Part shown: positions 1 to 64,000 of the stretch, one piece after another
Numbering within the stretch: position 1 is the stretch's first letter
Layout of the letters: each line of letters starts with the position of its first letter
Sequence record: PX880099.1
Length of the DNA: 64,000 nucleotides
From: a phage
Reading direction: 5' to 3' (one strand)
The notes under the pieces: model-generated
Databases searched by the model: none
What the model saw: only the letters and a program-made list of their open reading frames with translations
What the model was told of the DNA's origin: nothing
Position numbers and translations under genes: made by a program

Positions 1-1
1 G

Positions 2-250
2 ATCGCCCAGGATGTAACAGCCTTTATTAATGCTAATCTTGCCGCTATCTCTGAGGCAATGAGCGACGGCGCAACAGCCAACCAGATCGGGAATGATTTA
101 CATTTTACCCGTAACGGTCACGGCGTAGGATTTTGGGATCGCCCTGAAATATACACCACTAACACGGCGAACCGCCTAACAAATGCAGCTAAGTTTATGC
201 CGAACGTGTCGGCTTACATTGGTGAAGATAATTTGATTTATATTGAATAA
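2..250 (+). CDS. hypothetical protein, 3' fragment (gene starts left of window)
   Basis: Frame open from window edge (codons 2-58, no stop) through ORF 59..250. Confidence 0.4.
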   Translation: MAQDVTAFINANLAAISEAMSDGATANQIGNDLHFTRNGHGVGFWDRPEIYTTNTANRLTNAAKFMPNVSAYIGEDNLIYIE

Positions 251-256
251 AAAGTA

Positions 257-284
257 TTGACACAGATCGCCAGTGTGCTAATAT
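257..284 (+). promoter_or_regulatory. sigma70-like promoter (TTGACA-16-TAATAT) followed by conserved leader CACGTAGGGCGG and hairpin 295-313
   Basis: TTGACA 257-262, TAATAT 279-284; leader hairpin GGGCGGCAATGGTGCCGCC. Confidence 0.6.
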
Positions 285-331
285 TTACCACGTAGGGCGG
301 CAATGGTGCCGCCGATAATGAGGAAAATAAA

Positions 332-631
332 ATGGAAACTATCGCTATTGTTACCGTAGAAAAACTGGTTGTTGGTGATGTGTTCGCGTTAATGGTGCCT
401 AACAGCAGCAAACTGGGCGCTTATGAAGTGATGGACCATAAAAATGAATCATTTGGCGACGGTTGCACAATGGCGGTAAAATCCTTAAAGGATGGAATCA
501 TCCGCCAGGCTAACTGGCACAAAGGGAATCAAGTCGGTTTAATATCAGCTAATTTCTTGCCAGAAGAGCAAACGTTAGACCAACTATCAGGCGGTAAGAC
601 GTTAGCCGAACTACTGGAAACAGCGATCTAA
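332..631 (+). CDS. hypothetical protein (99 aa)
   Basis: ORF with SD GAGGAAAATAAAATG downstream of promoter 257-284. Confidence 0.55.
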   Translation: METIAIVTVEKLVVGDVFALMVPNSSKLGAYEVMDHKNESFGDGCTMAVKSLKDGIIRQANWHKGNQVGLISANFLPEEQTLDQLSGGKTLAELLETAI

Positions 632-639
632 TCAACAAA

Positions 640-655
640 GGGGCGGCAACGCCCC
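640..655 (+). other. GC-rich stem-loop GGGGCGGCAACGCCCC (intergenic; no U-tract)
   Basis: Perfect 6-bp stem with GCAA loop between ORFs; near-identical copy at 922-937. Confidence 0.5.
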
Positions 656-675
656 ACATCAGAAAGGAAAAGATT

Positions 676-912
676 ATGAGTATTGCAACAGTATTAAACG
701 CCGTTAAAACCGCTGAATCATCCGGCTTGCATGTTGAGCTTATAGATCAACCAGGTGGCGATCTCCTTGTCCAGGTTTACCCGCCGAAAGTAGGGGATGA
801 TTATTATTGGGCTTATTCTGATACGTTCGAACAAGTAGACACGAAAGCGATCACGGCTTTTATTTTAAAAGCTATTGAAGAAAATAACTTTCATCATAAC
901 ATCAATCAATAA
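676..912 (+). CDS. hypothetical protein (78 aa)
   Basis: ORF with SD AGGAAAAGATTATG. Confidence 0.5.
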   Translation: MSIATVLNAVKTAESSGLHVELIDQPGGDLLVQVYPPKVGDDYYWAYSDTFEQVDTKAITAFILKAIEENNFHHNINQ

Positions 913-921
913 ACCATAAGC

Positions 922-937
922 GGGGCGGTAACGCCCC
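922..937 (+). other. GC-rich stem-loop GGGGCGGTAACGCCCC
   Basis: Second copy of hairpin family seen at 640-655. Confidence 0.5.
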
Positions 938-966
938 ATTAAACGCAATAGGAAGAGGATAGACGC

Positions 967-1257
967 ATGAAAAACATGATCGCAGTAGTTGCCCTAGTTG
1001 TTGGTATTAACGCGCCTGTACTGGCTAATGAGTTGTCAGAATCCATCACGCTAACCGATATCAACGCAATAAACCGGATCGGCGTTAATTATCGCCTATG
1101 CCTTGCCGCTAAAACTTTCCAGGACGGCACGACAGAATACCACGGATTCGAGGGTATCCGCTGCGGTGAGCTTGCACGCGACCTTAAAGAAGATCCAGAC
1201 CTTGAGGCCATACCGATGACCGTAAACGGTAAAGCTTACGTAAACCGCCAACAATGA
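967..1257 (+). CDS. hypothetical secreted protein (N-terminal signal-peptide-like segment)
   Basis: N-terminus MKNMIAVVALVVGINAPVLA is hydrophobic and signal-like. Confidence 0.5.
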   Translation: MKNMIAVVALVVGINAPVLANELSESITLTDINAINRIGVNYRLCLAAKTFQDGTTEYHGFEGIRCGELARDLKEDPDLEAIPMTVNGKAYVNRQQ

Positions 1258-1388
1258 GAAAGGTAATCATCACAATGGGGATCGTAGTAGCAACGCTGGC
1301 GCTTATCCCCTTCATGGTTGAACATGTGCTGATCAGTGTTGTCCTTGTAGTCAGTGACCTATTGGAAACGGTTGGCACCTGGTTTTAA
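1254..1388 (+). CDS. small hydrophobic membrane peptide (44 aa)
   Basis: ATGA overlap with upstream stop; translation MRKVIITMGIVVATLALIPFMVEHVLISVVLVVSD...; below ORF-track size cutoff. Confidence 0.35.
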   Translation: MRKVIITMGIVVATLALIPFMVEHVLISVVLVVSDLLETVGTWF

Positions 1389-1562
1389 GATAATAAATAG
1401 GGCTTGCAATAGTCCTATTTTTTGTTATACTTATTGAACGGGCGGCACCTGGGAGCAGGTGAAGATAATCACCGGAAGATCCCGCTATATATCGATAGCT
1501 AATACCTATCAAACAACAAAACATCAAAGAGATAAACTATCAAATCTTTACAATCCTACCTA

Positions 1563-1591
1563 TTGACACCGGATCACGCTTACATTATTAT
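1563..1591 (+). promoter_or_regulatory. sigma70-like promoter with CACGTAGGGCGG leader and hairpin
   Basis: TTGACA 1563-1568, TATTAT-like -10, then TCACGTAGGGCGGGAATGTTTCCCGCC. Confidence 0.6.
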
Positions 1592-1639
1592 TTATCACGT
1601 AGGGCGGGAATGTTTCCCGCCTGATTTAGGAGTCATATC

Positions 1640-1873
1640 ATGATCGAACAAATTAAAAGCACTAAACCAAATGTTAACGGTAATGTTTCTCACTTTATCG
1701 GGGATAATGAAAGAGGTACACCGTACGCCGCCGTAACCGTTCAACCGAACGGGGATTATTGGTTTACCGTGTACGGATCTTACTCTTTTGGACGTTCGGC
1801 ACATGATAAGATCTTGCAAGTGGTTAAGCCTACTGGGAAGAATATCACAGCAGAAAAATTTTATAAAAAATAG
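1640..1873 (+). CDS. hypothetical protein (77 aa)
   Basis: ORF with SD AGGAGTCATATCATG after promoter 1563. Confidence 0.55.
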   Translation: MIEQIKSTKPNVNGNVSHFIGDNERGTPYAAVTVQPNGDYWFTVYGSYSFGRSAHDKILQVVKPTGKNITAEKFYKK

Positions 1874-1874
1874 C

Positions 1875-1903
1875 TTGCTTTATATACCCTGTTAACTTAT
1901 AGT
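1875..1903 (+). promoter_or_regulatory. sigma70-like promoter (TTGCTT-17-TATAGT) with GCGTAGGGCG leader
   Basis: -35 1875-1880, -10 1898-1903, leader TATTGCGTAGGGCGAGC. Confidence 0.5.
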
Positions 1904-1951
1904 TATTGCGTAGGGCGAGCAATACAGCAAGCCCACAAAGAGGAAAATAAA

Positions 1952-2320
1952 ATGAGCAAATCAGCAATTAAAGCACTTGAAAAAGCACAAGAAGTGATCG
2001 CAACGTCAACCACTGGCGCAAAGGTTAATCTCGTTTGTTATCTGACAGATGAAACTATCCGTAAAAATTGGCGTAATGCTGATTTACTGGCTTGCTTATT
2101 GATTAATAGTGTCGCTAATGCTTTCCAGTGTGAAACAGCCGAGAGCCTGGAGGAAAACTTGTTTGATAATATGGATCAAGCCATTGAAACCTATATACAA
2201 TCAAACCTGGATAGCTGGAACAGTAAAACATGGCCCGACAATTTACGCGATACAACTGATCAACTGATCCGCCTTGCCCTGATGGTTGAACGCGATAACG
2301 TTTACAACAGCACAAAGTAA
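1952..2320 (+). CDS. hypothetical protein (122 aa)
   Basis: ORF with SD GAGGAAAATAAAATG. Confidence 0.55.
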   Translation: MSKSAIKALEKAQEVIATSTTGAKVNLVCYLTDETIRKNWRNADLLACLLINSVANAFQCETAESLEENLFDNMDQAIETYIQSNLDSWNSKTWPDNLRDTTDQLIRLALMVERDNVYNSTK

Positions 2321-2330
2321 GATTATACAA

Positions 2331-2356
2331 GGGCGCACTAAGCGCCCTTTAACGTA
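2331..2356 (+). terminator. intrinsic terminator-like hairpin GGGCGCACTAAGCGCCC + TTT
   Basis: 7-bp GC stem followed by short T run; sister copy at 2895. Confidence 0.5.
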
Positions 2357-2385
2357 AAGAAATGTAAATAATGCGCTATCCCCTA

Positions 2386-2414
2386 TTGACAGGGGATCGG
2401 CGTTATATTATATT
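2386..2414 (+). promoter_or_regulatory. sigma70-like promoter (TTGACA-17-TATATT)
   Basis: TTGACA 2386-2391; TATATT 2409-2414. Confidence 0.5.
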
Positions 2415-2459
2415 TAACTTACTGGCAGCAAACAACGAAACGAAACAAAGGACAACATC

Positions 2460-2879
2460 ATGAACATTAAATCAAATAATCCAGCTTACTCCTTCGATAA
2501 CGCTTTTTGTCACGGTAGCGCCGCCAAAGGCTTCGAAATCGATGGTAAATTGGTTATCGTGAACGTTGACGGGGAAGAGGTTGCAGTGTATCCGGTAAAC
2601 GATGTTAAAAGCCGTTTACAATGCCGCATGGATGTTACCGCATATCAGCTTGATCCGGTCCGTGTAGTTGCCTTGGTGTTAGAGGAAGAGATCAAAGCAA
2701 TGCATCACAGTAATAAGTTTATTGGTGACGCGCAGGATAATATGAACGTTTGCCGCCATAAAGTTAATGAAGCATTGAAAGAATGCGGTTTTAAGGATCT
2801 GATGATTAAACGTGATGAAAAATTCCGCTTTCGTAATGACCTGGCAAACCGGATCTACTCAATCTATGAAGCGTTATAA
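2460..2879 (+). CDS. hypothetical protein (139 aa)
   Basis: ORF with SD AAAGGACAACATCATG. Confidence 0.55.
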   Translation: MNIKSNNPAYSFDNAFCHGSAAKGFEIDGKLVIVNVDGEEVAVYPVNDVKSRLQCRMDVTAYQLDPVRVVALVLEEEIKAMHHSNKFIGDAQDNMNVCRHKVNEALKECGFKDLMIKRDEKFRFRNDLANRIYSIYEAL

Positions 2880-2894
2880 TTGACAACAAAACAA

Positions 2895-2920
2895 GGGCGC
2901 ACCAAGCGCCCTTTCTTTTT
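2895..2920 (+). terminator. rho-independent terminator GGGCGCACCAAGCGCCC + TTTCTTTTT
   Basis: GC stem followed by T-rich tract; closes the left gene block. Confidence 0.65.
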
Positions 2921-3505
2921 GCCCGAACAATATTGATAGCTTTCGCCTATGAAAAACCGACACAGAACAAAACTGAATAAATCGCGGTATCGAGCTAATC
3001 AACCAGCAAACGAATAACCATACCTCCCAGGGTTACAGGCTGTTAGAGAGCCATTTAGAGCGGTTAAAATCGATCAACAACCAACAACAAACCATCAAAA
3101 ACACCCTTTTACCTCCTTTCTAGTGCAATGATAACCATTATCATCTACCCATGATTATCTATGCAATATAAGCGCATAATTATAATGTTGATAATAGTTC
3201 GCAACAACTAACCAACAAACAACATAAAACAATAAGCAAACTAATCATAATCAAAGGAATAATAGCAAGATGATTGATAACGACAAACAATCAAACCATG
3301 ATGAATACTAAGCAAGATAACGATAACACGACAAAACAACCAACTAACGAACAATAACAAACGAAACCATTAAAATAATAACTATTAGCAAAATAGTGCA
3401 TGAATGAAATCATTACAAAACGAATCATTCATAGAGTCATCATTAGCACGCTATGCCGGACACATAGCGAGCTAATAATAAGCCAACTACACCCCAACAA
3501 TCATA

Positions 3506-3568
3506 ACCATCGGTGATGGTTATTTCTTGTTACTGCGTAGCTTGCAATAATTGCAAGCGTAATGACGC
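3506..3568. repeat. cluster of short inverted repeats inside the ORF-free region
   Basis: ACCATC-GGT-GATGGT (3507-3521); GCTTGCAA-TAA-TTGCAAGC (3540-3558); GCGT-AATG-ACGC (3557-3568). Confidence 0.6.
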
Positions 3569-4200
3569 TTACACTTATTGCGCTGGCTTATTATTAGCAT
3601 TATATGTAATTACCAAGATCATAACATTAGCGCAATAACAATAATCATTGTGGTAATTACGTAAGGAAACAATTAGCATGGCAATAATTATGGGGGCAAT
3701 GGGAGGATGATTATCATCATTCCGATACATTGCACACTATGCACATAATAGAATAAAAAGCAATAATTTTGGGGGCGAAATGTTACCGCCACAGGCGGGA
3801 ATGTTGAGCAAGTTCTCTTAAACGTAAATAAAATCAGAATAATCTTGATTTATTTTAGTTTTTATGTTAATAAACGTTTAAATAATAATCATTCTCATAT
3901 AAATAATAGTCTGCTTGTCATGAGCGGGATTAGTTGACAATGTTCCGTCATATGATGAGGTTGCCAAGCCATTGATAAATAAGTGTTTGTGTGATTTATA
4001 ATCAGGTGGCCCACCTTGTCGCTATGTTGGCATGAGCCTTGCATAAGTCATTGAATACGAATGATAATTATTCTCATTCGCATGATATTTGGGAATTGTC
4101 GCTGCGTGGACCTGACGGCCCGAAAATTCGCGTTAAGCACTTCTTACGTATGCACCATGATTTTTGCCATATCATATTGATTCTATTAGATATTCTTGCC

Positions 4201-4392
4201 ATGATTGCCATGAAACAGGGTGTCCCGAAATAATCTCTCCCCGTAGATATTTTGGGTTACTTTTTATACAAGAGTGGGGTGTCAAAAATAATCGGTATAT
4301 ATGGGATAATTGATAGGAATCCCCTATGATAATTCGATTGTAATTCCCTAAGATTGATCGTATGATGTTGGTGATTAATGATTGCCATGAAA
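4201..4392. repeat. direct repeats upstream of first early gene
   Basis: ATGATTGCCATGAAA at 4201 and 4378; GGGTGTC(CCG/AAA)AAATAATC at 4218 and 4277. Confidence 0.6.
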
Positions 4393-4419
4393 GATGGCTA
4401 ACGATGAGAGGAGATTATC

Positions 4420-4794
4420 ATGCAAGAGAGTAAAAATGTTCCGTTGAGCAGTGCAACATTGCTTCGCTTCTATAAAGCATGGATTGCCAACTATCCTGCA
4501 ATGAATCGCACAACGAGTGGCTTATGTGGTTGTCTGGTAGATTATGTAGATGATTTTGTTGGTGAGACAACTAGAGAAGAAGATAGAAGATGGCGTGATC
4601 ATTTGTTGGACCGTTTGAAATATGAAATGAGGAAACAATTTACATGTGCAGGGTTGGACTACAATCTTCCGTTCAATGCAGATTGCATGGATTACCTTTC
4701 AGAGTGTATAAACTTGGCGTGTCATACCAACACGTTACGTCTTCAATGGGTGAAAGACAGAATTGAAGATGCAAATAATGCTTGCATTGAATAA
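4420..4794 (+). CDS. hypothetical protein, paralog family A (member 1 of 5)
   Basis: SD GAGAGGAGATTATCATG; shares FYKAW..GLCGCL..LPF..WVKDR motifs with 9603, 12928, 16225, 17530. Confidence 0.6.
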   Translation: MQESKNVPLSSATLLRFYKAWIANYPAMNRTTSGLCGCLVDYVDDFVGETTREEDRRWRDHLLDRLKYEMRKQFTCAGLDYNLPFNADCMDYLSECINLACHTNTLRLQWVKDRIEDANNACIE

Positions 4795-4843
4795 AGATGT
4801 TTGTATAATGGATGACATAACAGATAGCCAATGAGGAGATGAA

Positions 4844-5053
4844 ATGAAGAATTTGAAAACTGTCACAATGTTCTTGACTAATCCTACACGTGTGCAAGCA
4901 CTGGCTAAAGCCAGCCGTGTAGCTGTAGAATTCCAAAACTTTAAGCCGTCCGTTGTGACAGGCAGTGAAACGTGTGTTATCGATTTCATTAACGAATACT
5001 TCCGAGGGAATCCGGTTGGTCGTTACTTTATTAAGGGTCTGAAGGATGCATAG
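4844..5053 (+). CDS. hypothetical protein (69 aa)
   Basis: ORF with SD GAGGAGATGAAATG. Confidence 0.5.
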   Translation: MKNLKTVTMFLTNPTRVQALAKASRVAVEFQNFKPSVVTGSETCVIDFINEYFRGNPVGRYFIKGLKDA

Positions 5054-5054
5054 C

Positions 5055-5276
5055 ATGAAACGCATGAAAATTCGTATTGAGAATGATGGTGGTTATAAAG
5101 GACTTACCCGTGCAAAATTCCCACTTGTGTTGGAAGCTACGGTGGAATACAGTGGGCTTGCTCATGTGCGATTCTCGAAGATGATGGAAGTGCAGGAATG
5201 GTTTTGGGACGAGATAGATGCACGAGAAGGGGAAGATTATGTTTTCTTTCCTCACGAATATGAAATTGTTTATTAA
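5055..5276 (+). CDS. hypothetical protein (73 aa)
   Basis: ATG 5055 immediately after upstream stop, SD AAGGA 9 nt upstream; track ORF starts 5046. Confidence 0.45.
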   Translation: MKRMKIRIENDGGYKGLTRAKFPLVLEATVEYSGLAHVRFSKMMEVQEWFWDEIDAREGEDYVFFPHEYEIVY

Positions 5277-5288
5277 AGGTTGTATGCA

Positions 5289-5528
5289 ATGATCACACCA
5301 CAACAAAATGAAGCAGCAATGGATCTTCTTGATAGTTTGTATTTCGATAATTGGTACTCTGAATGTGAATGGATGAATATGCAAACTCTGAAAGAGAAGA
5401 CAAAAGCGTTGATTACAGTAGATCAATTTCTTGCAGAGACGGAAAGAATGAATTATGATATGGCATCTCGCGCACGACGCGTTTCCATTTTCAATAAAAT
5501 GTTAGCATTATGGGGAGGTAGAAAATGA
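5289..5528 (+). CDS. hypothetical protein (79 aa)
   Basis: Track ORF begins at TTG 5280; first ATG at 5289 with SD AAAGG. Confidence 0.45.
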   Translation: MITPQQNEAAMDLLDSLYFDNWYSECEWMNMQTLKEKTKALITVDQFLAETERMNYDMASRARRVSIFNKMLALWGGRK

Positions 5529-5986
5529 GACAATTCACTATACTGGCAGCTTATGTGCAATGTGTTCACGATTATGTTAGTGCTCATACAGGTTTGCTGG
5601 AAGTTACCAGTAAAATTGAAGGTAATATGGGTACTGTCTGTGTGCAACATACTTTATCCAATGTGCCGTTTAAAGTGTTCACTGTTGTAGCTGCCGATTA
5701 CAATCGTGTAGATGTGCGTTTCTTGGATCATAATTTTCGTAACGCACTAGATAATATCGAAGATTATCTTCCCGTGAAACCTTTGTCATTTCCACCAAGT
5801 CGTGCAAATAATGTAGTGACAAATCTTAATGAAAGAAATGTGGCTATGCACAAAAAAGTCCGTCAACTGAAAATGCTGATGGAAATGCAAGAAGAGATTG
5901 AAAAAGAACTGAAAGAAGATTTTGGTATGCTTCCAAAAGACGCTTTGAAATGGTATGATGAACTAGGAGGAGAAAGTTATGAATAA
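5525..5986 (+). CDS. hypothetical protein (153 aa)
   Basis: SD GGGGAGGTAGAAAATG; ATGA overlap with upstream gene. Confidence 0.55.
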   Translation: MRQFTILAAYVQCVHDYVSAHTGLLEVTSKIEGNMGTVCVQHTLSNVPFKVFTVVAADYNRVDVRFLDHNFRNALDNIEDYLPVKPLSFPPSRANNVVTNLNERNVAMHKKVRQLKMLMEMQEEIEKELKEDFGMLPKDALKWYDELGGESYE

Positions 5987-6173
5987 AGGAACTACTGTAT
6001 ATTTAGTGACTAAGAACACCCCAGGTTGGAATCAGTGCACAACGACTCCATATAAGATTTGTGCAACACTGGAACTAGCACAACGTGCAGAAGCGGAAGT
6101 TGATGCTATGCGATACAGCTACGGGGAGATCATTCCTTTCACTCTGGAACAAGAAGGAGCACATAGTGTTTAA
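5979..6173 (+). CDS. hypothetical protein (64 aa)
   Basis: SD AGGAGGAGAAAGTTATG. Confidence 0.5.
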   Translation: MNKGTTVYLVTKNTPGWNQCTTTPYKICATLELAQRAEAEVDAMRYSYGEIIPFTLEQEGAHSV

Positions 6174-6621
6174 GGTAGGGTTTACTTATAAATTCAAAAG
6201 CGTTGCTGACCAAGGAGATATGGCAACACATGACAAAGCAAATATTGCTGTTTGCCAAGCGATTGGAAACGAAGTTTTCAAAGTTATGAATACAGATGAT
6301 AAGTATGGTCATGTTCTTGAGTTTTATATCAATGGTACCCTCTATACAGCAGGTGTTACCCCAGGGTTTAATTCGTATACTTATTTGATTGATAACGAAG
6401 AATTTAAATATTTTGAAGAAGTAAAGGAGGAAACAATGGGTAAAGCAGAACCACAATGGCATGTTGTGATCGTAGGATCAGAGTGTGTAGATGTTTGTTC
6501 TAGTTTTGAAAAAGCTTCTGAAGTCGCTACAAAAGCTAAGAAGGACTATCCGTCGAAGACGGTTGAGATTTACGCTCGTGTTGCAGTAGCAAACGCCACA
6601 ATCACTATTGATAAGGAGTAA
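6166..6621 (+). CDS. hypothetical protein, tandem paralog family B (member 1 of 4)
   Basis: GTG start 6166 after SD GAAGGAG; N-terminus VFKVGFTYKFKS matches the MFKVGF.Y.FKS starts of the next three genes. Confidence 0.5.
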   Translation: MFKVGFTYKFKSVADQGDMATHDKANIAVCQAIGNEVFKVMNTDDKYGHVLEFYINGTLYTAGVTPGFNSYTYLIDNEEFKYFEEVKEETMGKAEPQWHVVIVGSECVDVCSSFEKASEVATKAKKDYPSKTVEIYARVAVANATITIDKE

Positions 6622-6626
6622 AGCCA

Positions 6627-7085
6627 ATGTTCAAAGAAGGTCATGTCTACCGTTTCCAGGATGAGGATTATATGCGACTATATTCTACCTTTGATAACAG
6701 TATTGCGGCTATCATTGGAGAGAATTTTTTCGAGGTGTTGAGCACTGATGCAAATGGTAATATCTTGTCAATGGTTGTAATAGGTATGAGAGATGGTATT
6801 ATCACTGCTGGTGATGGGGATCGTTACATAATCAATTCTGCTCATATAGATTATTTTGTTGACGGTGGTGTTCGTGGTGGTCGTGGAAAACCCCAAGAAG
6901 AACCTGTTGATACGACAAAAGAAGAGTGGTATGTTGTAATGACTGATGACACCTGTATTTCTGGATTTGAAAGTTATGAAGAAGCTTTGAAAGAAGCAGC
7001 AGAGCATAAAATGGCTAATCCTACAGAAGAGGTTGAAGTTTATAAACGTCTGGTTGTTGCTACCATCGGCGTATCTTTTGTTTAA
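6627..7085 (+). CDS. hypothetical protein, paralog family B
   Basis: N-terminus MFKEGHVYRFQD; C-terminal module WYVVM..YEEALKEA..VEVYKRLVV shared with family. Confidence 0.55.
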   Translation: MFKEGHVYRFQDEDYMRLYSTFDNSIAAIIGENFFEVLSTDANGNILSMVVIGMRDGIITAGDGDRYIINSAHIDYFVDGGVRGGRGKPQEEPVDTTKEEWYVVMTDDTCISGFESYEEALKEAAEHKMANPTEEVEVYKRLVVATIGVSFV

Positions 7086-7097
7086 AAGGGGAATGTT

Positions 7098-7883
7098 ATG
7101 TTTAAAGTAGGTTTTGTTTATAATTTCAAATCGGAAGATACCAAAAAGAATTTTGGTAAAGCTAGTATTCGTAACGCTTTCTTTGTAGGTTGCATTCAAG
7201 ATAGCAAGTTTAAAGTTTTAGATGTTGATTTTCTAGGTTCTGTGTCAAAGGTGAAGGTATTAGACACAAATAAGATCATCGAAGGTAGTTCTGGGCTTTT
7301 TCCTGAAGGCTATAAGCTTGTAAGTTGTATAGATTATAGTCGTTTTGAAGAACATCCTCCTGAAGATTATGAGGATTCTCCTACAGGAGGTTGTGTCTTT
7401 GTAGAAGGTGGTGTCTATAAGTTTGCAAGTGAACAAGATCGTAAGCTTTTCGCCAATTATATTGACGGCGGACAAACGACAAACAATGTAAACCGAAAAA
7501 TTTCCGATCTTATTGGAGATGATCCTTTCGTGATCACAAAGATGGTTGGACAAGATGTAACAGCAATCCGTAGGCTTGTATGTAATACAAATCATGTAGC
7601 AGGTGAAGGTTGGTTCAAAGAAGCTTGTGCACTGCTAATCAAAAGCGATAACCCTTACTTTAAAAATATTAAAAATGCTGTTGAGCCTAAACAAGAGGAA
7701 CCCGCAGCGAATTTTAAACACTATGCTATTGTTAAAGGTATGAATGTCCAACTGGTGTCACATTCTTACGAAGAGATCGCCACAGAAGCAAAAAAGATGA
7801 AGGAAGAATACCCAATTTCTACTGTTGAGATCTATGAGCGTATTGGTGTTGTTAGTATTGAGCCTACTGCGGTAATAAAATAA
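7098..7883 (+). CDS. hypothetical protein, paralog family B (261 aa)
   Basis: N-terminus MFKVGFVYNFKS; C-terminal ..YEEIATEAKK..VEIYERIGVV. Confidence 0.55.
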   Translation: MFKVGFVYNFKSEDTKKNFGKASIRNAFFVGCIQDSKFKVLDVDFLGSVSKVKVLDTNKIIEGSSGLFPEGYKLVSCIDYSRFEEHPPEDYEDSPTGGCVFVEGGVYKFASEQDRKLFANYIDGGQTTNNVNRKISDLIGDDPFVITKMVGQDVTAIRRLVCNTNHVAGEGWFKEACALLIKSDNPYFKNIKNAVEPKQEEPAANFKHYAIVKGMNVQLVSHSYEEIATEAKKMKEEYPISTVEIYERIGVVSIEPTAVIK

Positions 7884-7892
7884 GGAGCTATT

Positions 7893-8330
7893 ATGTTCAA
7901 AGCTAATGCTGTTTACTGTTTCAAAAGTAAAGCTGCCTGTGAAGCTTTCTCTGTGATCTCGGATGAAAATTTCAAAATGGCAGCTTTGATTGAAGGGTCT
8001 TGTTTCCGCGTCGAAGATGTTAGTGAATCAGGGTCTGTTTGCTCATTGACTTTATTGGACAGCGGGGATATTATTGAAGCTGGACAGTATCCGTTCAGAA
8101 GTTGGGAGATATTGTTAGCTCGCGGAGAGCGTAACTTTTTTATGTGTGTGTCTGCGGGGGAAGTTGTGAAAGAAACTAATGATGTTTCTGTTTACAATTC
8201 TGAATTTATAAGTTATAGTGAGTATCAACATCTGGAAGGCATTGTTGGTCACTTGTTATCTCTGATTGACGTTGAATGTGACCTGCCTGAATCATTGAAA
8301 GAAGAATTGAAAGCATTAGATCTGTTATAA
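7893..8330 (+). CDS. hypothetical protein, paralog family B (N-terminal domain only)
   Basis: N-terminus MFKANAVYCFKS. Confidence 0.55.
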   Translation: MFKANAVYCFKSKAACEAFSVISDENFKMAALIEGSCFRVEDVSESGSVCSLTLLDSGDIIEAGQYPFRSWEILLARGERNFFMCVSAGEVVKETNDVSVYNSEFISYSEYQHLEGIVGHLLSLIDVECDLPESLKEELKALDLL

Positions 8331-8357
8331 TGTTTCGCACAACGAAAGGAGAATAAG

Positions 8358-8657
8358 ATGAATCTGACCGAACAGTTACGCCGTATTGCAAAAGAAACTT
8401 CCTTCAACTTCCCTGTTGAAGAAGTGATCGAGACATGTTTTGCTGAAGCACGAGCGGGAAACTTTTCAAGGAATTTCACGCCCTCTGATTTTGGTCTGGA
8501 TAATTCCCCTACCCACCCAGGGGAGATCTACAATCAGGTGAAGTGGATGGATGAAGCAGTAGCAATTCTTCGTGAGCGTGGGCTTATTGTTTATAAAGAA
8601 ATGGATCTGAATGGGGCATACGAGTGGATCACTATTGACTGGTCGGAGGTGAAATAA
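8358..8657 (+). CDS. hypothetical protein (99 aa)
   Basis: SD AAAGGAGAATAAGATG. Confidence 0.55.
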   Translation: MNLTEQLRRIAKETSFNFPVEEVIETCFAEARAGNFSRNFTPSDFGLDNSPTHPGEIYNQVKWMDEAVAILRERGLIVYKEMDLNGAYEWITIDWSEVK

Positions 8658-8866
8658 TGGTTACTATCACATTGACAGTTACACAAGAGCAAGCAGAAGA
8701 ATTACGTGATGCAGTAGCATATATGGGGCGCTCTTATTATATGCCTCATAAATCACAAGATGTTTTTGCTACAGCCGTTGAGAAAGCTTTAAACAAATAC
8801 CGAGAAACTCATGCCGTTCCTAAAGTATCAGTAGAAGAGTTTGGCACTTGGCACGAAGTTCACTAA
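8657..8866 (+). CDS. hypothetical protein (69 aa)
   Basis: ATGA-coupled to upstream gene. Confidence 0.5.
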   Translation: MVTITLTVTQEQAEELRDAVAYMGRSYYMPHKSQDVFATAVEKALNKYRETHAVPKVSVEEFGTWHEVH

Positions 8867-8876
8867 GGAGGTTTCG

Positions 8877-9110
8877 ATGAAAGGTAACAAGATGAAAGTT
8901 AATCAGGTACCGAGCGCATACACTCTGTGGCTTGCGCGAGCGTTAAACCAGACGATCAAAAATCCTAAGAAGCCAATGAAGAGTGGGAAGAAGTTTATGT
9001 CTAAGGGCAAAACAACCTTTGGCTTCACTCGTATGTCTGTTAAGATGAAAAGACTGGGGTATAAGCCAAACTACGCTCGTTACCCTTCCGAATACAACTG
9101 GTTTGATTAA
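8877..9110 (+). CDS. hypothetical basic protein (77 aa)
   Basis: ATG 8877 after SD AAGGAGG; Lys/Arg-rich. Confidence 0.5.
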   Translation: MKGNKMKVNQVPSAYTLWLARALNQTIKNPKKPMKSGKKFMSKGKTTFGFTRMSVKMKRLGYKPNYARYPSEYNWFD

Positions 9111-9125
9111 AGAGGAGAACAAAAC

Positions 9126-9410
9126 ATGAAAACATCTATTCGCGTGAAACATGATCCAAACAGCAGTTACCCATACGCGTATGTTGAACGTCATGAAGGA
9201 GACTATTACACCATAAAACGTAAAGTCCCAACTGATACAGGGTTTAACTTCGATGTTATCGCACTGGATGATCAAGGTGTTGATAATCTGGTGAACGCAT
9301 TACTCGCATTGAAGGAAGTACGACATGAAAATCAGACTAAAGGTAAAGTGGCTTTCGATTCTTGTGATCGTTTAGCCGAAGAGATTGCCGAATGGCGTGA
9401 CACTAACTAA
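9126..9410 (+). CDS. hypothetical protein (94 aa)
   Basis: SD AGAGGAGAACAAAACATG. Confidence 0.55.
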   Translation: MKTSIRVKHDPNSSYPYAYVERHEGDYYTIKRKVPTDTGFNFDVIALDDQGVDNLVNALLALKEVRHENQTKGKVAFDSCDRLAEEIAEWRDTN

Positions 9411-9425
9411 AACAGGAGAAAGATT

Positions 9426-9602
9426 ATGGCTACTTTTCAACAACTGAAAGATGTTTCACGTTTAGTAAGAAAAATCCGAGAAGCAGACGCTGCTGTGCGA
9501 AATGCACTAACGCCAGCAGAGCGTGAAGATCTTGAAGAGGAGGTGAAAACAGCCGAGAATGCTTTTGCTGCGTATCTTTCAACACTGTATACAGGAGGTT
9601 AA
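9426..9602 (+). CDS. hypothetical protein (58 aa)
   Basis: SD AGGAGAAAGATTATG; fills gap; below ORF-track cutoff. Confidence 0.45.
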   Translation: MATFQQLKDVSRLVRKIREADAAVRNALTPAEREDLEEEVKTAENAFAAYLSTLYTGG

Positions 9603-9917
9603 ATGTCAGAAGAACTTAAAGAATTTTATCAGGCATATCATAACTGGCTATTAGCTGGTGCTCCAGATAATAATCCTTTCTGGCATGATAAAGGGTTATG
9701 TAGCTGCCTATATCTTTGGTCTGGTGGTTATGATGACCTAAATTATGAAATGCAAATGCAATTCCGCGAAGCAGGTTTGTCTGAAGAATACCCGTTTGAT
9801 GATGGGGATTGGTTTAAATATGATTTTGCACAAAGAAACGGGCTGCTACATTTGAATGCTGCTCGTATAAAATGGGTAAAAGATCATGTCACACAGGAGG
9901 ATGTGCAATGCCTATAG
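9603..9917 (+). CDS. hypothetical protein, paralog family A (member 2)
   Basis: FYQAYHNWLLAGAPDNNPF..GLCSCL..IKWVKDH. Confidence 0.6.
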   Translation: MSEELKEFYQAYHNWLLAGAPDNNPFWHDKGLCSCLYLWSGGYDDLNYEMQMQFREAGLSEEYPFDDGDWFKYDFAQRNGLLHLNAARIKWVKDHVTQEDVQCL

Positions 9918-10108
9918 TGTTTGTTTTCTTGGCAATTGTTATGGTGGTTCTTTTCGCTGTATGGCTTTGGGATTTTGACCCAGGAGCCGCGCAGCAAAGA
10001 GCTACAGACTTGAAAGAACAATGTATTGTGCTCAAACATGAACGAAATGCGGAGAAATTTCTTGACCTGGAGTGTGATCGCCTTGTAAGATACAAGCAAG
10101 ATAAATAA
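9908..10108 (+). CDS. small membrane protein (66 aa)
   Basis: ATG 9908 after SD AGGAGG; TM segment IVFVFLAIVMVVLFAVWLW. Confidence 0.5.
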   Translation: MPIVFVFLAIVMVVLFAVWLWDFDPGAAQQRATDLKEQCIVLKHERNAEKFLDLECDRLVRYKQDK

Positions 10109-10122
10109 CCTTGAGGTGCAAA

Positions 10123-10311
10123 ATGGTAATTGAGATTAAACTTGAATATGCTGGGGCTGTTGCCTTGATCGCACAAATGCTTGGAGCAAAGATTGAAGAA
10201 GTGTATATCAACGCCTGGAGCGTAGAGATTGATGTTCCTATGGACAACATTGCTAATCGCTTGCTGGTGGCAGAGTGTGAACGCACCAACATAATCTACA
10301 AAGGAACATAA
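10123..10311 (+). CDS. hypothetical protein (62 aa)
   Basis: ATG 10123 after SD GAGGTG. Confidence 0.45.
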   Translation: MVIEIKLEYAGAVALIAQMLGAKIEEVYINAWSVEIDVPMDNIANRLLVAECERTNIIYKGT

Positions 10312-10312
10312 T

Positions 10313-10534
10313 ATGAAAATTAGAGTTTGTGATGTATTGGGTTATGTTGGTTTTGAGAATGTTCAGATTCCTTTTGTTGTTGAAGCACATCTTGTTAGTG
10401 AGGATATGACAACATTCTTTGTTACGATAGAAGAAATGTCCAAAGTTGAGGGATGGGAGTGGTTTGAAGAAGATGTTTGGGAAGGTTGTGATTACGTATT
10501 TTTCTCTGACGAAGTGAATGTTCTTGCGGAGTAG
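10313..10534 (+). CDS. hypothetical protein (73 aa)
   Basis: ORF directly abutting upstream stop. Confidence 0.5.
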   Translation: MKIRVCDVLGYVGFENVQIPFVVEAHLVSEDMTTFFVTIEEMSKVEGWEWFEEDVWEGCDYVFFSDEVNVLAE

Positions 10535-10536
10535 GT

Positions 10537-10743
10537 ATGTCTTGTTTTACAAAAGCAGTCTCCATATGTAAGAAACAGTATGAAAGTGATTACGGAATAT
10601 TTAATATTCCAGTAGATCATACAGTGTATTGTTCATGTGGTGGCAGAATGAAGAAAACAGTGATTTATGCGGATAATGGAGATGAACTTGTTCCAGTTAT
10701 GGTTTGCAAAGCTTGTCATTCTGTTAAAACATTAAAAGCGTAA
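10537..10743 (+). CDS. zinc-ribbon protein (68 aa)
   Basis: CSCGG...CKAC cysteine pairs. Confidence 0.5.
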   Translation: MSCFTKAVSICKKQYESDYGIFNIPVDHTVYCSCGGRMKKTVIYADNGDELVPVMVCKACHSVKTLKA

Positions 10744-10839
10744 GGAGTCGGGACACCCGACGATTGGAGCTAAAAATTTTGCGTACAACCCTTTCCGCCC
10801 AACAGGGGGCGCATCGGGTAAACAAAGAGGAGAGTTTAT

Positions 10840-11238
10840 ATGAAAAAGATTATCGTAGGTTTATTGTTACTCATTGCATCTCTTGGAACAGCGAATGCAT
10901 CTCAAGTTTATGAGTGTGTATCAGACGTAGTTGTTAAAAATCTGAAAGGTGAAGTGATTTCTGGTCCTAAGAAAATGGCTTCTGTTGTCATTAATAAAGA
11001 CAACTCCTTTATCCTTAAAAATTCGGGTGGTGCTTTGATGAGCGGTATTCTTCAAAACACAGGAGGAAAGAGTAAAGATGGAAGTTCTATGTACGGTTCA
11101 CAGCAGTTTATTGGCACTACCGAAGTTGTGATGATGCGCACAGAGTATCGAGATACTTTAGCTTGGTTTGCATTTCTAAAAAATGATAAAACAATAACGA
11201 ATGTTCTTACTCTAGAAGCTGATTGTACGCAACGATAA
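10840..11238 (+). CDS. secreted protein with signal peptide (132 aa)
   Basis: MKKIIVGLLLLIASLGTANA signal-like N-terminus; SD AGAGGAGAG. Confidence 0.55.
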   Translation: MKKIIVGLLLLIASLGTANASQVYECVSDVVVKNLKGEVISGPKKMASVVINKDNSFILKNSGGALMSGILQNTGGKSKDGSSMYGSQQFIGTTEVVMMRTEYRDTLAWFAFLKNDKTITNVLTLEADCTQR

Positions 11239-11246
11239 GGGGATTT

Positions 11247-11693
11247 ATGACTAAAGTGAGGCATTACGCTGTAAACTGCAACGATGCTTGGCGTTTGTGT
11301 CCTGATGATCCGACAGAAGGCACATTTGTAAGATATGAGGATTATAAAGAGTTATCGGATGCTGTGATCGCATTGTTAACTGATATCCGTTCACGTTATC
11401 CAGGACAAGATTTCACTTGCCCTCACATCAAACTTCTTGCTTGTCTGGTAGAAGGTGAGAAAGAAGTGGAAGATGGCTTCAAGCGTGTAGAGTATCAAGG
11501 TGAAACTTTAGAGGTTCCTGAATTTGTTAATTATATTGCAACAGATTCGAGTGGCGAGCGTTATGGCTACAGCCATAAGCCAGAGATTCCTGATTGGATT
11601 CCCGCTTGGAGATATTCCGTTAGGACCGGAGACTATATCTTCCTTGGTGTAGGTAGTAGTAAGGATTGGCGTTTCTCTTTGACAGAGGTTTAA
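11247..11693 (+). CDS. hypothetical protein (148 aa)
   Basis: ATG 11247 after SD AAGGGGA; track start is TTG 11223. Confidence 0.5.
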   Translation: MTKVRHYAVNCNDAWRLCPDDPTEGTFVRYEDYKELSDAVIALLTDIRSRYPGQDFTCPHIKLLACLVEGEKEVEDGFKRVEYQGETLEVPEFVNYIATDSSGERYGYSHKPEIPDWIPAWRYSVRTGDYIFLGVGSSKDWRFSLTEV

Positions 11694-11697
11694 TAAT

Positions 11698-11961
11698 ATG
11701 GAAGAAACATTACCAGCAGCATATCGTTTGAATGATGAGCGTATTTGGGAGTGGACCGACGTTTCTTGTTTTTACCCTGAAATAGTTCAGTATTGGCGAG
11801 CGAAAGGGTGTGTTGTAGTTATCAACCCTTGTGGACCAGTGGATGAAGATTGCTTGTATCTCGATGGAAAGTGGCACAGTTATTGTCGCTGGCCTTTTGA
11901 GTGGATGTGTAAAGAAGATCTCCCAGAGGGTTGGGAGTATCCAAAAGCAAATAGGAGATAA
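11698..11961 (+). CDS. hypothetical Cys-rich protein (87 aa)
   Basis: ORF; several Cys/Trp. Confidence 0.5.
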   Translation: MEETLPAAYRLNDERIWEWTDVSCFYPEIVQYWRAKGCVVVINPCGPVDEDCLYLDGKWHSYCRWPFEWMCKEDLPEGWEYPKANRR

Positions 11962-11962
11962 T

Positions 11963-12325
11963 ATGTCTAAAGATTTTGTTGAAGTGTTTGTCAAAGATGA
12001 AGAAACTGGTTTAGGCACGGGTTTCATTTGTGAAGAAACTTTTAAACGTGAACAAGAAAAAGCTATCCTTATGCGAAACTATGATCATGCACTAGAACAA
12101 TGGAAAAATGCAGAACAAAAATGCAAAAACCTTTATGCAGAAAATAGAAAACTACAAGATCAAATGGAGTTGTTAGCTATCAGTTTACGATCTCTCATTT
12201 TGGCTGTAGAAGATGGTTTTAAAAATCCAGATGGTTTTCCTGTGAGCGATATTGAACATGATTTGTATCTTGCTCGTGGTGCTTACTTTTATGTTAAACA
12301 GAAGTCTGTAGAAGGAGAGAAGTGA
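11963..12325 (+). CDS. hypothetical coiled-coil protein (120 aa)
   Basis: ATG 11963 after SD AGGAGATAAT. Confidence 0.5.
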   Translation: MSKDFVEVFVKDEETGLGTGFICEETFKREQEKAILMRNYDHALEQWKNAEQKCKNLYAENRKLQDQMELLAISLRSLILAVEDGFKNPDGFPVSDIEHDLYLARGAYFYVKQKSVEGEK

Positions 12326-12522
12326 TGGAAGAAAAACTGGAACGTATTATCGAGTTAGCCATGTCTATTGGCTACGACGATTGTTTTCTCCAAACTATTG
12401 GAGAAACACAGAACGATTACGACTCTTGGGTGAAAGAGTTGGAAGAACTCAAAACTTCCTTGATTGCTGACTTTGCTGAAGCAGAGGATAAAGCGGATCG
12501 TTACAACTATCTGTGTCGATAA
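12322..12522 (+). CDS. hypothetical protein (66 aa)
   Basis: ATGA-coupled. Confidence 0.5.
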   Translation: MMEEKLERIIELAMSIGYDDCFLQTIGETQNDYDSWVKELEELKTSLIADFAEAEDKADRYNYLCR

Positions 12523-12525
12523 ACC

Positions 12526-12553
12526 TTGACATTTCTTTTATGTATGGTATACA
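12526..12553 (+). promoter_or_regulatory. sigma70-like promoter (TTGACA-16-TATACA)
   Basis: TTGACA 12526-12531; TATACA 12548-12553. Confidence 0.5.
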
Positions 12554-12583
12554 TACATTATCAACACAGATAAGGAGAGAAAA

Positions 12584-12928
12584 ATGATTAAACTCTTATG
12601 TGCAGAGTCTTCTGTCGAGTTCCTTAAAGAGGGTAAGCAGTATCTAGCTTCCCAAGTTATAGATAATCCAGGTTTGTTTTATATTACAGACGAAGAAGGG
12701 GATACCCTGTGTATCTCTTTGATTATGGATTGTGGTCGGTTTCATGTAATTGAGGATGACACTATTCGTCTCTTTGAGGTTTCCTACACAAAAGACAATG
12801 GTCCTGTCCGTAAATATCAAATTCCAGCAAAATCCGCCTTTAACGCATGTGTACGATTAGGTCAAATCTACGGGGACGATAAAGATTGTCGTGAAGATGT
12901 ATTTATCAACGTGATCGAGGTAAAATAA
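12584..12928 (+). CDS. hypothetical protein (114 aa)
   Basis: SD AAGGAGAGAAAAATG. Confidence 0.55.
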   Translation: MIKLLCAESSVEFLKEGKQYLASQVIDNPGLFYITDEEGDTLCISLIMDCGRFHVIEDDTIRLFEVSYTKDNGPVRKYQIPAKSAFNACVRLGQIYGDDKDCREDVFINVIEVK

Positions 12929-13254
12929 TGAAAACAAGTAAAGATTTGATGGAGTTTTATAAAATTTATCTAGCATGGATTGATGTTGGTGCTCCTGATG
13001 GTAAACCTTTTCGGCGGGATTGTGGTTTGTGTGCCAACTTGTTCGATTATGTGCACAGAGGTAATTACAACCCCATTATAACAACCTTGTCAGATGAAAT
13101 GCACGCACAGTTTTACCATAAAGGGTTGAATCAAGGACTCCCTTTCAATGAGAACTACGATGCATATGTCTTAGAGTCAGATGCAGATGCCTGTCACCTG
13201 AACGTGGACAGAATTAATTGGGTAAGAGATCGTATTGCAGAGGAGGATGAATAA
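12928..13254 (+). CDS. hypothetical protein, paralog family A (member 3)
   Basis: FYKIYLAWIDVGAPDGKPF..GLCANL..INWVRDR. Confidence 0.6.
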   Translation: MKTSKDLMEFYKIYLAWIDVGAPDGKPFRRDCGLCANLFDYVHRGNYNPIITTLSDEMHAQFYHKGLNQGLPFNENYDAYVLESDADACHLNVDRINWVRDRIAEEDE

Positions 13255-13481
13255 TGTCGGATTATAACTGGTATGAACTTGAAGCTGTTTGTCAGTTTTA
13301 TGATTCAATAGTTCTACGTGATCCAATCTGTCAAGAATTGAGTCGCCGTGCAAGTGCATTGGCAATCCGTGTTAAAATAAATGGTTGGAACCCAGACTTG
13401 GAAAAAGAGTTGGAATTTCTCTTAGAAACAACACGTGTCTTCCACAAAGTGTTCCCTGAATGGTTTGAGATGGAAGAATGA
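13254..13481 (+). CDS. hypothetical protein (75 aa)
   Basis: Translationally coupled ORF. Confidence 0.5.
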   Translation: MSDYNWYELEAVCQFYDSIVLRDPICQELSRRASALAIRVKINGWNPDLEKELEFLLETTRVFHKVFPEWFEMEE

Positions 13482-13699
13482 TCATGTGGATTGTGCGTCT
13501 TAAGTATGATGGCCCTAATCCTTGGGTGAGAACAGTTTGCGGATGTGATACTAAAGAGTCAGCAGATAAAGCTGGAAGAATGATAAGTGCCTTTTATAAT
13601 AGTAAACCTCTTTGTTTAGAAATGTCTGGTGTGGTTTGTATGAGCATGTTCGAATACTACTCTTATGAGATCAAAGAACACCAAGGAGAATGGAAATAA
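13478..13699 (+). CDS. hypothetical protein (73 aa)
   Basis: Coupled ORF. Confidence 0.45.
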   Translation: MIMWIVRLKYDGPNPWVRTVCGCDTKESADKAGRMISAFYNSKPLCLEMSGVVCMSMFEYYSYEIKEHQGEWK

Positions 13700-13703
13700 A
13701 TCG

Positions 13704-13732
13704 TTGACAGAAGGATCTGTCTTTGTCATAAT
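13704..13732 (+). promoter_or_regulatory. sigma70-like promoter (TTGACA-17-CATAAT)
   Basis: TTGACA 13704-13709; CATAAT 13727-13732. Confidence 0.5.
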
Positions 13733-13761
13733 CATCTCATCGAAACAAAGAGGAGAAAATC

Positions 13762-14175
13762 ATGAAAAAGTTTATTTGCACCCGTTCCACTAACAGTGAT
13801 ATCCTTGTAGGTAAGGTTATCAAAGGAGAACTCTTCCATGCAAACGGTAAGAAATATATTCTGCTGAAAGATTCTTTCAACGGGGAATATCCGCGCTGCA
13901 CTTTCTTCAATTACAACACTCCGTTTGCTTTAGAAGGAGATGCTTGGGAATGGGCTGAACTCAATCCTTGTTGTGAGGAAGAAGAATCTATGTTCTTAGG
14001 TTTAAACGTTTACCGTGTAGATTACACCATGTGCGGAGCGGAACATTCTGTTCGCGTAGAAGCCGAATCCAAACTACAAGCACCTTTCAAGGCAGGATTG
14101 ACTTTGGGTCATTGTTTGGCAAACATTGAAGATGTTGTGATCCAAAGAGTTGTTTTAGAGAAAGAGGCTATTTGA
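13762..14175 (+). CDS. hypothetical protein (137 aa)
   Basis: SD AAAGAGGAGAAAATCATG. Confidence 0.55.
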   Translation: MKKFICTRSTNSDILVGKVIKGELFHANGKKYILLKDSFNGEYPRCTFFNYNTPFALEGDAWEWAELNPCCEEEESMFLGLNVYRVDYTMCGAEHSVRVEAESKLQAPFKAGLTLGHCLANIEDVVIQRVVLEKEAI

Positions 14176-14227
14176 GAGAAGACGGCACAATATTTAAATA
14201 TAAAGATTAACCACAAAGGAGATAGAT

Positions 14228-14527
14228 ATGCAAGTTGAAGACCTGATCAAAATTTTGAATGAAGCCAAAGAGAAAGGTGCTATCAAGGACTGGAAACGTG
14301 AAACAAGTGAAGACCTATCTCACTGTTGCCGAGAATTTTACATCGAAGGTATTGCTAACGATCATTATACTATTGAATGGTATATTAACTTAATGACTCT
14401 TAAACACGGTTCATTTGAGGTTTGGTTTGATGACATTGATGTAAATGGTTTTCATCCTGGCTATAAAATCGCTATGCAGTTATCTTATCGTAGAGAAGTT
14501 GTAGCACATTTGGGTTTACATAACTAA
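14228..14527 (+). CDS. hypothetical protein (99 aa)
   Basis: SD AAAGGAGATAGATATG. Confidence 0.55.
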   Translation: MQVEDLIKILNEAKEKGAIKDWKRETSEDLSHCCREFYIEGIANDHYTIEWYINLMTLKHGSFEVWFDDIDVNGFHPGYKIAMQLSYRREVVAHLGLHN

Positions 14528-14537
14528 GGAGAAAAGA

Positions 14538-14861
14538 ATGCAAGCAGTTGTTAACGAAGCTATTATGAACTTATCCTTCTTGTTAGCTGGTTTAGGAGGT
14601 GTTCTCATAGGTTTGGCTCTTATCTGGTGTATTCGTCGATTAATCGGGTACCGACAAAAAGGTGTTTCATGTTTTGTATCTTACAATTTTACAACTGCTT
14701 ACAGCAATGAGGTTGGATCTGGTAATGCTCAAGCATTTTTACCAACATATCCTCCTACGGTGGAAGATATTCGAAACTTGGAAGTAGAACTTATGGGACT
14801 AAGTGATAACTATACATCTCTCGTTATTCAAAATATTTTTCGACTAAAACAGGAGGCGTGA
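14538..14861 (+). CDS. membrane protein (107 aa)
   Basis: TM segment LSFLLAGLGGVLIGLALIWCI. Confidence 0.5.
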   Translation: MQAVVNEAIMNLSFLLAGLGGVLIGLALIWCIRRLIGYRQKGVSCFVSYNFTTAYSNEVGSGNAQAFLPTYPPTVEDIRNLEVELMGLSDNYTSLVIQNIFRLKQEA

Positions 14862-15074
14862 ATGAAGGCACATTACCCTCATCCCTTTGATCCTAAAAAC
14901 AAAGCCGTAATTCTTCGTCAGTGGCAACGGGTTTGTCGTACTAAATGTCCAATTAATAGCCAACACAATGTGGACAAGGACTATCTTGGGACATTTGTTG
15001 AATACACTTACATAGACAAAAACAAGCGTAAACAACATGTCGAGGAATACTGTTTAAGAGTAGAATGGCTGTAA
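14862..15074 (+). CDS. hypothetical protein (70 aa)
   Basis: Coupled ORF. Confidence 0.5.
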   Translation: MKAHYPHPFDPKNKAVILRQWQRVCRTKCPINSQHNVDKDYLGTFVEYTYIDKNKRKQHVEEYCLRVEWL

Positions 15075-15086
15075 ATAATAAATACC

Positions 15087-15115
15087 TTGACAAGTGTTTA
15101 TTCGTTTTGTAAAGT
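15087..15115 (+). promoter_or_regulatory. sigma70-like promoter (TTGACA-17-TAAAGT)
   Basis: TTGACA 15087-15092; TAAAGT 15110-15115. Confidence 0.5.
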
Positions 15116-15144
15116 GAGAATACAGCAATGGTTTAGGAGTGGTT

Positions 15145-15816
15145 ATGAAAAAGTTTGTTGTTTACAGTCGTCTTTCTAAACAGAAAAAAGGTGAGGCACA
15201 ATATGGTATGGAGAGCCAAGAGAATGATATCCGTTACTTCTTAGACTCTGTGCCTGATGCGGAAGTTATTGGTCAATTTTCTGAATACTATTCTGGTAAG
15301 GGCGATTGGAAGCAACGTAAGGAACTGGTTAAAGCGGTTGAAATGTGTAAAGCTACCGGAGCAACTTTATTGGTAGCTAAAGTTGACCGCTTGGGTCGTA
15401 ACAACGCCTCCGTAGCAACTCTTCTGGAGATGATCGATGTTAAGATAGCCATCATGCCAGACGCAGATAAAATGGTTATACAGCTTCTATCTGTTCTGGC
15501 TGAACAAGAAGTTAGAGGTATTGCTGATCGTATTAAAAAGGGTCTTGCTGTAGCAAAAAGTAAAGGTGTTTTATTAGGTAGTGCTAATCCTAAAACTGCC
15601 GCTGCACGTAGAAAAGGAAAAATGGAATACAACTCTGTTAAAGCAGACGCTTTTGCAGAGACATTCCGTGAACGCTTGGAGATCCTTAGAGATTTAAATA
15701 CACCTTACAAAACTATTGCTGAAAAATTCAATAGTAAGAAAATAGCAACAGCACGTGGTGGTAAATGGGATGCTAAAACTGTTTCTCGTTTGTGTGCCAG
15801 ACTTAACATTAAATAG
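15145..15816 (+). CDS. serine recombinase (resolvase/invertase family)
   Basis: N-terminal catalytic motifs VVYSRLSKQKKGE...G.ESQ and LLVAKVDRLGRN; C-terminal recombinase-like segment GGKWDAKTVSRL. Confidence 0.8.
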   Translation: MKKFVVYSRLSKQKKGEAQYGMESQENDIRYFLDSVPDAEVIGQFSEYYSGKGDWKQRKELVKAVEMCKATGATLLVAKVDRLGRNNASVATLLEMIDVKIAIMPDADKMVIQLLSVLAEQEVRGIADRIKKGLAVAKSKGVLLGSANPKTAAARRKGKMEYNSVKADAFAETFRERLEILRDLNTPYKTIAEKFNSKKIATARGGKWDAKTVSRLCARLNIK

Positions 15817-15824
15817 GAGAGGAT

Positions 15825-16235
15825 ATGAAACAAGAAAATGAATCTGTAGATCACTTAATCATGCTGTCAACCCTTTTTGCCGGATGGGACGTATTTTTTG
15901 AAAATTTGTTCAATTCTGCTACAGATGGTTCCGATTTTATGCGGCAGTTTAAACGACGAACTGTTGAGGACTATGCTTTCTATTCAGGTCGGATTGAAAA
16001 AGGTTACGAAGATACAAATACAACACTCACCATTAAAGTTTTAGATGTGATGTTTAGTGTTATAGATGCTATCGACGAAAGTCTTCCGATCCTGGACAAT
16101 TGTAATACGAAAGCCTATGTTTACAAAATAGCCCGTGCTTATGTGTCTGCAAACAGTTGTCTTCTTTCCACGCAGATTGCCGTGAACAATCTTGCCAACT
16201 TGTTCGACGAAGGAGAAACTTTTTATGACAATTGA
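15825..16235 (+). CDS. hypothetical protein (136 aa)
   Basis: SD AGGAGAGGATATG. Confidence 0.55.
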   Translation: MKQENESVDHLIMLSTLFAGWDVFFENLFNSATDGSDFMRQFKRRTVEDYAFYSGRIEKGYEDTNTTLTIKVLDVMFSVIDAIDESLPILDNCNTKAYVYKIARAYVSANSCLLSTQIAVNNLANLFDEGETFYDN

Positions 16236-16590
16236 TTTGAAGTGTAAAAGGATTCTTTTAGATTTCTATAATAATTGGTTAGAACACCTCCGTCTCTTTC
16301 CAAGAGAAAGTGGTTACGCTGATGTTGGCTTATGCCGAGGTCTACGTATGTATATAAGTGATGAATTTCGGGCCGAGCATTCTTTAGCATATTCTGTTTA
16401 TGGTATGCAATTAGCCAGTTTTGAAAACGCTGGCTTAGATACAACTTTCCCATTTAACACAGCAAAATCTTTTGAGCAAGAGTGTAAGGAAAAACGTTGC
16501 ATGTTTAATGAAAAACGTGTACAGTGGGTTAAGGATCGAGTTAAACAACTGGAACAAGAGTTGGATTTCTTCTATGATGAGGCAGAATAA
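16225..16590 (+). CDS. hypothetical protein, paralog family A (member 4)
   Basis: ATG 16225 after SD AGGAGA; LLDFYNNWL..GLCRGL..FPF..VQWVKDR. Confidence 0.55.
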   Translation: MTIDLKCKRILLDFYNNWLEHLRLFPRESGYADVGLCRGLRMYISDEFRAEHSLAYSVYGMQLASFENAGLDTTFPFNTAKSFEQECKEKRCMFNEKRVQWVKDRVKQLEQELDFFYDEAE

Positions 16591-16862
16591 TGGATAGACA
16601 AACCTTAAAAACAATGGCAGATGCCACTAATTCCCCGTACTTTGAAAAAGTAAGTAAATTGGTAGCTCAAGCCGCAGAGGAAGGATATTATAACATAAAC
16701 ATCCACAACCCAAGTCTTATACTAGAAATGCCAAGTGATAAGAAGATACAAGAAAGTATCTGTGAAGGTATTGTTAGTTACTGGCGCGAGCGTGGGTGTG
16801 GTGCAAACATGGCTTTAGACAGTGCAAACATTGTAAGATATATAAATATTTCTTGGGGGTGA
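16590..16862 (+). CDS. hypothetical protein (90 aa)
   Basis: ATGA-coupled. Confidence 0.5.
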   Translation: MDRQTLKTMADATNSPYFEKVSKLVAQAAEEGYYNINIHNPSLILEMPSDKKIQESICEGIVSYWRERGCGANMALDSANIVRYINISWG

Positions 16863-16866
16863 TTTT

Positions 16867-17478
16867 ATGATTCAATGCACTCATATCCAAATTACTTGGA
16901 GAGATGAACTTTACCATTTGGGACAATTTACTGTAGGGGAAACATACCCTATCATTAAACATAATCCTAACATCGCAAACTTTGACAGGATGGTTCTTGT
17001 TGAGGACGATCTAGGTCAAACTTATTCTTTAGATCTAAAATATCCGTTTTCTTACGGCTACGATTGGATCGTTACTTTTGAAGACGTGGAGGAAAATAAA
17101 ACAATGAACGAAAAAAATTCTTGGTATTATCGTTGTGAACTGCCGCCAGTAGGTGAAAAGGTTATCTTTGTTCCTGATTTGGAAAGATATTCTTGGGACA
17201 GTTCTTATTCTGTTCCTAAAGAAGGCACCGAAGTTGAAGTTATTGCACATCGCACAACTTCGCATGGTAACGATGTAGCAGTTGTTTTCTGGGATGATGA
17301 AGGCGCTGCTTGTGCAGGTGGCTTTGTTGCAGGTAATTTTGAACCCCTGCCAGATCCTTTGAAGGAGGCAATTTTAGGCGTAGCTTCTTTTGGACTCTCT
17401 TACACATCTGCACAGGAGATCGTAGAAGGTATTTTAAACGGTACCGTTCCAAACGAAATTTTCAAACAGATTAAATAA
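16867..17478 (+). CDS. hypothetical protein (203 aa)
   Basis: ORF with no competing frame. Confidence 0.55.
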   Translation: MIQCTHIQITWRDELYHLGQFTVGETYPIIKHNPNIANFDRMVLVEDDLGQTYSLDLKYPFSYGYDWIVTFEDVEENKTMNEKNSWYYRCELPPVGEKVIFVPDLERYSWDSSYSVPKEGTEVEVIAHRTTSHGNDVAVVFWDDEGAACAGGFVAGNFEPLPDPLKEAILGVASFGLSYTSAQEIVEGILNGTVPNEIFKQIK

Positions 17479-17484
17479 CAGTTG

Positions 17485-17510
17485 CACCCCGTTCTTCGGG
17501 GTGTTATTGT
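17485..17510 (+). terminator. hairpin CACCCCGTTCTTCGGGGTG + TTATTGT
   Basis: 7-bp stem with UUCU loop, weak U tract. Confidence 0.45.
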
Positions 17511-17529
17511 ATACGTAAAGGAGGAGATA

Positions 17530-17868
17530 ATGTATTACACTGAAGACTACATACTGTATAACTTTTTTAAAGGCTGGTTGAAATGGGCTGAACAAGCTCC
17601 TGTCGGAGATTGTGTTTTTCCTTGGGATTCTCGTCAAGGTTTGTGTCGTTGTTTGGAAGATTGGCTTATAACCACAAACTACAACTCAGAAACTAAGAAA
17701 TCTACATCACAGAGACTAAAAATGTTATTTGAAGAAGATGGTTTAGATCCGATTTATCCTTTCGGTGAGGAAAGTTTCCACAATGGTCTTTTCCTTGGCA
17801 CTCAACATTATGATAAAGATCGTGTAGATTGGGTAAAAGAAAAGGTAGCACAGTATGAATGGGGTTAA
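17530..17868 (+). CDS. hypothetical protein, paralog family A (member 5)
   Basis: ATG 17530 after SD AAGGAGGAG; FFKGWLKWAEQAP..GLCRCL..YPF..VDWVKEK. Confidence 0.55.
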   Translation: MYYTEDYILYNFFKGWLKWAEQAPVGDCVFPWDSRQGLCRCLEDWLITTNYNSETKKSTSQRLKMLFEEDGLDPIYPFGEESFHNGLFLGTQHYDKDRVDWVKEKVAQYEWG

Positions 17869-18058
17869 GAATTATCACCGCTGGTTAGAAAGCTATCTTA
17901 AGAAATGTGAACTTGGTGTTCCAGGTTATACTTACGACACGGACGAGATTCTTGATGAAATGGAAGTTTGGTTTAAAGAGCCTCGTGAACTATTGGCAAA
18001 TATTCTAATGGCTTGGGATGGTACGGCACAAAGCATCGGAGGAGGTAGAAATGAGTAA
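17855..18058 (+). CDS. hypothetical protein (67 aa)
   Basis: Overlapping coupled ORF. Confidence 0.45.
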   Translation: MNGVKNYHRWLESYLKKCELGVPGYTYDTDEILDEMEVWFKEPRELLANILMAWDGTAQSIGGGRNE

Positions 18059-18185
18059 GAAATTGTTTAATATTCGTGAGAACCGTGATGGATCGTTCTC
18101 TGTAGTCAATGAGTTTAACGTTTCGGTTGGGACTTTTATTACTAAACGTCAAGCAGAACAAGTAAGAGATACTTTAAACAAGTAA
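18051..18185 (+). CDS. hypothetical protein (44 aa)
   Basis: Strong SD GGAGGAGGTAGAAATG; below ORF-track cutoff. Confidence 0.4.
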   Translation: MSKKLFNIRENRDGSFSVVNEFNVSVGTFITKRQAEQVRDTLNK

Positions 18186-18202
18186 GTTTTTAAGGGGGAC
18201 TT

Positions 18203-18622
18203 ATGTTAGGTAACATCAAAGCTTTTTTCAAACGTATTGTTGAAGGAAGTCCAACAGAAGGTGCATTAGGAAGATCTCTAACAGGAGAACCCCTTGCCAT
18301 AATTTCTATCAGTCGGCATGGTGGATATTCCATTCGACAAACACCTTTAGGTATAGAAGGTAGTATGCTTTCTTGGACAATATCTCAAGTTGGTGATAAC
18401 AGACTTGCAGCTATAGCGTTACTTCGTGGGGAGTATGACTATTGTTTATCAGCATCTTGTAAAAAGCACCTCATAGAGCACATTAGAGACAGAGTAGAAA
18501 GAGAAGGCGGATACTTCTTCGAAACTAAGAGAAACGAACAAGGAACTCTTGACTTCACTAAGGTTTACTGGGACAATCATACTCGTCAAACTGTTGAACA
18601 ACTTCTGGAGGAAAGATGTTAA
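18203..18622 (+). CDS. hypothetical protein (139 aa)
   Basis: SD AAGGGGGACTTATG. Confidence 0.55.
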   Translation: MLGNIKAFFKRIVEGSPTEGALGRSLTGEPLAIISISRHGGYSIRQTPLGIEGSMLSWTISQVGDNRLAAIALLRGEYDYCLSASCKKHLIEHIRDRVEREGGYFFETKRNEQGTLDFTKVYWDNHTRQTVEQLLEERC

Positions 18623-18825
18623 AAGCTTTTGCTGTATACTCTACTGTAGGATTCTTTTATTGGATTATAGTTATTGTCGGATGTTGGTTAGGTTCTTGTG
18701 TTGTGATGGGAGAATGGTTAACATACAATGTATTCGAATGGGATGTAGTTTGTAGATCATTACTTGTTATATGGACTGCTATTGTTTGTTGGATAACTGT
18801 TAGTCTAACATTAGATCTATATTGA
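18616..18825 (+). CDS. small membrane protein (69 aa, 2 TM)
   Basis: Hydrophobic stretches FFYWIIVIVGCWLGSCVV and LLVIWTAIVCWITV. Confidence 0.5.
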   Translation: MLKAFAVYSTVGFFYWIIVIVGCWLGSCVVMGEWLTYNVFEWDVVCRSLLVIWTAIVCWITVSLTLDLY

Positions 18826-19118
18826 TTAATAGATGGTAGATAGATGATCATAGTTTATCTACCTTCACTTACGTTTCATACCTCACTATCGTGAGTAACA
18901 TGAAACATTATTATATAGAAATCTACTACTCGCTATCGCTCGTAAACATATGTTTAGGGTACCATACTTTTTTGAAAAAGTCAATGGTGACTCACCTATC
19001 AATTATCTGTTTAAGATAAGTCTTACCTATCAATCTAACTCTTAACTAGTATTGCACCTATAGTAAGACTATTCCTATAGTTATTAACCCTCTTCTTCTG
19101 TAGAATGTAATTAGATCC

Positions 19119-19147
19119 TTGACAAACTCACAAAACTTGTGTTACAT
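19119..19147 (+). promoter_or_regulatory. sigma70-like promoter (TTGACA-17-TTACAT)
   Basis: TTGACA 19119-19124; TTACAT 19142-19147; in AT-rich gap 18830-19185. Confidence 0.5.
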
Positions 19148-19185
19148 TGTGTCTCACAGGTGAATAATACCGAACAGGAGGAAGA

Positions 19186-19401
19186 ATGAGTTCCAATTTT
19201 CTATACAAAGCAAAAGATTCACGAGATGGAGAGAACCATTGGTGGTTGATCACAGAAGATGGTGTTATCATCCTACCGTGGGACGGAGAGACGAAAGTTC
19301 AAATATTAGAGAAAGTAAAAGGTGTTAGTTTTAATGTTAGTCATGACATAACAACTTTCAAAGCTTTTGCTGTGAATCCTAGTCTTGTTGCTGAATGGTA
19401 A
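19186..19401 (+). CDS. hypothetical protein (71 aa)
   Basis: SD CAGGAGGAAGAATG. Confidence 0.55.
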   Translation: MSSNFLYKAKDSRDGENHWWLITEDGVIILPWDGETKVQILEKVKGVSFNVSHDITTFKAFAVNPSLVAEW

Positions 19402-19414
19402 TCCAGGAGAAAAT

Positions 19415-19633
19415 ATGACTAAAATGTATGCAGCCGTTGATAAGCTGGATGGGTCTGATTCTGTTTTTATTTTGAATAAAATGGGTGTCTTAGTTTATGC
19501 CCGAACTTCTCAAAACATAGAACACCAAGTGGAAGCAGCACAAATTTTAGAGCAAATAACCCCTCCATACCTATACTCAAATGTTGAGCGTTTTAACGAT
19601 GCACTTGGTTTGACGTTAATAGCGGAATGGTAA
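19415..19633 (+). CDS. hypothetical protein (72 aa)
   Basis: ATG 19415 after SD CAGGAGAAAAT. Confidence 0.5.
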   Translation: MTKMYAAVDKLDGSDSVFILNKMGVLVYARTSQNIEHQVEAAQILEQITPPYLYSNVERFNDALGLTLIAEW

Positions 19634-19635
19634 TA

Positions 19636-19821
19636 ATGGCGAAAATGTTGGAAATTGATAATGTCGTAACAATCAACTTTACGTCCATACCTTGCCCCTA
19701 TTGTGGTGGTGCAGGATATGTTATGGCGGATGTAGGTCAAATTTACGAGTGTAACCCGTGCAAAACCACAGGCTATATCGAAATAGAATCAGAGGAGAAA
19801 CACTATGAGCCAAAACGCTAA
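19636..19821 (+). CDS. zinc-ribbon protein (61 aa)
   Basis: CPYCGG...CNPC. Confidence 0.5.
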   Translation: MAKMLEIDNVVTINFTSIPCPYCGGAGYVMADVGQIYECNPCKTTGYIEIESEEKHYEPKR

Positions 19822-20254
19822 AGAAAAAGAAGTAATCACGGTAATCCGTCAGATGGAAGGTGCCGAAAACAACGCTTTTGTTACTAAGATTCTTCTTAAT
19901 ATCTTTGAAGATATTATTTTAAACAATCCTGGTCATAAAGATTATCAGTATGATGTTATGATGGGTGCTTTGCTTGAGATTAACAAAAACACTTTTGCTG
20001 AATATGAGCAACACATGCTTTTACCAGAGGAAGATCAGGATTATTTGTTATCTGGTGCTTTAAGTGCACAAGAAAATTTCTACCACGTTCTTAATATGGC
20101 TTATGCAGATGAACTTGCTGTTTCCCTTGAAGAGCGTATTCAAATGGTTCGTGATGTGATGAATGAACAAATCCAAGAAGTTGAAGACTTGGTAGCAGAA
20201 CCTTTAGCAGAAATTCGTGCAGCTATTGAAAAACAAAAAGGAACTCAATCATGA
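19805..20254 (+). CDS. hypothetical protein (149 aa)
   Basis: SD GAGGAGAAACACTATG. Confidence 0.55.
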   Translation: MSQNAKEKEVITVIRQMEGAENNAFVTKILLNIFEDIILNNPGHKDYQYDVMMGALLEINKNTFAEYEQHMLLPEEDQDYLLSGALSAQENFYHVLNMAYADELAVSLEERIQMVRDVMNEQIQEVEDLVAEPLAEIRAAIEKQKGTQS

Positions 20255-20418
20255 TGCAAGTAGGTGATGTGGTTTGCCTTAAAGGTGCAAACAAACAAAT
20301 GACAGTAATAGAAAGTTATGGTGAATCTTGTAAAGTAACTTGGTTCGATGAAAACGGGGAATTGCAACACGCCATATTCGATCAAAAAGCTTTGAGGAAG
20401 GTTGAAGAAAAAGAATGA
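20251..20418 (+). CDS. hypothetical protein (55 aa)
   Basis: ATGA overlap at both ends; fills coding gap; below ORF-track cutoff. Confidence 0.45.
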   Translation: MMQVGDVVCLKGANKQMTVIESYGESCKVTWFDENGELQHAIFDQKALRKVEEKE

Positions 20419-20678
20419 GCCATCCGTCAATATTTTTCTGTTTTGTAGATCTTGAAAACGAGTCTTTAATCGTTGATAGTGAGGGTTACTTCACTTATTG
20501 GGAATCCGAGCACGAAACTATAAGTGTAGTGAAAGAAATTATGCAAACCAATCCAAGCCTACCAGCGCATAAGTACGGTATTGCAAAAGTGTTTGTTACT
20601 AAAACAGAGTACACAAAAGAGCGAAGCACTTTGTACCATAATATTGAAGTGATTCACTATTTCAAAGATGTTATTTAG
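20415..20678 (+). CDS. hypothetical protein (87 aa)
   Basis: ATGA-coupled. Confidence 0.5.
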   Translation: MSHPSIFFCFVDLENESLIVDSEGYFTYWESEHETISVVKEIMQTNPSLPAHKYGIAKVFVTKTEYTKERSTLYHNIEVIHYFKDVI

Positions 20679-20686
20679 GAGGTTAT

Positions 20687-21295
20687 ATGGAAGAGAAGAT
20701 TTGGGATGGTAAAGATCCTTTAGAAGTTGGACACGTAGCGCGTGTCAAAAAATCTACTACGGGTCCTGGTTTTTCTGGTTTGTATCATATACCAGAAGAA
20801 GGTCAGCACGTTACAATTTTGGCTCGTGACAAACAAAACGGAGCAACGCCTGTGTGGATTGTTCGTTGGTATGACAAAGATCTTAACATTTGCTTGTCAC
20901 CTATTATGGCTCATTTGCTGGAAGCCCCTTGCTCTGAAGAAGCTCTCATTTTTGTTTCTGCTTTTCAGAAAGCCACAGGTTTAACATTAGATGCAAAAGA
21001 TGTGCAAAAAGCACTTGACATTATTGAGGAAGACAACGATACTACATCTAACGACGAACTGGTTGAAGTTACAATATTATCTTCAGCAGATATCCGAGAG
21101 ATTGAGAATTGTGATTTTCCAATCACATTTAAAATGTCGCAGAAAGACGTGCAGTCATCTGGAAGTTGTTTTGGCATACCTCGTTGGTTTTTTGATTCTA
21201 TCAAAAATTCTACTACAGAGGGATCAGACTATGATCAAGATGACATGCTTTGGTTCTTAAAAAACCGAGAGATTGTTCTCTCACCACTTAAGTAA
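20687..21295 (+). CDS. hypothetical protein (202 aa)
   Basis: SD AGGAGGTTATATG. Confidence 0.55.
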   Translation: MEEKIWDGKDPLEVGHVARVKKSTTGPGFSGLYHIPEEGQHVTILARDKQNGATPVWIVRWYDKDLNICLSPIMAHLLEAPCSEEALIFVSAFQKATGLTLDAKDVQKALDIIEEDNDTTSNDELVEVTILSSADIREIENCDFPITFKMSQKDVQSSGSCFGIPRWFFDSIKNSTTEGSDYDQDDMLWFLKNREIVLSPLK

Positions 21296-21304
21296 GGAGA
21301 AATA

Positions 21305-21406
21305 ATGGTTTCATTTATCGTAGGTGTAGTTGTAGGCTATCTTATTAACAAATATCAAGACGTTATCACGGCAAAAGTAAAAGACATTTTAGACTCATCT
21401 AAATAA
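21305..21406 (+). CDS. small membrane peptide (33 aa)
   Basis: SD AAGGAGAAATAATG; MVSFIVGVVVGYLI hydrophobic. Confidence 0.3.
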   Translation: MVSFIVGVVVGYLINKYQDVITAKVKDILDSSK

Positions 21407-21458
21407 TCTATCAAAGCTGCATCTTCAATAGGTGCAGCCTTTTAAAAGGAGATATGGC

Positions 21459-21632
21459 ATGACTAAACGCACTGATTTTAAATGTATGCATTGTGGGAAA
21501 TCTTTTGGGGATCATCAAGCTCGCACATTCAACTGTCCACGTAAAGGTCGCGGAAATTTTAAAGGTTTTAATCCCGCACATGTTTATTCTCCAGATTACG
21601 ATAAGCCAGAAGAAGAAAAATTTGTTATTTAA
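21459..21632 (+). CDS. zinc-binding protein (57 aa)
   Basis: ATG 21459 after SD AAAAGGAGA; CMHCGK...NCPRKG. Confidence 0.5.
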   Translation: MTKRTDFKCMHCGKSFGDHQARTFNCPRKGRGNFKGFNPAHVYSPDYDKPEEEKFVI

Positions 21633-21644
21633 TAAGGAGGTCAT

Positions 21645-21926
21645 ATGGAACTCGTTCAAGAATTGTATAATGCTTTAGGAGCAAAAGGAAAAGATTGGCC
21701 CGAACATGCGCTTATTGCTATAAGAGACTCCGATGGTGAGATTAAGTTTTCAAGCGTAAGTAAAGAGCACATCGTAGAAACAAAACTGGGTATTTACATG
21801 CGTGGAACTTATTGCTTATTCAACACCAGAATGGTAGAAGCCCCTGTTATCGAGGATGGAACAAAAGGTTGCCCCACAATCGTAACAAAATCTGAATATG
21901 AGAAGTTTTTCTACGCTAAGGCTTGA
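21645..21926 (+). CDS. hypothetical protein (93 aa)
   Basis: SD AAGGAGGTCATATG. Confidence 0.55.
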   Translation: MELVQELYNALGAKGKDWPEHALIAIRDSDGEIKFSSVSKEHIVETKLGIYMRGTYCLFNTRMVEAPVIEDGTKGCPTIVTKSEYEKFFYAKA

Positions 21927-21951
21927 CACAGAAACAATACTATAGGATAGT
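21923..21951 (+). promoter_or_regulatory. sigma70-like promoter (TTGACA-17-GATAGT) just upstream of a terminator hairpin
   Basis: TTGACA 21923-21928; GTAGCAATAG repeated at 21961 and 21999. Confidence 0.4.
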
Positions 21952-21970
21952 GATCCTATCGTAGCAATAG

Positions 21971-21992
21971 AACCCGCTTCGGCGGGTTTTTT
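21971..21992 (+). terminator. rho-independent terminator AACCCGCTTCGGCGGGTT + TTTTT
   Basis: UUCG tetraloop hairpin followed by T6. Confidence 0.7.
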
Positions 21993-22017
21993 CATATCTG
22001 TAGCAATAGGAGGTCGT

Positions 22018-22248
22018 GTGTTAAATAAAATCGAAGAAGGTTGTATGGCATTTTTGGTAGATAACCCGTTTCCCTTTATGGTTAAGGTCCATGTAGGAGA
22101 GTATTTAGGTTATGACGAATGGGATTGTAGTATCAATAGTGAAATGCACCACTACCAACCAACAATACTTAAGACGGATCAAATGGCGCGTATTACAGTA
22201 GAGGATGAATTGATCATTGAGTTATACGAGAGAGCACTACACAAGTAA
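22018..22248 (+). CDS. hypothetical protein (76 aa, GTG start)
   Basis: SD AGGAGG then GTG 22018. Confidence 0.45.
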   Translation: MLNKIEEGCMAFLVDNPFPFMVKVHVGEYLGYDEWDCSINSEMHHYQPTILKTDQMARITVEDELIIELYERALHK

Positions 22249-22293
22249 GCTAGAACCCACCTAAATCGAACAGAGACGCTCTAAAATAGAAAA

Positions 22294-22319
22294 GGCACCC
22301 ACTTGGGTGCCTTTGTTTT
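22294..22319 (+). terminator. terminator GGCACCCACTTGGGTGCC + TTTGTTTTA at the rightward/leftward block boundary
   Basis: 7-bp stem, T-rich tail; convergent transcription point. Confidence 0.7.
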
Positions 22320-22590
22320 ATTCTTCGTTAGATTGCGTCTCAGACGCGTTAAATTCGGTTTCAGTACAACTTGCTAGGTAACTTATATTTTGCATCACTA
22401 CGACTACAGGTGTTTGAAGTTTATCTTCTAGCCCCGCAGCCACTTGAGCCAAGGCATTATCAATATTTGATTTCCTAACGCCTGTTCCATGTCCTGTTGC
22501 CAAGTAAAGATTACCTTCCCCTTTTTGTGTAGCATTAGCAAAGTAGTAAACGTAATGTGCAAGGTAGTAATCACGGATTTCTTCAGTCAT
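22318..22590 (-). CDS. hypothetical protein (90 aa)
   Basis: ORF with SD AGGAG (reverse strand). Confidence 0.5.
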   Translation of the reverse strand: MTEEIRDYYLAHYVYYFANATQKGEGNLYLATGHGTGVRKSNIDNALAQVAAGLEDKLQTPVVVVMQNISYLASCTETEFNASETQSNEE

Positions 22591-22609
22591 TTTATTCTCC
22601 TAATAAGAA

Positions 22610-22625
22610 AGGGGCCGAAGCCCCT
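22610..22625 (-). other. conserved hairpin AGGGGCCGAAGCCCCT (copy 1 of 3)
   Basis: Identical 16-mer at 34715 and 40883; gives a UUCG-loop hairpin in leftward RNA. Confidence 0.6.
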
Positions 22626-22633
22626 TGAGTGGT

Positions 22634-23449
22634 TTATTTGTTTAAGTGGTCTTCGACCATTTTAATGAAACCTTCATTGCTGAAGGCTGTTGCAGCTTTT
22701 TCTCGGTAAACAAAAACTCCACGATCTTCATAGAGAAGTGTTTCTTCGTAATTAACTCCAGGGTTAACTACAACCATTTTTGTACCCATACTAAGCGCAG
22801 GGAATAATTCCCAATTAAAATTGATAACTTGGTTTGAACATCCTACTACTACAACCAAATCTTGCATGGTCAAAGTATCGAACAAGTGAGCCATATCTGC
22901 ATACAAAGGTGCAGCCTCACCAAAAAATACAACATTAGGCTTCACCCAGTTATAATCATCTATGTTTATACTATTGTAACCAATATCTACCAGTGTTTTG
23001 TAATCTCCAGGATGCATACGGTAAACTACTTCAGGAAGATATCCGTGCACGTGAATAACAGAATCTCTGTCTACACCTGCTCGCTCTAATAGATCATCAA
23101 CGTTTGTCGTCAAGTTTACTACTTGGTTAGGATATTCCTTAAACCACTTTGCTATTTGAATATGTGCAGCATTAGGTTGTACATCTTTAAGCTCAACACG
23201 TCTTTTGTTATAAAATTCGTGTGTTTTGGCATACAAATCCATACCGTTCTCGTCTACACCACCGACCACTGGAAGATCTGGAGATGTTCTAACACGATAA
23301 CCTGCTTGGAAAGCTCCAATATCGCAGACCTCTTCTAAATCATATTCTTCCCATAAGGCACGACCACTATCGGTGTCTGTTCGGAATGTTCTAATCCCAC
23401 TATCTGCACTTAAACCTGCACCGCTTACAAAAATCACTCGTCTTGGCAT
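22634..23449 (-). CDS. Sir2-family (sirtuin-like) protein
   Basis: VIFVSGAGLSADSGIRTFR (GAG..SGI.TFR), TTNVDDLLERAG (TQN.D.LHERAG-like), VIHVHG; no internal Zn-ribbon cysteines seen. Confidence 0.65.
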   Translation of the reverse strand: MPRRVIFVSGAGLSADSGIRTFRTDTDSGRALWEEYDLEEVCDIGAFQAGYRVRTSPDLPVVGGVDENGMDLYAKTHEFYNKRRVELKDVQPNAAHIQIAKWFKEYPNQVVNLTTNVDDLLERAGVDRDSVIHVHGYLPEVVYRMHPGDYKTLVDIGYNSINIDDYNWVKPNVVFFGEAAPLYADMAHLFDTLTMQDLVVVVGCSNQVINFNWELFPALSMGTKMVVVNPGVNYEETLLYEDRGVFVYREKAATAFSNEGFIKMVEDHLNK

Positions 23450-23925
23450 TCTTCCTCCTCATAATCATCATAATCTTCGTCATCCAAATCGTACACTTCG
23501 TCTTGAGAATAACTCACTTCAAAGTAAATATCAAACTCCGCAAACAAACGTAGAATGTTGGACATGCTATAATAATTATCGTAGGCAGATTCAGCTTCAT
23601 AGTAAACATAAAGCAAATGGTTAGCCTTATCATCTTCCAAATATTTCCCGTCTGCATACGCATAGTCTGCATATGCTTTACCTGCATCTTCCACAAGAGA
23701 ACGATCAAGCAGAGTAGGAAATGGTTTCTCTTTTTCTTTTAGTTTGCTCACCAACCAGTGTGCAATATCATGCCAATCTGCATCCTCTCCGCTGAAGCAG
23801 CTTGCGATTTCGCCAAACTTGGCATCTCCTAAGTCTCCGCTAATAGTGATCATGGTTGAACTATTGTAACCACAAGTTTCGCAATTTGAACAACTGTTGT
23901 GCACATGAATTTCTACTTGAAACAT
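23434..23925 (-). CDS. hypothetical protein with N-terminal Cys cluster and acidic C-terminal tail
   Basis: HNSCSNCETCGY near N-terminus; C-terminus DLDDEDYDDYEEEECQDE; stop overlaps Sir2-like start. Confidence 0.5.
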   Translation of the reverse strand: MFQVEIHVHNSCSNCETCGYNSSTMITISGDLGDAKFGEIASCFSGEDADWHDIAHWLVSKLKEKEKPFPTLLDRSLVEDAGKAYADYAYADGKYLEDDKANHLLYVYYEAESAYDNYYSMSNILRLFAEFDIYFEVSYSQDEVYDLDDEDYDDYEEEECQDE

Positions 23926-23936
23926 ATTCCCTCCTA

Positions 23937-23965
23937 TAAAAGAAAAGCCCCCTGAAACAGGAGGC
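23937..23965 (-). terminator. hairpin + U-tract on leftward strand
   Basis: Stem GCCCCCTG/CAGGAGGC (1 mismatch), followed on reverse strand by TTTTCTTTTA. Confidence 0.45.
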
Positions 23966-23983
23966 TTTGTTCAGATATCGGCA

Positions 23984-24637
23984 CTATACCAGACTTTCAA
24001 GGTATTTGTCAAGGGCTTCTTGATCACCTTGACAAACATAGCAACGGAAGTCTTGAGCCGAAGGTTGTTTATTTTCATCCCAGTCCCAATAAACATTACC
24101 CTTATAACGTGAACCAGGAAACTCAAAAGAGGCTGTATGTGTAATGTATCCTGGGCCACCAGTGAAATCACAGAATGAGAATTGGGGGTATGCCGCCTTT
24201 ACTGCCTCAATAAACCAAGCTTTACGATCTAAAGCTTCATTGATGCTATACGCATGTCTCTCCATTTCTTCCCACGTTTTCCAGACACTTCTTTCATCAG
24301 GAGAAAAGACAAGCCATTCTGGAAGGTAGAGAGTGTCATAGTAATCATCATATTCGATCTCGGAGGCGCACGAGGCTGACTCCTCCAGTCTTGAGTAATC
24401 AAAAGCAGAATATACCCACCAACCATCTTCCAGTAAGGCTTTGATAGGGACGAAGCCTTTATCAGCATATTGATCGAATTGTTTGACACGGTGGCTTGTG
24501 CAGTCTTCAAACTCACATTCTAAACGATATGACCCTTTTCGACGAGCCTCAAGACCGTGTGTACTGAAAATAACAACACTTCCTTCACCATCATTACGAT
24601 CTACTTGATAAGCAACTACTGGTTTTGAATTTGACAT
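23984..24637 (-). CDS. hypothetical protein (217 aa)
   Basis: ORF, last gene of leftward operon 23984-26651. Confidence 0.55.
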   Translation of the reverse strand: MSNSKPVVAYQVDRNDGEGSVVIFSTHGLEARRKGSYRLECEFEDCTSHRVKQFDQYADKGFVPIKALLEDGWWVYSAFDYSRLEESASCASEIEYDDYYDTLYLPEWLVFSPDERSVWKTWEEMERHAYSINEALDRKAWFIEAVKAAYPQFSFCDFTGGPGYITHTASFEFPGSRYKGNVYWDWDENKQPSAQDFRCYVCQGDQEALDKYLESLV

Positions 24638-25320
24638 TATTTCTCCTTATCTAGAAGATTATTAGACAAAAACACTGCACGGGCAAAACCACGTGCTGTT
24701 AGTGATCTAAGTTGTTTTGTTTTTGCACTAGCTCCACCTAAGCTTTTCCAACCCCAGAAGCAGCCTATATGATCTACTGGTTTCTTCACTGGTTGAACAA
24801 AACCATTGCCGTGCCAAATACAAGTTTTCTTTGTATACCCATCACGGGTAGGCATTTTAGGATGAAAGCTTCCTTCCTCTTCAAACAAATACCCACCATA
24901 CTCATAAGGATCAAAGTAAAAATCGGGTTTACGCCATAAGGTTGAAAGTTTACCTACTGGGTTCTCAATCATCCAAGGAACATTATATTTGTTACCCAAA
25001 GCTTCCACTACACGAATATTAGCTAAAGCTTCATCTAATTCCTCTGTGCTACGTTCGTGTTTGCTACCACTACCTGCTAACATAGTGCAAGGTGGAAATC
25101 CAAAAATAATATCGGGTTTAGGTATCCCATAATCTTCAGGGTTGAATGTAGAATCTATCCAGGCATTCACATAGGTTATGTTTGGGTGCTCCATCCTAAC
25201 CTCGTATTTACCGTGATCCCCTTCATCAGCGTTTACACAAAAACACTTGTGACCTGCTTCGGCATAACGTAACACCATGATCCCAGATCCGTCAAACATA
25301 GACAAAACTGTTTTACTCAT
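24637..25320 (-). CDS. C5-cytosine methyltransferase-like protein (short, about 228 aa)
   Basis: Motif I-like LSMFDGSG, motif IV-like FGFPPC, motif VI-like ENPVG; start moved to ATG 25320 (SD GGAGG). Confidence 0.45.
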   Translation of the reverse strand: MSKTVLSMFDGSGIMVLRYAEAGHKCFCVNADEGDHGKYEVRMEHPNITYVNAWIDSTFNPEDYGIPKPDIIFGFPPCTMLAGSGSKHERSTEELDEALANIRVVEALGNKYNVPWMIENPVGKLSTLWRKPDFYFDPYEYGGYLFEEEGSFHPKMPTRDGYTKKTCIWHGNGFVQPVKKPVDHIGCFWGWKSLGGASAKTKQLRSLTARGFARAVFLSNNLLDKEK

Positions 25321-25708
25321 TACCCCTCCATTCAAGACAAGCCATAACTTTACGCCAATCACTTTCTGTAAGAAAAATCTCGTTTGCTTTCTTCCACAAA
25401 TCTAAATCGTGAAGGGTTGGAATACGATATGTTAGTTCACAGAATCTATGCTCTTCTTCTGTAATATAACCAAAATGCAGAGCCACATCGTGAAACCAAC
25501 ACCAACCATGCATCTCTCGAACAACATGGTCATGTTGAGACATTGTTTTATGCCGTAAACCTAACCAACAAGGAACGGATACTTTAGTAGTCTTTAATCT
25601 GTGATCAACAGTATTAGAGTATTCAATAATAGCTGTCAGTTTCAATCGTGCTTTTTCTAAATCCTCATGCGTCACTTTGAAATAACTTTCTGAAAGATAT
25701 CCACACAT
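25313..25708 (-). CDS. hypothetical protein (131 aa)
   Basis: ATG 25708 with SD AAGGAGG 8 nt upstream; track start is TTG 25726. Confidence 0.5.
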   Translation of the reverse strand: MCGYLSESYFKVTHEDLEKARLKLTAIIEYSNTVDHRLKTTKVSVPCWLGLRHKTMSQHDHVVREMHGWCWFHDVALHFGYITEEEHRFCELTYRIPTLHDLDLWKKANEIFLTESDWRKVMACLEWRGNE

Positions 25709-25709
25709 A

Positions 25710-26651
25710 TTAATAACCTCCTTCAAAAGGCTTTACTACATGTTGATTAGCTTTAAAACGTTCAACATAGTCGTTTTCACCCATGTTTTCATATAGTTTA
25801 GTAACAACATAAAAGTTTTCCCAAGCATATTCCCTAAACCAACCACTAGTGATGGATGTGCAGACTTTAGATAAAGCCATTATAAAACTTTGCTTAGGGG
25901 TTGGACCTCCGATCTCTTCACCGAAAGGAATTTGTGAACGTTCCAAAGCCAAAACACACGCTTCTTCATAAACACCTAACAGGCGCACATGTTTTGGTTG
26001 AGCAAAAAACTTTTCTTTGCTGGTCATAACTTCACTTCCATCTTTCATATAAGATTTATATGCTGGAGCATCCATTACCGCGATTGCTTCATGGATAGAA
26101 TCATGATCATAAACATACGGAACCTCATCACCTTTAAAGAAGTCTTTACTTTTTACGTTTAAGTTTGGATGAGAGTAAGTGTATGTTTCTTTCTCACGCA
26201 ACTCATAAATACTCTTAAGATTTTCTGGGATCTTTGCGCCCAGTGATCGCATGAAATGAATATCTTTCATAGTTTTAAAGAAGTGAGGACTATCCTTTTT
26301 AAAACGATGACTCATTTTAAGAAGGTAGAGCACATCTAAAGGAGCAACAACGTGTCCAGCGTAAGTTCGACGAATATCATCAGAGTCTTCACAATAACTA
26401 ATCAAAGCTTCTGTGCTATCTCCTTGAGAAGCAATATCGTATTCCAAATGTGCACCAGCTATCATTTTGACATGGCCTTTGTTCCCTTTACGTTCTACAA
26501 GTTCAACAAACTCATCTTGAGAGAACATTTTTGATAATTCTTCCCACTCTTGTTCTGTACACAGGTAATCTAGATCTACACAAGGGCGATACAAGTCTTT
26601 TCCCATGTCCATAGCATGAATTTGTAATGCACGGCTACCAATTAACACCAT
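25710..26651 (-). CDS. hypothetical protein, possible nucleotidyltransferase-like N-terminus
   Basis: LIGSRAL...VDLD resembles GS...DxD; weak. Confidence 0.5.
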   Translation of the reverse strand: MVLIGSRALQIHAMDMGKDLYRPCVDLDYLCTEQEWEELSKMFSQDEFVELVERKGNKGHVKMIAGAHLEYDIASQGDSTEALISYCEDSDDIRRTYAGHVVAPLDVLYLLKMSHRFKKDSPHFFKTMKDIHFMRSLGAKIPENLKSIYELREKETYTYSHPNLNVKSKDFFKGDEVPYVYDHDSIHEAIAVMDAPAYKSYMKDGSEVMTSKEKFFAQPKHVRLLGVYEEACVLALERSQIPFGEEIGGPTPKQSFIMALSKVCTSITSGWFREYAWENFYVVTKLYENMGENDYVERFKANQHVVKPFEGGY

Positions 26652-26681
26652 AATATTTCTCCTCTATTGGTTGATAGGTTA

Positions 26682-26710
26682 AGTTTATCAAGCTTCCAGA
26701 TTCCTGTCAA
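26682..26710 (-). promoter_or_regulatory. leftward sigma70-like promoter (TTGACA-17-TAAACT)
   Basis: Reverse complement of 26705-26710 is TTGACA; of 26682-26687 is TAAACT. Confidence 0.5.
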
Positions 26711-26715
26711 TAAAA

Positions 26716-26733
26716 AACCCGCCGAAGCGGGTT
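26716..26733 (-). terminator. leftward terminator AACCCGC-UUCG-GCGGGUU + U5
   Basis: Hairpin with T-run on reverse strand (plus-strand AAAAA 26712-26716). Confidence 0.65.
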
Positions 26734-26741
26734 ATTATTTA

Positions 26742-27014
26742 CTAACACATTGAGGAAGAAGAGATCCAAACACCTCTTGTGGTTAAACCATTTTCATCCA
26801 ACTCTACACCATAATCTTCACAAATGAAATCAATATAGTGATCTGCGGCTGGCGTTCCTGTAGGGTAATAAGTTTCTCCGTTACCGTAGTCACCTATCCA
26901 AGCTTGTTCCTGGAACTGTTCACAAAGTTCTTCAATTTCCTTACGAAACTTTCTTTGTGCTTGTTCCATCTCTTTAACTTTCTTTTTTATCAGCAGTTCG
27001 CCTTCAGATTCCAC
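26742..27014 (-). CDS. small protein with C-terminal W-x-SSSS-x-C tail (family C, member 1)
   Basis: C-terminus TRGVWISSSSMC. Confidence 0.5.
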   Translation of the reverse strand: MESEGELLIKKKVKEMEQAQRKFRKEIEELCEQFQEQAWIGDYGNGETYYPTGTPAADHYIDFICEDYGVELDENGLTTRGVWISSSSMC

Positions 27015-27023
27015 AATCTCTCC

Positions 27024-27284
27024 TTAACAGCTACTACTGTGCCAAACGCCTTGAGAATTAACGACGAAACCATCATCACCTTCACCATAACAAGAAGAGG
27101 ATTGCCAATCTTCAAAACAGATTGCGTCATTTTCTAAACTAAGACCAAAACCAGCATCTTCAGCTTCTTTTGTAAGTTCGTCCACTAAAGCCATAATAGC
27201 TTGGGCTTTTTCAGTTAATTCTTCAACATTACGATCACTCATTAGTATTTCTCCTCCGGTTGGAAAACTGAACGACAAGCCCAC
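27024..27284 (-). CDS. small protein with C-terminal WHSSSC tail (family C, member 2)
   Basis: C-terminus SQGVWHSSSC plus internal EDWQSSSCYGEGDDGF. Confidence 0.5.
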   Translation of the reverse strand: MGLSFSFPTGGEILMSDRNVEELTEKAQAIMALVDELTKEAEDAGFGLSLENDAICFEDWQSSSCYGEGDDGFVVNSQGVWHSSSC

Positions 27285-27556
27285 ATACTAGCTTCTTTTA
27301 AATGTTTAATAGCACAACGGATTTGATCAATACGTTCGTATGCAAGATCTAATTCTTTTTCTGTGCCGTCAAAAGACCCATGATATGCTTCACAATACTC
27401 TTCCTCTAAAGCTTTGAAGATTAAACCTAAACGCTCTTCTGCATCTTTAATAGCGTTAACCTTGCCAATCTTATCGTCAGTATGCGCCTTATAACCTTTG
27501 ATATCTTCGATTCCCACTTTACCTCCTATTAACAACTTAAAGAAGATGGATGCCAA
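27242..27556 (-). CDS. hypothetical protein (104 aa)
   Basis: ORF. Confidence 0.45.
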   Translation of the reverse strand: MASIFFKLLIGGKVGIEDIKGYKAHTDDKIGKVNAIKDAEERLGLIFKALEEEYCEAYHGSFDGTEKELDLAYERIDQIRCAIKHLKEASMWACRSVFQPEEKY

Positions 27557-27726
27557 TTTGTTCCAGTATTCTCATTTTCATCTTCTGGATCATAATAACC
27601 ACCCATCCCATATTCAGGGGAGAAACGGAAACCTTTACCAGTCTCATCTGCTAACTGCTCTGCTTCCGCTAAAGCCTCATAAGCTGCTTTTACGGCTTCT
27701 TCTACTGTTTTAAACTTGGTCGTCAT
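27529..27726 (-). CDS. small protein with C-terminal WHPSSLSC tail (family C, member 3)
   Basis: C-terminus TGTNWHPSSLSC. Confidence 0.5.
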   Translation of the reverse strand: MTTKFKTVEEAVKAAYEALAEAEQLADETGKGFRFSPEYGMGGYYDPEDENENTGTNWHPSSLSC

Positions 27727-28000
27727 AAAATTTCTCCTCTCCTAAAGACATGTTGACATGAAATGCACGATATGTAAATTCGTTGTCCGTTGTGTTTGAA
27801 TAAAACTCAAATTGAACAACACCGTCTTGAGAAGACAGATACATGCCAATTTGAACTGTTCCTTCTGGTACCAGGTAAGCATACTCTGGACGTAGTGTTA
27901 CATTGTAAAAATAAAGTTCCCCAACACCCATTTCATCCCAAGCTTCCCAAGCGGTAACGAAGTTACTTTCAAAACTTGTTACTGATCCGAACTCTGCCAT
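27710..28000 (-). CDS. hypothetical protein (96 aa)
   Basis: ORF. Confidence 0.5.
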   Translation of the reverse strand: MAEFGSVTSFESNFVTAWEAWDEMGVGELYFYNVTLRPEYAYLVPEGTVQIGMYLSSQDGVVQFEFYSNTTDNEFTYRAFHVNMSLGEEKFYDDQV

Positions 28001-28491
28001 AAAACCTCCTCAATCTTGTAGTTTGACTCCATCTCCAACACATTTCCACGAACGTCTCTCCGAAGAAAGGCATAAGCTTTATTAGGTATTGTAGACTCAT
28101 ATTTAACCATATCTGGCACAGCAAAAGATACTACTACTCCTGCTGGGCTTCTGTCAAGAGCCTTATTAATATTTCTAAGGATATCGTTAGCCAAGATTTC
28201 TGCCAATTCTCCAAGAACAGTTTCGGTTATATCTTTATATCCCATTAAGTATTTGTTGATATCTTTCATCTCTGTATTGTTCAGAGTATAGTCCAAAGGA
28301 TAGAAATTCAAAGCGGAGTCACTTTTATGTGTCCACATGAAATGCACCCGATCCGAGCAGAATCGTAACCCTCTGTGAAGAATATCTTCTACAACAGGGA
28401 GAATTTCTTTTGTCACATCATTAACCATGTTGTAATCTAAGATTTCTGCCAAGTTTGTTCTTTGTTCACCACGTTTACGTTTAGGAATCAC
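27979..28491 (-). CDS. hypothetical protein (170 aa)
   Basis: ORF. Confidence 0.5.
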   Translation of the reverse strand: MIPKRKRGEQRTNLAEILDYNMVNDVTKEILPVVEDILHRGLRFCSDRVHFMWTHKSDSALNFYPLDYTLNNTEMKDINKYLMGYKDITETVLGELAEILANDILRNINKALDRSPAGVVVSFAVPDMVKYESTIPNKAYAFLRRDVRGNVLEMESNYKIEEVLWQSSDQ

Positions 28492-29062
28492 TTGTTATTG
28501 CCCTCATTACCAAAGGTCGTAGAAAATCGTAAATCTCTTGTTTTGTTTTCCCACGAATGTTTAAACAAGGAACATTATTGGCTTTAGCTATCTTCCAAGC
28601 CGTAGCTGTTCCACCTTTTGCATCTCCATGTTTATCAGTATTAGCACAAGCCAACAAGAAACATGATGGAGCAGGATTCTCCAAATCTCTACCTAACACT
28701 TGATGCACATTACGTTGGTGCAATTTTCTAGCACCCTGCTTAAGCTTTTCATAGGCTGGGTGAACATCTTTGATCCATTGCACAGAGATAGCATAGTTCA
28801 TTGTATCTGGTTTTGCAAGAACAATAACATCCCCTGGAATCTGATTACCTTTGAAATTTTCCCAAGGAACATAAATCTCCTTGTTAGTAGGATTTTCAGA
28901 CTCTTGGACACCTGTTTCAAAAGCAGAATCACTACCCTCTGCCTTCCCAGACCTTAATTTAAACCCAAGGTTTGAAAGCCATTTCCCTATGCCTACCATC
29001 AAAGCCCACTCTTCTTCGGATATGTCTCTACTTCCAACTCCCGTATAGAACAGTTCTGCCAT
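28481..29062 (-). CDS. DprA/Smf-like (SLOG-type Rossmann fold) protein
   Basis: FYTGVGSRD ... RSGKAEGSDSAFETG resembles the GxR ... SGGAxGxDxxA pattern; start at ATG 29062 (SD GAGGTG). Confidence 0.4.
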   Translation of the reverse strand: MAELFYTGVGSRDISEEEWALMVGIGKWLSNLGFKLRSGKAEGSDSAFETGVQESENPTNKEIYVPWENFKGNQIPGDVIVLAKPDTMNYAISVQWIKDVHPAYEKLKQGARKLHQRNVHQVLGRDLENPAPSCFLLACANTDKHGDAKGGTATAWKIAKANNVPCLNIRGKTKQEIYDFLRPLVMRAITSDS

Positions 29063-29069
29063 AATCACC

Positions 29070-29378
29070 TCAACAAGTAATTTCAAAAGGTGTATAGGGT
29101 TCCGTATTTCTCATGATCCAAGGACTGCTAGGATTGCTCGGATCATAAGGACCGAAAGGTTTTATGGTAGGTTGTGTTTCTTTCTTCTGAATCTCTTCAA
29201 AAATACGACGAAGTTCAGAATATTCTTGATCCACCATAAGATTCGGTGCATCTGATTCTACAGCTTGCAGGTTATTTTCCTTAAAAACAACCTCACGAAC
29301 AAGATTAACATCCTCTGTTTCTAAGATAACTTCTTTACGGATATTACCTACACTTTGAATAATTGTAATCTTATACAT
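29070..29378 (-). CDS. hypothetical protein (102 aa)
   Basis: ORF. Confidence 0.5.
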   Translation of the reverse strand: MYKITIIQSVGNIRKEVILETEDVNLVREVVFKENNLQAVESDAPNLMVDQEYSELRRIFEEIQKKETQPTIKPFGPYDPSNPSSPWIMRNTEPYTPFEITC

Positions 29379-30121
29379 TAATCCTCCTCAAGAGTTGAAT
29401 AAAATTGAAGACCACCGTCCATATCGAAATAAGCAAATGTTAAGTTATTATTGAACACAGATCCAGTATCCATATAAACACGATTCGCATTGATAATAGG
29501 TGTTTTTACATAAGAGTGTCCATGAAACACATAATCCACACCCATCACAACAGGAAGTTTCATTCCCTCTTTAGCACAGTCTACCATGTCTCTGTCCCAC
29601 ATAAGTGCTTCAGCAAAACGGTTTTCCTGTGTTTTTGTCATCTTCAAAATGTATTCTGGAATATCTGTTACAGGGAGATATTCCAAAGAAGATGGATACC
29701 CACCATGAATAAACGCAAGTTTCATGCCTCTGTAGTTAACAATGAGAACAACAGGTAAATCTTCTGTCATCATTGCTAAGGCTGTAGCTCCTTCTTCACC
29801 ACATTCTTCAAGGACCGTATATCCTCCATTTTGATACCAACACTCGAAGTAGCTACGATCTCCTTCCAGCATACCTTTAATCATCATATCTTCATGATTT
29901 CCACGAACAGCGTAGCGATTGTGTTTACGAGTAAATTCTAAAACACAACGAAAGTTTTGCTTTCCACGGTCAGTAAGATCTCCTAAAGATACAACTACAT
30001 CTGTATCTCGGATACCTAACTTTGCCTTTCCTTTTTCATACAAATTATAACAACCGTGTAGATCTCCAATTATAAAAAGATCTTGATCGCTTTTAACAGT
30101 AATTTCTCTGTGTATGATCAC
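29378..30121 (-). CDS. Ser/Thr protein phosphatase (calcineurin-like metallophosphoesterase)
   Basis: GDLHG, GDLTDRG, GNHE motifs. Confidence 0.85.
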   Translation of the reverse strand: MIIHREITVKSDQDLFIIGDLHGCYNLYEKGKAKLGIRDTDVVVSLGDLTDRGKQNFRCVLEFTRKHNRYAVRGNHEDMMIKGMLEGDRSYFECWYQNGGYTVLEECGEEGATALAMMTEDLPVVLIVNYRGMKLAFIHGGYPSSLEYLPVTDIPEYILKMTKTQENRFAEALMWDRDMVDCAKEGMKLPVVMGVDYVFHGHSYVKTPIINANRVYMDTGSVFNNNLTFAYFDMDGGLQFYSTLEED

Positions 30122-30447
30122 TTATCCTCCTCAAAATCTAAGAAAATAAAAATATTTACCTTTCCTTCAATCTCTTGTTCTAAAACAAGATCGGCAAATT
30201 CTGCATAAGCTTTCTCTTCAACTTTTTCAATATGTTCTGCGGCATCTTTAAAAGGTGTATCCCCATCCACCTTTACTAATAAGAAAAGAGATCGCATTTC
30301 GACGCTTTTACTGTTACGAGGAAGGAAATCTACAGCTTCAACAATTCTCCAACCCAAATAGCCAGGGGTTTTATGAATCTCCCCTAAATACTTTTCTAAG
30401 ATTTTACGACCCTCGTCGATAAGGGCTTGTTCTGTAGTAATTTCCAT
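30118..30447 (-). CDS. hypothetical protein (109 aa)
   Basis: ATGA-coupled ORF. Confidence 0.5.
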   Translation of the reverse strand: MEITTEQALIDEGRKILEKYLGEIHKTPGYLGWRIVEAVDFLPRNSKSVEMRSLFLLVKVDGDTPFKDAAEHIEKVEEKAYAEFADLVLEQEIEGKVNIFIFLDFEEDK

Positions 30448-30457
30448 TCCTTCCTCC

Positions 30458-31048
30458 TCAAATTATTAACGAAACCGCATGACTAAATCTTGGTTCAGAT
30501 ATAACCTCTGCTACAGTCACATATGTATCGTGCAGCCAAAAAGATTCTACTCTACAAACACAAATACCGTTGATAATGAAATCTACACAGGATTTATTAT
30601 TTTCGCACACCTGTTGACTATAAACAACCCCTAAAGAGTCATAAAGTGATCTCACTGTTGCTATCATTTCATCTGTTTCGTCTTCCTGTGAAACAAAGAA
30701 AACGAATACAGACAAGTTATTAGCGAAAGTATTGCTATTCTCTACTTCAACCGACTTACAAGGTAAAAAGGAGTAATATTTACCGCTAGGTATCAATTTC
30801 GCCTCAACCTGGTTAAGTATGCTTTGAGATGGTTTTGTTACATAAAAAAGATTTTCTGTTGGGTTTTCAACATTACTCCTTACTATGCAACGAGTGGGGT
30901 TCGAAGGATCAAAAACATGATCGAAATCGACACACACAGGTAAGTTAACAACTTTAAACTTTTTGCTAAGAATGCTTACTGCTGTAAAAATCAAACCAGC
31001 ATTTATTTTGCCAGTGAAAGTTGAACGCATAACTACTCCTCGGATCAT
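30458..31048 (-). CDS. hypothetical protein (196 aa)
   Basis: ORF. Confidence 0.5.
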   Translation of the reverse strand: MIRGVVMRSTFTGKINAGLIFTAVSILSKKFKVVNLPVCVDFDHVFDPSNPTRCIVRSNVENPTENLFYVTKPSQSILNQVEAKLIPSGKYYSFLPCKSVEVENSNTFANNLSVFVFFVSQEDETDEMIATVRSLYDSLGVVYSQQVCENNKSCVDFIINGICVCRVESFWLHDTYVTVAEVISEPRFSHAVSLII

Positions 31049-31239
31049 TCTACCAAAGAGAATTCCGCCTCTTCCAGGTAGATTACAGACCTTGTTGCAT
31101 GATATTTAACGCTCCAGAAATTACCTTCGCGCCGTAAAAGTATCTCATTCACATCAAGATTGCTTAGAAAAACCATATAACTTAAAGCTTGTTGACGCGT
31201 TGAGAATTGTTTCTCTAAAAGTTCTTCTCCGCTCTGCAT
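31045..31239 (-). CDS. hypothetical protein (64 aa)
   Basis: Coupled ORF. Confidence 0.45.
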   Translation of the reverse strand: MQSGEELLEKQFSTRQQALSYMVFLSNLDVNEILLRREGNFWSVKYHATRSVIYLEEAEFSLVE

Positions 31240-31284
31240 AATCCCTCCTTAAAATACTCCCTCCGAAAAGGGAGTATAAGTATA

Positions 31285-31488
31285 TCACGTAGTTGTTATG
31301 TTGTCTTCTTGGATACTAGAATCCACTTCTGCAAACATATCTTCTGCACTGTAATTATTTCCAGTCCAGCGTGATAAAAGGACAGCACCAATCTCTTTTG
31401 CATGAGATTCGGACTCCGCATAAACGTTAGTCCCAGTGTCACCTTTTTTCTTTTCATGTGCATAAATGCAGTAATAATTGTAAGCCAT
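31285..31488 (-). CDS. hypothetical protein (67 aa)
   Basis: ORF. Confidence 0.45.
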   Translation of the reverse strand: MAYNYYCIYAHEKKKGDTGTNVYAESESHAKEIGAVLLSRWTGNNYSAEDMFAEVDSSIQEDNITTT

Positions 31489-31724
31489 TAGTCTTCCCAG
31501 TCATTGTCCTCGGTAGAGTGAACCAAAGCTCGCACGATACCACCGTAATCTACTGCCTGATTTGCAGCATGTTCGGCATAAACTTCAATGGCTTTTTTGA
31601 AGAAAAGAGCAGTAGCTGCTTCAATATTATCCATTTCGCCATCTACATCAGTAGAAAGTGAAAGGTTGAGGCTTTCATCTACTTCATCAAAATCAATAGC
31701 CACTGTCATAATTAGTTTACCCAT
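31488..31724 (-). CDS. hypothetical acidic protein (78 aa)
   Basis: ORF. Confidence 0.45.
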   Translation of the reverse strand: MGKLIMTVAIDFDEVDESLNLSLSTDVDGEMDNIEAATALFFKKAIEVYAEHAANQAVDYGGIVRALVHSTEDNDWED

Positions 31725-31736
31725 AGTTCACACTCC

Positions 31737-32246
31737 TTAAACAAAATAAAATGGTTGAGAGAGGCCCAAACGATTCTTTGGGTCGTATACATACCAAGCG
31801 TATGCTGTCTTATCTGTTCCACCTGCAACAAACGAAGGCCGTTCTGAAAGGACTATAAGGTTCGTTGGTGGATTCTTTTGATGGAACTCTCGTCGTTTCT
31901 TTGACTCCAAGAAGCCCAACCGAAGAAGATAAATACAAACATCCGCCTCTTTTAAGCTCTTTTCCAAGAACTCCATTGCTAACTTGAATGGAGGATTTGT
32001 GATTATAATGTCGGGACGATTTTCCCATTCATGACTAAAATAATCTTTACCTTCTTCAAGTTCACAATATTCTGAACCTTCAGGAAAATGGCGATAAATC
32101 GCTTCAGCTTCACCTCTACAAGGTTCTGCAAAAACCCAACCTTCTTCCTTTAGATTTTTGAAATCTATAACACTAAACAAACTATTGATTGCTTTTTGCG
32201 GTGTCGGATAATAATCGCTCGTTGGGCGATCATAATCTAATGCCAT
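31737..32246 (-). CDS. putative DNA methyltransferase (NPPF motif, N6A/N4C class)
   Basis: DIIITNPPF (motif IV-like). Confidence 0.4.
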   Translation of the reverse strand: MALDYDRPTSDYYPTPQKAINSLFSVIDFKNLKEEGWVFAEPCRGEAEAIYRHFPEGSEYCELEEGKDYFSHEWENRPDIIITNPPFKLAMEFLEKSLKEADVCIYLLRLGFLESKKRREFHQKNPPTNLIVLSERPSFVAGGTDKTAYAWYVYDPKNRLGLSQPFYFV

Positions 32247-32664
32247 CTAAAATCTCCTCTTTTGTAATATTATCCAACTCTTTAAAGGATGAAATCTCAT
32301 TTAATAATCCTATTTGATCAGCCTCTAGAGGATAAGTGTTTTTATCTGTTTTTCTAGACAGAATATCTTCAACAAACTTATCAATAGCCAAAGAAGAATC
32401 ATAAAATTTTAAAAGTTGGTAATCCATAGGAGATATTTTGTCATCTCTTAGAAATATTTCTAACATGTTTTCAGGAGTATCGTGGTTTAGTTTATGTTCA
32501 CCAAAAATATTAACTTCGTAAACATCTTTGCCAAACCAACGTTTTTTCTTTTCAACAGTATAGGTTTTTGCCACCAGACCATCTAAACAGTTTCTTGCCC
32601 TCTTACATGTTTGACGGTAAGAGTGGATAGCGCCTTCAACAAACTTAGCAGGAACTTGTAACAT
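32230..32664 (-). CDS. hypothetical protein (144 aa)
   Basis: ORF. Confidence 0.5.
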   Translation of the reverse strand: MLQVPAKFVEGAIHSYRQTCKRARNCLDGLVAKTYTVEKKKRWFGKDVYEVNIFGEHKLNHDTPENMLEIFLRDDKISPMDYQLLKFYDSSLAIDKFVEDILSRKTDKNTYPLEADQIGLLNEISSFKELDNITKEEILDGIRL

Positions 32665-32709
32665 TATTAATCTCCTATGTTTAAGAAATGCCCCCGAAGG
32701 GGCAGTTTG

Positions 32710-33402
32710 TTAAATAGCGGTTCCTTCGAAATCCGCCACATTTACGAGATTAATATTTTCAGATTTAGAAGTCAAGTTGTTTTCTGCAACAGATTTTTCT
32801 TCAGTATCCGCCTCGTTACCTGCCACGTTACGAGGTTCTTCTTCACCGTAGGGATTACCGAATTTCAAAAGATTGATTAATTCTTCTTTGGAGAAGTTTT
32901 CTAAATCATCGTCTGTTAATTCAATAATCTCGTCTTGTTCTTCAATAAATGTTTCACCACCAGAAAAAGCATCTCGCTTTTTAGCTACTTCCATAGCCTG
33001 TTCTGGTGTTGCCCCTGCATCAAGAGCAGCTAAAGCAAAGTCTGACCCACTCCCCACTGCATAATATTCTTCATCAATCGGATATGCACGTGTTGGGTTG
33101 TTACCTTCGTGCAGGAAAATACGTCCGTCTGGATGAACAACAAGTGCAATAAACTCTTCATCTTCTTTGTCTGGATCAGAATGAATCATCAAACCAGGGA
33201 CAGCATCGCGTGCTGCTTCGCACTGTAGATTTTGTTCAAACCATTGAAAGAAAGAAAGCACGGAGGTCAGACGACCAGCACCACCTACAAGGTAATCTCC
33301 AATTTTTCGGACCTTTTTGAAATTAATAGAATCTACACGTCCACCAAAAGTTACCTTACCATCACTCAAAATCTTATTTTTGGTTGCAATAATTGTCGTC
33401 AC
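32710..33402 (-). CDS. HslV-like Ntn-hydrolase peptidase (proteasome beta-type) with acidic C-terminal extension
   Basis: MTTIIATKN (Thr right after Met), GGAG, AVGSGSDFALAAL resemble HslV TTIV...GFAGG...AIGSGG..A.AAA. Confidence 0.6.
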   Translation of the reverse strand: MTTIIATKNKILSDGKVTFGGRVDSINFKKVRKIGDYLVGGAGRLTSVLSFFQWFEQNLQCEAARDAVPGLMIHSDPDKEDEEFIALVVHPDGRIFLHEGNNPTRAYPIDEEYYAVGSGSDFALAALDAGATPEQAMEVAKKRDAFSGGETFIEEQDEIIELTDDDLENFSKEELINLLKFGNPYGEEEPRNVAGNEADTEEKSVAENNLTSKSENINLVNVADFEGTAI

Positions 33403-33905
33403 TATTCTTCCTCCTCTGTTAATGTTTTAAGAACCGCTTTCCCGCCATTCACATATTTGCAGATGTATTCTATCGCACGTAGTGTCTCTTTGTCAACAAA
33501 AATTTGATCAGACGTTGCGAGCGGGTTATTAAGAAGATCACTGCAATCACGAACAAGCAGTGCTTTCTTATTAAACAAATTACTTAAGAACAGTAACTTC
33601 GCCTCTTCTTCTGTTATATGCAGAAGGCTAGGATCGGAGCCAGCTATTCCTATTATACAATCAAACAAGCTTTCTTTACTATCAGAAAGTTCTTGAAAAT
33701 GGTTTAAAAGCCAATCTTCTCCTAGACACCAACATTTAAACATTTCCAGTTTATCTCGGAGGGTCATATTCTCTAAAGTAAGAGCAATCTCTTTTTCAAT
33801 ATGGTTTACACAAATTTGACGAAATTCGTTAGGTTTTACGAGTCCCGTTTGATAGCACTCATCTATACCGCTTCTTCCGATAGCTATTGTTGCTACACCC
33901 ATCAA
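33402..33905 (-). CDS. hypothetical protein (167 aa) upstream of HslV-like gene
   Basis: ATGA-coupled to HslV-like ORF. Confidence 0.5.
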   Translation of the reverse strand: MMGVATIAIGRSGIDECYQTGLVKPNEFRQICVNHIEKEIALTLENMTLRDKLEMFKCWCLGEDWLLNHFQELSDSKESLFDCIIGIAGSDPSLLHITEEEAKLLFLSNLFNKKALLVRDCSDLLNNPLATSDQIFVDKETLRAIEYICKYVNGGKAVLKTLTEEEE

Positions 33906-33937
33906 TCCTCCTTATAAATGGCTTCCCTGCCATGTTA

Positions 33938-34696
33938 TTAAATAAACACTTCAGTAATCAGTTTAGACAAACGTCCACGTTTATTATCGTCCGTTGTCAG
34001 TTCAACGTATCCAATAAAATCTACAATTGGCTCACGAACACCTTCTTCATTTTCTGGATACAAAAGTTCCAAAATTTGATGCAGACCATTGCTACGTTTT
34101 TTAATTGCATATGTCTGGCGAACATCGCCTAATACAATAACATGCGTATTAATACCTGCACGTTCAATAAGAAGTTTAAGTGTTTCTGTTGACATAAGTT
34201 GTGCTTCGTCAATAATGACGATTGTATTATCCAGGGTAGCCCCCAACAAATAGTTAGGAATATTCAATTCGATCTTACCTGATCCAATATCGTTTTCCAA
34301 TTTGTTGGCTGTCATGAATTGCTGGAAAATACGTTTTGTAGATTCATAGTGTGCTGCTAGTTTATCTGTTTTATCCCCAGACAAGAAACCAATCTGGTCA
34401 TCTCCGACTTCAGTAGGGTTCTTAATAAAAAGTAGTTTACGGAAGTCTCCTGAACGAAGCATCTGCAAAGCTTTCCATAAAGCAACAGAGGTTTTACCAG
34501 TCCCTGCCGGAGCATTTACAACAGTCAGATCATTCCAAATCATACTTTGAACAATCTTATTTTGGTCCCCTTCAGGCATAAATTCATCTAAACGGTAATC
34601 GTCATTACCTACCGCTTTTGCTGCATAACGGCTTTCAATCTTTGCTGAATTAGCCAGTTTCTGCCGTTGTGTTTTAGCTGCGGTTTTATTTCCCAT
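33938..34696 (-). CDS. phoH: PhoH-like ATPase
   Basis: Walker A NAPAGTGKT; Walker B IIDEAQ; start taken at ATG 34696 (MGNKTAAK). Confidence 0.85.
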   Translation of the reverse strand: MGNKTAAKTQRQKLANSAKIESRYAAKAVGNDDYRLDEFMPEGDQNKIVQSMIWNDLTVVNAPAGTGKTSVALWKALQMLRSGDFRKLLFIKNPTEVGDDQIGFLSGDKTDKLAAHYESTKRIFQQFMTANKLENDIGSGKIELNIPNYLLGATLDNTIVIIDEAQLMSTETLKLLIERAGINTHVIVLGDVRQTYAIKKRSNGLHQILELLYPENEEGVREPIVDFIGYVELTTDDNKRGRLSKLITEVFI

Positions 34697-34714
34697 AGTA
34701 GCACTCCTTTTAGA

Positions 34715-34730
34715 AGGGGCCGAAGCCCCT
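34715..34730 (-). other. conserved hairpin AGGGGCCGAAGCCCCT (copy 2 of 3)
   Basis: Between lysozyme stop and phoH start. Confidence 0.6.
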
Positions 34731-34733
34731 TTA

Positions 34734-35234
34734 TTAGTTGTAAGCATCTAAAGTTCCAGAAGTCAGAACTTTAATTACTCGTTCAGCACGGTTTGGCGTC
34801 TGGCTATACCATCGGCTTTTACGCATGTTTTTACCTGCTTGAGTATAATATGCATTGCTGATTAAAGTCAAGCTATTTTGAAACCCTTCAGCACCTTTTA
34901 ACCCCAACTGGAAAACCATGTTGATTATTCCCAATTTACGAGTATCACTAACCTTATCATAGATTGGTGATAAGATAGTACTGTTTTTTATGTCTCTCTT
35001 CACTTTTGCAACATCGTCAGCAAAGATTTGACGGGCTTCTTTTTCTGTGATAACTCCATTAGTCTTACGACCAAGAAGATTATCTAAGATTTGAATAGCC
35101 TTTGCTTTATCTTTTATTTTAGTCAGAAGGTGTCCTATGCCGACTGTCCAATAACCAAGATGGTCTTGATAAACAGTAAGCTTCAGTCCTTCATCGACTC
35201 GTAGCATATCAAACTCATCTACTACTTTAGCCAT
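34734..35234 (-). CDS. T4-type lysozyme (endolysin, GH24)
   Basis: LRVDEGLKLTVYQDHLGYWTVGIGHLLTK and C-terminal RWYSQTPNRAERVI closely match T4 lysozyme. Confidence 0.95.
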   Translation of the reverse strand: MAKVVDEFDMLRVDEGLKLTVYQDHLGYWTVGIGHLLTKIKDKAKAIQILDNLLGRKTNGVITEKEARQIFADDVAKVKRDIKNSTILSPIYDKVSDTRKLGIINMVFQLGLKGAEGFQNSLTLISNAYYTQAGKNMRKSRWYSQTPNRAERVIKVLTSGTLDAYN

Positions 35235-35241
35235 TTACTTC

Positions 35242-35391
35242 CTATTCGTCGTCTCCTACTCCGTGATCCAACTCGTTAAACAACAGATGTTCTGGAGAAG
35301 TTTCACGTTTTGGTTTCGTTTTCTTTATGTTGGACTTCAGCTCATTTGCCAAAGCACGAGAAAAGATCTTACGTTTCTGTTTACTTTTCAT
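35242..35391 (-). CDS. small basic protein (49 aa)
   Basis: MKSKQKRKIFSRALANELKSNIKKTKPKRE...; below ORF-track cutoff. Confidence 0.3.
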   Translation of the reverse strand: MKSKQKRKIFSRALANELKSNIKKTKPKRETSPEHLLFNELDHGVGDDE

Positions 35392-35396
35392 AATTG

Positions 35397-35657
35397 TTAC
35401 TCCGCAATTTGAGCCATGAGATCACGCAGTTCGGTAAAACCGCCTACGTATGTTACCTCCCCGTTCACTTCAGACAGAATTTGTGGAAATGTGCGTGGAG
35501 GAACTCCGGTAAGATCAACAACTGTTTTAGTCATTGATTCTAAATCATAGTCTTGGTCAAGACTTAAATATTCAAACTGTTTATTGCGCATAGTCAATAG
35601 TTGTTTTGACATTTCACAAAATTGACAGTTAGGTTTACCAAAAATTACAAATTCCAT
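35397..35657 (-). CDS. glutaredoxin (thioredoxin-fold)
   Basis: FGKPNCQFCEMSK CxxC active-site-like; 86 aa; adjacent to rml and nrd genes. Confidence 0.7.
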   Translation of the reverse strand: MEFVIFGKPNCQFCEMSKQLLTMRNKQFEYLSLDQDYDLESMTKTVVDLTGVPPRTFPQILSEVNGEVTYVGGFTELRDLMAQIAE

Positions 35658-36499
35658 TACCTCTCCTTATTAAGTAATACTGCTAAAGACTGTTCAATAC
35701 CTTTATTTAAATCTGATTTTGTAAGATAGTGACTGGTTACTAGTTGTGACTTCACCGGACGTGCTGCTGGAGCATTATAGGTTGAAGCTGATACCGCCGA
35801 TATCTTAACAGGTTCTGGCATCTGTGTCAAGATCTTTTCCGCAAACTCCGCCCAAGAAATAAGATGGCTTCCTGCAAAATGGTAAGTCTTAACAGACCTT
35901 GACCAACCTGTTTTTAATACTTCAAAAATAGCTTCTGCTAAATCTGGAGCATATGTTGGACAAGAGAACTGATCAGCAACAATAATAAAATCACGTTGTC
36001 CATCATTATAGCGAGACAACATGGTTTTTAGAAAGTTATTTCCAAATTCGCTATATACCGAGGCTGTTCGAATAATATATGCATTTGGGTTAACTCCTCG
36101 CACCATTTTTTCACCAAGTTCTTTCGTATACCCATAATTGTTTATTGGGTTAGGTGTAGTATCTTCAAAAATAGGATGAGAATAATTAAAAATATAGTCT
36201 GTGGAAATATGCACAAAATCAATTTTAAGTTTGCTGCACACTGCCGCAATATTTGCAGGGCCATAAGCATTAACAGCCAAAGCAGTAGCAAAATCTTGTT
36301 CGGCTTTATCTACAGCCGTATAAGCGGCGCAATTAATAACACCATCTACATAATCTTCAATAATAGCGTTTCGCACAGCTTCAAAATTTGTAATATCTAC
36401 ACGTTCTTTAGGATAAATTAAAGATACATTTGCAGGGGCAACTTTACGTAAAGCTTGTCCCAGTTGTCCATTACCACCCAATACCAAATATGTTAGCAT
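35657..36499 (-). CDS. rmlD: dTDP-4-dehydrorhamnose reductase
   Basis: N-terminal YLVLGGNGQLG Rossmann motif; 280 aa; ATGA-coupled to rmlC. Confidence 0.8.
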   Translation of the reverse strand: MLTYLVLGGNGQLGQALRKVAPANVSLIYPKERVDITNFEAVRNAIIEDYVDGVINCAAYTAVDKAEQDFATALAVNAYGPANIAAVCSKLKIDFVHISTDYIFNYSHPIFEDTTPNPINNYGYTKELGEKMVRGVNPNAYIIRTASVYSEFGNNFLKTMLSRYNDGQRDFIIVADQFSCPTYAPDLAEAIFEVLKTGWSRSVKTYHFAGSHLISWAEFAEKILTQMPEPVKISAVSASTYNAPAARPVKSQLVTSHYLTKSDLNKGIEQSLAVLLNKER

Positions 36500-37059
36500 A
36501 CACCCTCGCTACGTAACTGTTGAAAAGATTTAGCCATTGCATCTTTTGTTGATAGGATAGGTTTAAAACCTTCATCAAAAATCATATCGAAGCCCCAATC
36601 GATCCCTATATCAGGATCATCCCAACGTAAACTTTGTTCACTAGAAGGGTCGTATGGAGTTGTGCATTTGTATTCAAAGATAGCATCCATACTCAAAACT
36701 ATAAAACCATGTGCCAAACCAGGTGGAAGCCAAAACTGCGTATGGTGTCGTGCACGAAGAACAACACCGTCCCAAGCACCGTAAGTAGGACTATCTTTAC
36801 GTAAGTCTACAGCGAAATCCAATACTTCACCACTTACACAACGAACAAGCTTACCTTGCGGATTATTTGTTTGAAAGTGCATTCCTCGCAAAACACCGAA
36901 GTTTGATTTAGACATGTTATCTTGAACGAAAGTTTGTCTACCAATAATATCTTCGTATTTTTGTTCATTATATGTTTCTAAAAAGAAACCACGGTCATCT
37001 TTATAAACGTCTGGTTTGATAATTACCGCACCTTCAATTTTTGTTTTTTCTACTTTCAT
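36493..37059 (-). CDS. rmlC: dTDP-4-dehydrorhamnose 3,5-epimerase
   Basis: [25 protein letters not shown]; start at ATG 37059 overlapping rmlA stop. Confidence 0.85.
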
Positions 37060-37934
37060 TTTCCCTCCGCTAATTTGAGTAGGTATTGCCCGTACTCTGT
37101 TTTCTTCAGTGAGTTTCCATGATAGACCAAAGTCTCTAAAGAAATCCACCCTTTTTTGAAAGCAATTTCTTCCAGGCACGCAATCTTCAATCCTTGACAG
37201 TTCTCAATAGTCTGCACGAATTGACCAGCTTCCATCAGACTGGCGTGTGTTCCTGTGTCAAGCCAAGTAAATCCTCGTCCGAGAACTTCTACTTGTAACT
37301 TCCTGTCTTCGAGGTAGCTGCGATTGATATCGGTGATCTCCAGTTCTCCACGCGCGGAAGGGGTTACTTCTAATGCACGTTGAATAACAGAGTTATCATA
37401 GAAATACAAACCTGTGACAGCATAATCTGATTTAGGATTTTCAGGTTTCTCTTCAATAGAAATAACTTGACGATTACTCCCAAATTCAACCACACCGAAT
37501 CGTTCAGGATCTTTCACCAAACACCCGAAGATACAAGCTCCGCCCCAAACATCTACCATCTCACTAGCGTTAATCAGTAGTTTACCAAAGCTTTGTCCGA
37601 AGAACAGGTTGTCACCTAAAATAAGAGCAACAGAGTCTTCTCCGATAAAATCTTTACCGATGATGAAAGCGTCCGCAAGACCTCGTGGCTCGGATTGGAT
37701 TGCGTAAGTGAGTTTTATCCCAAACATAGACCCATCTCCAAGAAGATGCTCAAAGTCTTCCTGATCGCCTGGTGTGGTGATGATTAAGATATCCTTAATG
37801 TCAGCCAACATCAATACCGATAAAGGGTAGTAGATCATGGGTTTGTCATACACAGGGAGCAATTGCTTGCTCACACTGCGTGTTACCGGATGAAGGCGGG
37901 TTCCACTTCCTCCCGCCAAAATAATACCTTTCAT
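37056..37934 (-). CDS. rmlA: glucose-1-phosphate thymidylyltransferase
   Basis: [39 protein letters not shown]. Confidence 0.9.
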
Positions 37935-37942
37935 AACCCTCC

Positions 37943-38935
37943 TTAAATCTTCTCACTCCACCATTGAGGGTTGTTTAAGTACCATTCAATCGTTGAGTAG
38001 AGATCTTGTTCAAATGTAGAGTTTGCACTCCAACCCAGTTCAGACTCTATTTTAGAAGGATTGATTTCATAACGCAAGTCATGTCCTTTACGATCTTCAA
38101 CAAAAGTTATCAAGTTGGAAGAAGGGTAGGTTCCTGCTTCTGGATGTACAGCATCCATGTAGTCACAAACCATATAGATGATCTCCATATTGGTTTTGGG
38201 ATTACGTGTTCCAACATTATACGTTTGACCTGGTTCTCCACCTGTTGCCACTTGAAGAATAGCTCGCGCATGATCCTCAACAAAAAGCCAGTCTCGCACC
38301 TGATCGCCTTTACCATACACCGGAATCTCTTTATTCGTCAAGATACTTGTGATGATTTTTGGGATCAGCTTTTCTGGATGTTGATAAGGTCCAAAGTTAT
38401 TGGAGCAGTTGGTTATCACAACAGGTAAACCGTAGGTACGGTACCAAGCTTTCACAAGATGGTCAGATGCTGCCTTAGACGCACTGTACGGGCTTGAAGG
38501 GGCATAAGCTGTCTCTTCGGTAAAGGGAACGCCAGAGTCTGCCATATCGCCGTACACTTCGTCTGTGGAGACGTGTACGAACATCTTCAGTTTATTTTTT
38601 GGGAGGAGCCTTGCAGCTTCCAATAAATTGTATGTGCCAATAATATTGGAGTCGATGAAAACTCGTGGATTCTTGATAGAATTATCCACATGACTCTCTG
38701 CCGCTAAGTGAATGATGAAATCGGGATTGCACTCTACTACTAAACTTTTGACCTGGGTTTCGTTTGCCAAATCTGTTATGCTTAGTTTAACGTGAGTGAT
38801 ATCGCCTACATTCTCAATATCTGCTGCATAGCCCATCTTATCAACGACAAAAACTTCGTTATTGGGATCTTGACAAAGAGAGCGCACCACGGCACTCCCA
38901 ATAAAACCAAGACCACCTGTTACCAGATAGCGCAT
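37943..38935 (-). CDS. rmlB: dTDP-glucose 4,6-dehydratase
   Basis: [30 protein letters not shown] (YxxxK), HVSTDEVYG. Confidence 0.9.
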
Positions 38936-38944
38936 CAGTTCTCC

Positions 38945-39271
38945 TTACCAGACATGTTGAGAAATAATAGTTTCCGTTTTAATGTTATATTTTTCAAGTA
39001 GCTTTGCATAGGCTTCTTTTGCATTCTCATTCAATTGCTCAAGATCTACAGCTATGCTTCCTTCTCCGCCTTCTAAATCAAGGCCATATATGCAATAAGA
39101 CTCATCCGCATCGTAGAAAGGAGAGATGCGGCTTAAGTCAAGACCTTCTTGTAAGAACCAGTTAAAATCTCCGTCAAATTCTTCTTCAATTCTAGGATCT
39201 TCTCCTACAGCCTCTTCCCACTTATTAAAAGGTGCACCCTGTAACATACGCCATTCGATATCAATACCCAT
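38945..39271 (-). CDS. hypothetical acidic protein (108 aa)
   Basis: ORF. Confidence 0.5.
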   Translation of the reverse strand: MGIDIEWRMLQGAPFNKWEEAVGEDPRIEEEFDGDFNWFLQEGLDLSRISPFYDADESYCIYGLDLEGGEGSIAVDLEQLNENAKEAYAKLLEKYNIKTETIISQHVW

Positions 39272-39425
39272 TTTTCATCTCCTCCTCTTCTTGAGCAGCT
39301 TTAATAATTGCTTCATAAATATCGTAAGCAATGCCTCCACAACATCTAGCTTCGAAAGCTATTGCTTCTGCAATGTGATCTGTTAATTCTCGTGGAATGC
39401 GAACATACTCTTTTTCACTCTCCAT
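39261..39425 (-). CDS. small hypothetical protein (54 aa)
   Basis: MESEKEYVRIPRELTDHIAEAIAFEARCCGG...; below ORF-track cutoff. Confidence 0.3.
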   Translation of the reverse strand: MESEKEYVRIPRELTDHIAEAIAFEARCCGGIAYDIYEAIIKAAQEEEEMKNGY

Positions 39426-39567
39426 CTTCTACCTCCAACCCTTCTTTTTCAAAGACTACTACTCGTCCCTCACCATGACAATTCAGGCAAGGAAATGTTA
39501 CCATAATTTCCACTTCCATCTGTCCCGTCCCACCGCACACAGGACAAAAAATAAGTTTTTCAGCCAC
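39415..39567 (-). CDS. small zinc-ribbon protein (50 aa, GTG start)
   Basis: SD AGGAGG then GTG; CPVCGG...CLNCHG. Confidence 0.35.
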   Translation of the reverse strand: MAEKLIFCPVCGGTGQMEVEIMVTFPCLNCHGEGRVVVFEKEGLEVEDGE

Positions 39568-39776
39568 TATTCCTCCTTAATTATTTCAAATTTGGCAACA
39601 CCATTTACAATAATATGACCACAAGACATAACTCCTAGCCAAGGATCGCCGTTTTTCTTCAGGCGTTTACCGAATACATCACAAAAACCATTCTTCATTT
39701 CAGAGGCTTCATAAGAAGCCCCTTTATCAAAAACGTCTTTGAATGTGTCAATTATACCAACACATTTCAAAATCAT
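39567..39776 (-). CDS. hypothetical protein (69 aa)
   Basis: ATGA-coupled to nrdB. Confidence 0.5.
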   Translation of the reverse strand: MILKCVGIIDTFKDVFDKGASYEASEMKNGFCDVFGKRLKKNGDPWLGVMSCGHIIVNGVAKFEIIKEE

Positions 39777-40861
39777 TCGAAGTCAAGCTCCTCATCATCA
39801 GAGAGATCTTTGTTAGCTGAATTCAATTTGTAGTTAGTTAACTGAATCTCTTGGGCTGCTGACTGAATCAAATCAGGATTCAACCATTTTTCCATCCAAG
39901 CTAAAGGGCTATGTTTAGGTGCTTTAAACTTGGCTTTCATTTTCAATCGACGATAAATAGGAGCAGCATTGAAATAAACCCACTGTTTAGACAATTCGGC
40001 GTTAAGACCTACAATAAAACGACCTTCACTAAACAGGTAGTCACACCACTGTTCCTCTTGTTCAACAACAGTGTCGAGGATCAAAGTCAACTCTTCAATA
40101 TTGTCTTCGTAAATTTTACGCCAAATTGGGTCATGCATCAATGCATCAATTACAGCATAATCCATCTTAACATGCAAGATTTCATCTAGCATAATTTTCT
40201 GGATCAGTTTACAAGCCCCAACAAACAGTTGTTGTTCTGCCATAGCAAAAGTAGCAGAGAAGGAAGATATAAACTGAATACCTTCTAATCCAATTAGGGC
40301 TACCATCCCTTTAAGAATCAGCAATCGAAGTTCATCGTTAGCTTCAATCAATCCTAGAGCATACTTATGACCAGCTTCTTCCAACTGACCCATGATATCA
40401 GCAATGATACCCATACGATTGAAAATTTTATCATTAATCATAATCTGATTGATGACTTCGATTGGATCTGGAGTACATTGACGGATTATTTCAGAATACG
40501 TTAACGCATGGAGAACTTCCATTTCACTCTGCTTCATCATCATAGCACAGGCTTCATTGTTACTCAAGAATGGAGAGAACAAAGTGATGATTGATTTTGC
40601 AAGAGAATCATTTTCCCATTGGAACGATAAGTTTTTAATCATAACATCATAGTTGTTTTTAGAACAAGCTACGAAATCTTTACGTGTCTGATCCAGATTG
40701 ACTTCATTCTCATCCCAATCTTGTGCTTTTTGAAGTTTGTAGAGTTTGTGCATCTCTGGATAAGTTACGTTAACAGAATCAAAGATCCCTAATTGTTCCC
40801 CTAAAAATACTGGATATTTTCCTGTTTTGTAAACTTCATTGTGTAAATTAATTGCTGCCAT
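39773..40861 (-). CDS. nrdB: ribonucleotide reductase small (beta) subunit, class I
   Basis: LIGLEGIQFISSFSATFAMAE, acidic C-terminal tail DDEELDFE. Confidence 0.85.
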   Translation of the reverse strand: MAAINLHNEVYKTGKYPVFLGEQLGIFDSVNVTYPEMHKLYKLQKAQDWDENEVNLDQTRKDFVACSKNNYDVMIKNLSFQWENDSLAKSIITLFSPFLSNNEACAMMMKQSEMEVLHALTYSEIIRQCTPDPIEVINQIMINDKIFNRMGIIADIMGQLEEAGHKYALGLIEANDELRLLILKGMVALIGLEGIQFISSFSATFAMAEQQLFVGACKLIQKIMLDEILHVKMDYAVIDALMHDPIWRKIYEDNIEELTLILDTVVEQEEQWCDYLFSEGRFIVGLNAELSKQWVYFNAAPIYRRLKMKAKFKAPKHSPLAWMEKWLNPDLIQSAAQEIQLTNYKLNSANKDLSDDEELDFE

Positions 40862-40882
40862 TTAAAATTCTCCTCAATAAAA

Positions 40883-40898
40883 AGGGGCCGAAGCCCCT
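40883..40898 (-). other. conserved hairpin AGGGGCCGAAGCCCCT (copy 3 of 3)
   Basis: Between nrdA stop and nrdB start. Confidence 0.6.
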
Positions 40899-40905
40899 AG
40901 TTTCA

Positions 40906-43146
40906 TCACATCTTGCAAGCTTCACAACCACCATCAGAATCTTCTTGTGCTAAAGAGTCTGCTGATTTTGTTCTACTATTAAGGTAATACAATGATTTGC
41001 CACCCAGTCTAGCAAAATTCAGAATAAACTGCATCTCAGCTTTCACGGATAAACGTCCACCTACCAATTTAGAATAATCTAGCCAAGAATCACAAGAAAT
41101 TCCTTGGTCAGTAAACTTGGTAAAGATACCATACATTTCTGCAAGATCTTTAGCCGGAGTATCCCAGGCGGATTGGTAGAACATTTTCAGTTTTTCGTAG
41201 TCTGGAACAATAAATAATACACTACCTTTCTGACTCTGTTTATACATAATAGTATCACGAACAGGATACAAAGAGTTAGTAGTATTGCTTACCAAACTGC
41301 TGGACTCATTAGGTGCAATAGCAGCCAATACACTGTTACGGATACCACCTTGTTCAATGATTTCAGCACGTAAGCCTTCCCAGTCCATTTTAAGATCAAA
41401 ATTACCGATACTATCTACTGTTTTAGCATAGGTGTCAATTGGTAGCCAACCTTGAGGCCATTTGGTCTTATCGATCCATTCCGCATTACCTTTTTCCTTA
41501 GCCAGACGCAGAGAGGCTTTTGCCAACCAAAAGTAATGACGTTCTGCAAGTTCATGCATTAATTTTTTAGCATAAGCATCTGAATAATTTACAAAATTAC
41601 TTGCCAAGTAATGCGCTAAGTTTGTAATACCTACACCAATAGATCTACGTGCTTTAGCAGTTATTTCGTTATGTTTAAATGGATAATCCATTGTTTCAAT
41701 AACGTTGTCAATTGTCAATACAGTGTAGTATGCAACATCCTCATATTCTTCAGGTAATACACGACCAGCAACAATAGAAGATAAGAAGCATAAAGCCAAT
41801 TCTTGATCTTCTGTATTCTCACCAGTAAAGAGATCCGGCATACTGTGGAAAGCTTTAGTTGGCAAGAAGATCTCTTGACACAGGTTTGATTGATACACCG
41901 TATCCAGGAAAGGTGTATGGTTGTTAACGTTGTCAGCAAAGAACATGTAAATACGTCCTGTTTCTGCACGTTGAACAATAATCTCTGTCAGAAGATCACG
42001 AGCCTTAACAAATTTTTTCTTAATGCGTCGTCTACTTACTTTGTCATAAACTGCATCAAACTCTTCTTCACTTTTATATAAAGCTTCATAAAGTTCAGGA
42101 GCATCATCACAACTAACTAACATCCAGTCTTCGTTTTTTGCTGCTCGACGCAAGAACGAACGGTTAACAACAATAGAATAATCTAGTTTATCCACTCGTT
42201 TATCTATAGGTGTTGTTGGATTCTTCAGTCGAATCAGATCGTCGAAGTCTGGTTCAAGTATGGTAAAGGTAACTGTAGCACTACCTCCACGGCTTGCTTG
42301 CTTTGAAGCTCCAACACTATCTTCCATCCATTTCAGATACGGAAGAAGACCACCGTGAATAATACGATTATTCTTAACACCTTGACCTGTGGCACGAGTT
42401 TGAAGATTAACACCAATACCTGCGTTATTCAACGTATACTCATGAGCTAAGTAATTAGCAATGGCTAAAGATTCTGCCGTATCGTCTGCACGGAATAAAC
42501 AACAAGACGCACTTCCTTTGATTGGAGTTCGTAGAGTTGTCAGATACGGCGATGGCAGATTAATCTTAAGATCGCTAACATAAGTATAAAGTTTTTTAAT
42601 ATCTTCTATACGGCGTTCTTTTGGTTGGATCTCCATAACCTTCATTGCGACACCAATGAAAAGAAACTGTGGAGACTCATGCACCACATCGTTTACTGCA
42701 TCTCGAATAAGATATTTATCCACCATTTGACGTAAAACAGAATAACCATAAGTTAGATTTTTATTATGCTTTACAATCTTACCGATTTCTTTGATCTCTT
42801 CATCAGTATAATCCATTTTAGCCCAATGACCACGTTCTACCATATCATGATAAAAGGTATTCAGTGAAGGGATACTGTGGTATCCCCCATGAGCCTGTTT
42901 GTAAATCATACCTAGAAGAAGTCTTCCTGCCATATCACTGTAAGCTTGTGTTTTCTTGTCAATACACGCTGCAATCATTGCTTTATGCAGATCACGTGTA
43001 GACACACCGTCATAACACCGCTTCACAGCTTCTAATTCAATTTCAGACCAGTTTAGTTTACCTGCTGCAAATTCCGACCACTTGCGAAGTTTTTCTGGGT
43101 TAAACTCCTCTGTCTTACCATTAGATTTAGTTACAAAACGAATCAA
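40906..43146 (-). CDS. nrdA: ribonucleoside-diphosphate reductase large (alpha) subunit
   Basis: 746 aa; SNLCQEIFLPT active-site region; C-terminal CEACKM. Confidence 0.9.
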   Translation of the reverse strand: MIRFVTKSNGKTEEFNPEKLRKWSEFAAGKLNWSEIELEAVKRCYDGVSTRDLHKAMIAACIDKKTQAYSDMAGRLLLGMIYKQAHGGYHSIPSLNTFYHDMVERGHWAKMDYTDEEIKEIGKIVKHNKNLTYGYSVLRQMVDKYLIRDAVNDVVHESPQFLFIGVAMKVMEIQPKERRIEDIKKLYTYVSDLKINLPSPYLTTLRTPIKGSASCCLFRADDTAESLAIANYLAHEYTLNNAGIGVNLQTRATGQGVKNNRIIHGGLLPYLKWMEDSVGASKQASRGGSATVTFTILEPDFDDLIRLKNPTTPIDKRVDKLDYSIVVNRSFLRRAAKNEDWMLVSCDDAPELYEALYKSEEEFDAVYDKVSRRRIKKKFVKARDLLTEIIVQRAETGRIYMFFADNVNNHTPFLDTVYQSNLCQEIFLPTKAFHSMPDLFTGENTEDQELALCFLSSIVAGRVLPEEYEDVAYYTVLTIDNVIETMDYPFKHNEITAKARRSIGVGITNLAHYLASNFVNYSDAYAKKLMHELAERHYFWLAKASLRLAKEKGNAEWIDKTKWPQGWLPIDTYAKTVDSIGNFDLKMDWEGLRAEIIEQGGIRNSVLAAIAPNESSSLVSNTTNSLYPVRDTIMYKQSQKGSVLFIVPDYEKLKMFYQSAWDTPAKDLAEMYGIFTKFTDQGISCDSWLDYSKLVGGRLSVKAEMQFILNFARLGGKSLYYLNSRTKSADSLAQEDSDGGCEACKM

Positions 43147-43162
43147 CTTCTCCTCCCTATTA

Positions 43163-43417
43163 TTAATGCATATTCAAAACATCTACATCATAACCGAACT
43201 TCATTTCATTAAAAAGTCCATTAGCATATAGAAAACCTTCAAAATGAGTTATGTCATCAAACCCTTTTGCTTTTGCTCGACGATCTGCTTCTTGTCTTTT
43301 AGGAGATAAACGTTTTGAAGTGTCTAGAATTACAGTTACATTACAACCAATAGTTTCATCAAAATAGACTTCGATTTCACAGCCTTCATATTTATTATCA
43401 GTCATTGTCCCTCTCAT
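43163..43417 (-). CDS. hypothetical protein (84 aa)
   Basis: ORF. Confidence 0.5.
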   Translation of the reverse strand: MRGTMTDNKYEGCEIEVYFDETIGCNVTVILDTSKRLSPKRQEADRRAKAKGFDDITHFEGFLYANGLFNEMKFGYDVDVLNMH

Positions 43418-43857
43418 TGATTAGTATCATCTGCTTTCGCAGGATCATAAGAGTTACCGAAATCATCCATCTTAATATGTGACGCACCCCAACCTGTAAA
43501 TTCTTCATCACCAAAATGAAAAATATCATTTTCTTGATAGATTCGTTTAAAACCACAATTAGGTGAAACAGGGAAAGTGAAAAGCGTTGTATTTGCAAAC
43601 ACTACTCGCTTATCGTTATTGCTTCGGATATTCACATTACGCTCAACAGAGTAGTGTGAATCTTCAGCCATACCCAGCATTACAAGCGACGCTCTAATAA
43701 CAGCATTTTGTTTCTCGTGTGGGATATTGCCATTGTGTTTATTTGATTCTAGTTTCCAGATAGGGGTAGACATTACAGTAGACATGCTTACGGTAGCCCA
43801 AGTTGTAGTATTTACTAATGACATATTTTCTCCTTCGTTTTGAATGGGAGGACTCAC
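43414..43857 (-). CDS. hypothetical protein (147 aa)
   Basis: ORF. Confidence 0.5.
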   Translation of the reverse strand: MSPPIQNEGENMSLVNTTTWATVSMSTVMSTPIWKLESNKHNGNIPHEKQNAVIRASLVMLGMAEDSHYSVERNVNIRSNNDKRVVFANTTLFTFPVSPNCGFKRIYQENDIFHFGDEEFTGWGASHIKMDDFGNSYDPAKADDTNQ

Positions 43858-43922
43858 CTCCTCCCAGTATTGTGCTATATTATACTAAAACTAATACTAA
43901 AGTCAATAACTATTTAAACAGA

Positions 43923-44921
43923 TCACCATTTAGTATGATTTGTTAAAAGTTGACGATGTTGAATCCAACCTTTGAAATTGCCAGACCAAAACTTACCATT
44001 ACGATCTACATGGGTAATACCTGGTTCCCAAGAGTTAAAATCCCAAGGAGCATTGATAAACAAATCTTCAAAACAGTTCTCTCCGTATTGTTCGCATGTT
44101 TCTTGCATTGGGGTGGCTTGATGTTCAAACGGAGAAGCATGAACCTTGCGCCCAGTCAGCAAACGACCATAGATATCTAAAGCTTTATCTTTAGTTGCAT
44201 TTAAACGACGATAGCTAACCTGTGCACAACACGAAGCTGAAATAGCTTTGGCTTCTTCCAAAGTAAGCACGACAACTTCTCCAGATTCATCTTGAACGTA
44301 GTATCCACCAAAAACAAAATGATCGTCACCTTCTGTGCCAATATTATCATAGAAATGGTCTACATAAGGTGTGTGCCATTGCCCTGGTTTCAGCACTTCT
44401 GGTGTAGATTCTTCATACTCTTTGTGCATCTCTTTAGCCAAAGCTTCGATAGTAGGATCGGCTTCTTTGTCATCACGTAGCCACCAGAAATTTTCATATT
44501 CTGTTGCTGTCAGAACTGTTTTAATTCGTTGGAAAGGTTCCAGAAGACGGTTTGCAACTTGTTTGTGGTACCCTGCCAAAGAGAATTCTTCTGCAAAACG
44601 TGCTGCACTAAGCGCGGCAAGATCCCACCACTCTTGAGCAGTATAACCTGCATCAATAAGAGCGTCATGATCAACACCTTTATCCTGCATACCAGGTTGG
44701 TTAGCCCCAAAACGATAAGGACGAGCAGGCTGATTTCGCACCATTTCGATCAGTGTTTTAACAGGTATAGCACGGCTAGAAGCAGCGTTACGACTGAATA
44801 GGCGGTGAGTCATCAGTTCTGAATGAATAATACGTGGATATTCAAGTTCGAAAGTTACAATCTCTTTTCCGTCTTCAGTGATGGAATGTGCAATAATACT
44901 AGCCGAAATCTGTTTTGTCAT
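43923..44921 (-). CDS. thyX: flavin-dependent thymidylate synthase
   Basis: ThyX motif THRLFSRNAASSRA (RHR...S...S.R). Confidence 0.8.
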   Translation of the reverse strand: MTKQISASIIAHSITEDGKEIVTFELEYPRIIHSELMTHRLFSRNAASSRAIPVKTLIEMVRNQPARPYRFGANQPGMQDKGVDHDALIDAGYTAQEWWDLAALSAARFAEEFSLAGYHKQVANRLLEPFQRIKTVLTATEYENFWWLRDDKEADPTIEALAKEMHKEYEESTPEVLKPGQWHTPYVDHFYDNIGTEGDDHFVFGGYYVQDESGEVVVLTLEEAKAISASCCAQVSYRRLNATKDKALDIYGRLLTGRKVHASPFEHQATPMQETCEQYGENCFEDLFINAPWDFNSWEPGITHVDRNGKFWSGNFKGWIQHRQLLTNHTKW

Positions 44922-44930
44922 TTTTTCTCC

Positions 44931-45539
44931 TTAGTTTTTAAAATTGTTCAAAGTGTTAAAAACATCCAAACATGTTAGCCACTGATCTTCTAAACCTGTG
45001 ATCACAACATTTGGTTTTTTCTTTAGTTCTTCTAGATGGTTATCTTTATAAGGCGTATTAAAATATATTTTAACCACTTCATCTGGAAAATATAGTAGGT
45101 TATCAGCCCTGTCATCTATTGCTATATCACAAGGCAATAAATATTTTTCTTTCGTAGCAAAAAAGCCGTTACCAGATCCTTTGCTAAAATCAATCGTATC
45201 TAATGTTCTTAAAACATGCTTATGTTTAGAACTTAAGTGACCACCTTTTGTCACACTTGCGATCAAAAGATTGCTACCTTTCCTTGAAACATACTTTAAG
45301 AAATCTGGCATACCTGGAACAAAACCCATTGTATCATAGAGATGAGGATTATCCAGAAATCCGTAAGGATCTATATTGAACTCCTCCCTGAAACCAGGAA
45401 AGTAGTTGGTAAGATCATAGTCTGCATTTTTTGTGAATGTGTCTATCTTAACACCAAGTCCACTAATCTTATTCAACCATTCTAACCAAGCAACATCTAA
45501 TGGAGCCACAACTAAATCCCAATCACATACTATCTGCAT
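44931..45539 (-). CDS. HAD-like 5'(3')-deoxyribonucleotidase (putative)
   Basis: N-terminal IVCDWDLVVAPLD resembles the D-x-D-x-V-[LV]-A HAD motif I; about 200 aa. Confidence 0.4.
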   Translation of the reverse strand: MQIVCDWDLVVAPLDVAWLEWLNKISGLGVKIDTFTKNADYDLTNYFPGFREEFNIDPYGFLDNPHLYDTMGFVPGMPDFLKYVSRKGSNLLIASVTKGGHLSSKHKHVLRTLDTIDFSKGSGNGFFATKEKYLLPCDIAIDDRADNLLYFPDEVVKIYFNTPYKDNHLEELKKKPNVVITGLEDQWLTCLDVFNTLNNFKN

Positions 45540-45575
45540 AAAACCTCCTCTCTCTTTTAGTATAGTTATCTTATA

Positions 45576-46151
45576 CTAACTTTCAATTTCCTGCAATAGG
45601 ATTTTGACTATTTGTTTGCGGCGTTTTGCTACTGTGCTTTCAGGTTCTATTTTACGCTTCTTCAACCAAGCTTTATCTTTCTTAGCTCTACACAAAGCTA
45701 TCGCTTCTTTTTCAGCTTTTGCTTCTTCAAAAGATATGCCTTGCTTGTCTGCATAAGCAAGAATAGAGTTGCACAATTTACAAACCATTCGCAAATCTTC
45801 TTCTTTCACATAGATTAAACGGAAAACAAAAAGAGGAATATCATCAAAACATTGAAGTTGTTTTGCTGCGTGAATATGATCCACTTGGAAGTCTTTCATT
45901 CCTCCTCTATGTCCACATATTTCGCACTCACAATTCCAAACTTGTTTTGGTTTTCCAGTTTTCTTATCTATCATTACATTGCCGTCTTTATCTACACGAT
46001 CAACTTTAAAACGCCTTGCATTGATAACCTTAATTTTATTAGGGTGTCTCATCCATGCTTTTCTAAAGCATCCCCTAAGATAAGTATAAAATTCAGCTTG
46101 TGTTTTCCAGGGTGTTCCTTCACCCCACATTATTTTTGGTTCACCTGCCAA
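45576..46151 (-). CDS. HNH-endonuclease-like protein (putative)
   Basis: CECEICGH...VDHIHA...KLCN; basic C-terminus. Confidence 0.4.
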   Translation of the reverse strand: MAGEPKIMWGEGTPWKTQAEFYTYLRGCFRKAWMRHPNKIKVINARRFKVDRVDKDGNVMIDKKTGKPKQVWNCECEICGHRGGMKDFQVDHIHAAKQLQCFDDIPLFVFRLIYVKEEDLRMVCKLCNSILAYADKQGISFEEAKAEKEAIALCRAKKDKAWLKKRKIEPESTVAKRRKQIVKILLQEIES

Positions 46152-46318
46152 TATTGCTCACCTTTTTAGCTGTATATTCCCCTGGTGGGATATTATGTTT
46201 AAAAAACAAAAGGCGGTCTAACCCCGCCTTGCACATTGTTTCTGGAATAGTCAAAGTTAGTAAAAGTTTATCACCTTTTCGGTTGAATATTTTATAAACT
46301 TCTCCTGCTCCATATTGT

Positions 46319-46720
46319 TTAGTATTGCTCGCCACTAATACGTTCCTTAAGTTGTTTAATAGCTTCGATTGCATCTACATAAGAAGAGTTATACATGTGT
46401 TTCAGTGCCACTCGTATTAAAGGATCTTTTGTGAAGAAATCAATAAGAAGCATAGCTTGATCATGTTTAGCTGCATTTGTCATAGATGGATAATTTTCAC
46501 GAACCATATACGTGTTATTTTGCATAAGGGTTCTTTCTAGTTCAATACAATGGATAGCTTTATCTAGGTTAATCTGACGTTCACCTTTAATACGTGTTGC
46601 GTATTTTGCCAATTTGCAAAAACAAGGTGTGCCACCAACCAAATAAGCTAGTTCAATAGGTTGCATTGCCATTTTTGTGTAGTGATCACCGTCAACCTGA
46701 TTATCAAAAGCATTAGACAT
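46319..46720 (-). CDS. hypothetical protein (133 aa)
   Basis: ORF. Confidence 0.5.
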   Translation of the reverse strand: MSNAFDNQVDGDHYTKMAMQPIELAYLVGGTPCFCKLAKYATRIKGERQINLDKAIHCIELERTLMQNNTYMVRENYPSMTNAAKHDQAMLLIDFFTKDPLIRVALKHMYNSSYVDAIEAIKQLKERISGEQY

Positions 46721-46976
46721 AATTTTCCTCCTGAATTCCTACTGCGCCTTCTTCTGGGTAGTCTGTATAATAAGCTACCCTACCTTGATAGATAACATCA
46801 CCATCATTATTGTAGATTGCTGTATCTTCTTGAATTGTTATTTCAACATCAAGTAAATCTGGGTCTTTCTCGATGGTATAGTTCAAACCTAACATTTCAA
46901 ACAGTTCGAAAATTTCGTTACCTGTTAATGTAATGCTCATATTTCCTCCTTTTATTGTGGTTAGCAGAGTATACAC
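46713..46976 (-). CDS. hypothetical protein (87 aa)
   Basis: ORF. Confidence 0.5.
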   Translation of the reverse strand: MYTLLTTIKGGNMSITLTGNEIFELFEMLGLNYTIEKDPDLLDVEITIQEDTAIYNNDGDVIYQGRVAYYTDYPEEGAVGIQEENYV

Positions 46977-47026
46977 TAATATAAAATTTTTGTCAATAAA
47001 AAAGGGAGCAATAAGCTCCCTGATTA

Positions 47027-47986
47027 TTAGATTCCAATAATAGTTGCTGCTCGTTTATCCTTGGATCTGGTGTTTGCTCTACTACGTGACAAACCTCCGC
47101 AAGATTCACAACGAATGATATCGAAAGAACTTACCGCAGTGTGGTATTGTTTACCAGTAACAACGTGAACGTGATCACTGCCACAACGAGAACAACGGAC
47201 CTTCTCATCTGGGTAATAAGCGGATAAGTTAGGATGCTGTGGAATCCACGGAAGGATTTTCATATACAAATCACGGAGTGAAACAACATCGCCATCATTG
47301 TAAATCTGCATACGTTCAAAAGCATCACGATCACCTTCACAACATGCTTTCCATAAAGGGAACCCCTCGTTATCCAGTTTTTCACTTTCTGTTTCGAAAT
47401 ATGCTCCCATTTCTTTAAGGGAGTTGGAAGGAAGTGCAAATTGTTTCTTAGCTGCCTTCAATGTATCAACAACTACATAATTAGAAGGAGGAGCCATATC
47501 GTGATATGCAAATCGTTGGTTAATGTATGCACGGTCAAACTTATACCCGTTGTGTGCCACAACTACATCTGCCTCATTCAGAAGGTTCCAAAGATCTTGG
47601 CAAAGCTCCCAATCATCTGTATGATCGATATCGAAAAGAGGATAAGAAGATAAGTTCTTACCTTCTACTTCACCTGTATACAAATCAGCAGAAGAGTAAG
47701 ATAACAAATAACCCCTACGAATTACCTGGTCTGGAGAAATGAAGGCTTTGAATCGACGGAAAGTATATGCAATCTCTGGTGCAGTTTCAACATCAATAAT
47801 TTTAATAACTGGTTGTTTCTTTTTAACTGGCTCTTGTTTACTTGCACCGAAACGTGCAAGGAAATCATTTACTGTGCTTTTTCTTGTTGGACTACCTAAA
47901 ACAATTGCTGCAATATTGCGAGAAGACATACCCTCTGCACTCATACTAAGGATATCTGCTTTCTGCTCTTCTGTTAATCTGCTCAC
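47027..47986 (-). CDS. DEDD-type 3'-5' exonuclease with N-terminal HTH-like region and C-terminal Cys cluster
   Basis: IIDVETAP (Exo I), VVAHNGYKFD (Exo II); RCSRCGS...CESCGG. Confidence 0.55.
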   Translation of the reverse strand: MSRLTEEQKADILSMSAEGMSSRNIAAIVLGSPTRKSTVNDFLARFGASKQEPVKKKQPVIKIIDVETAPEIAYTFRRFKAFISPDQVIRRGYLLSYSSADLYTGEVEGKNLSSYPLFDIDHTDDWELCQDLWNLLNEADVVVAHNGYKFDRAYINQRFAYHDMAPPSNYVVVDTLKAAKKQFALPSNSLKEMGAYFETESEKLDNEGFPLWKACCEGDRDAFERMQIYNDGDVVSLRDLYMKILPWIPQHPNLSAYYPDEKVRCSRCGSDHVHVVTGKQYHTAVSSFDIIRCESCGGLSRSRANTRSKDKRAATIIGI

Positions 47987-49101
47987 TCTGCCTCCTGTTG
48001 TGAGATGTATGACTGAAGCATACTCTCAAATGTTGTATCGTCATTATCCCAGCGTTTCATATATACCAACTGGAAAATTGTTTCTATCCATTCATCTGTT
48101 GTCATATGGACTTCTTCTCCATCCCAAGAAGTAAAATTAACACCATCTGGGAACCACGAGTAGTAAGTATCTTTAACTGTTTGGAAAAGCTCTGCTTGAG
48201 TTTTACAAGCTGAAAGAAGATTAAAACAAGTAATATCTCCAAACTTAATATCAAAATCTTGATAAGGTCGGATACTATCTGTTTTATCTCCCATTAGCAT
48301 CTGATAGGCTAACCAATAACTTCCCCAACCTTTAACTTCTTTCTTTTTACCTTTATCTACGATCCATATGTCGCCAATAGACTCGTCAATAAGAATTATA
48401 TCTGGATTTTTAAATACTCCATCCTCTTTGTAGAAATTAAAAAGGATACTAGGAGTATGTAAACTATCTTTATCTATAGACACTACGATATAAGAAAATT
48501 TACCCGTCCTTTTATAATCTTTATAACCTTGGAAACCATACTTCTCTAACTCATCGTCAGCCTCTATTACAGTAACAACATCACCATTGTGGAACTCCAC
48601 AAGATAATCTTTGGTTTCTGAAAGCTGAAGTGGTTTGATATCTAATCGTTCAGATTTATATTCTACAGGCATTTTGAAGGCGTGTCTGAAAGTTTTTCCT
48701 ACGCCAATAACTCCGCAATATTTTTCTAAACGTAGATGTTTTAGAATACCTAAGACTTTTGTTTTAGCTGCTTGGAAGGTGTGTCCGATATCTTCTGGCG
48801 GGTATTGCTTATCAATGATTTCGAACTCTTCCTTTGTGAAGGGACGTTTGTTTTTGGAGGCTCTTTCTGCATTTGTATCTCCTAGCCAACCTCCAATTTT
48901 AGTCTTGCTTTTACCCCAAAACTCTGTCTTATTTTTAAATTCCTTTTGAGCACCTGAAGGGATGTGCTTCGCAATGATTGTTCTTTTCTCTAATGCAGAC
49001 GCTGCTTGGAAAGCAATCTGATCATAATCAATTGCAGCTATTGTTTCTTCGTTGACATATAAATGAAGATCTTCAGGTTTAATTAAAATATAACCGCTAA
49101 T
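47983..49101 (-). CDS. T4 RNase H-like 5'-3' exonuclease / flap endonuclease (putative); start codon uncertain (possibly AUU)
   Basis: IAAIDYDQIAF, IEADDE, LIDESIGD and MLMGDKTDS resemble T4 RNase H acidic motifs; frame is open 143 codons upstream of the first ATG (48672) with no ATG/GTG/TTG; ATT at 49101 sits 5 nt after AGGGGGG. Confidence 0.45.
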   Translation of the reverse strand: MSGYILIKPEDLHLYVNEETIAAIDYDQIAFQAASALEKRTIIAKHIPSGAQKEFKNKTEFWGKSKTKIGGWLGDTNAERASKNKRPFTKEEFEIIDKQYPPEDIGHTFQAAKTKVLGILKHLRLEKYCGVIGVGKTFRHAFKMPVEYKSERLDIKPLQLSETKDYLVEFHNGDVVTVIEADDELEKYGFQGYKDYKRTGKFSYIVVSIDKDSLHTPSILFNFYKEDGVFKNPDIILIDESIGDIWIVDKGKKKEVKGWGSYWLAYQMLMGDKTDSIRPYQDFDIKFGDITCFNLLSACKTQAELFQTVKDTYYSWFPDGVNFTSWDGEEVHMTTDEWIETIFQLVYMKRWDNDDTTFESMLQSYISQQEAE

Positions 49102-49114
49102 ATTTCCCCCCTAA

Positions 49115-49324
49115 TTATTCATCGTCATCCTCTGTTGAGAATGTTTTAGTATACGGACATTGACGACTTTTCGGGATTGCTATAACTTCATCTTGGTTAG
49201 CGTTAGAATAGTAGCAATATTTTGTGTTGCCATTAACTTCAGAATCAGACAAGATTAAAGTAATTTGACCTGCTGCTACTGTGAAACTAAAAGCTAAAAG
49301 AACGACTGTCAGAATCTTTTTCAT
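49115..49324 (-). CDS. small secreted protein (signal peptide)
   Basis: MKKILTVVLLAFSFTVAAGQ. Confidence 0.5.
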   Translation of the reverse strand: MKKILTVVLLAFSFTVAAGQITLILSDSEVNGNTKYCYYSNANQDEVIAIPKSRQCPYTKTFSTEDDDE

Positions 49325-49396
49325 AACGCCTCCTAAAAAGCCTACCTCATTAAGTAGGTAGGCATAATATCATAACTAATCCCGCAAGTCAAGAAC

Positions 49397-50275
49397 TTAT
49401 TTAAGGATTGTTGCTTTGGTTAAATCTTCCATCAGACCTCGAATCTCATTGAAGCACAGAAGGACTGAAGCTTCAATACTACCTTCTTCGTCTGCAAAAT
49501 ATTTCGGAAAACGTAGTTTAGAAAGTTTAAACTCTTTATCCACTACAAAATCTACAACACCGTCATATTCAAGACCGATTGCAACCACATCTTTACCATC
49601 TTCTTTTAGTTCGACAGCTTTAGACTCGTATAGGGATTCTTTACTCCAAACAACAACGCCCTCGCTATCCTCCATTTTGATATAATTTCCGAGAGTAATA
49701 CGATCTGCTTCGTGATTCTCCAGCAATTCACCAAAACCTTTTACAATAGCTTCTTCGTGCACACTAAAACCTACCGAAGGGAAAGTCCCCAGAACGGAAC
49801 GGAGGAAAGAAGTAATCTCTTCTGCAACCTTTTTACTTCCATTAAGAACATAAAGAAGATTCGTAGTTTTATCCAAGACAACATAGTTAAAGAAATCTTC
49901 AGGTTCTGTTTCAGGCAATAGTGCAAATTCAATATCTTCCTTCATTGCTTTGACTACTTCTTTATCAACATAAAACTCTTTACCTTCGCTCTCCATGTCC
50001 TGACGCATTTCTTCTAGACGTTCATTCAGAATACGTTTAACTTTCTTTTTATCTACCTTCTTCACAGATTGACCTACATTAAGCAGTTCAAGATCTGAAA
50101 ACTCTTTTACAAATTTAGAGTCATCTTCGAAACGAACAAGACCGATAGTGTGTGACTGGGAGCCTTCTGCTGTTACAAACTCCAGAGGAATATCTGTAAT
50201 GCTGTTAAGGGATGCTACAGAAGCATTGTCACCAACAACCATAGGCAGAGCGGATTTAAAAGATTTTACAAACAT
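49397..50275 (-). CDS. RdgC-like recombination-associated protein
   Basis: Central segment KEVVKAMKEDIEFALLPE...LLYVLNGSKKVAEEITSFLRSVLGTFPSVGF aligns by eye with E. coli RdgC; about 300 aa. Confidence 0.5.
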   Translation of the reverse strand: MFVKSFKSALPMVVGDNASVASLNSITDIPLEFVTAEGSQSHTIGLVRFEDDSKFVKEFSDLELLNVGQSVKKVDKKKVKRILNERLEEMRQDMESEGKEFYVDKEVVKAMKEDIEFALLPETEPEDFFNYVVLDKTTNLLYVLNGSKKVAEEITSFLRSVLGTFPSVGFSVHEEAIVKGFGELLENHEADRITLGNYIKMEDSEGVVVWSKESLYESKAVELKEDGKDVVAIGLEYDGVVDFVVDKEFKLSKLRFPKYFADEEGSIEASVLLCFNEIRGLMEDLTKATILK

Positions 50276-50331
50276 GTTTCCTCCTATTTAATACATCTCA
50301 CATTACCGCCCATAAGGGGCGGCTTACAACA

Positions 50332-51057
50332 TTACTTATTAATAATACCTGCAATATTAGGTTTGACAAAGGTCGATGGTTTCATGATCTTACCTTTATC
50401 ATCAAAGAACACATACACTTTCTGTTTTTCATTATAAACAGCATGAACACCAGTGTATGCTCCTTCTGGACGATTGGCATTTCGTTCTTCAATTGCAGTG
50501 CATTCTTGTGCAATGGCTGAATCGATATCTGAAGTTTTCCAAGTTTTCAGCAACTGTTGTTTAGTTGGATACTTGGAATCATTACTTTTCAATACCTCTT
50601 TAATAATTTTCTTTTCTGGATATTTTGAACGGATTAGAGTGTCACGAGACATACGCATAATACCAGCAGCCATTAGTGCCATTTGAACTGGTTCTGTAAA
50701 TGTTTGTTCCAAAGCATCAAAATCAGTATACACAGTTGGAGTAAAAACATCGCCTACAGCATAGTCCAAGAAATTCATCGTATGTTCTTCACCAAAGAAC
50801 ATGTAAGTCAGATAACTGGATACTACAAAAATATCCGCTGCTGCATCCAAGAGTTCTACATGATCGTTTACTTTCGCGGCTGTTTCATACTCTTTAAGCT
50901 CTTCACGAACGAACCCGATTTGGGACATAAATAGCTCTTGAGTGAATTCAGGTTGTTCACCACCTCGTGCTTTGGCATTCCAATCAATCACGTGCTTTGC
51001 TGCATTTTTGAAAAATTCAGTATCGAATTTAATATCTTTAAAAAAATTCTCGATCAT
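50332..51057 (-). CDS. hypothetical protein, possible MazG-like nucleotide pyrophosphohydrolase
   Basis: VREELKEYETAAK...VELLDAAADI resembles the EExxE...D all-alpha pattern; weak. Confidence 0.35.
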   Translation of the reverse strand: MIENFFKDIKFDTEFFKNAAKHVIDWNAKARGGEQPEFTQELFMSQIGFVREELKEYETAAKVNDHVELLDAAADIFVVSSYLTYMFFGEEHTMNFLDYAVGDVFTPTVYTDFDALEQTFTEPVQMALMAAGIMRMSRDTLIRSKYPEKKIIKEVLKSNDSKYPTKQQLLKTWKTSDIDSAIAQECTAIEERNANRPEGAYTGVHAVYNEKQKVYVFFDDKGKIMKPSTFVKPNIAGIINK

Positions 51058-51066
51058 TATAACTCC

Positions 51067-51249
51067 TTATTTAAAATAGCTTTCTAGAAAGTTGCTAATA
51101 TTTACTACAGTCTCACCCATGTAAATTCCTGCGAAACCGAAAACAAGCATACGTGGAATATTGAAATACCATTTATCCGCCGGAAAAGATGCCAGAATTA
51201 CAATAGCAATTGCTATCAACATCATAAGAATTGTTGCTAAAATTATCAT
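51067..51249 (-). CDS. small membrane protein (60 aa)
   Basis: ATG 51249 overlaps upstream stop (ATGA); MIILATILMMLIAIAIVILASF. Confidence 0.45.
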   Translation of the reverse strand: MIILATILMMLIAIAIVILASFPADKWYFNIPRMLVFGFAGIYMGETVVNISNFLESYFK

Positions 51250-51440
51250 AAAAATGCCTCCAGGTATTTTGCACAATGATAAGCTAAGAAACAAGAAACT
51301 ACCGCATACCCAACTCCAGACATACATGAATCAATCGCAACACATATGGTTCTTTTCTTTGAATTCTTAGGAAAGTTTTCAGAAGCATTCATACAATAAA
51401 AAGAAAGCACACTGAAAACGATTAAAATGGCTAAGAACAT
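51246..51440 (-). CDS. small membrane protein (64 aa)
   Basis: MFLAILIVFSVLSFY hydrophobic N-terminus. Confidence 0.45.
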   Translation of the reverse strand: MFLAILIVFSVLSFYCMNASENFPKNSKKRTICVAIDSCMSGVGYAVVSCFLAYHCAKYLEAFL

Positions 51441-51449
51441 TTTTCCTCC

Positions 51450-52577
51450 TTATTCTGCTGGTTCCCAAGTGCCTGGGATCATTTCTCGGATACGAACACC
51501 AACAGGTTTTGTTGGAATACCTTCATCTGAAAATTCTTCATACTCTATTTCAACGAACTGATTAATCAAGGTAGAAGCATTCTCTGCTTTACGATAATTG
51601 ATAGTCTCATGAGCATCTTTACGCATTAAGAATTCGACTACTTTACCATTTTCCATCTCACCTGTCAACACTCCATCGCCATTTTTATCACTTTTTGAAT
51701 TTGTTACTTTAACTTCAAGGGTGTGGCGAGGCTTACGTTTAATAACGTCATAAGAACGTTTATCAAATTCGTAAACTCCGTGAGCATTACGATATACTAC
51801 ACCTTCAGCTTTCTCAAGTAAAGCTTTTTCATAGAAAGCATCAAACTGTTCTTGGTTTTCAATATACTCTGTATGAACTACACAAATAAGCTCATCAAGA
51901 CCATAATCCTCCACTACTGCCTTAAGAGCAGTAAGAACATCAACACGTTTTTCAAACGGTAGATCTGGAACTGGAATATCGTATACGTAATAATTCAGCA
52001 AAGGCGTATTTGCATTATGCTTCTTCCAGGCACTGTTAATTTGTTGCAGACTAAGGACACCTAACCCAGCAAACACTTCACCATCAAGAGGATGACCAAC
52101 AACTTCACTAATAAAGTTTGGAATACCTTTCCAATGAGGTGGCAGGTTATACACTTCTCCAGCTTTTGATAAACACTCCCCTTTCATGTTAATCATAGAA
52201 CGTAACCCGTTCAGTTTGTATTGTGCATAACCAGGGAACACAACCCTTTCAGGATAATCTTTATAATCCTGGCATTTCATTGGTGTAGAAGGAACATGGT
52301 TTTCAGCTTCTTCTTTTGTTTTATAATAGCCATTCTTTAACTGTTTTGTCCATTTGGCAAAAGCTTCAAGTTCAGCTTGTTCTTCCGGTGTTGTTTCATT
52401 GGAACGACCAATGTTTTTTGCTTCTGCTGTATAAGATTTTTCTGTGATTTTTCCACCTACCCTTCCATGAGCTACAGTAACAACTGCACCATCTGTATAC
52501 ACTGTCCACTGTTTAAGTTTTCCTTTTGAATCTTTACCGTACAGCGTTTGATTTGTTTGTTGCATTAGTCCTCCCAT
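51450..52577 (-). CDS. ATP-dependent DNA ligase (nucleotidyltransferase superfamily)
   Basis: Motif I YKLNGLR (KxDG-like), motif III HPLDGEVF, motif IV EGVVYR, motif V VIKRK. Confidence 0.55.
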   Translation of the reverse strand: MGGLMQQTNQTLYGKDSKGKLKQWTVYTDGAVVTVAHGRVGGKITEKSYTAEAKNIGRSNETTPEEQAELEAFAKWTKQLKNGYYKTKEEAENHVPSTPMKCQDYKDYPERVVFPGYAQYKLNGLRSMINMKGECLSKAGEVYNLPPHWKGIPNFISEVVGHPLDGEVFAGLGVLSLQQINSAWKKHNANTPLLNYYVYDIPVPDLPFEKRVDVLTALKAVVEDYGLDELICVVHTEYIENQEQFDAFYEKALLEKAEGVVYRNAHGVYEFDKRSYDVIKRKPRHTLEVKVTNSKSDKNGDGVLTGEMENGKVVEFLMRKDAHETINYRKAENASTLINQFVEIEYEEFSDEGIPTKPVGVRIREMIPGTWEPAE

Positions 52578-52786
52578 TTAAAAACTGAAATTTTCAATCT
52601 GTTACACACTTCATCCAAATCTGCGTCGAGTAACGTTGTAGATGTTGCCAACATATAATCAATGCTTGTGAAACCTTGCCCTTTGGCATAGTCAAGCATA
52701 TCTTCATACATATCTTCAAGATCACCGTCATCAAAAGTAGCTAGAAAATCCTCGTCCCCGCTACGAACATAAAATGCAGTACTCAT
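52565..52786 (-). CDS. hypothetical acidic protein (73 aa)
   Basis: ORF. Confidence 0.45.
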   Translation of the reverse strand: MSTAFYVRSGDEDFLATFDDGDLEDMYEDMLDYAKGQGFTSIDYMLATSTTLLDADLDEVCNRLKISVFKWED

Positions 52787-52974
52787 TCTTCTTCATCCCA
52801 AGATTCAAAAGCACAACAATCATCGGTTTCTATAATACCAACACGTCCGCAGGTATTGCAAGTGATTTTATCCCCGTAGAATAAATAATTTTTATCACCC
52901 TTTGTGTTTACAGTTATGTCATTACTACCACAAGGGCAAGTCAGCCAACCAACAACAACGATATCTTTTTTCAT
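52783..52974 (-). CDS. zinc-ribbon protein (63 aa)
   Basis: CPCGS...CNTCGR...CC. Confidence 0.5.
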   Translation of the reverse strand: MKKDIVVVGWLTCPCGSNDITVNTKGDKNYLFYGDKITCNTCGRVGIIETDDCCAFESWDEEE

Positions 52975-52983
52975 AATCCCTCC

Positions 52984-53310
52984 TTAAGCGTTCAGTTCGT
53001 TGTTGAGTTCGTAAATCTCTTCTTGAAGAGCATCAATCTCTTCCTCCAAACGGGAGATCTCTTCTTTTAGATATACCATTTCGGATTCTTTCTCTTCTAA
53101 TTCATTTTCAAATTTTACTTTATTAGCCTCATTTTCATAATGCAGTTCAGCGTAATCATCACGCATTTGTTCAATAAGATGAATCAGAGACAAGATATAA
53201 TTGTCTCCCGTTTCATCACGCCACTCTTCACCGTGACGGAGAACGGTAATTCGTCCAGTATCTTCATCTAAAATTGTCTCATATTTACGATCATCTGTAT
53301 AAATCTGCAT
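52984..53310 (-). CDS. coiled-coil protein (108 aa)
   Basis: Heptad-like LEEKESEMVYLKEEISRLEEEIDALQEEIYELNNEL. Confidence 0.5.
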   Translation of the reverse strand: MQIYTDDRKYETILDEDTGRITVLRHGEEWRDETGDNYILSLIHLIEQMRDDYAELHYENEANKVKFENELEEKESEMVYLKEEISRLEEEIDALQEEIYELNNELNA

Positions 53311-53319
53311 TATTTCTCC

Positions 53320-53724
53320 TTATTGAAGTTTAAGTGAACCACGAAGACGTTTCTCTTGCTGATCACGGATATATTGTGGAACATCGTGAATTGAATCATT
53401 ACCGTGCCTATTTTCAACAACTAAAGAGATAACTTGATAACCAAACTCTTCAGCAAGAGCTAGATAAGGTTTAAGTTCTTTCTCTGTGGTTGAAGTATTA
53501 GAAACAATAATCTTGTTAAGATTAGATGCCATAGCATCACGAACAATACCCTGACACCATGCGTGTGCTTTACCTACATTTTCTGGCTTCCAGTCGTAAA
53601 CACCACTTTCTGTGTAATGATATTGATCTGCCTCACAGATAGGCCAATAACCTTCAGAAATAATTTCTGCTACTGTAGATTTACCAGCACCTGAAACGCC
53701 ACGTAAAATGATAAGTTGTTTCAT
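53320..53724 (-). CDS. P-loop kinase (polynucleotide/nucleotide kinase-like)
   Basis: Walker A ILRGVSGAGKST; 134 aa; abuts RNA ligase gene. Confidence 0.55.
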   Translation of the reverse strand: MKQLIILRGVSGAGKSTVAEIISEGYWPICEADQYHYTESGVYDWKPENVGKAHAWCQGIVRDAMASNLNKIIVSNTSTTEKELKPYLALAEEFGYQVISLVVENRHGNDSIHDVPQYIRDQQEKRLRGSLKLQ

Positions 53725-54657
53725 TTATCCTCCAAAAAAGTTTTCGATTTTTTCACGTCGCTCTTGCTGATTTAAAGCAGCCCATTGAGTCTTCGTAAAA
53801 TTATTTCGAATCCATTCTAACAAAGCGTAATATTCTTCGTCAACCATTTGTTTGGCATTTTTTGGATTATCCCAAATCAGATCCCACTTTTTATCTCCAC
53901 CGCGCATAAGAAACTTCTTAGTAAGATAGTGTGGTGATTTAATTTTTAAAAGTAAGTTGAACGGATAGTTTGTTTCACGAACTACAAACCCTTCGTGTTT
54001 ACAATGTTTAGACATTTCAACAACATCTGAAAACTTAACCATTGGATGAACTTCAGGACGCTTAAATTTGGTGACAGAAGCAATTCCATCAAGAGCACCT
54101 TCAGGTAACATAAAACTTGTCCCATCAGGATTTTGAATTCTGGCACCAATTAAGTATGCACCTGGTTCTTCTTCGACAATATGCGGATCAGAAGGATCAC
54201 AGATTTCAAAAAGAAAAGTTGCTTTTGCACTCTCTGTCCATTTAATGAAATGTTCTATGTCATCACACTCTGAAACAATATGATTCTTTGCAATACTTGC
54301 AAAATCTGATTCAAGGCTTCCTGTTGTCGATACAATAAGTTGACCTTTATATACACCTACAGAGGCCATAAAACCATTTACTTTACGAACCACATCTACA
54401 AGTTCATCCGCTGGTAGATCTGTGCCATTCTCAAAACGATTAAAAATCTTAGTGAAAGGCCAAATAACAACATTGTCATCAGCATCAACAACAATTCCGC
54501 GACATTCTAGAAGACGAGAATCAATGCTCCATAAGTTATCCCAGAAAACTTTGTTCTTATACTTAAGAACAGATAGACCAGAATACTCTCCTTCTCTATA
54601 TGTTTTCTTATGAACTAAACCTTTTTCAACCAAATCGTCGCAATTAAATTTAGCCAC
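53725..54657 (-). CDS. RNA ligase, T4 Rnl1-like
   Basis: LLECRGIVV (T4 Rnl1 LECRGIMF), motif I RKVNGFM, motif IV EGFVVR, motif V LLKIKSPHY. Confidence 0.6.
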   Translation of the reverse strand: MAKFNCDDLVEKGLVHKKTYREGEYSGLSVLKYKNKVFWDNLWSIDSRLLECRGIVVDADDNVVIWPFTKIFNRFENGTDLPADELVDVVRKVNGFMASVGVYKGQLIVSTTGSLESDFASIAKNHIVSECDDIEHFIKWTESAKATFLFEICDPSDPHIVEEEPGAYLIGARIQNPDGTSFMLPEGALDGIASVTKFKRPEVHPMVKFSDVVEMSKHCKHEGFVVRETNYPFNLLLKIKSPHYLTKKFLMRGGDKKWDLIWDNPKNAKQMVDEEYYALLEWIRNNFTKTQWAALNQQERREKIENFFGG

Positions 54658-54658
54658 A

Positions 54659-55210
54659 TTACTCTCCTTTGATTATTTTGTGATGGTCTACAGTCACGAT
54701 ATCTCGTTTACTCATCATAGAAATTATCTCATCAAAATGCAAGATTTTTCCGTGTGCATCCCAACCCACATCTAACATTTTACCATAAGCTTCATCAGGG
54801 AAAGATCCGTGGGAATGCCCGTGTAGCATGATTGATCCACGACCTTGTTTATTCCAGGAGGCCATAGGGTAATGGCTTAAGACGAAGAACAGCTTCTGAT
54901 ATTTCACTTCGTCATAATACACCACTTCTCCATACTCTGCAAGCACTTCTCGGTGTTTGCTGTAGTCATGGTTCCCAACACAGTAGGTGATATCTCCTTG
55001 GAGACGGGAAGCAATTTTACGGGTATCTTCTTCTGTCCCAAAACAGAAATCGCCTAAATGCCACATCTTGACACCAGGACTCGTAGCACATTTATTCCAT
55101 GCTTCGATCAGTGCTTCTGTCATGTGGTCCATATCCTCCCACGGTCGATATTCAGGAGCAAACTCTCGTATACGTTTGTGCATAAAATGCAAATCACTTG
55201 TAATAAACAT
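54659..55210 (-). CDS. calcineurin-like metallophosphoesterase
   Basis: SDLHFMH, LGDFCFG, VGNHD, LHGHSH. Confidence 0.7.
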   Translation of the reverse strand: MFITSDLHFMHKRIREFAPEYRPWEDMDHMTEALIEAWNKCATSPGVKMWHLGDFCFGTEEDTRKIASRLQGDITYCVGNHDYSKHREVLAEYGEVVYYDEVKYQKLFFVLSHYPMASWNKQGRGSIMLHGHSHGSFPDEAYGKMLDVGWDAHGKILHFDEIISMMSKRDIVTVDHHKIIKGE

Positions 55211-55566
55211 TAGTATAATCCCTCGCTAAATAGGTCACGATCATGACCATTACGTTCGTAGTCAATCTGGTCTGCGTGTTTTGCAATGATGTATGCATCT
55301 TCACGACTCCACCAATTGTAATACTGATCAATAAAACCTTGATTGTTTGGAAGACAGTGTATTTTATCAAGCACACCTGCTTCTTTCAATACATTCAATT
55401 GTGCAGATAATACAGGATTTGCATGTCGAACACAAGGAATAATTAACTCTTCACCATTATTCAAAATATACTTATTCGCAGCACAAACAATAACACGTTG
55501 CGCATAATGTCCCTCACCGATCCAAGTGAGAGGTTGGTAACAAATGTTCTGACCAATACTGCTCAT
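55210..55566 (-). CDS. hypothetical protein (118 aa)
   Basis: ATGA-coupled to phosphoesterase. Confidence 0.5.
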   Translation of the reverse strand: MSSIGQNICYQPLTWIGEGHYAQRVIVCAANKYILNNGEELIIPCVRHANPVLSAQLNVLKEAGVLDKIHCLPNNQGFIDQYYNWWSREDAYIIAKHADQIDYERNGHDRDLFSEGLY

Positions 55567-55577
55567 TAAGTTTCTCC

Positions 55578-55922
55578 TTAATAGTGAACACGCTTCATTT
55601 GAATACCATAACGCAGCATGGATTCTTTTGCAAGCATGAATTTATCCCCAGCGGCGGGATTAGAAGTATGCACGAAAATGGTAGGTGAACCAAAACAAGG
55701 TTTACCAAACGCCAGAAGTTCTTCCAGGTGCAGGAAAACATCATACCCATCTTGGTCTGACTCCATACCTAAATCATTGTCAAAAGACCACTCGGTTACT
55801 CTTCGATACAGTTTAGCAGGATCATTGAGAAAGGCCATAGCTTCTTGTGACGTTTTAAACCAAATTGCATCTTCCTGTCCATAGTCGGCTGGGTTCCGCA
55901 TATCATCTATCCAAACTTTCAT
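55578..55922 (-). CDS. hypothetical protein (114 aa), receiver-like N-terminus
   Basis: MKVWIDDMRNP...WSFDNDLG pattern; family not confidently recognised. Confidence 0.45.
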   Translation of the reverse strand: MKVWIDDMRNPADYGQEDAIWFKTSQEAMAFLNDPAKLYRRVTEWSFDNDLGMESDQDGYDVFLHLEELLAFGKPCFGSPTIFVHTSNPAAGDKFMLAKESMLRYGIQMKRVHY

Positions 55923-55932
55923 ATAACCTCCT

Positions 55933-56403
55933 TTAAGCTGGCATGATTAAAAAAGAACTTTCCACTTCAAAATGCCAATCATCAACAAGCCCTGATTCCC
56001 AATCCTTCTCTTCATGGAAAGAGCAAATCCAACGATACATACCTGGCGGTGTATTCTCAACATCTTCTGGCAACCCATAATCCAAAGCTGTCTTACCGTT
56101 CTCTGTAAAACTAGGATGGAGATTAGGAGCTTTCAATACAGAAACCCTGCCTCCAACATCTACAGCCACAATCCACTCTGTCATGTATGGGCTGTCATAT
56201 TGAGGCTCATCAGAACCTACCTCAACAGCCTCTGTGCGTAAGATGATAATAGCCTGCTCTGTGATTGGGGCTTTGACAATATAACCGTGGTCCTCAAAAA
56301 GATCGATAACCTCGAACTCATCGCCGTTTTCGACACCATAACTCTTATTCAAAGAGATAAACTTCGGGTTATCATCGTAAGCTTTAGTTACTTTAATTCT
56401 CAT
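55933..56403 (-). CDS. hypothetical protein (156 aa)
   Basis: ORF. Confidence 0.5.
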   Translation of the reverse strand: MRIKVTKAYDDNPKFISLNKSYGVENGDEFEVIDLFEDHGYIVKAPITEQAIIILRTEAVEVGSDEPQYDSPYMTEWIVAVDVGGRVSVLKAPNLHPSFTENGKTALDYGLPEDVENTPPGMYRWICSFHEEKDWESGLVDDWHFEVESSFLIMPA

Positions 56404-56624
56404 TTTTCCTCCTTCACTTTAACCTCAAATTCTACAGGCTTACCCTCAATGTAAAAACACTGATACTCTGCCTTATCATCCTCGTCACGAGGCCAAGTTA
56501 CCAAGGAGTTATAGCAATCTTCTGGTGCTTTGAAGATGGTTTTAGTCTCCACAGTAACATTCCCATTAAGTGTTGCCAATACCACCCACCCAGCTACAGT
56601 GATCATAGTGCCTCCACTTTCCAA
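56400..56624 (-). CDS. hypothetical protein (74 aa)
   Basis: ATGA-coupled. Confidence 0.45.
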   Translation of the reverse strand: MESGGTMITVAGWVVLATLNGNVTVETKTIFKAPEDCYNSLVTWPRDEDDKAEYQCFYIEGKPVEFEVKVKEEK

Positions 56625-56785
56625 GTTTTACCATTATCAACCAAGGTCTTTGCTACAGCATACTCCTTCCCATTAACAAAGAAACAATAAACGATAAAAG
56701 ATTTCCCTATTGTTACTGTCCTAGTAACCTCTACGCGTTTAACACCTTGCATGTATTTTGCCTTACCGGAATAGAGCAAAATCAT
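56603..56785 (-). CDS. hypothetical protein (60 aa)
   Basis: ORF. Confidence 0.4.
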   Translation of the reverse strand: MILLYSGKAKYMQGVKRVEVTRTVTIGKSFIVYCFFVNGKEYAVAKTLVDNGKTWKVEAL

Positions 56786-57063
56786 TTTGCATTCCTCTTG
56801 TTGTTGATAACATCCATAGCAGTATATGGTTTATTAGTGCCATGATACTCCAGAATCATTGGAGAGCCTTCTTGCACCACTTCAAAGATACCATAGACAG
56901 AGCTTTCAGCAAATACCATTTGCTTCGTGCCTTCATCGTTTACAACGAGAGAAAACTTCTTGCCTGTCCCGTTGAGGATCTCATATTTCTTGCCAACAGT
57001 GAATAATCCAGAGTACCACTCACTATCTGTTGCTTTTACACACTTCAGGAAAGTCTTGATCAT
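56782..57063 (-). CDS. hypothetical protein (93 aa)
   Basis: ATGA-coupled. Confidence 0.5.
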   Translation of the reverse strand: MIKTFLKCVKATDSEWYSGLFTVGKKYEILNGTGKKFSLVVNDEGTKQMVFAESSVYGIFEVVQEGSPMILEYHGTNKPYTAMDVINNKRNAK

Positions 57064-57413
57064 TTCTTTTTGCTCCTCTTCTTAGATTTATCATACAAAC
57101 CTAACACAGCAGCCTCTTTTGCACAAGTAGGGACTGAAGTCATTCCTCTTCGCTTTGCATCGGGCAGGTTGAGCGTCCACCATCCGAACCAGTAGATTTG
57201 GTCTTCCGTGAGTGGTTCAGCCATTGGATCTGCCTCCTGCTCCTCAAGACGTTGCAACGCTTCTTCAATCTTCTCAATTGGTGTGTCAAAGACGAATGCC
57301 TCCGTATCAAACTTATCTTTCTTAGGAACTGATTTGGCTACTTTGAGAACCTCGTTTTTCGGTTTCTTAGTAACGTTCTTTGGCTTTGATAACTTCTTCG
57401 GTGTTTTCGCCAC
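57060..57413 (-). CDS. lysine-rich basic protein (117 aa)
   Basis: N-terminus AKTPKKLSKPKNVTKKPK; C-terminus KSKKRSKKK. Confidence 0.5.
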   Translation of the reverse strand: MAKTPKKLSKPKNVTKKPKNEVLKVAKSVPKKDKFDTEAFVFDTPIEKIEEALQRLEEQEADPMAEPLTEDQIYWFGWWTLNLPDAKRRGMTSVPTCAKEAAVLGLYDKSKKRSKKK

Positions 57414-57606
57414 TTACTACCTCCATGCGATCTAAAAAGTCATTCACAAATCTCCAATAACGTTGACCTGTTCTAAGATCTTCATAGATAACAACAGGAT
57501 CAAACACTTTAGATATTCCGGCAGGTTTTGGAAATTCCACGACCGTATATAAGCCACCTTTCGATACACAAGAATAGGTTACACCTGTAATTGGATATTT
57601 GCTCAT
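57367..57606 (-). CDS. hypothetical protein (79 aa)
   Basis: ORF. Confidence 0.45.
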   Translation of the reverse strand: MSKYPITGVTYSCVSKGGLYTVVEFPKPAGISKVFDPVVIYEDLRTGQRYWRFVNDFLDRMEVVSGENTEEVIKAKERY

Positions 57607-57797
57607 TTCTTTACGTACTCCATGATTGGGGTATGGTCGCCAGTGAGCGTCACACGGTTGTAGGAAACGTTTTGTGTCTTCAACGTCTCAACCCATTCCA
57701 GGAAATGTTCTTTCGCTTCTGTGTAGTTCTGGGTGCCTTTAACAACATGAATATCATCCAGGGTGACACGGAATACCATTTGAATAACGTCTTTCAT
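57603..57797 (-). CDS. hypothetical protein (64 aa)
   Basis: ATGA-coupled. Confidence 0.45.
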   Translation of the reverse strand: MKDVIQMVFRVTLDDIHVVKGTQNYTEAKEHFLEWVETLKTQNVSYNRVTLTGDHTPIMEYVKK

Positions 57798-57893
57798 TTC
57801 TTACCTCCTTTGTTGTCAAAATAGCTTACCAGAACATCGTGAACCACACAAATGGCGAAAATCAGAACAATTGTTGCCAGGACTGGGTGCTCA

Positions 57894-58217
57894 CTAATTA
57901 GTGCTATCATCTTTAACTACCTCCAGTTGCCTTTCGAGTTTAACTTTGTTTGAGAACTGATAATGACACAGCTTACAATCAATGTCAACAATCTGATCGT
58001 GATTTAACCCTACAATTTTAACTTCCTTTGCACCATCCCACTCTAAGTATTCGAAGTCTGATAAACAACTACTCTTACTTAAAATAAAATCCACCTGTTT
58101 CCACTCCACCTGCATATCATCGATATGATAAGCTGCACAGAATACATCATGGTAGTAAAATGCTATCATAACCATCTTTTCATCAACAGCAACTACTTCC
58201 CGCCTTGTAAATCTCAT
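57894..58217 (-). CDS. hypothetical protein (107 aa), first gene of leftward block
   Basis: SD AGGAGG before ATG on reverse strand. Confidence 0.55.
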   Translation of the reverse strand: MRFTRREVVAVDEKMVMIAFYYHDVFCAAYHIDDMQVEWKQVDFILSKSSCLSDFEYLEWDGAKEVKIVGLNHDQIVDIDCKLCHYQFSNKVKLERQLEVVKDDSTN

Positions 58218-58470
58218 TCTAGCCTCCTAAACGCGTCTCTGACGCACTTTTTATATATAAGATGATAAATCACCTTACCTCATAAGTAAACTTGCTCCAC
58301 GAGCCTCTTATGAAGCTTACGTCATAGGTTATACTATTGCTACCTATTTAAGCAAGTTTTTGCACACAGAAAATAATTTTTAATAAAACTCTTGACTTTT
58401 GTGTTCGAAGTATGCTACCCTAGAAATCTATTAACGAGCGCAGCGAGTTAAGGTTTTAGGTTGTTGATGT

Positions 58471-58505
58471 AGTACTCTGTACTCAAGTACTGTACTCCGT
58501 ACTAG
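58471..58505. repeat. tandem GTACT-containing iterons
   Basis: AGTACTCTGTACTCAAGTACTGTACTCCGTACTAG; further GTACAG copies at 58562-58585 and 58659-58668. Confidence 0.6.
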
Positions 58506-58506
58506 A

Positions 58507-58546
58507 TTAATAATTATTAAATATTCATAATAAATAATTATTAGAT
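58507..58546. repeat. AT-rich block with AATAATTATT direct repeats
   Basis: AATAATTATT at 58509 and 58535. Confidence 0.5.
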
Positions 58547-58636
58547 CTAACAAATAGGTACAGTGTATCAGAACTGGTATGTACAGATCAACTTCTATCA
58601 ATTAAAAATAAAATAATAAATTATTATAAATAATAC

Positions 58637-58665
58637 TTGATTTATAGATTAGTATGAAGTACAGT
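58637..58665 (+). promoter_or_regulatory. rightward sigma70-like promoter (TTGATT-17-TACAGT)
   Basis: TTGATT 58637-58642; TACAGT 58660-58665; 33 nt before ATG 58698. Confidence 0.4.
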
Positions 58666-58697
58666 ACGAAACATCTTAACAAGAATGGAGGTGTGCA

Positions 58698-58883
58698 ATG
58701 ATTAGTGAGAATCCGTGCAAATGGCATCATGTGCCTATTAAAGATTGTATGTCTTGTAATCCACGTTCTATTTATAACATTGCATCTTATGACGATGACA
58801 ATGTGTTAGACGATGATGAAGGCTGGGAGGATTTAGATTGGACTGGTTATGAAACCAAAAAGGATAAAATTATTCCTAGTTGA
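58698..58883 (+). CDS. hypothetical Cys-containing acidic protein (61 aa)
   Basis: SD GGAGGTGTGCAATG. Confidence 0.5.
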   Translation: MISENPCKWHHVPIKDCMSCNPRSIYNIASYDDDNVLDDDEGWEDLDWTGYETKKDKIIPS

Positions 58884-58920
58884 CTTAAGATATCCTTCGT
58901 GCTAAACTAGAAGTGAGGAG

Positions 58921-59172
58921 ATGCCGATCACTCCCCATTTGGGGTTCGAAGGATATATGCAAAATAGCTTTTATTTTAGGTGCCGTGCTTGTAATAGGCA
59001 TTTGACAAACCACTCCAGACGTGATAAAAATGGAGTCATCAAGGAATCAGACCTCTGTTCTATTTGCACAGGTTTGGCTTTTGATGATAGTCCCGAAAGG
59101 GTTTATCAGCATCAATGTATAACAGACGTTCTCGTGTCAAACTTGGTAGAGGACGAACAACTAACAGATTAG
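58921..59172 (+). CDS. zinc-finger protein (83 aa)
   Basis: CRACNRH...CSICTG; SD GAGGAGATG. Confidence 0.5.
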   Translation: MPITPHLGFEGYMQNSFYFRCRACNRHLTNHSRRDKNGVIKESDLCSICTGLAFDDSPERVYQHQCITDVLVSNLVEDEQLTD

Positions 59173-59180
59173 GAGGAACA

Positions 59181-59429
59181 ATGTCTCTATTAGAAAAACA
59201 CGTGTTTGAAGATGGTAACGGCAATGCAGTTTTTCTTTTCCATCCAGAAAAATACACATCTGAAAACAATGGTACAACTTCTATTGTAATCACTAAAGAT
59301 GTTAAAGTTATTGATTTCTTGGCTCTGATGCGAGAGATGGATCTTGAAATTAATACTTTTAACGCAGAAGCTTTGGTTGTTGCTCTTCTGGAAAAGAAAG
59401 ATAGTGAAGAAGTAGCAGAATATGCTTAA
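59181..59429 (+). CDS. hypothetical protein (82 aa)
   Basis: ATG 59181 after SD AGGAGG. Confidence 0.5.
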   Translation: MSLLEKHVFEDGNGNAVFLFHPEKYTSENNGTTSIVITKDVKVIDFLALMREMDLEINTFNAEALVVALLEKKDSEEVAEYA

Positions 59430-59436
59430 ATAACTA

Positions 59437-59466
59437 TTGACAAACGTATCCTTCATATGTTAGGAT
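59437..59466 (+). promoter_or_regulatory. promoter, tRNA-cluster type (TTGACA-N11-ATGTTAGGAT)
   Basis: TTGACA 59437-59442; shares ATGTTAG(R) downstream element with promoters at 60025 and 61189. Confidence 0.5.
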
Positions 59467-59479
59467 ACGTTCATCAAGT

Positions 59480-59670
59480 GTGGTAACAGGGTCGTTGACT
59501 TTTGTTAAGAGGGGCTTGCACTGCGGATAGTGTTAGAGACTACTTCTTCAGAGGTTAGCTACCAAAGAGGAAAAGGAATAGTCTCGGCTCAAGAACTTTT
59601 ACGCTGAAAGTTGGGCTTGGTCTTAGAGAATGTAGCGGTTCTCTACAATCGTCAGCGTCTCTGTTACCAC
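59480..59670 (+). ncRNA. candidate structured small RNA / tRNA precursor leader
   Basis: GTGGTAACAG (59480-59489) is the exact reverse complement of CTGTTACCAC (59661-59670); internal stem GAGACTA/TAGTCTC (59536/59579); no ORF; sits between promoter 59437 and tRNA-Met. Confidence 0.35.
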
Positions 59671-59676
59671 ATTTAT

Positions 59677-59751
59677 GGCCCTGTAGCTCAATGGGAGAGC
59701 TGTCGGCTCATAACCGATAGGTAGCTGGATCGAAACCAGCCAGGGCCACCA
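59677..59751 (+). tRNA. tRNA-Met (CAT), elongator type or Ile-lysidine
   Basis: Hand-folded cloverleaf: acceptor GGCCCTG/CAGGGCC, anticodon loop CTCATAA, T-arm GCTGG-ATCGAAA-CCAGC, CCA encoded. Confidence 0.75.
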
Positions 59752-59753
59752 AC

Positions 59754-59828
59754 GTCTTTATGGTGTAATGGATAGCACAGGAGTCTTCTAAACTCTTAGT
59801 CAAGGTTCGATTCCTTGTAAAGACACCA
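59754..59828 (+). tRNA. tRNA-Arg (TCT)
   Basis: Acceptor GTCTTTA/TAAAGAC, anticodon loop CTTCTAA, T-arm CAAGG-TTCGATT-CCTTG, CCA encoded. Confidence 0.75.
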
Positions 59829-60024
59829 GAACATTTTAACATGAATTAGCTCAAGTGATTTGAACCCACTACTGATCATGGTGGCAGAGAATGAGGCAAG
59901 TATGTCAGAAATTATAAACAAAGGCCACGGTTATATTAGAAGACATAAATGCTCGAAGAGCACCGTTCGTGGAGAACGGGGGTTGGTGGAGTCACCATTC
60001 ATGGTAAAATGTTTTAAAAAACTA

Positions 60025-60059
60025 TTGACAACAAACATTATTTTATGTTAGATTATAAG
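60025..60059 (+). promoter_or_regulatory. promoter, tRNA-cluster type (TTGACA-N11-ATGTTAGATT)
   Basis: TTGACA 60025-60030; ATGTTAGAT 60045-60053. Confidence 0.5.
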
Positions 60060-60062
60060 TAT

Positions 60063-60153
60063 GGAAGGGCAAATCGACGTGGCGACGAAAACGGTCTTGA
60101 AAACCGCCGAGCTTGAAAGAGCCTTGGGAGTTCGACTCTCCCTCCTTCCGCCA
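60063..60153 (+). tRNA. tRNA-Ser (TGA), long variable arm, atypical D-arm
   Basis: Acceptor GGAAGGG/TCCTTCC, discriminator G, anticodon arm ACGGT-CTTGAAA-ACCGC like E. coli Ser-UGA, T-arm GGGAG-TTCGACT-CTCCC; D-stem could not be paired by hand. Confidence 0.55.
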
Positions 60154-60158
60154 GATTA

Positions 60159-60244
60159 GGTAGATTGGTGAAATGGTAGCCACAACAGTTTGCTAAACTG
60201 TAGTCGGAAACGGCGTGTAGGTTCGAGTCCTACATCTACCGCCA
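60159..60244 (+). tRNA. tRNA-Ser (GCT), type II
   Basis: Acceptor GGTAGAT/ATCTACC, anticodon loop TTGCTAA, long variable arm, T-arm GTAGG-TTCGAGT-CCTAC. Confidence 0.75.
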
Positions 60245-60415
60245 AGTTATCTTTAATGTAGCTTGTTGCTCTTAGTTGCTTGGTGTAACTTTTTGGAAGG
60301 ATGGCTGCAACCATCTTACTTTAATAGAGTAAACTTTCGGCAGATGGCCCCCACCATCTTACCGATACCTCATAGTCAGTGGTGCGAACACTGGCTATTT
60401 TAAAGATAATTTTAT

Positions 60416-60490
60416 ACATCGTTAGCCAAGCGGTAAGGCACTTGACTTTTAATCAAGGGAGCGAAGGTTCGAATCCTTCACGATGTACCA
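60416..60490 (+). tRNA. tRNA-Lys (TTT)
   Basis: Acceptor ACATCGT/ACGATGT, anticodon arm CTTGA-CTTTTAA-TCAAG, T-arm GAAGG-TTCGAAT-CCTTC. Confidence 0.7.
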
Positions 60491-60495
60491 AACAC

Positions 60496-60582
60496 GTAGG
60501 TATCGCATAGCGGCAATTGCTGGAGACTGTAAATCTCCTGCCCTTCGGGGCTTCGTTGGTTCGAGTCCAACTACCTGCACCA
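60496..60582 (+). tRNA. tRNA-Tyr (GTA), type II
   Basis: Acceptor GTAGGTA/TACCTGC, anticodon arm GGAGA-CTGTAAA-TCTCC, long variable arm, T-arm GTTGG-TTCGAGT-CCAAC. Confidence 0.75.
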
Positions 60583-60589
60583 AATTAAA

Positions 60590-60674
60590 GATGGATTGGC
60601 CTAGTGGTTGGGCGACGGACTGTTAATCCGTGAACGAAAGTTCTAGCAAGGTTCAAATCCTTGATCCATCGCCA
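60590..60674 (+). tRNA. unusual type II tRNA with anticodon GTT (Asn codons) on a Ser/Tyr-like scaffold
   Basis: Perfect acceptor GATGGAT/ATCCATC, discriminator G, 3-bp D-stem GCC/GGC, anticodon arm ACGGA-CTGTTAA-TCCGT, 15-nt extra arm GAACGAAAGTTCTAG, T-arm CAAGG-TTCAAAT-CCTTG. Confidence 0.6.
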
Positions 60675-60753
60675 AATAGTGCTTGTAGAGTTAATAGAAA
60701 CCTCTAGAATTTTCTAGAATTGTAGATATCAAATCCTACCAAGCAAATATTTT

Positions 60754-60828
60754 GCTCCTATCGTATAACGGCTATTACGGTTGCCTTGTAAGCAACTTAT
60801 CAGGGTTCGAGTCCTTGTGGGAGCACCA
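60754..60828 (+). tRNA. tRNA-Thr (TGT)
   Basis: Acceptor GCTCCTA/TGGGAGC, anticodon arm GTTGC-CTTGTAA-GCAAC, T-loop TTCGAGT. Confidence 0.7.
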
Positions 60829-60850
60829 ATTTAACTCTAAAGGAGTGTAT

Positions 60851-61174
60851 GTGACAGAAAAAGAGTTAGAGAAATATTTTAATATCAATGTTTTCGATGG
60901 TTTTGATGATATTGAAGATGTTGAAAGATATTATGAAGTAGAGTTAGATAAGGATAACATTGTAATTCTTTCTGCCACTTATGATTGTGCATATTATGAA
61001 GGTGAATCTCACGTTTATTTCTATGATATGAAAACATCTTTGTTTTATGAAGTACACGCATATCATTGTTCTTGTTATGGCTTAGAAGGTCAGTGGGAAC
61101 CTGAAGAAATAGGTGATTTGAGCTTTACGGTTGCATATCTAAACAGACGTGGTGCATCTACTATTTTAAAATAA
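60851..61174 (+). CDS. hypothetical protein inside tRNA cluster (107 aa, GTG start)
   Basis: SD TAAAGGAG then GTG 60851; track ORF (from TTG 60752) trimmed because it overlaps tRNA-Thr. Confidence 0.5.
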   Translation: MTEKELEKYFNINVFDGFDDIEDVERYYEVELDKDNIVILSATYDCAYYEGESHVYFYDMKTSLFYEVHAYHCSCYGLEGQWEPEEIGDLSFTVAYLNRRGASTILK

Positions 61175-61188
61175 ATATTAAAAGCCTC

Positions 61189-61218
61189 TTGACAAAGGGG
61201 CTAATAATATGTTAGAGT
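61189..61218 (+). promoter_or_regulatory. promoter, tRNA-cluster type (TTGACA-N11-ATGTTAGAGT)
   Basis: TTGACA 61189-61194; ATGTTAGAG 61209-61217. Confidence 0.5.
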
Positions 61219-61229
61219 AATATTGTTAA

Positions 61230-61304
61230 GCGGGTATAGTGTTAATGGTAGCATATGAGGTTTCCACCCTCCAGGTGCAGGTTCAAGTCCTGTTACTCGC
61301 TCCA
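61230..61304 (+). tRNA. tRNA-Gly (TCC)
   Basis: Acceptor GCGGGTA/TACTCGC, discriminator T, anticodon loop TTTCCAC, T-loop TTCAAGT. Confidence 0.7.
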
Positions 61305-61404
61305 AGATTATTTAAATGGAATCGCTAGAGAAAATTTCTCTTTTCGCTCATGGTTTTCTCCTTCAAACTCTAGCGGTTCTTTTTAAGTGATTTTTTAGTT
61401 TTAT

Positions 61405-61479
61405 TGGAGATTAGCCTAGTGGGAAGGCAACGGCCTTTGAAGTCGTGATGACTAGGTTCGATTCCTAGATCTCCAGCCA
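61405..61479 (+). tRNA. tRNA-Gln (TTG)
   Basis: Acceptor TGGAGAT/ATCTCCA (U1-A72 as in E. coli Gln), discriminator G, anticodon loop CTTTGAA, T-arm CTAGG-TTCGATT-CCTAG. Confidence 0.7.
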
Positions 61480-61486
61480 ATATTTA

Positions 61487-61562
61487 CAGTGCGTAGCGCA
61501 GTTGGTAGCGTGGGAGCTTTGGACGCTTCAGGTCGCAGGTTCGAGTCCTGCCGCACTGACCA
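61487..61562 (+). tRNA. tRNA-Pro (TGG)
   Basis: Acceptor CAGTGCG/CGCACTG (C1-G72), anticodon arm GGAGC-TTTGGAC-GCTTC, T-arm GCAGG-TTCGAGT-CCTGC. Confidence 0.75.
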
Positions 61563-61567
61563 AATTT

Positions 61568-61642
61568 GCAGAGATAGCTGAGACGGATTAGTGCTACCCT
61601 GAAAAGGTAGAAAGGATGGATCGTTACCATCTCTCTGCACCA
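61568..61642 (+). tRNA. tRNA-Phe (GAA), non-canonical T-loop
   Basis: Acceptor GCAGAGA/TCTCTGC, anticodon arm CTACC-CTGAAAA-GGTAG, T-arm GATGG-ATCGTTA-CCATC. Confidence 0.6.
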
Positions 61643-61719
61643 AATAACACCATCCAAGGAGTAGACTTGGTTAACTGTCAATAGCACATTGAGGCTTCTT
61701 ACAGTGGTGTACTTATTAT

Positions 61720-61804
61720 GGCTAAGTGGTGGAATGGTATACACGATACGCTTAGAACGTATTGCCCCAAGGGATTGTGAGTTCGAGTCTCACCTTAGCT
61801 ACCA
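61720..61804 (+). tRNA. tRNA-Leu (TAG), type II
   Basis: Acceptor GGCTAAG/CTTAGCT, discriminator A, anticodon arm ATACG-CTTAGAA-CGTAT, long variable arm, T-arm GTGAG-TTCGAGT-CTCAC. Confidence 0.7.
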
Positions 61805-61819
61805 AATTATTAGATGTTT

Positions 61820-61898
61820 CGCGGGATAGAGGAGTCTGGTCGTCCTCGCCAGTTTCATATGCTGGAGATCGTTGGTTCAAATCCAACTCCCGTTACCA
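61820..61898 (+). tRNA. initiator-like tRNA-fMet (CAT)
   Basis: 5' CGCGGGA like E. coli initiator CGCGGGG; 1:72 mismatch (C/U); A11:U24 in D-stem; anticodon loop TTCATAT; T-arm GTTGG-TTCAAAT-CCAAC. Confidence 0.55.
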
Positions 61899-61917
61899 AA
61901 TTTTGCAAGGAGATAAA

Positions 61918-62331
61918 GTGACAGCCAAGAAATCAGCCCAGTTGGGAATGAACGTAAGTACCGCTACGGGCAGGTTAACAAAAGATATAATGTGGCGACT
62001 GATCGTTCAGACAAATCAGAACATGTGCTTTCATTGCGGTAAAGAAATGACGAGAGAAGACTTCTCCATCGAGCACAAAGTTCCTTGGTTGGATAGTGAA
62101 AACCCACAAGACTTATTTTTTGACTTGGACAATATTGCTTTCAGTCACTTATCCTGTAATGTTGCCGCAGCACGTAAGCCGAACAAAGGTATTATTCCTC
62201 ATGGAACATCATCAGGATATGATACTCACAAATGTAGGTGTGATGCATGCAAAGCAGCAAAAGCTGCAAGACGTAAAAAAGAATACACACCAGAAAAGCG
62301 CAGAGCAACTTACGAGCGTACTGGTAAATAG
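61918..62331 (+). CDS. HNH homing-endonuclease-like protein inside tRNA cluster
   Basis: CFHCGKEM...IEHKVPW...NIAFSHLSCN; GTG 61918 after SD AGGAG; track ORF (from 61762) trimmed because it overlaps tRNA genes. Confidence 0.65.
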   Translation: MTAKKSAQLGMNVSTATGRLTKDIMWRLIVQTNQNMCFHCGKEMTREDFSIEHKVPWLDSENPQDLFFDLDNIAFSHLSCNVAAARKPNKGIIPHGTSSGYDTHKCRCDACKAAKAARRKKEYTPEKRRATYERTGK

Positions 62332-62336
62332 ATAAT

Positions 62337-62419
62337 AGCCGGGTAGATTTAAAAGAGTATGGTACTCAATATGGCTCCAAACCATAGATCAGGGGGTTCG
62401 ATTCCTCACCTTGCTGCCA
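62337..62419 (+). tRNA. tRNA-Trp (CCA)-like, irregular (possible pseudo-tRNA)
   Basis: Anticodon arm TATGG-CTCCAAA-CCATA matches E. coli Trp loop; T-arm GGGGG-TTCGATT-CCTCA; acceptor AGCCGGG/CCTTGCT has 1 mismatch; extra nt between acceptor and D-stem. Confidence 0.35.
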
Positions 62420-62424
62420 ATTAT

Positions 62425-62500
62425 TGTGGTATCGTACAGATGGTTAGTACACTCGACCGATAATCGAGAAACAACGGTTCGACTCCGTTTACCACGACCA
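62425..62500 (+). tRNA. tRNA-Ile (GAT), C33 in anticodon loop
   Basis: Acceptor TGTGGTA/TACCACG, D-arm GTAC-AGATGGTTA-GTAC, anticodon arm CTCGA-CCGATAA-TCGAG, T-arm AACGG-TTCGACT-CCGTT. Confidence 0.55.
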
Positions 62501-62614
62501 AACTCCGTGCCAGCGGTGTCTTCGAAGAACAAGCCTAGTTCCTTCTAAGATGGAGGGGTGCGACTCCTTAACGCACAATCATAATAAAGCATTTCAAATT
62601 AACAGTATTTATTG

Positions 62615-62636
62615 GCCTCCTTATTGGAGGCTTTTT
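62615..62636 (+). terminator. rho-independent terminator GCCTCC-TTATTG-GAGGC + TTTTT
   Basis: Hairpin plus T5 immediately after tRNA cluster. Confidence 0.7.
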
Positions 62637-62705
62637 GCTATCTATTGAATAAAACTTGACTTATTATTTTTTATATGTTAAGATAAAGTTTAGGAGGATT
62701 TTATT

Positions 62706-63002
62706 ATGCCTAAACTAAAACGTGGTCGTGGAAGACCAACAGCCGAAATGCAACAGATTTACGCAATGGATGCGGCGCAAGCAAGTGTAAAAGAATTATT
62801 TGCAGAGCATTATTTAGAAGCTATGCGGTATATTGTTGAACTTGTTAATGATAAGGATGCAGCAAAACCTCTCCGCTTCCAAGCAGCTAAAGCTATTAAA
62901 GAGCAAGTAGAAGAATGGTTAGAAGAACATTATGAAGCTATGGAAGAAGAAACCCCTGCCGTGCAGAATACAGATGACGTTCCTAAAAAGATCGTAATCT
63001 AA
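62706..63002 (+). CDS. hypothetical protein with N-terminal AT-hook-like KRGRGRP
   Basis: SD TAGGAGGATTTTATTATG. Confidence 0.55.
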   Translation: MPKLKRGRGRPTAEMQQIYAMDAAQASVKELFAEHYLEAMRYIVELVNDKDAAKPLRFQAAKAIKEQVEEWLEEHYEAMEEETPAVQNTDDVPKKIVI

Positions 63003-63017
63003 TCCCTCTCCTCTCTT

Positions 63018-63086
63018 GGGGCTTTGCCCCCTCCTCCTTGTTATTTTTAACACCCCTCTCCGAAAGGTTAGGGGCTTTTTATTTTT
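63018..63086 (+). terminator. tandem terminators (GGGGCTTTGCCCC...; CCCCT...AGGGGC + TTTTTATTTTT)
   Basis: Two GC hairpins each followed by T-rich tract. Confidence 0.65.
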
Positions 63087-63091
63087 AATGC

Positions 63092-63121
63092 TTGCAATTG
63101 TATATCCTTTTGTGATAAGAT
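63092..63121 (+). promoter_or_regulatory. sigma70-like promoter (TTGCAA-17/18-TAAGAT)
   Basis: TTGCAA 63092-63097; GATAAGAT 63114-63121. Confidence 0.4.
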
Positions 63122-63142
63122 CAGATATGAGGAGGATAAAAT

Positions 63143-63313
63143 ATGCGCAATTTTGTAGTTAAAAATGATTTTAACCGTTCTTCTTATCATAAAGATAAAA
63201 AGAATGATTACACACGGGCTTGGAACTTGGAGGAAGAACTTTATGATGACAGAGAAGACGTGGGAAGAGATCCTAGCGGAGGCTCAACCAATGGAAGTGA
63301 AGAAGATAGTTAA
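63143..63313 (+). CDS. hypothetical acidic protein (56 aa)
   Basis: Strong SD GAGGAGG 6-7 nt before ATG 63143; below ORF-track cutoff. Confidence 0.4.
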   Translation: MRNFVVKNDFNRSSYHKDKKNDYTRAWNLEEELYDDREDVGRDPSGGSTNGSEEDS

Positions 63314-63380
63314 TAATGCCCCTTCTCTTCCTAAAATAAAATTTTATGAGGAAGCAGAAGATAATGAATCTAAAGACTAA
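63243..63380 (+). CDS. hypothetical protein (45 aa), alternative/overlapping frame
   Basis: SD GGAGGAAG 9 nt before ATGATG 63243; part of track ORF 63165..63380; overlaps 63143-63313. Confidence 0.3.
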   Translation: MMTEKTWEEILAEAQPMEVKKIVNNAPSLPKIKFYEEAEDNESKD

Positions 63381-63756
63381 AACTGTATTAGGTTTTGTTT
63401 TAATTGTTGTTCTTATTCTTACCGGAATGTTTGCTTATAACAAGATACGTGAGTCTGGCTACAAAGATGGTGTTGCCTATCAAACGCAATTATATCAAGC
63501 AGCCCAAGCAAAAGCAAAACAGGATTTTGATGTTCTTCAAAAAAGAGCCGATGAAGAAAGAGCATTATTAAATACTCAAATAAACAACTTGTCTAAAAAC
63601 AATGCACAATTAAAAGCAGATTTAGAGAAGAAGAAACAAACGATCAATGAGGATACAACGAATTATGCAAAAACTAATTCTGGCAGTATGTCTTGCTTTG
63701 CCCCTAATGATGACGGGTTGTTCATCATCAACAAAAGTTTCCCCAGTTCTTATTGA
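63346..63756 (+). CDS. i-spanin (Rz-like: N-terminal TM anchor + coiled coil)
   Basis: TM segment TVLGFVLIVVLILTGMFAY then charged coiled-coil region; the o-spanin gene is embedded in its 3' part; alternative start ATG 63364. Confidence 0.6.
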   Translation: MRKQKIMNLKTKTVLGFVLIVVLILTGMFAYNKIRESGYKDGVAYQTQLYQAAQAKAKQDFDVLQKRADEERALLNTQINNLSKNNAQLKADLEKKKQTINEDTTNYAKTNSGSMSCFAPNDDGLFIINKSFPSSY

Positions 63757-63991
63757 TGAGTGTAAGGCCGTAGCAATAGAAAAGGTTAGAGGTCCAGATT
63801 CTGATCTGATGGATAAAGTATCGACACCTGTGCCATACACTAAAAATCAAATTGCAAAAGGGGTTAGTAGATCTGAAGTTGTTAACAACCAAACTCAAAA
63901 CAATGCTCTTTGGGAGCAAGATAGACGAAAGGTTTTAGGTTTACAAACATATATTAAAACACTGCAAGAAAAAGGTATTATTGCTGAATAA
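63647..63991 (+). CDS. o-spanin (Rz1-like outer-membrane lipoprotein)
   Basis: Lipobox LAVCLALPLMMTGC; overlaps i-spanin 3' end in another frame; alternative start ATG 63665. Confidence 0.6.
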   Translation: MRIQRIMQKLILAVCLALPLMMTGCSSSTKVSPVLIDECKAVAIEKVRGPDSDLMDKVSTPVPYTKNQIAKGVSRSEVVNNQTQNNALWEQDRRKVLGLQTYIKTLQEKGIIAE

Positions 63992-64000
63992 GGAGGGAAT

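Follow-up and report, generated by a model that had tools for sequence, protein, structure and literature searches.

Three previously unannotated promoters (P1, P2 and P3) that precede tRNA and small-RNA genes in a phage genome are members of a known promoter kind, and most probably they are four-element promoters used by unmodified host sigma-70 RNA polymerase, as judged from their sequence. The window, that is, the whole stretch of phage DNA analyzed (64,000 nucleotides, record PX880099.1), represents a phAPEC8-like myovirus carrying a phi92-like tRNA module. P1, P2 and P3 span positions 59437-59466, 60025-60054 and 61189-61218; the interval that holds them, 59437 to 61218, opens with the P1 -35 element and closes with the P3 -10 element. 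Each combines an A/T-rich UP-like tract, TTGACA, an 18-bp spacer ending in TATGT (a TRTG extended -10) and TAGNNT, an arrangement in which a -10 short of consensus and a spacer of 18 bp may be made up for by the perfect -35 and by contact between TG and sigma region 3.0. The analysis shows their sequence anatomy, enrichment, family context, conservation and placement next to RNA genes; sigma-70 dependence as well as the start sites, strength and timing of the three promoters are what we infer from this reading.

A motif search of the whole window recovered TTGACA-N14-ATGTTAG in three exact copies, all on the plus strand (59437-59463, 60025-60051 and 61189-61215), against a chance expectation of 0.16; three or more copies appeared in none of 100 shuffles, and no further copy was found in the window with one mismatch allowed. 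The motif put forward in the original prediction is real; ATGTTAG by itself is only weakly enriched (19 copies vs 11.5 expected). TTGACA and the 10-mers ATGTTAGGAT, ATGTTAGATT and ATGTTAGAGT are present as described there, and all three sites lie just 5' of RNA genes. The "11-nt spacer" needs correction, since the gap from TTGACA to ATGTTAG is 14 nt and the two hexamers are 18 bp apart, within the 16-19 bp range of sigma-70. Each promoter scored 10/12 in a consensus scan, with TG present and the 18-bp spacer. The -10 hexamers (TAGGAT, TAGATT and TAGAGT) do share the reported departure from TATAAT, to which each is identical at four of six positions; T-12, A-11 and T-7 are present in all of them.

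The conserved heptamer can be parsed almost completely into sigma-70 elements. T-17 A-16 T-15 G-14 T-13 ends the spacer at all three sites in the TRTG form, and TGT stands directly 5' of each -10 hexamer; within ATGTTAG, TG (-15/-14) is the extended -10, TATG matches TRTG, TA corresponds to -12/-11, and only G(-10) is left over. A register in which TATGTT (the hexamer of the lac -10) served as the -10 element would leave a spacer of only 13 bp and was rejected for that reason. Sigma-S, -32, -28 and -E were ruled out on their known consensus sequences, the sites having T and not C at -13 together with a perfect sigma-70 -35. A/T-rich tracts lie 5' of the -35 elements, and the discriminators (ACGTTCA, ATAAGTA and AATATTG) are A/T-rich as well.

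The coordinates of the promoters and of the genes around them are collected in the table. Transcription from each promoter would enter a structured RNA after a very short leader, the gap from promoter to structured RNA being 8-11 nt for the ~196-nt RNA, tRNA-Ser(UGA) and tRNA-Gly. P1 would transcribe the ~196-nt RNA followed by tRNA-Met and tRNA-Arg; P2, tRNA-Ser(UGA), tRNA-Ser(GCU) and the Lys, Tyr, Asn and Thr tRNAs; and P3, tRNA-Gly and the tRNAs after it, the output of each probably adding to read-through from promoters further 5'. The tRNA-Ser(UGA) gene was missed by ARAGORN and gave a weak match to the Rfam tRNA-Sec model (37 bits); it is annotated by tRNAscan-SE in ASO2A and is a widespread phage tRNA-Ser. 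The ASO2A record also places a rho-independent terminator in the matching interval, which is bounded by tRNA-Met and the first protein gene. The sibling promoter beyond the terminator-like hairpin of the window contains TATGTTA as in P1-P3, with A in place of G.

Features of the tRNA region of the window, with coordinates and remarks
Feature	Coordinates	Strand	Remarks
P1 -35 hexamer TTGACA	59437..59442	+	motif and consensus scan; kept in phiWec179/PsgM04F
P1 TATG-T, TRTG/extended -10	59456..59460	+	consensus scan, register check
P1 -10 TAGGAT, 18-bp spacer	59461..59466	+	predicted start near A59473
Inverted repeat/hairpin around whole P1 core	59437..59477	+	arms 59437-59452 and 59462-59477
~196-nt structured RNA, predicted first P1 product	59478..59673	+	ends 4 nt ahead of tRNA-Met
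tRNA-Met(CAU), tRNA-Arg(UCU), 3' of P1	59677..59828	+	ARAGORN, Rfam
P2 -35 TTGACA; UP-like A/T-rich tract AAAATGTTTTAAAAAACTA 5' of it	60025..60030	+	
P2 TATG-T and -10 TAGATT, 18-bp spacer	60044..60054	+	predicted start near A60061
tRNA-Ser(UGA), 91 nt	60063..60153	+	begins 8 nt 3' of P2 -10
P3 -35 TTGACA	61189..61194	+	apex of hairpin 61175-61210
P3 TATG-T and -10 TAGAGT, 18-bp spacer	61208..61218	+	predicted start near G61225
tRNA-Gly(UCC)	61230..61304	+	begins 11 nt 3' of P3 -10
Sibling promoter TTGACT-N15-TGC-TACCCT, 18-bp spacer	58392..58421	+	opens rightward unit
Sibling promoter TTGACT-N14-TGC-TAAACT, 17-bp spacer	58880..58908	+	5' of ORF 58921-59172
Intrinsic-terminator-like hairpin, then T run	62614..62632	+	closes tRNA block
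Sibling promoter TTGACT-N14-(TA)TGT-TAAGAT	62656..62684	+	5' of first post-tRNA protein gene

The architecture of P1-P3 recurs throughout the genomes of this lineage. TTGAC[AT]-N13-15-TGnTAnnnT was found 14 times in the window, where 0.57 sites are expected and 200 simulations yielded four at most, and it occurs 28 times in phAPEC8 and 31 times in Justusliebigvirus alia. Protein-gene promoters belong to this family, and so do two of the three "early" promoters with which P1-P3 had been contrasted. That contrast was overstated: the promoter at 19119 reads TTGACA-N15-TGT-TACATT, likewise with an 18-bp spacer and TGT, and the one at 13704 reads TTGACA-N14-TGT-CATAAT, with TGT present too. With an architecture that is genome-wide and a heptamer made of sigma-70 elements bar one G, the proposal of a distinct temporal class or of a phage-encoded factor finds no support. 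Among the 62 distinct sites of the pooled family, T-17 occurs in 63%, TRTG in 45% and T-13 in 40%, and TATGTTAA and TATGTTAG are equally frequent. ATGTTAG would thus be the generic TRTG-n-TA of this lineage plus a G at -10, which may be a minor strength-tuning or inherited variant rather than a recognition code for another factor. G(-10) is found in 11% of the pooled family, mostly in orthologs of P1-P3.

P2 shows a footprint when relatives are compared. Phapecoctavirus, the phiWec179 lineage and Justusliebigvirus all have TTGACA and (R)TGTTAGATT unaltered but differ at 5 of the 14 positions of the spacer; all 15 core bases, including the whole TAGATT hexamer, are unchanged over the three lineages, and position -16 varies only between A and G, as TRTG predicts. 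The TATG-T and -10 of P3 are identical in Justusliebigvirus (UAB_1, phi92 and alia), and P3 has diverged too little for footprinting. In phiWec179 the P1 ortholog reads TTGT-TAAGAT with a 17-bp spacer; it has kept the -35 and TG and lost the G. Searching IMG/VR for TTGACA-N13-TATGTTAG returned at least 120 single matches in unrelated contigs, which is chance level for 14 specified bases. Scans of the same collection anchored on the downstream RNA genes added a single relative of P1 (L183) and three of P3, and nearly all matches to a 15-mer tRNA-Ser anchor arose by chance. In the distant tRNA-bearing phages BIS47 and phiEa21-4 TGTTAG is absent and the promoters are sigma-70-like.

Several known systems display the same combination of elements. 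The spacers of TGn promoters tend to be 18 bp or longer, and TGn makes up for a weak -10; the conserved -10 bases are T-12, A-11 and T-7, and TRTG is the form that occupies -17 to -14, where -17 and -16 influence output in E. coli with no direct contact known (PMC2613000). E. coli TGn promoters, among them the "-35/TGn" type, have TG one base ahead of TAnnnT, a functional -35, an imperfect -10 and a bias to 18 bp, like P1-P3; P1-P3 differ from them in that each has a perfect TTGACA as its -35 and that the predicted leaders are only ~2-5 nt long. The E. coli tyrT promoter is of the extended -10 type (PMC2613000), and the tRNA operon that it drives is a precedent for the role proposed for P1-P3. 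UP, -35, TGn and -10 elements are combined in the early promoters of T4 (PMC2613000), also a lytic coliphage with four-element promoters, which are read by unmodified host polymerase in T4 and probably here. The phage studied here belongs to another lineage (Stephanstirmvirinae) and has TAGNNT where the -10 of T4 is near-consensus. The TRTG bases (T-17 R-16 T-15 G-14) are also those of the "-16 region" promoters of Bacillus subtilis sigma-A, although the host of the phage with P1-P3 is E. coli and not a Gram-positive bacterium. In the related phage rV5, 33 sigma-70-like promoters were predicted over the whole genome, and an extended -10 was assigned to 11; a "PtRNA" promoter was placed 5' of the tRNA cluster (Kropinski et al., 2013; PMC3606486). 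PtRNA, also a prediction, reads TTGACA-17-TAATAT and differs from P1-P3 in lacking both TG at -15/-14 and TAG.

Two further comparisons concern the discriminator and the hexamer. Host stable-RNA promoters of the rrn and tRNA P1 type have a GC-rich discriminator and a 16-bp spacer, whereas P1-P3 have A/T-rich discriminators and an 18-bp spacer, so that they lack these marks of stringent control. The -10 element of lambda PRM is TAGATT, the same hexamer as in P2, and sigma-70 is therefore able to use it; PRM, with its poor -35, depends on activation by CI, while P2 has a consensus -35 plus TGn.

A common origin could account for the motif without any selection on it. P1-P3 would then be paralogs that spread with tRNA cassettes by duplication or recombination, TATGTTAG being merely inherited; as the sole explanation this is rather unlikely, though it deserves some weight. 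tRNA modules are clearly exchanged: the window is mosaic at a junction near 60159, with Phapecoctavirus sequence on the left and Justusliebigvirus-like sequence on the right, and no database record was found that spans this junction. P1 and P2 have AACTATTGACAA in common, and the non-core identity among P1-P3 (0.40-0.48) lies at the upper end of the range of other family pairs (0.27-0.46), which gives no clear signal of a recent duplication. Their spacers and flanks are essentially unrelated, so any duplication would be old, with only functionally constrained positions surviving. Shared ancestry accounts for how the motif arose and not for what it does, and does not conflict with the sigma-70 reading. 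The P1 and P3 sites also coincide with hairpins, which could be the functional elements themselves (mRNA 3'-end stabilizers, processing sites or terminators), their likeness to promoters being incidental. The upstream ORFs end at 59429 and 61174, and the hairpins begin 8 nt and 1 nt past the respective stop codons. At P1 the 16-nt arms of the inverted repeat are 88% complementary (RNA fold -16.2 kcal/mol, z -4.4). In phiWec179 the fold persists (-17.9, z -5.4), with two substitutions that are compensatory and one that gives G.U; the P3 hairpin is stable as well (-14.4 kcal/mol, z -3.6), but no covariation was seen in it, its outer stem not being maintained in variants. P2 has a promoter of identical type and no hairpin (z +1.25), the P1 and P3 hairpins have no U tracts and drew no terminator call in the scan, and unrelated hairpins cannot account, as a by-product, for three sites that each have a perfect -35, correct spacing, TG and TAnnnT. 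This explanation is extremely unlikely. Promoter and hairpin functions can coexist, and the hairpins overlapping P1 and P3 could serve a further or an alternative function.

It is also very unlikely that P1-P3 form a distinct regulatory or temporal class in which G(-10) in TGTTAG(N)NT is a selected stable-RNA promoter signature read differently from other promoters. Variants of this idea have the sites resisting or requiring a phage sigma-binding or polymerase-modifying factor, or switching by means of the palindrome around P1, and a Srd-like anti-sigma homolog has been reported in rV5 (PMC3606486). Within the window family, the three tRNA-block promoters all have G(-10) and the 11 other members all lack it. 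The tRNA cluster holds two of three TAG-type sites in phAPEC8 and likewise in alia, the reference genomes, and TAGATT of P2 has remained invariant despite its diverged spacer; the restriction of the G and the invariance of TAGATT make some selection on the exact hexamer possible. The conserved inverted repeat around the P1 core could be an operator, although the G.U-compatible change within it is more in keeping with an RNA hairpin than with a symmetric operator. Against a separate class, sigma-70 elements explain every base except the G, and the ATGTTAG type is neither confined to tRNA blocks nor always found at them. The phiWec179 ortholog of P1 retains the promoter and the downstream RNA without the G, and the tRNA-Gly promoter of Phapecoctavirus (TTGACA-18-TATAGT) has neither TG nor G. 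TAG-type promoters stand 5' of protein genes in phiWec179 and PsgM04F (ATGTTAGAGT) and in phAPEC8 (TGATAGGAT), and outside the tRNA cluster in alia (TGTTAGTAT). Other -10 hexamers are in use in BIS47, phiEa21-4 and rV5, more distant phages that have tRNA clusters. That in Stephanstirmvirinae the G(-10) of TGTTAGNNT marks stable-RNA promoters as a result of selection, giving them kinetics or regulation unlike other TGn promoters and with the P1 palindrome as a switch, is improbable; if true, it could for instance let such promoters escape host or phage shut-off.

Reading P1-P3 as host sigma-70 promoters poses no challenge to the present understanding of transcription, and its value is mainly one of annotation in a widespread group of coliphages that are therapeutic candidates. 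The records of phAPEC8, ASO2A, ESCO13, phi92, UAB_1, phiWec179 and PsgM04F carry no annotation of the three promoters; the annotators of phAPEC8 in GenBank predicted other promoters with MEME and PHIRE and did not call these. A literature search found no transcriptomes of Phapecoctavirus, Justusliebigvirus or rV5-like phages. P1-P3 would define how the tRNA/small-RNA block is split into transcription units, each with a strong host-type promoter and almost no leader, which is consistent with host polymerase making the tRNAs without a phage factor, and they would exemplify the promoter grammar of the lineage (UP / -35 / TRTGn / -10).

As a lead, the ~196-nt structured RNA expected from P1 is of greater interest than the three promoters. 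It had no match in Rfam and was found in Phapecoctavirus only. Its predicted fold is stable (MFE -79.3, z -5.6) and comprises 70 consensus pairs, 10 of which show compensatory double changes.

The combination TTGACA-N14-ATGTTAG occurs exactly three times in the window, at 59437, 60025 and 61189, always on the (+) strand, with no further match when one mismatch is allowed; 0.16 matches are expected by chance and three were reached in none of 100 shuffles. These sites (P1, P2 and P3, each preceding RNA genes) are real and non-random, and the signal is the combination of ATGTTAG with a -35 element at fixed distance, as ATGTTAG alone is barely enriched (19 copies vs 11.5 expected). The 10-mers and end coordinates of the original prediction were correct when checked against the sequence, but its 11-nt spacing has to be replaced by 14 nt between TTGACA and ATGTTAG.

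In register, the three sites consist of TTGACA, an 18-bp spacer with TATGT as its last five bases, and the -10 hexamer TAGGAT, TAGATT or TAGAGT. The TG at -15/-14 is an extended -10 element, TATG fits the TRTG form (-17 to -14), and every hexamer retains the three -10 bases that are best conserved in such promoters (PMC2613000), T-12, A-11 and T-7. Spacers of at least 18 bp are more likely in TGn promoters, weak -10 elements are compensated by TGn, the Escherichia coli tRNA promoter tyrT is of the extended -10 type with an essential -35, and in early promoters of T4 the UP, -35, TGn and -10 elements occur together (PMC2613000). The -10 region does deviate from consensus in a shared form, as originally noted; however, given this anatomy, the form has the look of a known host-polymerase promoter type. 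In a consensus scan of 54-64 kb P1-P3 were among the few 10/12 sites, with TG flagged at each, and the A/T-rich tract 5' of each -35, clearest at P2 (AAAATGTTTTAAAAAACTA) and P3, resembles an UP element, a function that would follow from sequence likeness. On these features P1-P3 very probably function as promoters and can be assigned to the known sigma-70 extended -10 (TRTG) kind, of which they would be unannotated members. Their A/T-rich discriminators and 18-bp spacers differ from those of host stringently controlled stable-RNA promoters, and independence of ppGpp/DksA control may reasonably be expected.

Features in and around the tRNA block
Feature	Position	Strand	Remark
Family promoter	58392	+	TGC-TACCCT
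Family promoter	58880	+	TGC-TAAACT
P1, putative promoter	59437-59466	+	
P1 inverted repeat	59437-59452 and 59462-59477	+	16-nt arms around entire core
Structured RNA, ~196 nt	59478-59673	+	between P1 and tRNA-Met, ends 4 nt before tRNA-Met
CAU-anticodon tRNA	59677-59751	+	downstream of P1
Gap structure	59829-60024	+	z -4.1
P2, putative promoter	60025-60054	+	
tRNA-Ser(UGA)	60063-60153	+	tRNAscan-SE annotation in ASO2A
Gap structure	60245-60415	+	z -4.4
Hairpin at P3	61175-61210		-35 at apex; z -3.6
P3, putative promoter	61189-61218	+	
Gap structure	61305-61404	+	z -4.7; T-rich run at its end
Terminator-like hairpin and T run	62614-62632		closes tRNA block
Family promoter	62656	+	TATGT-TAAGAT, before first protein gene past tRNAs

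The sequences also place P1-P3 in a genome-wide promoter family of this phage lineage, TTGAC[AT]-N13-15-TGnTAnnnT, which has 14 sites in the window against 0.57 expected from first-order Markov simulations (maximum 4 in 200), 28 in the phAPEC8 genome (147.7 kb) and 31 in Justusliebigvirus alia. Three further rightward members bracket the tRNA block (58392, 58880 and 62656) and others lie in the early region. The contrast originally drawn with the early promoters is thereby blurred: that at 19119, TTGACA-N15-TGT-TACATT, has the 18-bp spacer and TGT of P1-P3, and that at 13704 reads TGT-CATAAT. In the pooled family of 62 distinct sites T-17 is found in 63%, TRTG in 45% and T-13 in 40%, and TATGTTAA and TATGTTAG are equally frequent.

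The only feature particular to P1-P3 is the G of their -10 hexamers, present in 11% of the pooled family, where five of the seven sites carrying it are P1-P3 or their orthologs. A tie between this G and tRNA or stable-RNA expression would fit its distribution in the window (3/3 tRNA-block promoters vs 0/11 other family sites) and the invariance of the P2 hexamer across three lineages whose spacers vary at 5/14 positions, but it is contradicted by the relatives. The P1 ortholog of the divergent phiWec179/PsgM04F lineage reads TTGT-TAAGAT with a 17-bp spacer and still has the same RNA downstream; the Phapecoctavirus tRNA-Gly promoter is TTGACA-18-TATAGT, with neither TG nor the G; more distant tRNA-bearing phages have other -10 hexamers. 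Conversely, phiWec179 and PsgM04F have ATGTTAGAGT ahead of a protein gene, as phAPEC8 has TGATAGGAT, and the TGTTAGTAT site of alia is not in the tRNA cluster. By this comparison the G is neither required for stable-RNA promoters nor confined to them. Outside the core, P1-P3 are just marginally more alike than other pairs of family members, so recent duplication does not account for the bases they share; these may stem from old paralogy or from mild selection for a particular strength.

The proposed separate temporal class or phage-factor requirement finds no positive support, and orthologs and paralogs speak against it. For phage rV5, 33 sigma-70-like promoters were predicted, 11 with extended -10 regions, together with a 'PtRNA' promoter, in a paper that also raised the possibility of an unmodified host polymerase in that phage (PMC3606486). 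The phAPEC8 record annotates MEME 'host-dependent' and PHIRE promoters, none of them in the tRNA region, and the records of ASO2A, ESCO13, phi92, UAB_1, phiWec179 and PsgM04F have no promoter features in the part of the tRNA region that was examined; a literature search found no transcriptome of relatives.

The inverted repeat at P1 folds at -16.2 kcal/mol (z -4.4) and is retained in phiWec179 (-17.9 kcal/mol, z -5.4), where two of its pairs differ by compensatory double changes and a third has gone from A-U to G-U. One compensatory pair matches the -10 G-to-A with a spacer C-to-T, so the G at P1 is also constrained by pairing. The upstream ORF ends at 59429, and because of the G.U-compatible change the repeat is read preferably as an RNA hairpin, formed in read-through transcripts at the 3' end of that ORF's mRNA; an operator is less likely. 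The P3 hairpin has no covariation support, and folding gave no hairpin at P2.

The -10 elements of P1, P2 and P3 are separated by 11, 8 and 11 nt, respectively, from the ~196-nt RNA (its closing helix), the 91-nt tRNA-Ser(UGA) and tRNA-Gly; assuming the usual -10-to-start distance, transcription would begin near A59473, A60061 and G61225, with leaders of ~2-5 nt. The fold of the ~196-nt RNA is much more stable than those of shuffled sequences (MFE -79.3 kcal/mol, z -5.6), and when three sequence variants are compared, ten of its 70 consensus pairs show compensatory double changes. It gave no match in Rfam and was found only in Phapecoctavirus (71 records). It brings to mind the stable RNAs that phage T4 co-transcribes with its tRNAs. 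The CAU-anticodon tRNA, 'Met' by ARAGORN and tRNA-Ile(CAT) by tRNAscan-SE in ASO2A, may be elongator Met, initiator or lysidine-modified Ile. The tRNA-Ser(UGA) gene is common among phages and was not called by the ARAGORN scan; its sole Rfam score is a sub-threshold tRNA-Sec match (37 bits), a long D-stem-like pairing is seen by eye, and relatives label it tRNA-Ser-TGA, at times pseudogene. The gap structures listed in the table, also between tRNA genes, are closed folds with long terminal helices; they may represent more small RNAs, remnants of tRNAs or modules for processing.

The region matches lytic myoviruses of Escherichia that belong to the subfamily Stephanstirmvirinae. Phapecoctavirus genomes (e.g., phAPEC8, ESCO13, ASO2A) share 99.5-99.8% identity with positions 58700-60160, and Justusliebigvirus genomes (e.g., phi92, UAB_1, alia) share 96-99% with the tRNA block from ~60159 on. 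As the junction is not spanned by any record in the phage collection, the window is taken as a mosaic in which tRNA modules of both genera are joined. Within 58700-62600 the junction falls inside the tRNA block, and the Justusliebigvirus-like right side brings in tRNAs for Lys, Phe and Leu(UAG) as well as an HNH-type ORF.

Two sub-families were also observed. An early-region one carries the conserved box tAyCACrTAGGGCGG directly after the promoter (window 257 and 1563; phAPEC8 240, 1273, 1752, 3167 and 143958, all (+)), most members having TTGACA and, after a spacer of 16 bp that includes TGn, a -10; at 1563 the box is kept, but the spacer is 17 bp long and lacks TG. The box appears to be the 'PHIRE' motif annotated in phAPEC8, and if any promoters here form a class of their own, this sub-family is a better candidate than those of the tRNAs. 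The other, also conserved, TTGAC[AT]-N14/15-TG[CG]-TACCCT with CGAGCG conserved ~10-18 nt downstream, occurs at 58392 (+) and 18984 (-) in the window, 134550 (-) in phAPEC8, and 72834 (-) and 140224 (+) in alia; the 18984 copy is directed against the + strand genes around it and may therefore give rise to an antisense or small RNA.

Follow-up and report, generated by a model that had tools for sequence, protein, structure and literature searches.

The 64,000-nucleotide stretch of phage DNA considered here (record PX880099.1, hereafter the window) carries an operon of 14 tRNAs, as counted by ARAGORN, which is headed by a structured RNA element. At this locus the sequence matches Escherichia phage KKP 3954 with 100% identity and phAPEC8 and related phages with 98.6-99.5%; these belong to the genus Phapecoctavirus in the subfamily Stephanstirmvirinae. 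Leftward early genes and rightward genes diverge approximately 0.8 kb to the left of the element, and the GC skew changes sign at approximately 58-60 kb. The immediate upstream neighbour of the RNA cassette is an 82-residue gene at 59181-59429; small open reading frames (ORFs) nearby belong only to PHROG families without assigned function and contain no Pfam domain, and an HNH endonuclease ORF (61918-62331, PF01844) is located within the operon. In the GenBank records inspected, the element is either unannotated or mis-annotated as a tiny protein, and searches of the literature turned up neither an account of this RNA nor a transcriptome of a Phapecoctavirus. The features at the head of the operon are as follows.

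59437..59466, plus strand: sigma-70 early-type promoter, with -35 TTGACA at 59437-59442, an 18-nt spacer and an extended -10
59437..59477, either strand: dyad symmetry over the promoter, with arms of 16 nt at 59437-59452 and 59462-59477 that are 88% complementary
59473..59676, plus strand: predicted mature RNA of about 204 nt, its ends placed from promoter geometry, the tRNA start and the fold
59677..59751, plus strand: tRNA-Met(CAU) with an encoded ACCA end, whose 5' maturation should make the 3' end of the RNA

The extended -10 sequence, TGTTAGGAT (TGtTAGGAT), ends at 59466. This is a recurrent phage promoter type: the window contains five instances of the full pattern TTGACA-N15-TGnTAnnnT, where 0.06 would be expected, and the tRNA operon accounts for three of them. 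The related phiWec181 lineage keeps the promoter as TTGACA...TGtTAAGAT, and a reading of the printed sequences indicates that pairing of the dyad is kept there by two double changes (AAACGTATCCT/AGGATACGTTT to AAGCGTGTCTT/AAGATACGCTT). The dyad may represent an operator or, in read-through RNA, a hairpin. The first-pass annotation had placed a structured element between a TTGACA promoter and tRNA-Met, and had expected it to be co-transcribed with the tRNAs; both promoter and tRNA are where it described them, and this placement requires co-transcription with tRNA-Met. No terminator-like site is predicted in 59470-59680. Matches to an rrn-type boxA (GCUCUUUAACAA-like, at most two mismatches) number 10 in the window, with 10.7 expected, and none falls within 59400-62650. 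One boxA-like string, CCTCTTAACAA at 59503-59513, was dismissed as lying on the wrong strand.

A predicted multi-junction fold on the plus strand

A perfect 10-bp long-range pairing and internal stems had been noted in the first-pass annotation. The two strands of this pairing, GTGGTAACAG (59480-59489) and CTGTTACCAC (59661-59670), are present and complementary, and they form the centre of a longer helix, P1, which spans 23-24 positions including G:U pairs and has a sole U-U mismatch at 59492/59658. The segment 59470-59680 has a minimum free energy (MFE) of -79.3 kcal/mol; 200 dinucleotide shuffles gave -56.2 +/- 4.2 kcal/mol (z -5.5), and not one of them folded as well. The predicted mature RNA, 59473-59676, folds at -77.2 kcal/mol (z -5.4). 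The internal stems are real. The reverse complement of the same segment folds at only -54.0 kcal/mol, 23 kcal/mol worse than the plus strand, because many of the pairs are G:U. From this asymmetry it follows that the structure belongs to the plus-strand RNA and not to the DNA. Transcription is predicted to begin at A59473, or possibly A59476, and cleavage by RNase P before G59677, 2 nt past the end of P1, would generate the 3' end.

In the predicted architecture, P1, P2 and P6 meet at a three-way junction, and P2 opens into a four-way junction with the hairpins P3, P4/P4a and P5.

59476..59499, plus strand: P1, 5' strand, AAGUGUGGUAACAGGGUCGUUGAC; pairs with 59651-59674
59511..59515, plus strand: P2, 5' strand; pairs with 59620-59624 and closes the four-way junction
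59518..59533, plus strand: P3 hairpin; two pairs are changed on both sides (C:G/U:A; U:A/C:G/A:U)
59536..59585, plus strand: P4/P4a arm; three pairs have compensatory or wobble changes
59550..59566, plus strand: P4 apical loop, AGAGGUUAGCUACCAAA; invariant
59558..59563, plus strand: GCUACC in the P4 loop; candidate kissing partner of the P6 loop
59586..59617, plus strand: P5 hairpin, GGCUCA-AGA-ACUUUUACGCUGAAAGU-UGGGCU; one U:A/A:U swap, otherwise identical in all lineages
59620..59624, plus strand: P2, 3' strand; partner of 59511-59515
59625..59644, plus strand: P6 hairpin; three pairs are changed on both sides
59632..59636, plus strand: GUAGC in the P6 loop; invariant while the loop flanks vary
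59651..59674, plus strand: P1, 3' strand, GUCAGCGUCUCUGUUACCACAUUU; ends 2 nt before tRNA-Met

The invariant single-stranded stretches are UUAAGA at 59505-59510, the P4 loop at 59550-59566 and GUAGC in the P6 loop. A contact between GCUACC of the P4 loop and GUAGC or GGUAGC of the P6 loop is possible, and would comprise 5-8 bp depending on the lineage; both sides are invariant and covariation therefore cannot test this pairing, which we infer from the alignment. K-turns, anticodon-loop mimicry and CsrA GGA-loop motifs were checked by eye, and none is conserved across the lineages.

Compensatory changes in related phages

Three lineages of homologues can be distinguished: 65 isolates of the window/phAPEC8 type, with 95% identity or above, 6 isolates of the phiWec181/PsgM04F type, with approximately 81% identity, and a single 153-kb IMG/VR contig, L026. 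From a plain MAFFT alignment of four sequences, RNAalifold derived a consensus with 70 pairs; in 10 of these both sides have changed and pairing is kept. In model-fitted alignments of 7 and 11 sequences, standard pairs occupy 99.3% and 98.6% of the cells, with 10 and 9 doubly changed pairs respectively, counts that derive from three lineages only and so from few independent substitution events. When the partners were slid by 1-3 columns as a control, doubly changed pairs fell to 0-2 and pairing to 39-46%, a comparison to be read in the knowledge that related sequences can beat shuffle controls without structure.

The compensations are distributed over six helices (P2, P3, P4, P4a, upper P5 and P6). 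At the first pair of P2, G:U, C:G and U:A all occur, and 98-100% of P2 cells are paired. The P3 loop varies in length and sequence, and polymorphisms within the main clade lie mostly in loops. The core fold, comprising the P2-P6 junctions, is maintained by compensatory changes. The strands of P1 are 25/25 and 23/25 identical between lineages, with the 5' strand the same in all three, versus 13-21/25 in windows of the core; because P1 is invariant, its pairing rests on energy and invariance, not on covariation. Structure prediction with covariation from relatives had been suggested in the first-pass annotation as a check on its reading of the segment as a structured non-coding element, and the outcome, a fold maintained across three lineages, bears that reading out. 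We consider it very probable that this segment specifies a functional structured RNA on the plus strand.

Open reading frames inside the element

The 191-nt segment had also been described as ORF-free, which is not literally the case, as the element contains ORFs of 25 and 37 codons; the pattern of substitution nevertheless argues against coding. The ORF that bears on this point is the following.

59530..59607, plus strand: 25-codon ORF, judged spurious; open in three lineages, with mostly non-synonymous substitutions

It has been annotated as a CDS ('hypothetical protein') in PsgM04F and WPEC phages, by a few depositors, and its equal length in the three lineages is what a conserved micro-protein of 25-34 residues would leave. 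However, of the 11 substitutions that separate the window from phiWec181, 10 are non-synonymous (a count from the alignment), which is not the mark of purifying selection on a peptide. The substitutions fall in helices where the partner base has changed too, helix compensation explains every one of them, and the GTG/ATG start lacks an adequate Shine-Dalgarno sequence. The existence of such a micro-protein is thus scarcely credible; on its substitution pattern, the 25-codon ORF is a side effect of a structured stretch without indels.

A lineage-specific cassette at the head of the operon

By BLAST, the RNA is present in 71 records, all of them Phapecoctavirus, in one copy each. Homologues of the upstream gene were found in 128 phage records, 71 of which hold close copies (at least 60% identical) and are Phapecoctavirus; the 57 with distant copies are phi92-like Justusliebigvirus and Citrobacter phage Tr1, and BLAST for the RNA in these 57 sister-lineage records gave no match. 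In phi92, the upstream gene has 44% amino-acid identity to that of the window and ends ...TATGCTTAA; tRNA-Met begins about 8-10 nt after it, with no such RNA between. Three phi92-like IMG/VR contigs have the same layout, with tRNA-Met within 8-11 nt of the upstream gene. Citrobacter phage Tr1 has an unrelated spacer of 92 nt at this junction, and tRNA-Met of Seunavirus has no such leader. A covariance model of the element built here (R1) was negative on phi92, the Seunavirus region, T4, the three phi92-like IMG/VR loci and Tr1.

Wider searches led back to the same lineages. A scan with an 18-mer from a P1 strand recovered one true homologue (L026) and three chance matches in coding sequence, and a gapped pattern scan of JGI metagenomes found two contigs only, both from the known window/phAPEC8 and phiWec181/PsgM04F lineages. 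BLAST against 20,395 E. coli records gave nothing at E<=1 and against 72,556 plasmids no match. Several candidates were rejected: 44 matches to a P5 pattern in GTDB genomes, none confirmed by the covariance model; 21 IMG/VR loci with the exact 16-mer GGTTAGCTACCAAAGA, all of them chance matches, several in a repeated tail-fibre-like coding motif; and a 155-kb IMG/VR contig that carries tRNAs (L014) and is not homologous. The narrow range of hosts and phages offers no hint of function.

The tRNA-Met of the window shows many mismatches when aligned with that of phi92, and has 95-96% identity to tRNA-Met of T4-like coliphages. As it is T4-like and not that of phi92, the head of the operon has been exchanged as a module. 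Judged from these gene layouts, the promoter and the RNA are a self-contained, lineage-specific cassette, and tRNA expression does not need it, because both the sister lineages and the operon's other promoters do without such a leader.

Some features of the locus would suit a DNA-level element, whether a MITE-like insertion, paired operators or a portion of a replication origin close to where the strands switch. The segment is bounded by inverted repeats, the sister lineages lack the cassette at exactly this junction, the operon contains the HNH endonuclease ORF, and the GC skew changes sign nearby. However, three of the four arm mismatches are of the G:U type on the plus strand only, with the loss of 23 kcal/mol on the minus strand, and the six internal helices compensate. 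Nor is there more than one copy per genome in any of the 71 records or a copy in E. coli chromosomes, plasmids or GTDB genomes; the left repeat is set back 46 nt into the cassette, downstream of the promoter, and the junction has no target-site duplication. We therefore hold an element acting as DNA to be very improbable.

A trans-acting base-pairing RNA or sponge would instead titrate or target host or phage RNA through the invariant loops, and would derive from the spacer of a tRNA precursor, as does 3'ETS-leuZ. The origin of the element in a precursor spacer fits, and the invariant single-stranded stretches could serve as seeds. On the other hand, neither strand of the 64-kb window contains a complementary run of 13 nt or longer, the three 12-mers found there are no more than chance would give (about 1.5 expected, by estimate), and the best partners of the loops are internal to the RNA, namely the P4 and P6 loops themselves. 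The BLAST search of the E. coli records bears on extended complementarity, host targets of seed length being outside its reach. The end of the upstream gene (59405-59415) is perfectly complementary to P4 (59540-59550) over 11 nt, but the other lineages do not conserve this match, which was set aside as chance. On balance, a base-pairing function is improbable.

Spacers with paired ends elsewhere in the operon

The first-pass annotation had offered a processing leader as an alternative, and this idea, though weakened, is still the main rival to an autonomous RNA. The transcript would act in cis as a 5' leader to the tRNA operon, to be excised and then discarded; its self-contained fold would prevent the leader from mispairing with tRNA-Met, and P1 would shield the 5' end of the precursor or admit RNase III, its 23-24 bp being sufficient for the E. 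coli enzyme. The RNA is fused to tRNA-Met by a 2-nt linker, and every other long spacer in the operon pairs its two ends. Gap A (59829-60014) has a clamp of approximately 17 bp with one compensatory pair relative to phiWec181, from a reading of the sequences; gap B (60245-60415, z -5.0) has a clamp with two compensatory pairs and inner hairpins common to phi92; and the ends of gap E (61305-61404, z -4.9) are paired. Insulation of tRNA folding, or provision of RNase III sites, may be what these clamped spacers are for, with the leader perhaps their most elaborate instance. Pairing of the ends in these spacers fits a generic processing or insulating role, and to that extent counts against a stable RNA acting in trans.

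Several observations argue the other way. Phages of the sister lineages have tRNA-Met without the leader RNA, and the operon's two other promoters (60025 and 61189) run almost straight into a tRNA, without a leader. An insulator or clamp needs no conserved four-way junction, invariant loops or 32-nt invariant hairpin. The plus strand of the operon has no rrn-type boxA, and the leader contains no terminator or ribosome-binding platform to regulate. A discarded leader is, in our judgement, a possible but not a probable account of the element, and we lean, if slightly, towards an autonomous stable RNA instead.

Comparison with known RNAs

A covariance search against RNA families had been proposed in the first-pass annotation, and it turned up no relative. 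Rfam 15 (4227 models) gave no match to 59470-59676 at gathering thresholds; at E<=10, nothing lay over the element within the 1081 nt searched, and a search of the 211 nt alone gave only an 11-nt chance match to bxd_7 (E 8.5).

T4 encodes two annotated small stable RNAs in its tRNA cluster, rnaC and rnaD (species 1 and 2), and the element had been suggested to be an analogue. The analogy stands to the extent that all are non-tRNA RNAs that share operon and strand with phage tRNAs, presumably released by the tRNA-processing machinery, but they are unrelated. With filters off, R1 scored at best 8.5 bits in T4 69500-74500, at an unrelated site, and found nothing at rnaC/rnaD. T4 rnaC folds with a tRNA-like T-arm, CCGGGUUCGAAUCCCGG, a feature of the sort that would turn an RNA into an RNase P substrate in its own right, which the element lacks (the Rfam tRNA model finds nothing); rnaC and rnaD are 119-139 nt long and lie at the distal end of their cluster, whereas the element is approximately 204 nt, first in its operon, and has its own promoter and an end clamp of 23-24 bp. 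The element is of the kind of non-tRNA RNAs embedded in phage tRNA clusters, unrelated to the T4 examples in sequence, fold, size and position.

Spacers of stable-RNA operons in E. coli include 3'ETS-leuZ, a sponge of RyhB and RybB, and the RNase III stems that flank 16S and 23S rRNA. Like the element, these are co-transcribed with tRNA or rRNA and bounded by processing enzymes, and long helices formed from distant flanks are typical of rRNA precursors. They differ in being short and simple (the ETS) or merely bracketing a functional RNA; in the element the bracketed part is itself a conserved multi-junction RNA. Among cis-regulatory leaders, a riboswitch is poorly matched by an element without a terminator or ribosome-binding platform, with a tRNA as its downstream gene and a P1 that is far too stable to switch. 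An rrn-type antitermination leader would carry a boxA, and the transcribed strand of the operon has none. The promoter-proximal position would fit an antiterminator of the HK022 put type, which acts in cis on its own polymerase; sister-lineage phages transcribe a similar operon without the element.

Adenovirus VA RNA I, an RNA of approximately 160 nt that is abundant early and acts as a protein decoy, has a terminal stem formed by its two ends and a structured central domain, as does the element. It is a Pol III transcript of a eukaryotic virus with no sequence in common, and serves here as a working analogy, not a relative. Other RNAs of this general build are 6S RNA and the bacterial Y RNAs (YrlA; PMC4201824), which bind protein, RNA polymerase in the first case and Ro60/Rsr in the second. 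Both resemble the element in their length of about 100-200 nt and in having 5' and 3' ends in a long terminal helix. Unlike 6S RNA, a rod whose large central bubble mimics an open promoter, the element is multi-branched, has no such bubble (P1 has a single U-U mismatch) and does not match RF00013; it shares the terminal stem of YrlA without a T-loop, a tRNA-like module or an Rfam match. GOLLD and ROOL are ornate phage-associated RNAs that often lie beside tRNA genes and have loop-loop contacts (PMC12286853). They are three to four times larger than the element and occur in Gram-positive and rumen lineages, and their Rfam models do not match. Oligomerisation of the element through the palindrome UAGCUA in its P4 loop is only a possibility.

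Discussion

The element is a new, genus-restricted structured RNA gene that heads a phage tRNA operon, and no described RNA family matches it. Our preferred reading is that 59473-59676 on the plus strand is an autonomous RNA gene, whose product would be a stable RNA, released by RNase P, that binds protein and acts in trans; taken whole, this reading has in our estimate an even chance of being right.

The following pathway can be proposed. Host RNA polymerase would start at the extended -10 sigma-70 promoter, 0-3 nt before P1, and transcribe the RNA as the first unit of the tRNA operon, together with tRNA-Met. Canonical tRNA maturation, in which RNase P cuts where tRNA-Met begins, 2 nt past P1, would free the RNA, and RNase III might trim P1 further, as it does the stems of rRNA precursors, although this step is speculative. 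P1 should leave both ends paired with overhangs of at most 3 nt. RppH and RNase E, in sensing of the 5' end, and 3' exonucleases need accessible RNA ends, and the RNA is expected to be long-lived because a helix of 23-24 bp with such short overhangs would deny them a foothold. The core of junctions would probably be compacted by the contact between the P4 and P6 loops.

The RNA released in this way may act in trans on a host or phage RNA-binding enzyme, as a decoy or scaffold. Recognition by protein is proposed because the sequences of P1, P5 and the P4 loop do not vary, whereas the other helices drift with compensation. We offer a protein-binding decoy or scaffold tentatively, thinking it more apt to be wrong than right. 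A narrower version, by analogy with VA RNA, is a counter-measure in which an abundant, nuclease-resistant early RNA neutralises a host RNA-directed enzyme or immune sensor; its target, bound by the invariant 23-bp helix together with the P5 and P4 surfaces, might be RNase III, a tRNA-targeting defence nuclease or an RNA-sensing cyclase. In a sub-variant, the RNA would self-assemble through palindromic loops, as do ROOL and GOLLD. Such a counter-measure is unlikely, but if it were true the element would be an RNA-only anti-defence factor of a lytic coliphage.

To our knowledge, the function of the non-tRNA RNAs in phage tRNA clusters has stayed unexplained since T4 species 1 and 2. The element is a second example beside these, unrelated and more elaborate, and it constitutes a tractable system: sister genera differ naturally in having or lacking it, its promoter is defined and its ends are clamped. 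Phapecoctavirus are common coliphages of sewage and gut and frequent candidates for therapy. Should the RNA prove to be a protein decoy, phage takeover or anti-defence would gain a layer based on RNA; should it prove to be a processing device, it and the other clamped spacers would reveal a rule by which phage tRNA operons are designed.

Clamped spacers in the tRNA operon

Clamping of spacers by pairing of their two ends seems to be a general trait of the window's tRNA operon, which is headed by a predicted structured non-coding RNA of ~204 nt (window 59473-59676, + strand). Folding energies are given as z against dinucleotide shuffles, negative values being more stable.

Window 59829-60014: clamped spacer 3' of tRNA-Arg, with a ~17-bp end-to-end clamp, GAACAUUUUAACAUGAAU / AUUCAUGGUAAAAUGUUU
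Window 60245-60415: a second structured spacer RNA, between tRNA-Ser GCU and tRNA-Lys; z -5.0
Window 61305-61404: third clamped spacer, between tRNA-Gly and tRNA-Gln; z -4.9

The ends of spacer 60245-60415 are joined by a 16-bp helix that carries two compensatory pairs, and its inner hairpins are kept in phiWec181 and phAPEC8, which represent two of the three lineages of the window's genus, Phapecoctavirus, and in the sister-lineage phage phi92; the window version contains an additional insert of ~45 nt. These inner hairpins recur in Citrobacter phage Tr1, 5' of tRNA-Met (positions 2747-2800 of that locus). The phiWec181/phAPEC8 counterpart of spacer 61305-61404 has a very different interior and two ends that are still paired. 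Conservation of spacer 59829-60014 is 92-100% in the flanks and ~45% in the middle, and one compensatory change in its clamp was identified in phiWec181 by comparing the sequences by eye. The spacer also contains a 49-codon ORF (59903-60052) with GAGG 5' of its ATG and no Pfam match. phi92 does not possess this spacer and carries a tRNA-like sequence in its place.

Two pair-breaking changes were found in the RNA heading the operon in phAPEC8_ev052 (LR597654.1, 63272-63477), a phage whose name suggests that it is derived from phAPEC8: C to G in the end-to-end helix P1 (window 59487) and G to U in the inner helix P2 (window 59511). Every other isolate inspected has at most one such change.

Promoter dyads and GC skew

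The promoter at 59437-59477 is itself a dyad in which the -10/+1 region is complementary to the -35/spacer region, and this pairing is preserved in the phiWec181 lineage through two double changes. In Citrobacter phage Tr1, the promoter of tRNA-Met (positions 2798-2835 of the Tr1 locus) also has a hairpin in its spacer, ACAGCAT-tcttcggg-ATGCTGT. The promoter dyad may serve as an operator, or it may form a hairpin in read-through transcripts. Between 56000 and 60000, GC skew changes sign and cumulative skew reaches its minimum, coincident with the point just 5' of the tRNA operon at which gene orientation turns from leftward to rightward.

tRNA genes and probable module exchange

Window 60063-60152: aberrant tRNA-Ser(UGA)-like gene directly 3' of the promoter at 60025
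Window 61918-62331: HNH endonuclease ORF (PF01844, 24.5 bits) within the operon, with the second tRNA-Met on one side and tRNA-Ile on the other

The tRNA-Ser(UGA)-like gene was not called by ARAGORN in the window and scores 37 bits with the Rfam tRNA-Sec model, under the threshold of 47. In phi92-like loci the corresponding gene is called as tRNA-Ser(TGA), and the phi92 record marks it as a pseudogene. The HNH ORF, together with module differences among genera, suggests that the tRNA operon is a hotspot of homing-type exchange. The tRNA-Met at 59677-59751, 3' of the RNA heading the operon, is 95-96% identical to that of many T4-like coliphages and clearly divergent from the tRNA-Met that phi92 carries at the corresponding position, a sequence relationship that points to horizontal exchange of the operon head.

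Follow-up and report, generated by a model that had tools for sequence, protein, structure and literature searches.

Several described systems resemble parts of the locus examined here. In the (8/4) tRNAs, or allo-tRNAs, the 12-bp acceptor/T arm is divided into 8 + 4 base pairs rather than 7 + 5 (Mukai et al. 2017, PMC5389517). These RNAs occur in bacteria and their phages, including within phage tRNA clusters, and are overlooked by standard tRNA finders (PMC5389517). Bacterial tRNA-Sec (RF01852) also has an 8-bp acceptor stem, together with an extended D stem and a small loop; its acceptor/T arm is of the 8/5 type, its variable arm is long and its anticodon is UCA. In phage T4, the gene for SegB, a GIY-YIG enzyme, is a free-standing homing endonuclease gene located between tRNA genes (PMC2330249; PMC13096335). 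In mixed infections, SegB causes the tRNA region to be preferentially inherited and co-converted, and it can lead to amplification of a tRNA gene whose product counteracts a tRNA-cleaving defence (PMC2330249; PMC13096335). In addition, virulent phages carry tRNAs that differ in sequence from those of the host at sites recognized by host tRNA nucleases (van den Berg 2023, PMC10264068; Azam 2024, PMC11555353; Burman 2024, PMC11464382).

We analysed a 64,000-nt stretch of phage DNA (sequence record PX880099.1, termed the window), which carries the tRNA operon of a coliphage (a phage of E. coli) with a Phapecoctavirus backbone. Clusters of this type are already known from phi92/phAPEC8-type phages (Stephanstirmvirinae). 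All features described below are on the plus strand. Default ARAGORN and the Rfam model RF00005 at its gathering score returned the same 14 tRNAs between positions 59677 and 62500, with RF00005 scores of 47.8-73.6 bits (E 3e-14 to 4e-7). At the 90% threshold (-ps90), ARAGORN adds Ser-UGA (60064-60153) and Trp-CCA (62342-62419) genes, giving 16 in total, all of which encode the CCA end. Rfam matches these two additional genes with the tRNA-Sec model only, and with scores (37.4 and 22.4 bits, respectively) below the cut-off of 47. The initial annotation, in which a homing-type HNH gene and a 107-aa ORF lie among 16 standard and non-canonical tRNA-like genes, is therefore borne out, with 14 default calls and two low-scoring ones. 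It had also allowed that automated tools might reject most of the irregular candidates. Default tools instead accept 14 of the 16, including the irregular genes for Phe and Ile, the initiator-like gene and the type II gene with a GUU anticodon. Irregular features were taken from the ARAGORN drawings and from the sequence itself.

Ten of the genes called by both programs can be dealt with briefly. The cluster opens with a CAU tRNA (59677..59751, 64.5 bits) whose T loop is ATCGAAA (A54). This RNA is probably a tRNA-Ile2 of the lysidine type, and its 99%-identical counterpart in phage ASO2A is tRNA-Ile-CAT according to a tRNAscan-SE annotation. The others are Arg(TCT) at 59754..59828 (66.3 bits), Ser(GCT) at 60159..60244, Lys(TTT) at 60416..60490 (73.6 bits), Tyr(GTA) at 60496..60582, Thr(TGT) at 60754..60828, Gly(TCC) at 61230..61304, Gln(TTG) at 61405..61479, Pro(TGG) at 61487..61562 and Leu(TAG) at 61720..61804. 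Transcription probably proceeds from three sigma-70-like promoters to one terminator, as judged from their motifs. The promoter upstream of the first tRNA (59437..59466, TTGACA-18-TAGGAT, TG-extended) was recognized by consensus only, with 10 of 12 matches. Two further consensus matches are TTGACA-18-TAGATT (60025..60054), which ends 8 nt before the Ser-UGA gene, and TTGACA-18-TAGAGT (61189..61218), which lies upstream of tRNA-Gly. At the end of the cluster, an intrinsic-terminator-like hairpin is followed by a T run (62614..62632). There are also two conserved non-coding segments. The first is a structured spacer (60318..60412, fold z = -3.99) with two hairpins, the first of which carries compensatory changes between genera and the second of which is followed by TTTT. 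The other, located past the last tRNA (62501..62600), shows 92-99% identity in both genera and is conserved better than most of the tRNAs.

The most unusual member of the cluster is an 83-nt gene (62337..62419) that appears, from comparative sequence evidence, to encode a tRNA of tryptophan type, so far unannotated and unusual in its fold. Its acceptor had been described as mismatched because the start of the gene was placed 5 nt too late; counted from 62337, nucleotides 62337-62344 pair with 62408-62415 to give 8 bp with one mismatch. A linker of 9-10 nt follows, of which two or three bases pair with the variable loop (62346-62348 with 62388-62390), and then a D hairpin (62355-62367) that presents a GG dinucleotide. 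The anticodon arm (62370-62386, with CCA at 62377-62379) and a T arm with a 4-bp stem (62393-62407) precede G73 (62416) and the CCA end (62417-62419). Together, the 8-bp acceptor and the 4-bp T stem make up the usual 12-bp coaxial arm.

Covariation and an RNAalifold prediction support this architecture. In 16 sequences from Stephanstirmvirinae, Vequintavirinae and Ounavirinae, which represent only about 6-8 independent lineages, 18 of the 25 pairs have changed on both sides. Paired cells amount to 91.5%, versus 63% for shuffles and 41-52% for slid partners, in an alignment that was fitted to the model and is thus biased in favour of the structure. The 8/4 arrangement was also predicted independently by RNAalifold from nine sequences; this prediction lacks the 2-3 bp helix between linker and variable loop. 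The eighth acceptor pair is formed in all 16 sequences by five pair types, and 14 of them lack the canonical fifth pair of the T stem. Within the linker helix, pair 10:57 is GC in seven sequences, UA in seven and AU in one, and pair 11:56 is GC in nine, AU in four, CG in one and UA in one; the Ounavirinae clade has U.U as its third pair. The C4xU69 mismatch is kept in the clade of the window, and the Pectobacterium copy has two acceptor mismatches and requires a shifted register. The folding energy of the single sequence is no better than that of shuffles (z = 0.24). A covariance model of the class gives scores of 42-106 bits for its members and of 35-42 bits for ordinary tRNA-Trp genes from phages. 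The CCA anticodon and G73 are present in 16 of 16 sequences and A1-U72 in 15, and these three are listed major elements for recognition by bacterial TrpRS (PMC9976931).

Representatives of this gene are found in 63 plus 236 phage records (about 300 genomes), and it is annotated as a tRNA in none of the 100 records listed. It is missing from the phi92 annotation, and the 16 Justusliebigvirus tRNAs of the BME3 paper do not include Trp (PMC12210895). Shigella phage Sf14 has 26 annotated tRNAs for all amino acids but Trp (PMC12482277), and carries the element between its tRNA-Arg and tRNA-Ser genes. We propose that the RNA would be processed like its neighbours, charged by host TrpRS and used to read UGG, and so would serve as the phage's own Trp decoder. 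It differs from the 8/4 tRNAs described so far, which are Ser and His species with Cys/Sec variants; Trp is not mentioned in the main text of PMC5389517. Allo-tRNAs combine a long variable arm with a D arm like that of tRNA-Sec, whereas the Trp-like RNA has a 6-nt variable loop and the long acceptor-D linker; we found no description in the literature of a helix between these two elements. Although tRNA-Sec is the only Rfam model touched by the Ser-UGA and Trp-like genes, their anticodons are UGA and CCA.

The second gene rejected by default settings is a type II tRNA-Ser(UGA) with an atypical D arm, which we place at 60063-60153 on the basis of the Rfam match and acceptor pairing. Its D arm had been regarded as unpaired, but a CAAA linker is followed by a conserved 3-bp stem (TCG/CGA), two positions further inward, that encloses a 9-nt loop containing TGG and is followed by AAA. 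The gene has G73 and has homologues in 380 phage records. In an alignment of seven sequences, 95.8% of cells are paired and 10 of 24 pairs have changed on both sides. These comparisons indicate a conserved type II tRNA whose D stem has shifted inward.

Other peculiarities seen on first inspection hold up. The Phe(GAA) tRNA (61568..61642, 49.2 bits) has the T loop ATCGTTA, with A54/T58 in place of T54/A58; Citrobacter phage Tr1 shares this loop, and KP13-26 has CTCGATA. The type II tRNA with a GUU (Asn) anticodon (60590..60674, 85 nt, 56.5 bits) has G73, A2-T71 and a long variable arm, the 4-bp stem of which carries a GAAA loop and covaries among relatives (GAAC/GTTC, GAGA/TCTC, GAGG/CCTC, GTTC/GAAC). 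The second CAU tRNA (61820..61898, 47.8 bits) has the C1xT72 mismatch, A11:T24, an 11-nt D loop, the T loop TTCAAAT and the anticodon loop TTCATAT, and is conserved in both genera. Its acceptor, D and T arms resemble those of initiators, whereas its anticodon stem lacks the three G:C pairs (GGG/CCC) that initiators have. The Ile(GAT) tRNA (62425..62500, 57.3 bits), with U1.G72, has C33 in its anticodon loop (CCGATAA). Its relatives in KP13-26, Tr1, L009 and ESCO5 have T33; C33 is a derived change, restricted to one clade, that could be mildly deleterious. The Phe, Ile, Met and Asn genes are all conserved with compensatory changes in relatives.

Between the tRNAs lie a 107-aa ORF (60851..61174), which is a homologue of phi92 gp112 (phrog_8792, E 1e-43) with no Pfam match, and a 137-aa ORF (61918..62331) with a GTG start and an AAGGAG ribosome binding site. 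The latter matches Pfam PF01844 above its cut-off (E 2.9e-5) and phrog_23251 (E 4e-51), and encodes a putative free-standing homing endonuclease of a family resident in phage tRNA clusters. As with SegB, the gene lies between tRNA genes, but the predicted nuclease belongs to a different family, the HNH type. The protein is 99.3% identical to that of Salmonella phage UAB_1, the next best match being 65%, and the surrounding block (61899-62336) is identical to UAB_1 at 438 of 438 positions and absent from phi92 and SF1-1. Copies with at least 95% protein identity are present in only two phage records, compared with 63 for the flanking Trp-like gene, and homologues occur within the tRNA clusters of other phage lineages. 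This distribution suggests a sporadic mobile gene tied to tRNA clusters, which would have replaced the spacer of about 60 nt that in phi92 separates the initiator-like tRNA from the Trp-like gene.

From Tyr to Ile, the same genes occur in the same order and with 98-100% identity in phi92 (NC_023693) and the BME3 lists (PMC12210895). The window differs from phi92 and other Justusliebigvirus phages in its left part (Met/Ile2, Arg, a Phapecoctavirus-type Ser-UGA and another Lys) and from phi92 in having the HNH gene. We regard the window as a mosaic of a Phapecoctavirus backbone and a Justusliebigvirus-type tRNA cassette. Ser(GCT) is the last segment that is 100% Phapecoctavirus-like. Lys(TTT) is 90.7% identical to IMG/VR contig L009, 78-80% identical to Justusliebigvirus and absent from SF1-1; it is an allele of a third lineage. 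Tyr, 100% identical to UAB_1, opens the Justusliebigvirus-type tract. The right junction falls at about 62535-62548, inside the conserved 3' element and about 200 bp from the HNH gene. A tract of about 60.42-62.54 kb, comprising the third-lineage Lys and then Tyr through Ile, would have been imported by recombination in conserved sequence. Gene conversion initiated by the HNH enzyme may have driven this exchange, which could also be plain homologous recombination. There is a small chance that the mosaic is a chimera, produced when two co-occurring phages were assembled into one sequence. Both junctions lie where the genera are conserved, in the Ser-GCT/spacer region and in the 3' element, and at such places an assembler given a mixed sample could jump from one template to the other; none of the records in the phage collection spans at least 80% of 59000-63500. 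However, the tRNA-Lys allele fits neither parent type, the tract includes a unique insertion (60262-60313, about 50 nt), and the shared stretches are short and non-identical.

The proposal that a homing endonuclease shapes this cluster survives in part, in that the HNH gene looks mobile and the cassette recombinant. Its extension to the Trp-like gene, by which insertion damaged or reshaped this neighbour to give the mismatched acceptor and expanded D region, is extremely improbable. The HNH stop codon is just 5 nt upstream of the Trp-like gene, and Pectobacterium phage DU_PP_IV has an HNH homologue 20 nt downstream of its own copy. Yet HNH-free phi92 has an identical 83-nt gene, odd 5' side included, so the HNH gene is not the cause of its oddities. 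Copies in Ounavirinae are flanked by tRNA-Arg and tRNA-Ser, and the 300 bp to each side contain no annotated HNH gene; they have the same architecture, which is kept with compensatory changes in both Ounavirinae and Vequintavirinae. Reshaping by HNH insertion is refuted by these HNH-free alleles. That the Ser-UGA, Trp-like, Phe and Ile genes are decaying pseudogenes carried in the cluster is also improbable. This reading draws on the rejection of two of them by default ARAGORN and Rfam, the conserved acceptor mismatch of the Trp-like gene, the replacement of near-universal U33 in Ile, and the pseudogene labels given to Ser-UGA and Phe in the phi92 RefSeq record and to Phe in UAB_1 (two annotation pipelines). 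Against it, compensatory changes hold every helix of the two rejected genes across subfamilies, and there is no variation in the anticodon loop, the T loop, G73 or the CCA end. Moreover, the odd T loop of Phe is kept in Tr1 while acceptor and anticodon stems change with compensation, and Ser-UGA has its own promoter-like site. The irregular genes (Ser-UGA, Phe, second CAU, GUU and Trp-like) are accordingly best read from their alignments as lineage-conserved structural variants and not as products of decay.

A rather doubtful possibility, though a better one than decay, is that the Trp-like RNA is made but is a tRNA mimic instead of a translational adaptor. Such a mimic might, for instance, act as a decoy to a host nuclease or modification enzyme that targets tRNAs, or bind TrpRS as a regulator. 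The core of the Trp-like RNA, with the long linker and extra helix, is unlike that of every tRNA known to work on the E. coli ribosome. Host systems are known to cleave tRNAs, with the acceptor stem of tRNA-Trp among the targets (PMC12916289), and phage tRNAs are documented counter-defence factors (PMC10264068; PMC11555353). Nevertheless, everything that a translating tRNA-Trp needs is kept, namely the 7-nt anticodon loop YUCCAAA, the 12-bp acceptor/T arm, the GG and TTCGA loops, G73, A1-U72 and CCA. In Sf14 the RNA is the sole candidate for the only amino acid without a phage tRNA, and 8/4 tRNAs are active in translation in E. coli (PMC5389517). On balance, the locus is likely to be an operon of conserved variants with a Trp decoder, a mobile HNH gene and an imported cassette.

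Published counter-defence tRNAs carry anticodon-loop substitutions and are otherwise canonical, whereas the differences in this cluster are architectural and affect the core, D arm, T loop and acceptor/T split. Such genes would give the phage a tRNA set structurally unlike the host tRNAs that are targeted by tRNA-cleaving defences. Members of the putative Trp-like tRNA class have gone unrecognized in about 300 sequenced genomes of phages.

ARAGORN, in its default setting, finds 14 tRNA genes on the plus strand between positions 59677 and 62500, and the same 14 exceed the gathering score of the Rfam tRNA model RF00005, with values of 47.8-73.6 bits. When the ARAGORN threshold is lowered to 90% (-ps90), exactly two further genes appear: Ser(TGA), whose neighbour on the 3′ side is Ser(GCT), and Trp(CCA), flanked by the HNH endonuclease gene and Ile(GAT). 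This brings the number to the 16 tRNA-like genes claimed in the initial annotation. In a permissive Rfam scan these two match the tRNA-Sec model only, at 37.4 bits for Ser(TGA) and 22.4 bits for the Trp-like gene with a cut-off of 47, and the scan otherwise returned noise, for example Plastid-ycf2 and RyhB. All 16 genes encode the CCA end. Three promoter-like sites that match a TG-extended TTGACA-N18-TAGNNT consensus are located upstream of the first tRNA, Ser(TGA) and Gly, and a hairpin with a T run resides 3′ of the cluster at 62614-62632. Also present is an ORF of 107 amino acids (60851-61174) homologous to phi92 gp112. Pfam gave no match for this ORF, for a 63-aa ORF at 59860-60051 or for a 98-aa ORF, and the 63-aa ORF, which starts with TTG, was judged unlikely to be a gene. 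The cluster as such is already known. We regard it as likely that this one is a functional operon whose irregular members are conserved variants; the irregularities first described were borne out overall, with two structures corrected, namely the D arm of Ser(TGA) and the 5′ end of the Trp-like gene.

The D arm of Ser(TGA) (60063-60153) had been considered unpaired. We compared the gene across seven lineages (Phapecoctavirus, Kolesnikvirus, Certrevirus, Mydovirus, Tequintavirus BF23, phiWec179 and Vibrio phage Ceto), whose common features are an acceptor of 7 bp followed by a CAAA linker, a D stem of 3 bp closing an 8-11-nt loop that contains UGG, an anticodon stem of 4-5 bp, and variable and T stems of 4 and 5 bp, respectively. 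The conserved D stem, TCG/CGA, becomes CCG/CGG in Vibrio phage Ceto through a change from U-A to C-G, and it lies outside the canonical 10-12:23-25 register, being displaced two positions inward and flanked by A.A. An alternative D hairpin of 6 bp closed by a UGG triloop was ruled out because one or more variable bases in the homologues break its pairs, and the shifted 3-bp stem fits all seven lineages. In the resulting alignment 95.8% of cells pair, and changes on both sides occur at 10 of 24 pairs, compared with 0-4 in slid controls; covariation is seen in the variable stem, and the first three acceptor pairs are GC, GC and AU in all seven lineages. The gene carries the features of a type II tRNA-Ser, including the long variable arm, G73, G1-C72, G2-C71 and a Ser anticodon. 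BLAST locates homologues in 380 phage records, where they are often unannotated. The gene is no wreck. T5-like phages also carry a full-length homologue of this atypical Ser tRNA; the BF23 copy (L035:61-151) has a GGA anticodon and is left out of the annotation, unlike the tRNA-Ser(tga) that it adjoins.

The Trp-like gene (62337-62419) departs further from the cloverleaf, and is missed both by the RF00005 gathering score and by ARAGORN at its default. It had been described with a mismatched acceptor. The register reported by ARAGORN, which starts at 62342 and leaves three G.U pairs and two mismatches, was dropped on comparative evidence, as homologues place the 5′ end at 62337 and yield an 8-bp acceptor in which 62337-62344 pairs with 62408-62415. 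This is combined with a 4-bp T stem. The canonical two-nucleotide linker at positions 8 and 9 is absent, and a linker of 9-10 nt joins the acceptor to the D hairpin in all 16 homologous sequences compared, which come from Stephanstirmvirinae, Vequintavirinae and Ounavirinae. Two to three bases of this linker can form a helix with the 6-nt variable region (62346-62348 with 62388-62390). The D hairpin bears an invariant GG, the anticodon loop is CUCCAAA, and the D arm takes two forms, a 5-bp stem closed by 3 nt in the clade of the window and a 3-bp stem closed by 8 nt in Ounavirinae.

Support for the arrangement comes from covariation in the 16-sequence alignment, whose diversity was obtained by BLAST of a phage genome collection and with a covariance model. 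Across the alignment 91.5% of cells pair, compared with 63% in shuffles and 41-52% with slid partners, and both-side changes are present at 18 of 25 pairs. The eighth acceptor pair is formed in every sequence and by five pair types, and what would be the fifth T-stem pair of a canonical tRNA fails to form in 14 of the 16. RNAalifold predicts the same combination of an 8-bp acceptor and a 4-bp T stem (8/4) without structure input; the single-sequence fold of the RNA is uninformative (z = 0.24). The RNA thus differs from the canonical bacterial tRNA of RF00005 in having neither the 7/5 arrangement nor the two-nucleotide linker, and it has the 8-bp acceptor and 4-bp T stem (12 bp together) that define the 8/4 tRNAs of Mukai et al. 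It differs from the allo-tRNA subgroup of these, which has a long variable arm and a tRNA-Sec-like D arm with a long stem and a tetraloop.

The major residues relevant to aminoacylation point to tryptophan. The CCA anticodon, G73 and A1-U72 are the major determinants of bacterial TrpRS according to Giege and Eriani (PMC9976931). C34, C35, A36 and G73 are present in all 16 sequences, the CCA end is invariant, and A1-U72 is found in 15, the exception being Arno18 with G-C. At the positions of the minor determinants G2-C71, G3-C70, G4-C69 and G5-C68 (PMC9976931), the window has G2-C71, C3-G70, C4xU69 and G5.U68, and Ounavirinae copies have U2-A71, G3-C70, G4-C69 and G5-C68. We lean, with some reserve, towards this RNA being a tRNA-Trp that is charged and takes part in decoding.

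Diverged copies of the gene occur in three groups: unclassified Stephanstirmvirinae (KP13-26, Tr1 and one IMG/VR contig), a Certrevirus (Pectobacterium phage DU_PP_IV) and Ounavirinae, with 236 records among which are FelixO1, Sf14, Mijalis, mistaenkt and the Hafnia phages. Pattern scans (two of IMG/VR and one of a metagenome) gave few members of the class (L009, the IMG/VR contig, and L011) and several canonical tRNA-Trp genes; the pattern match L016 was discarded as a chance hit inside a coding region. Among the 100 matches listed for the 83-nt queries, none has a tRNA annotated at this site, which carries either no annotation or 'hypothetical protein'. Published inventories agree with this picture: 16 Justusliebigvirus tRNAs are reported in the BME3 paper with no Trp among them (PMC12210895), and for Sf14, in which the Trp-like element sits between tRNA-Arg and tRNA-Ser, 26 tRNAs for 19 amino acids are described and Trp is the one missing from Table 8 (PMC12482277). 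The phage 8/4 tRNAs of Mukai et al. (PMC5389517) are for Ser and His, with Cys/Sec variants in addition, and their main text includes none for Trp. Our partial coverage of the literature revealed no 8/4 or other non-canonical phage tRNA-Trp, and an earlier description is possible. A Trp-type 8/4 tRNA with a linker/variable-loop helix appears to be new within a known kind.

Several genes that score well in the standard models are also irregular. The T loop of Phe is ATCGTTA, as originally noted, and is drawn in the same way by ARAGORN. Two annotations flag this gene as a pseudogene. Citrobacter phage Tr1 has a Phe gene with the identical T loop and with acceptor and anticodon stems that differ through compensated changes, and the loop is CTCGATA in KP13-26, so that the lack of T54 can be taken as a conserved trait of this phage tRNA-Phe. 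The first CAT tRNA (59677-59751), which tRNAscan-SE labels tRNA-Ile-CAT in a genome 99% identical, has A54 too (T loop ATCGAAA), and with the Phe genes of the window and KP13-26 it makes three tRNAs of related clusters in which T54 is absent. Ile(GAT) does have the C33 attributed to it; relatives outside the Justusliebigvirus type have T33, which marks C33 as derived and shared across the clade. The second CAT tRNA (61820-61898) likewise possesses the C1xU72 mismatch and A11:U24 for which it had been called initiator-like, together with an initiator-type T loop, and its design is kept in both genera. Bacterial initiator tRNAs have three consecutive G:C pairs at 29-31:39-41 of the anticodon stem. 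These are absent here, where the stem CCAGU/GCUGG provides A29-U41, G30-C40 and U31.G39. In the UAB_1 homologue (L001:3119-3197), which lies beside the HNH gene, the 5′ strand of the T stem, ATCGG, is mismatched to the 3′ strand CCAAC, and this variation directly adjoins the HNH insertion site; the homologous stem is paired with compensating changes in the window (GTTGG/CCAAC), phi92 (GTAGG/CCTAC) and ESCO5 (ATTGG/CCAAT).

The GTT tRNA is a type II RNA of 85 nt whose variable stem covaries among relatives. It presents the full AsnRS set (GUU with G73), and has A2-U71 where G2-C71 is conserved in tRNA-Ser. We considered charging by AsnRS and by SerRS, and either enzyme may act on it. A second type II tRNA of the subfamily outside Ser, Leu and Tyr is an 89-nt gene that combines a TTC (Glu) anticodon with a long variable arm and is carried by KP13-26 (L005:1154-1242), Citrobacter phage Tr1 (L006:2153-2241) and the IMG/VR contig (L009:4743-4831, complement). 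The tRNA-Lys genes of UAB_1 (L001:1715-1789) and phi92 (L002:1721-1796) have an aberrant anticodon arm, which ARAGORN reads as Pro(agg) in one genome and as an undetermined 'tt' in the second; Lys of the window is canonical.

In considering how the cluster was assembled, we compared its tracts with related genomes. The window belongs to Stephanstirmvirinae. Over 20000-24000 its identity is 99.5% to Shigella phage SF1-1 and 99.3% to Escherichia phage EF1-1, both of the Phapecoctavirus group, and Phapecoctavirus records match the left part of the cluster (59440-60160) at 99.7%. In the stretch from tRNA-Tyr to tRNA-Ile, the identity is 98-100% to Justusliebigvirus (phi92, UAB_1), and SF1-1 is unalignable or about 70-76% identical. 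The tRNA-Lys gene is 90.7% identical to an unclassified Stephanstirmvirinae IMG/VR contig and 78-80% identical to Justusliebigvirus, and is absent from SF1-1. This pattern indicates a Phapecoctavirus backbone with a replaced tract, whose left junction falls between Ser(GCT) and Tyr and whose right junction lies at about 62535-62548. By this comparison, the replaced tract comprised eight Phapecoctavirus tRNAs (Tyr, Asn, Thr, Gly, Gln, Pro, Ile and Met), and the incoming tract comprises Lys, Tyr, Asn, Thr, the 107-aa ORF, Gly, Gln, Pro, Phe, Leu, Met, HNH, the Trp-like gene and Ile. No record in a collection of 50,697 phage genomes covers at least 80% of 59000-63500. The right junction is contained in a non-coding element of about 100 nt 3′ of the last tRNA (62501-62600), whose identity across both genera, 92-99%, exceeds that of most of the tRNAs, and which gives no Rfam match and no distinctive fold (z = -1.1). 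The cassette at 60416-62548 can also be described as a three-way mosaic, with the backbone and Ser(GCT) of Phapecoctavirus (SF1-1/EF1-1) type. The spacer between Ser(GCT) and Lys (60318-60412) is conserved and structured (z = -3.99) with two hairpins. Compensatory changes between genera occur in the first, and the second has a 10-bp stem followed by TTTT and is for that reason possibly an internal terminator or processing signal. An insertion of about 50 nt at 60262-60313 is absent from the same place in ESCO5, UAB_1 and phi92.

The position of the HNH gene (61918-62331) had suggested that homing endonuclease activity shaped the cluster, and by implication the odd Trp-like gene beside it. The encoded protein matches PF01844 (24.5 bits, cut-off 21.4) and phrog_23251 (E 4e-51), and residues 90-130, in its C-terminal third, match PHROG integrase or HTH DNA-binding families (E 3e-7 to 3e-5), which hints at a distinct DNA-binding module following the HNH motif. 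Its distribution is sporadic: a protein at least 95% identical is present in only two phage records, with the next best at 65%, compared with 63 records for the flanking Trp-like gene. The block 61899-62336 is identical to UAB_1 at 438 of 438 positions and absent from phi92 and SF1-1, phi92 having an empty site with a spacer of about 60 nt. Homologues with 42-65% identity reside within other tRNA clusters, between Asn and Asp in mistaenkt, Met and Tyr in Arno18, and the Trp-like gene and Ile in DU_PP_IV. In these respects the putative enzyme fits the pattern of a free-standing homing endonuclease with tRNA clusters as its habitat, as does SegB of T4 (PMC2330249), which has recently been shown to amplify the gene of a tRNA acting against a tRNA-cleaving defence (PMC13096335). 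The presence of homing endonuclease genes at the borders of exchanged tracts has been described (PMC10448857); here about 200 bp separate the HNH gene from the right junction, and the enzyme could have caused the cassette exchange. The suggested influence of homing on the cluster is supported in part; it does not extend to the Trp-like gene, because phi92, which has no HNH gene there, carries the identical sequence including its odd 5′ side; HNH insertion was thus not its maker. The locus is a clean though ordinary case of the transfer of a tRNA cassette from one phage genus to another, next to a homing endonuclease.

The structural departures of the irregular tRNAs may possibly help them to escape host defences that target tRNAs (PMC10264068; PMC12916289). 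A more specific proposal, which we advance tentatively and hold to be somewhat improbable as a whole, is that an undescribed architecture, with an 8-bp acceptor, a 4-bp T stem and a long linker pairing with a short variable loop, is the tryptophan tRNA of about 300 sequenced virulent enterobacterial myoviruses including FelixO1 and phi92, that gene finders have missed it, and that its altered core and acceptor would allow it to work when a defence system disables the host tRNA-Trp. If the Trp-like gene is functional, the tRNA inventories of FelixO1-like, Moogle-like, phi92-like and Certrevirus phages are one gene short, and the gap would pass to analyses of codon adaptation and of which tRNAs phages avoid. 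Tryptophan would then join the short list of 8/4 tRNAs, and the RNA would represent a naturally rebuilt tRNA core, with a linker/variable-loop helix in place of the usual tertiary contacts, of relevance to tRNA structure, to recognition by RNase P and TrpRS, and to the design of orthogonal tRNAs. Several of the tRNA architectures encoded here diverge from those of the host, which fits the current idea that phages carry tRNAs in order to survive tRNA-targeting immunity, and provides concrete RNAs with which it may be tested.
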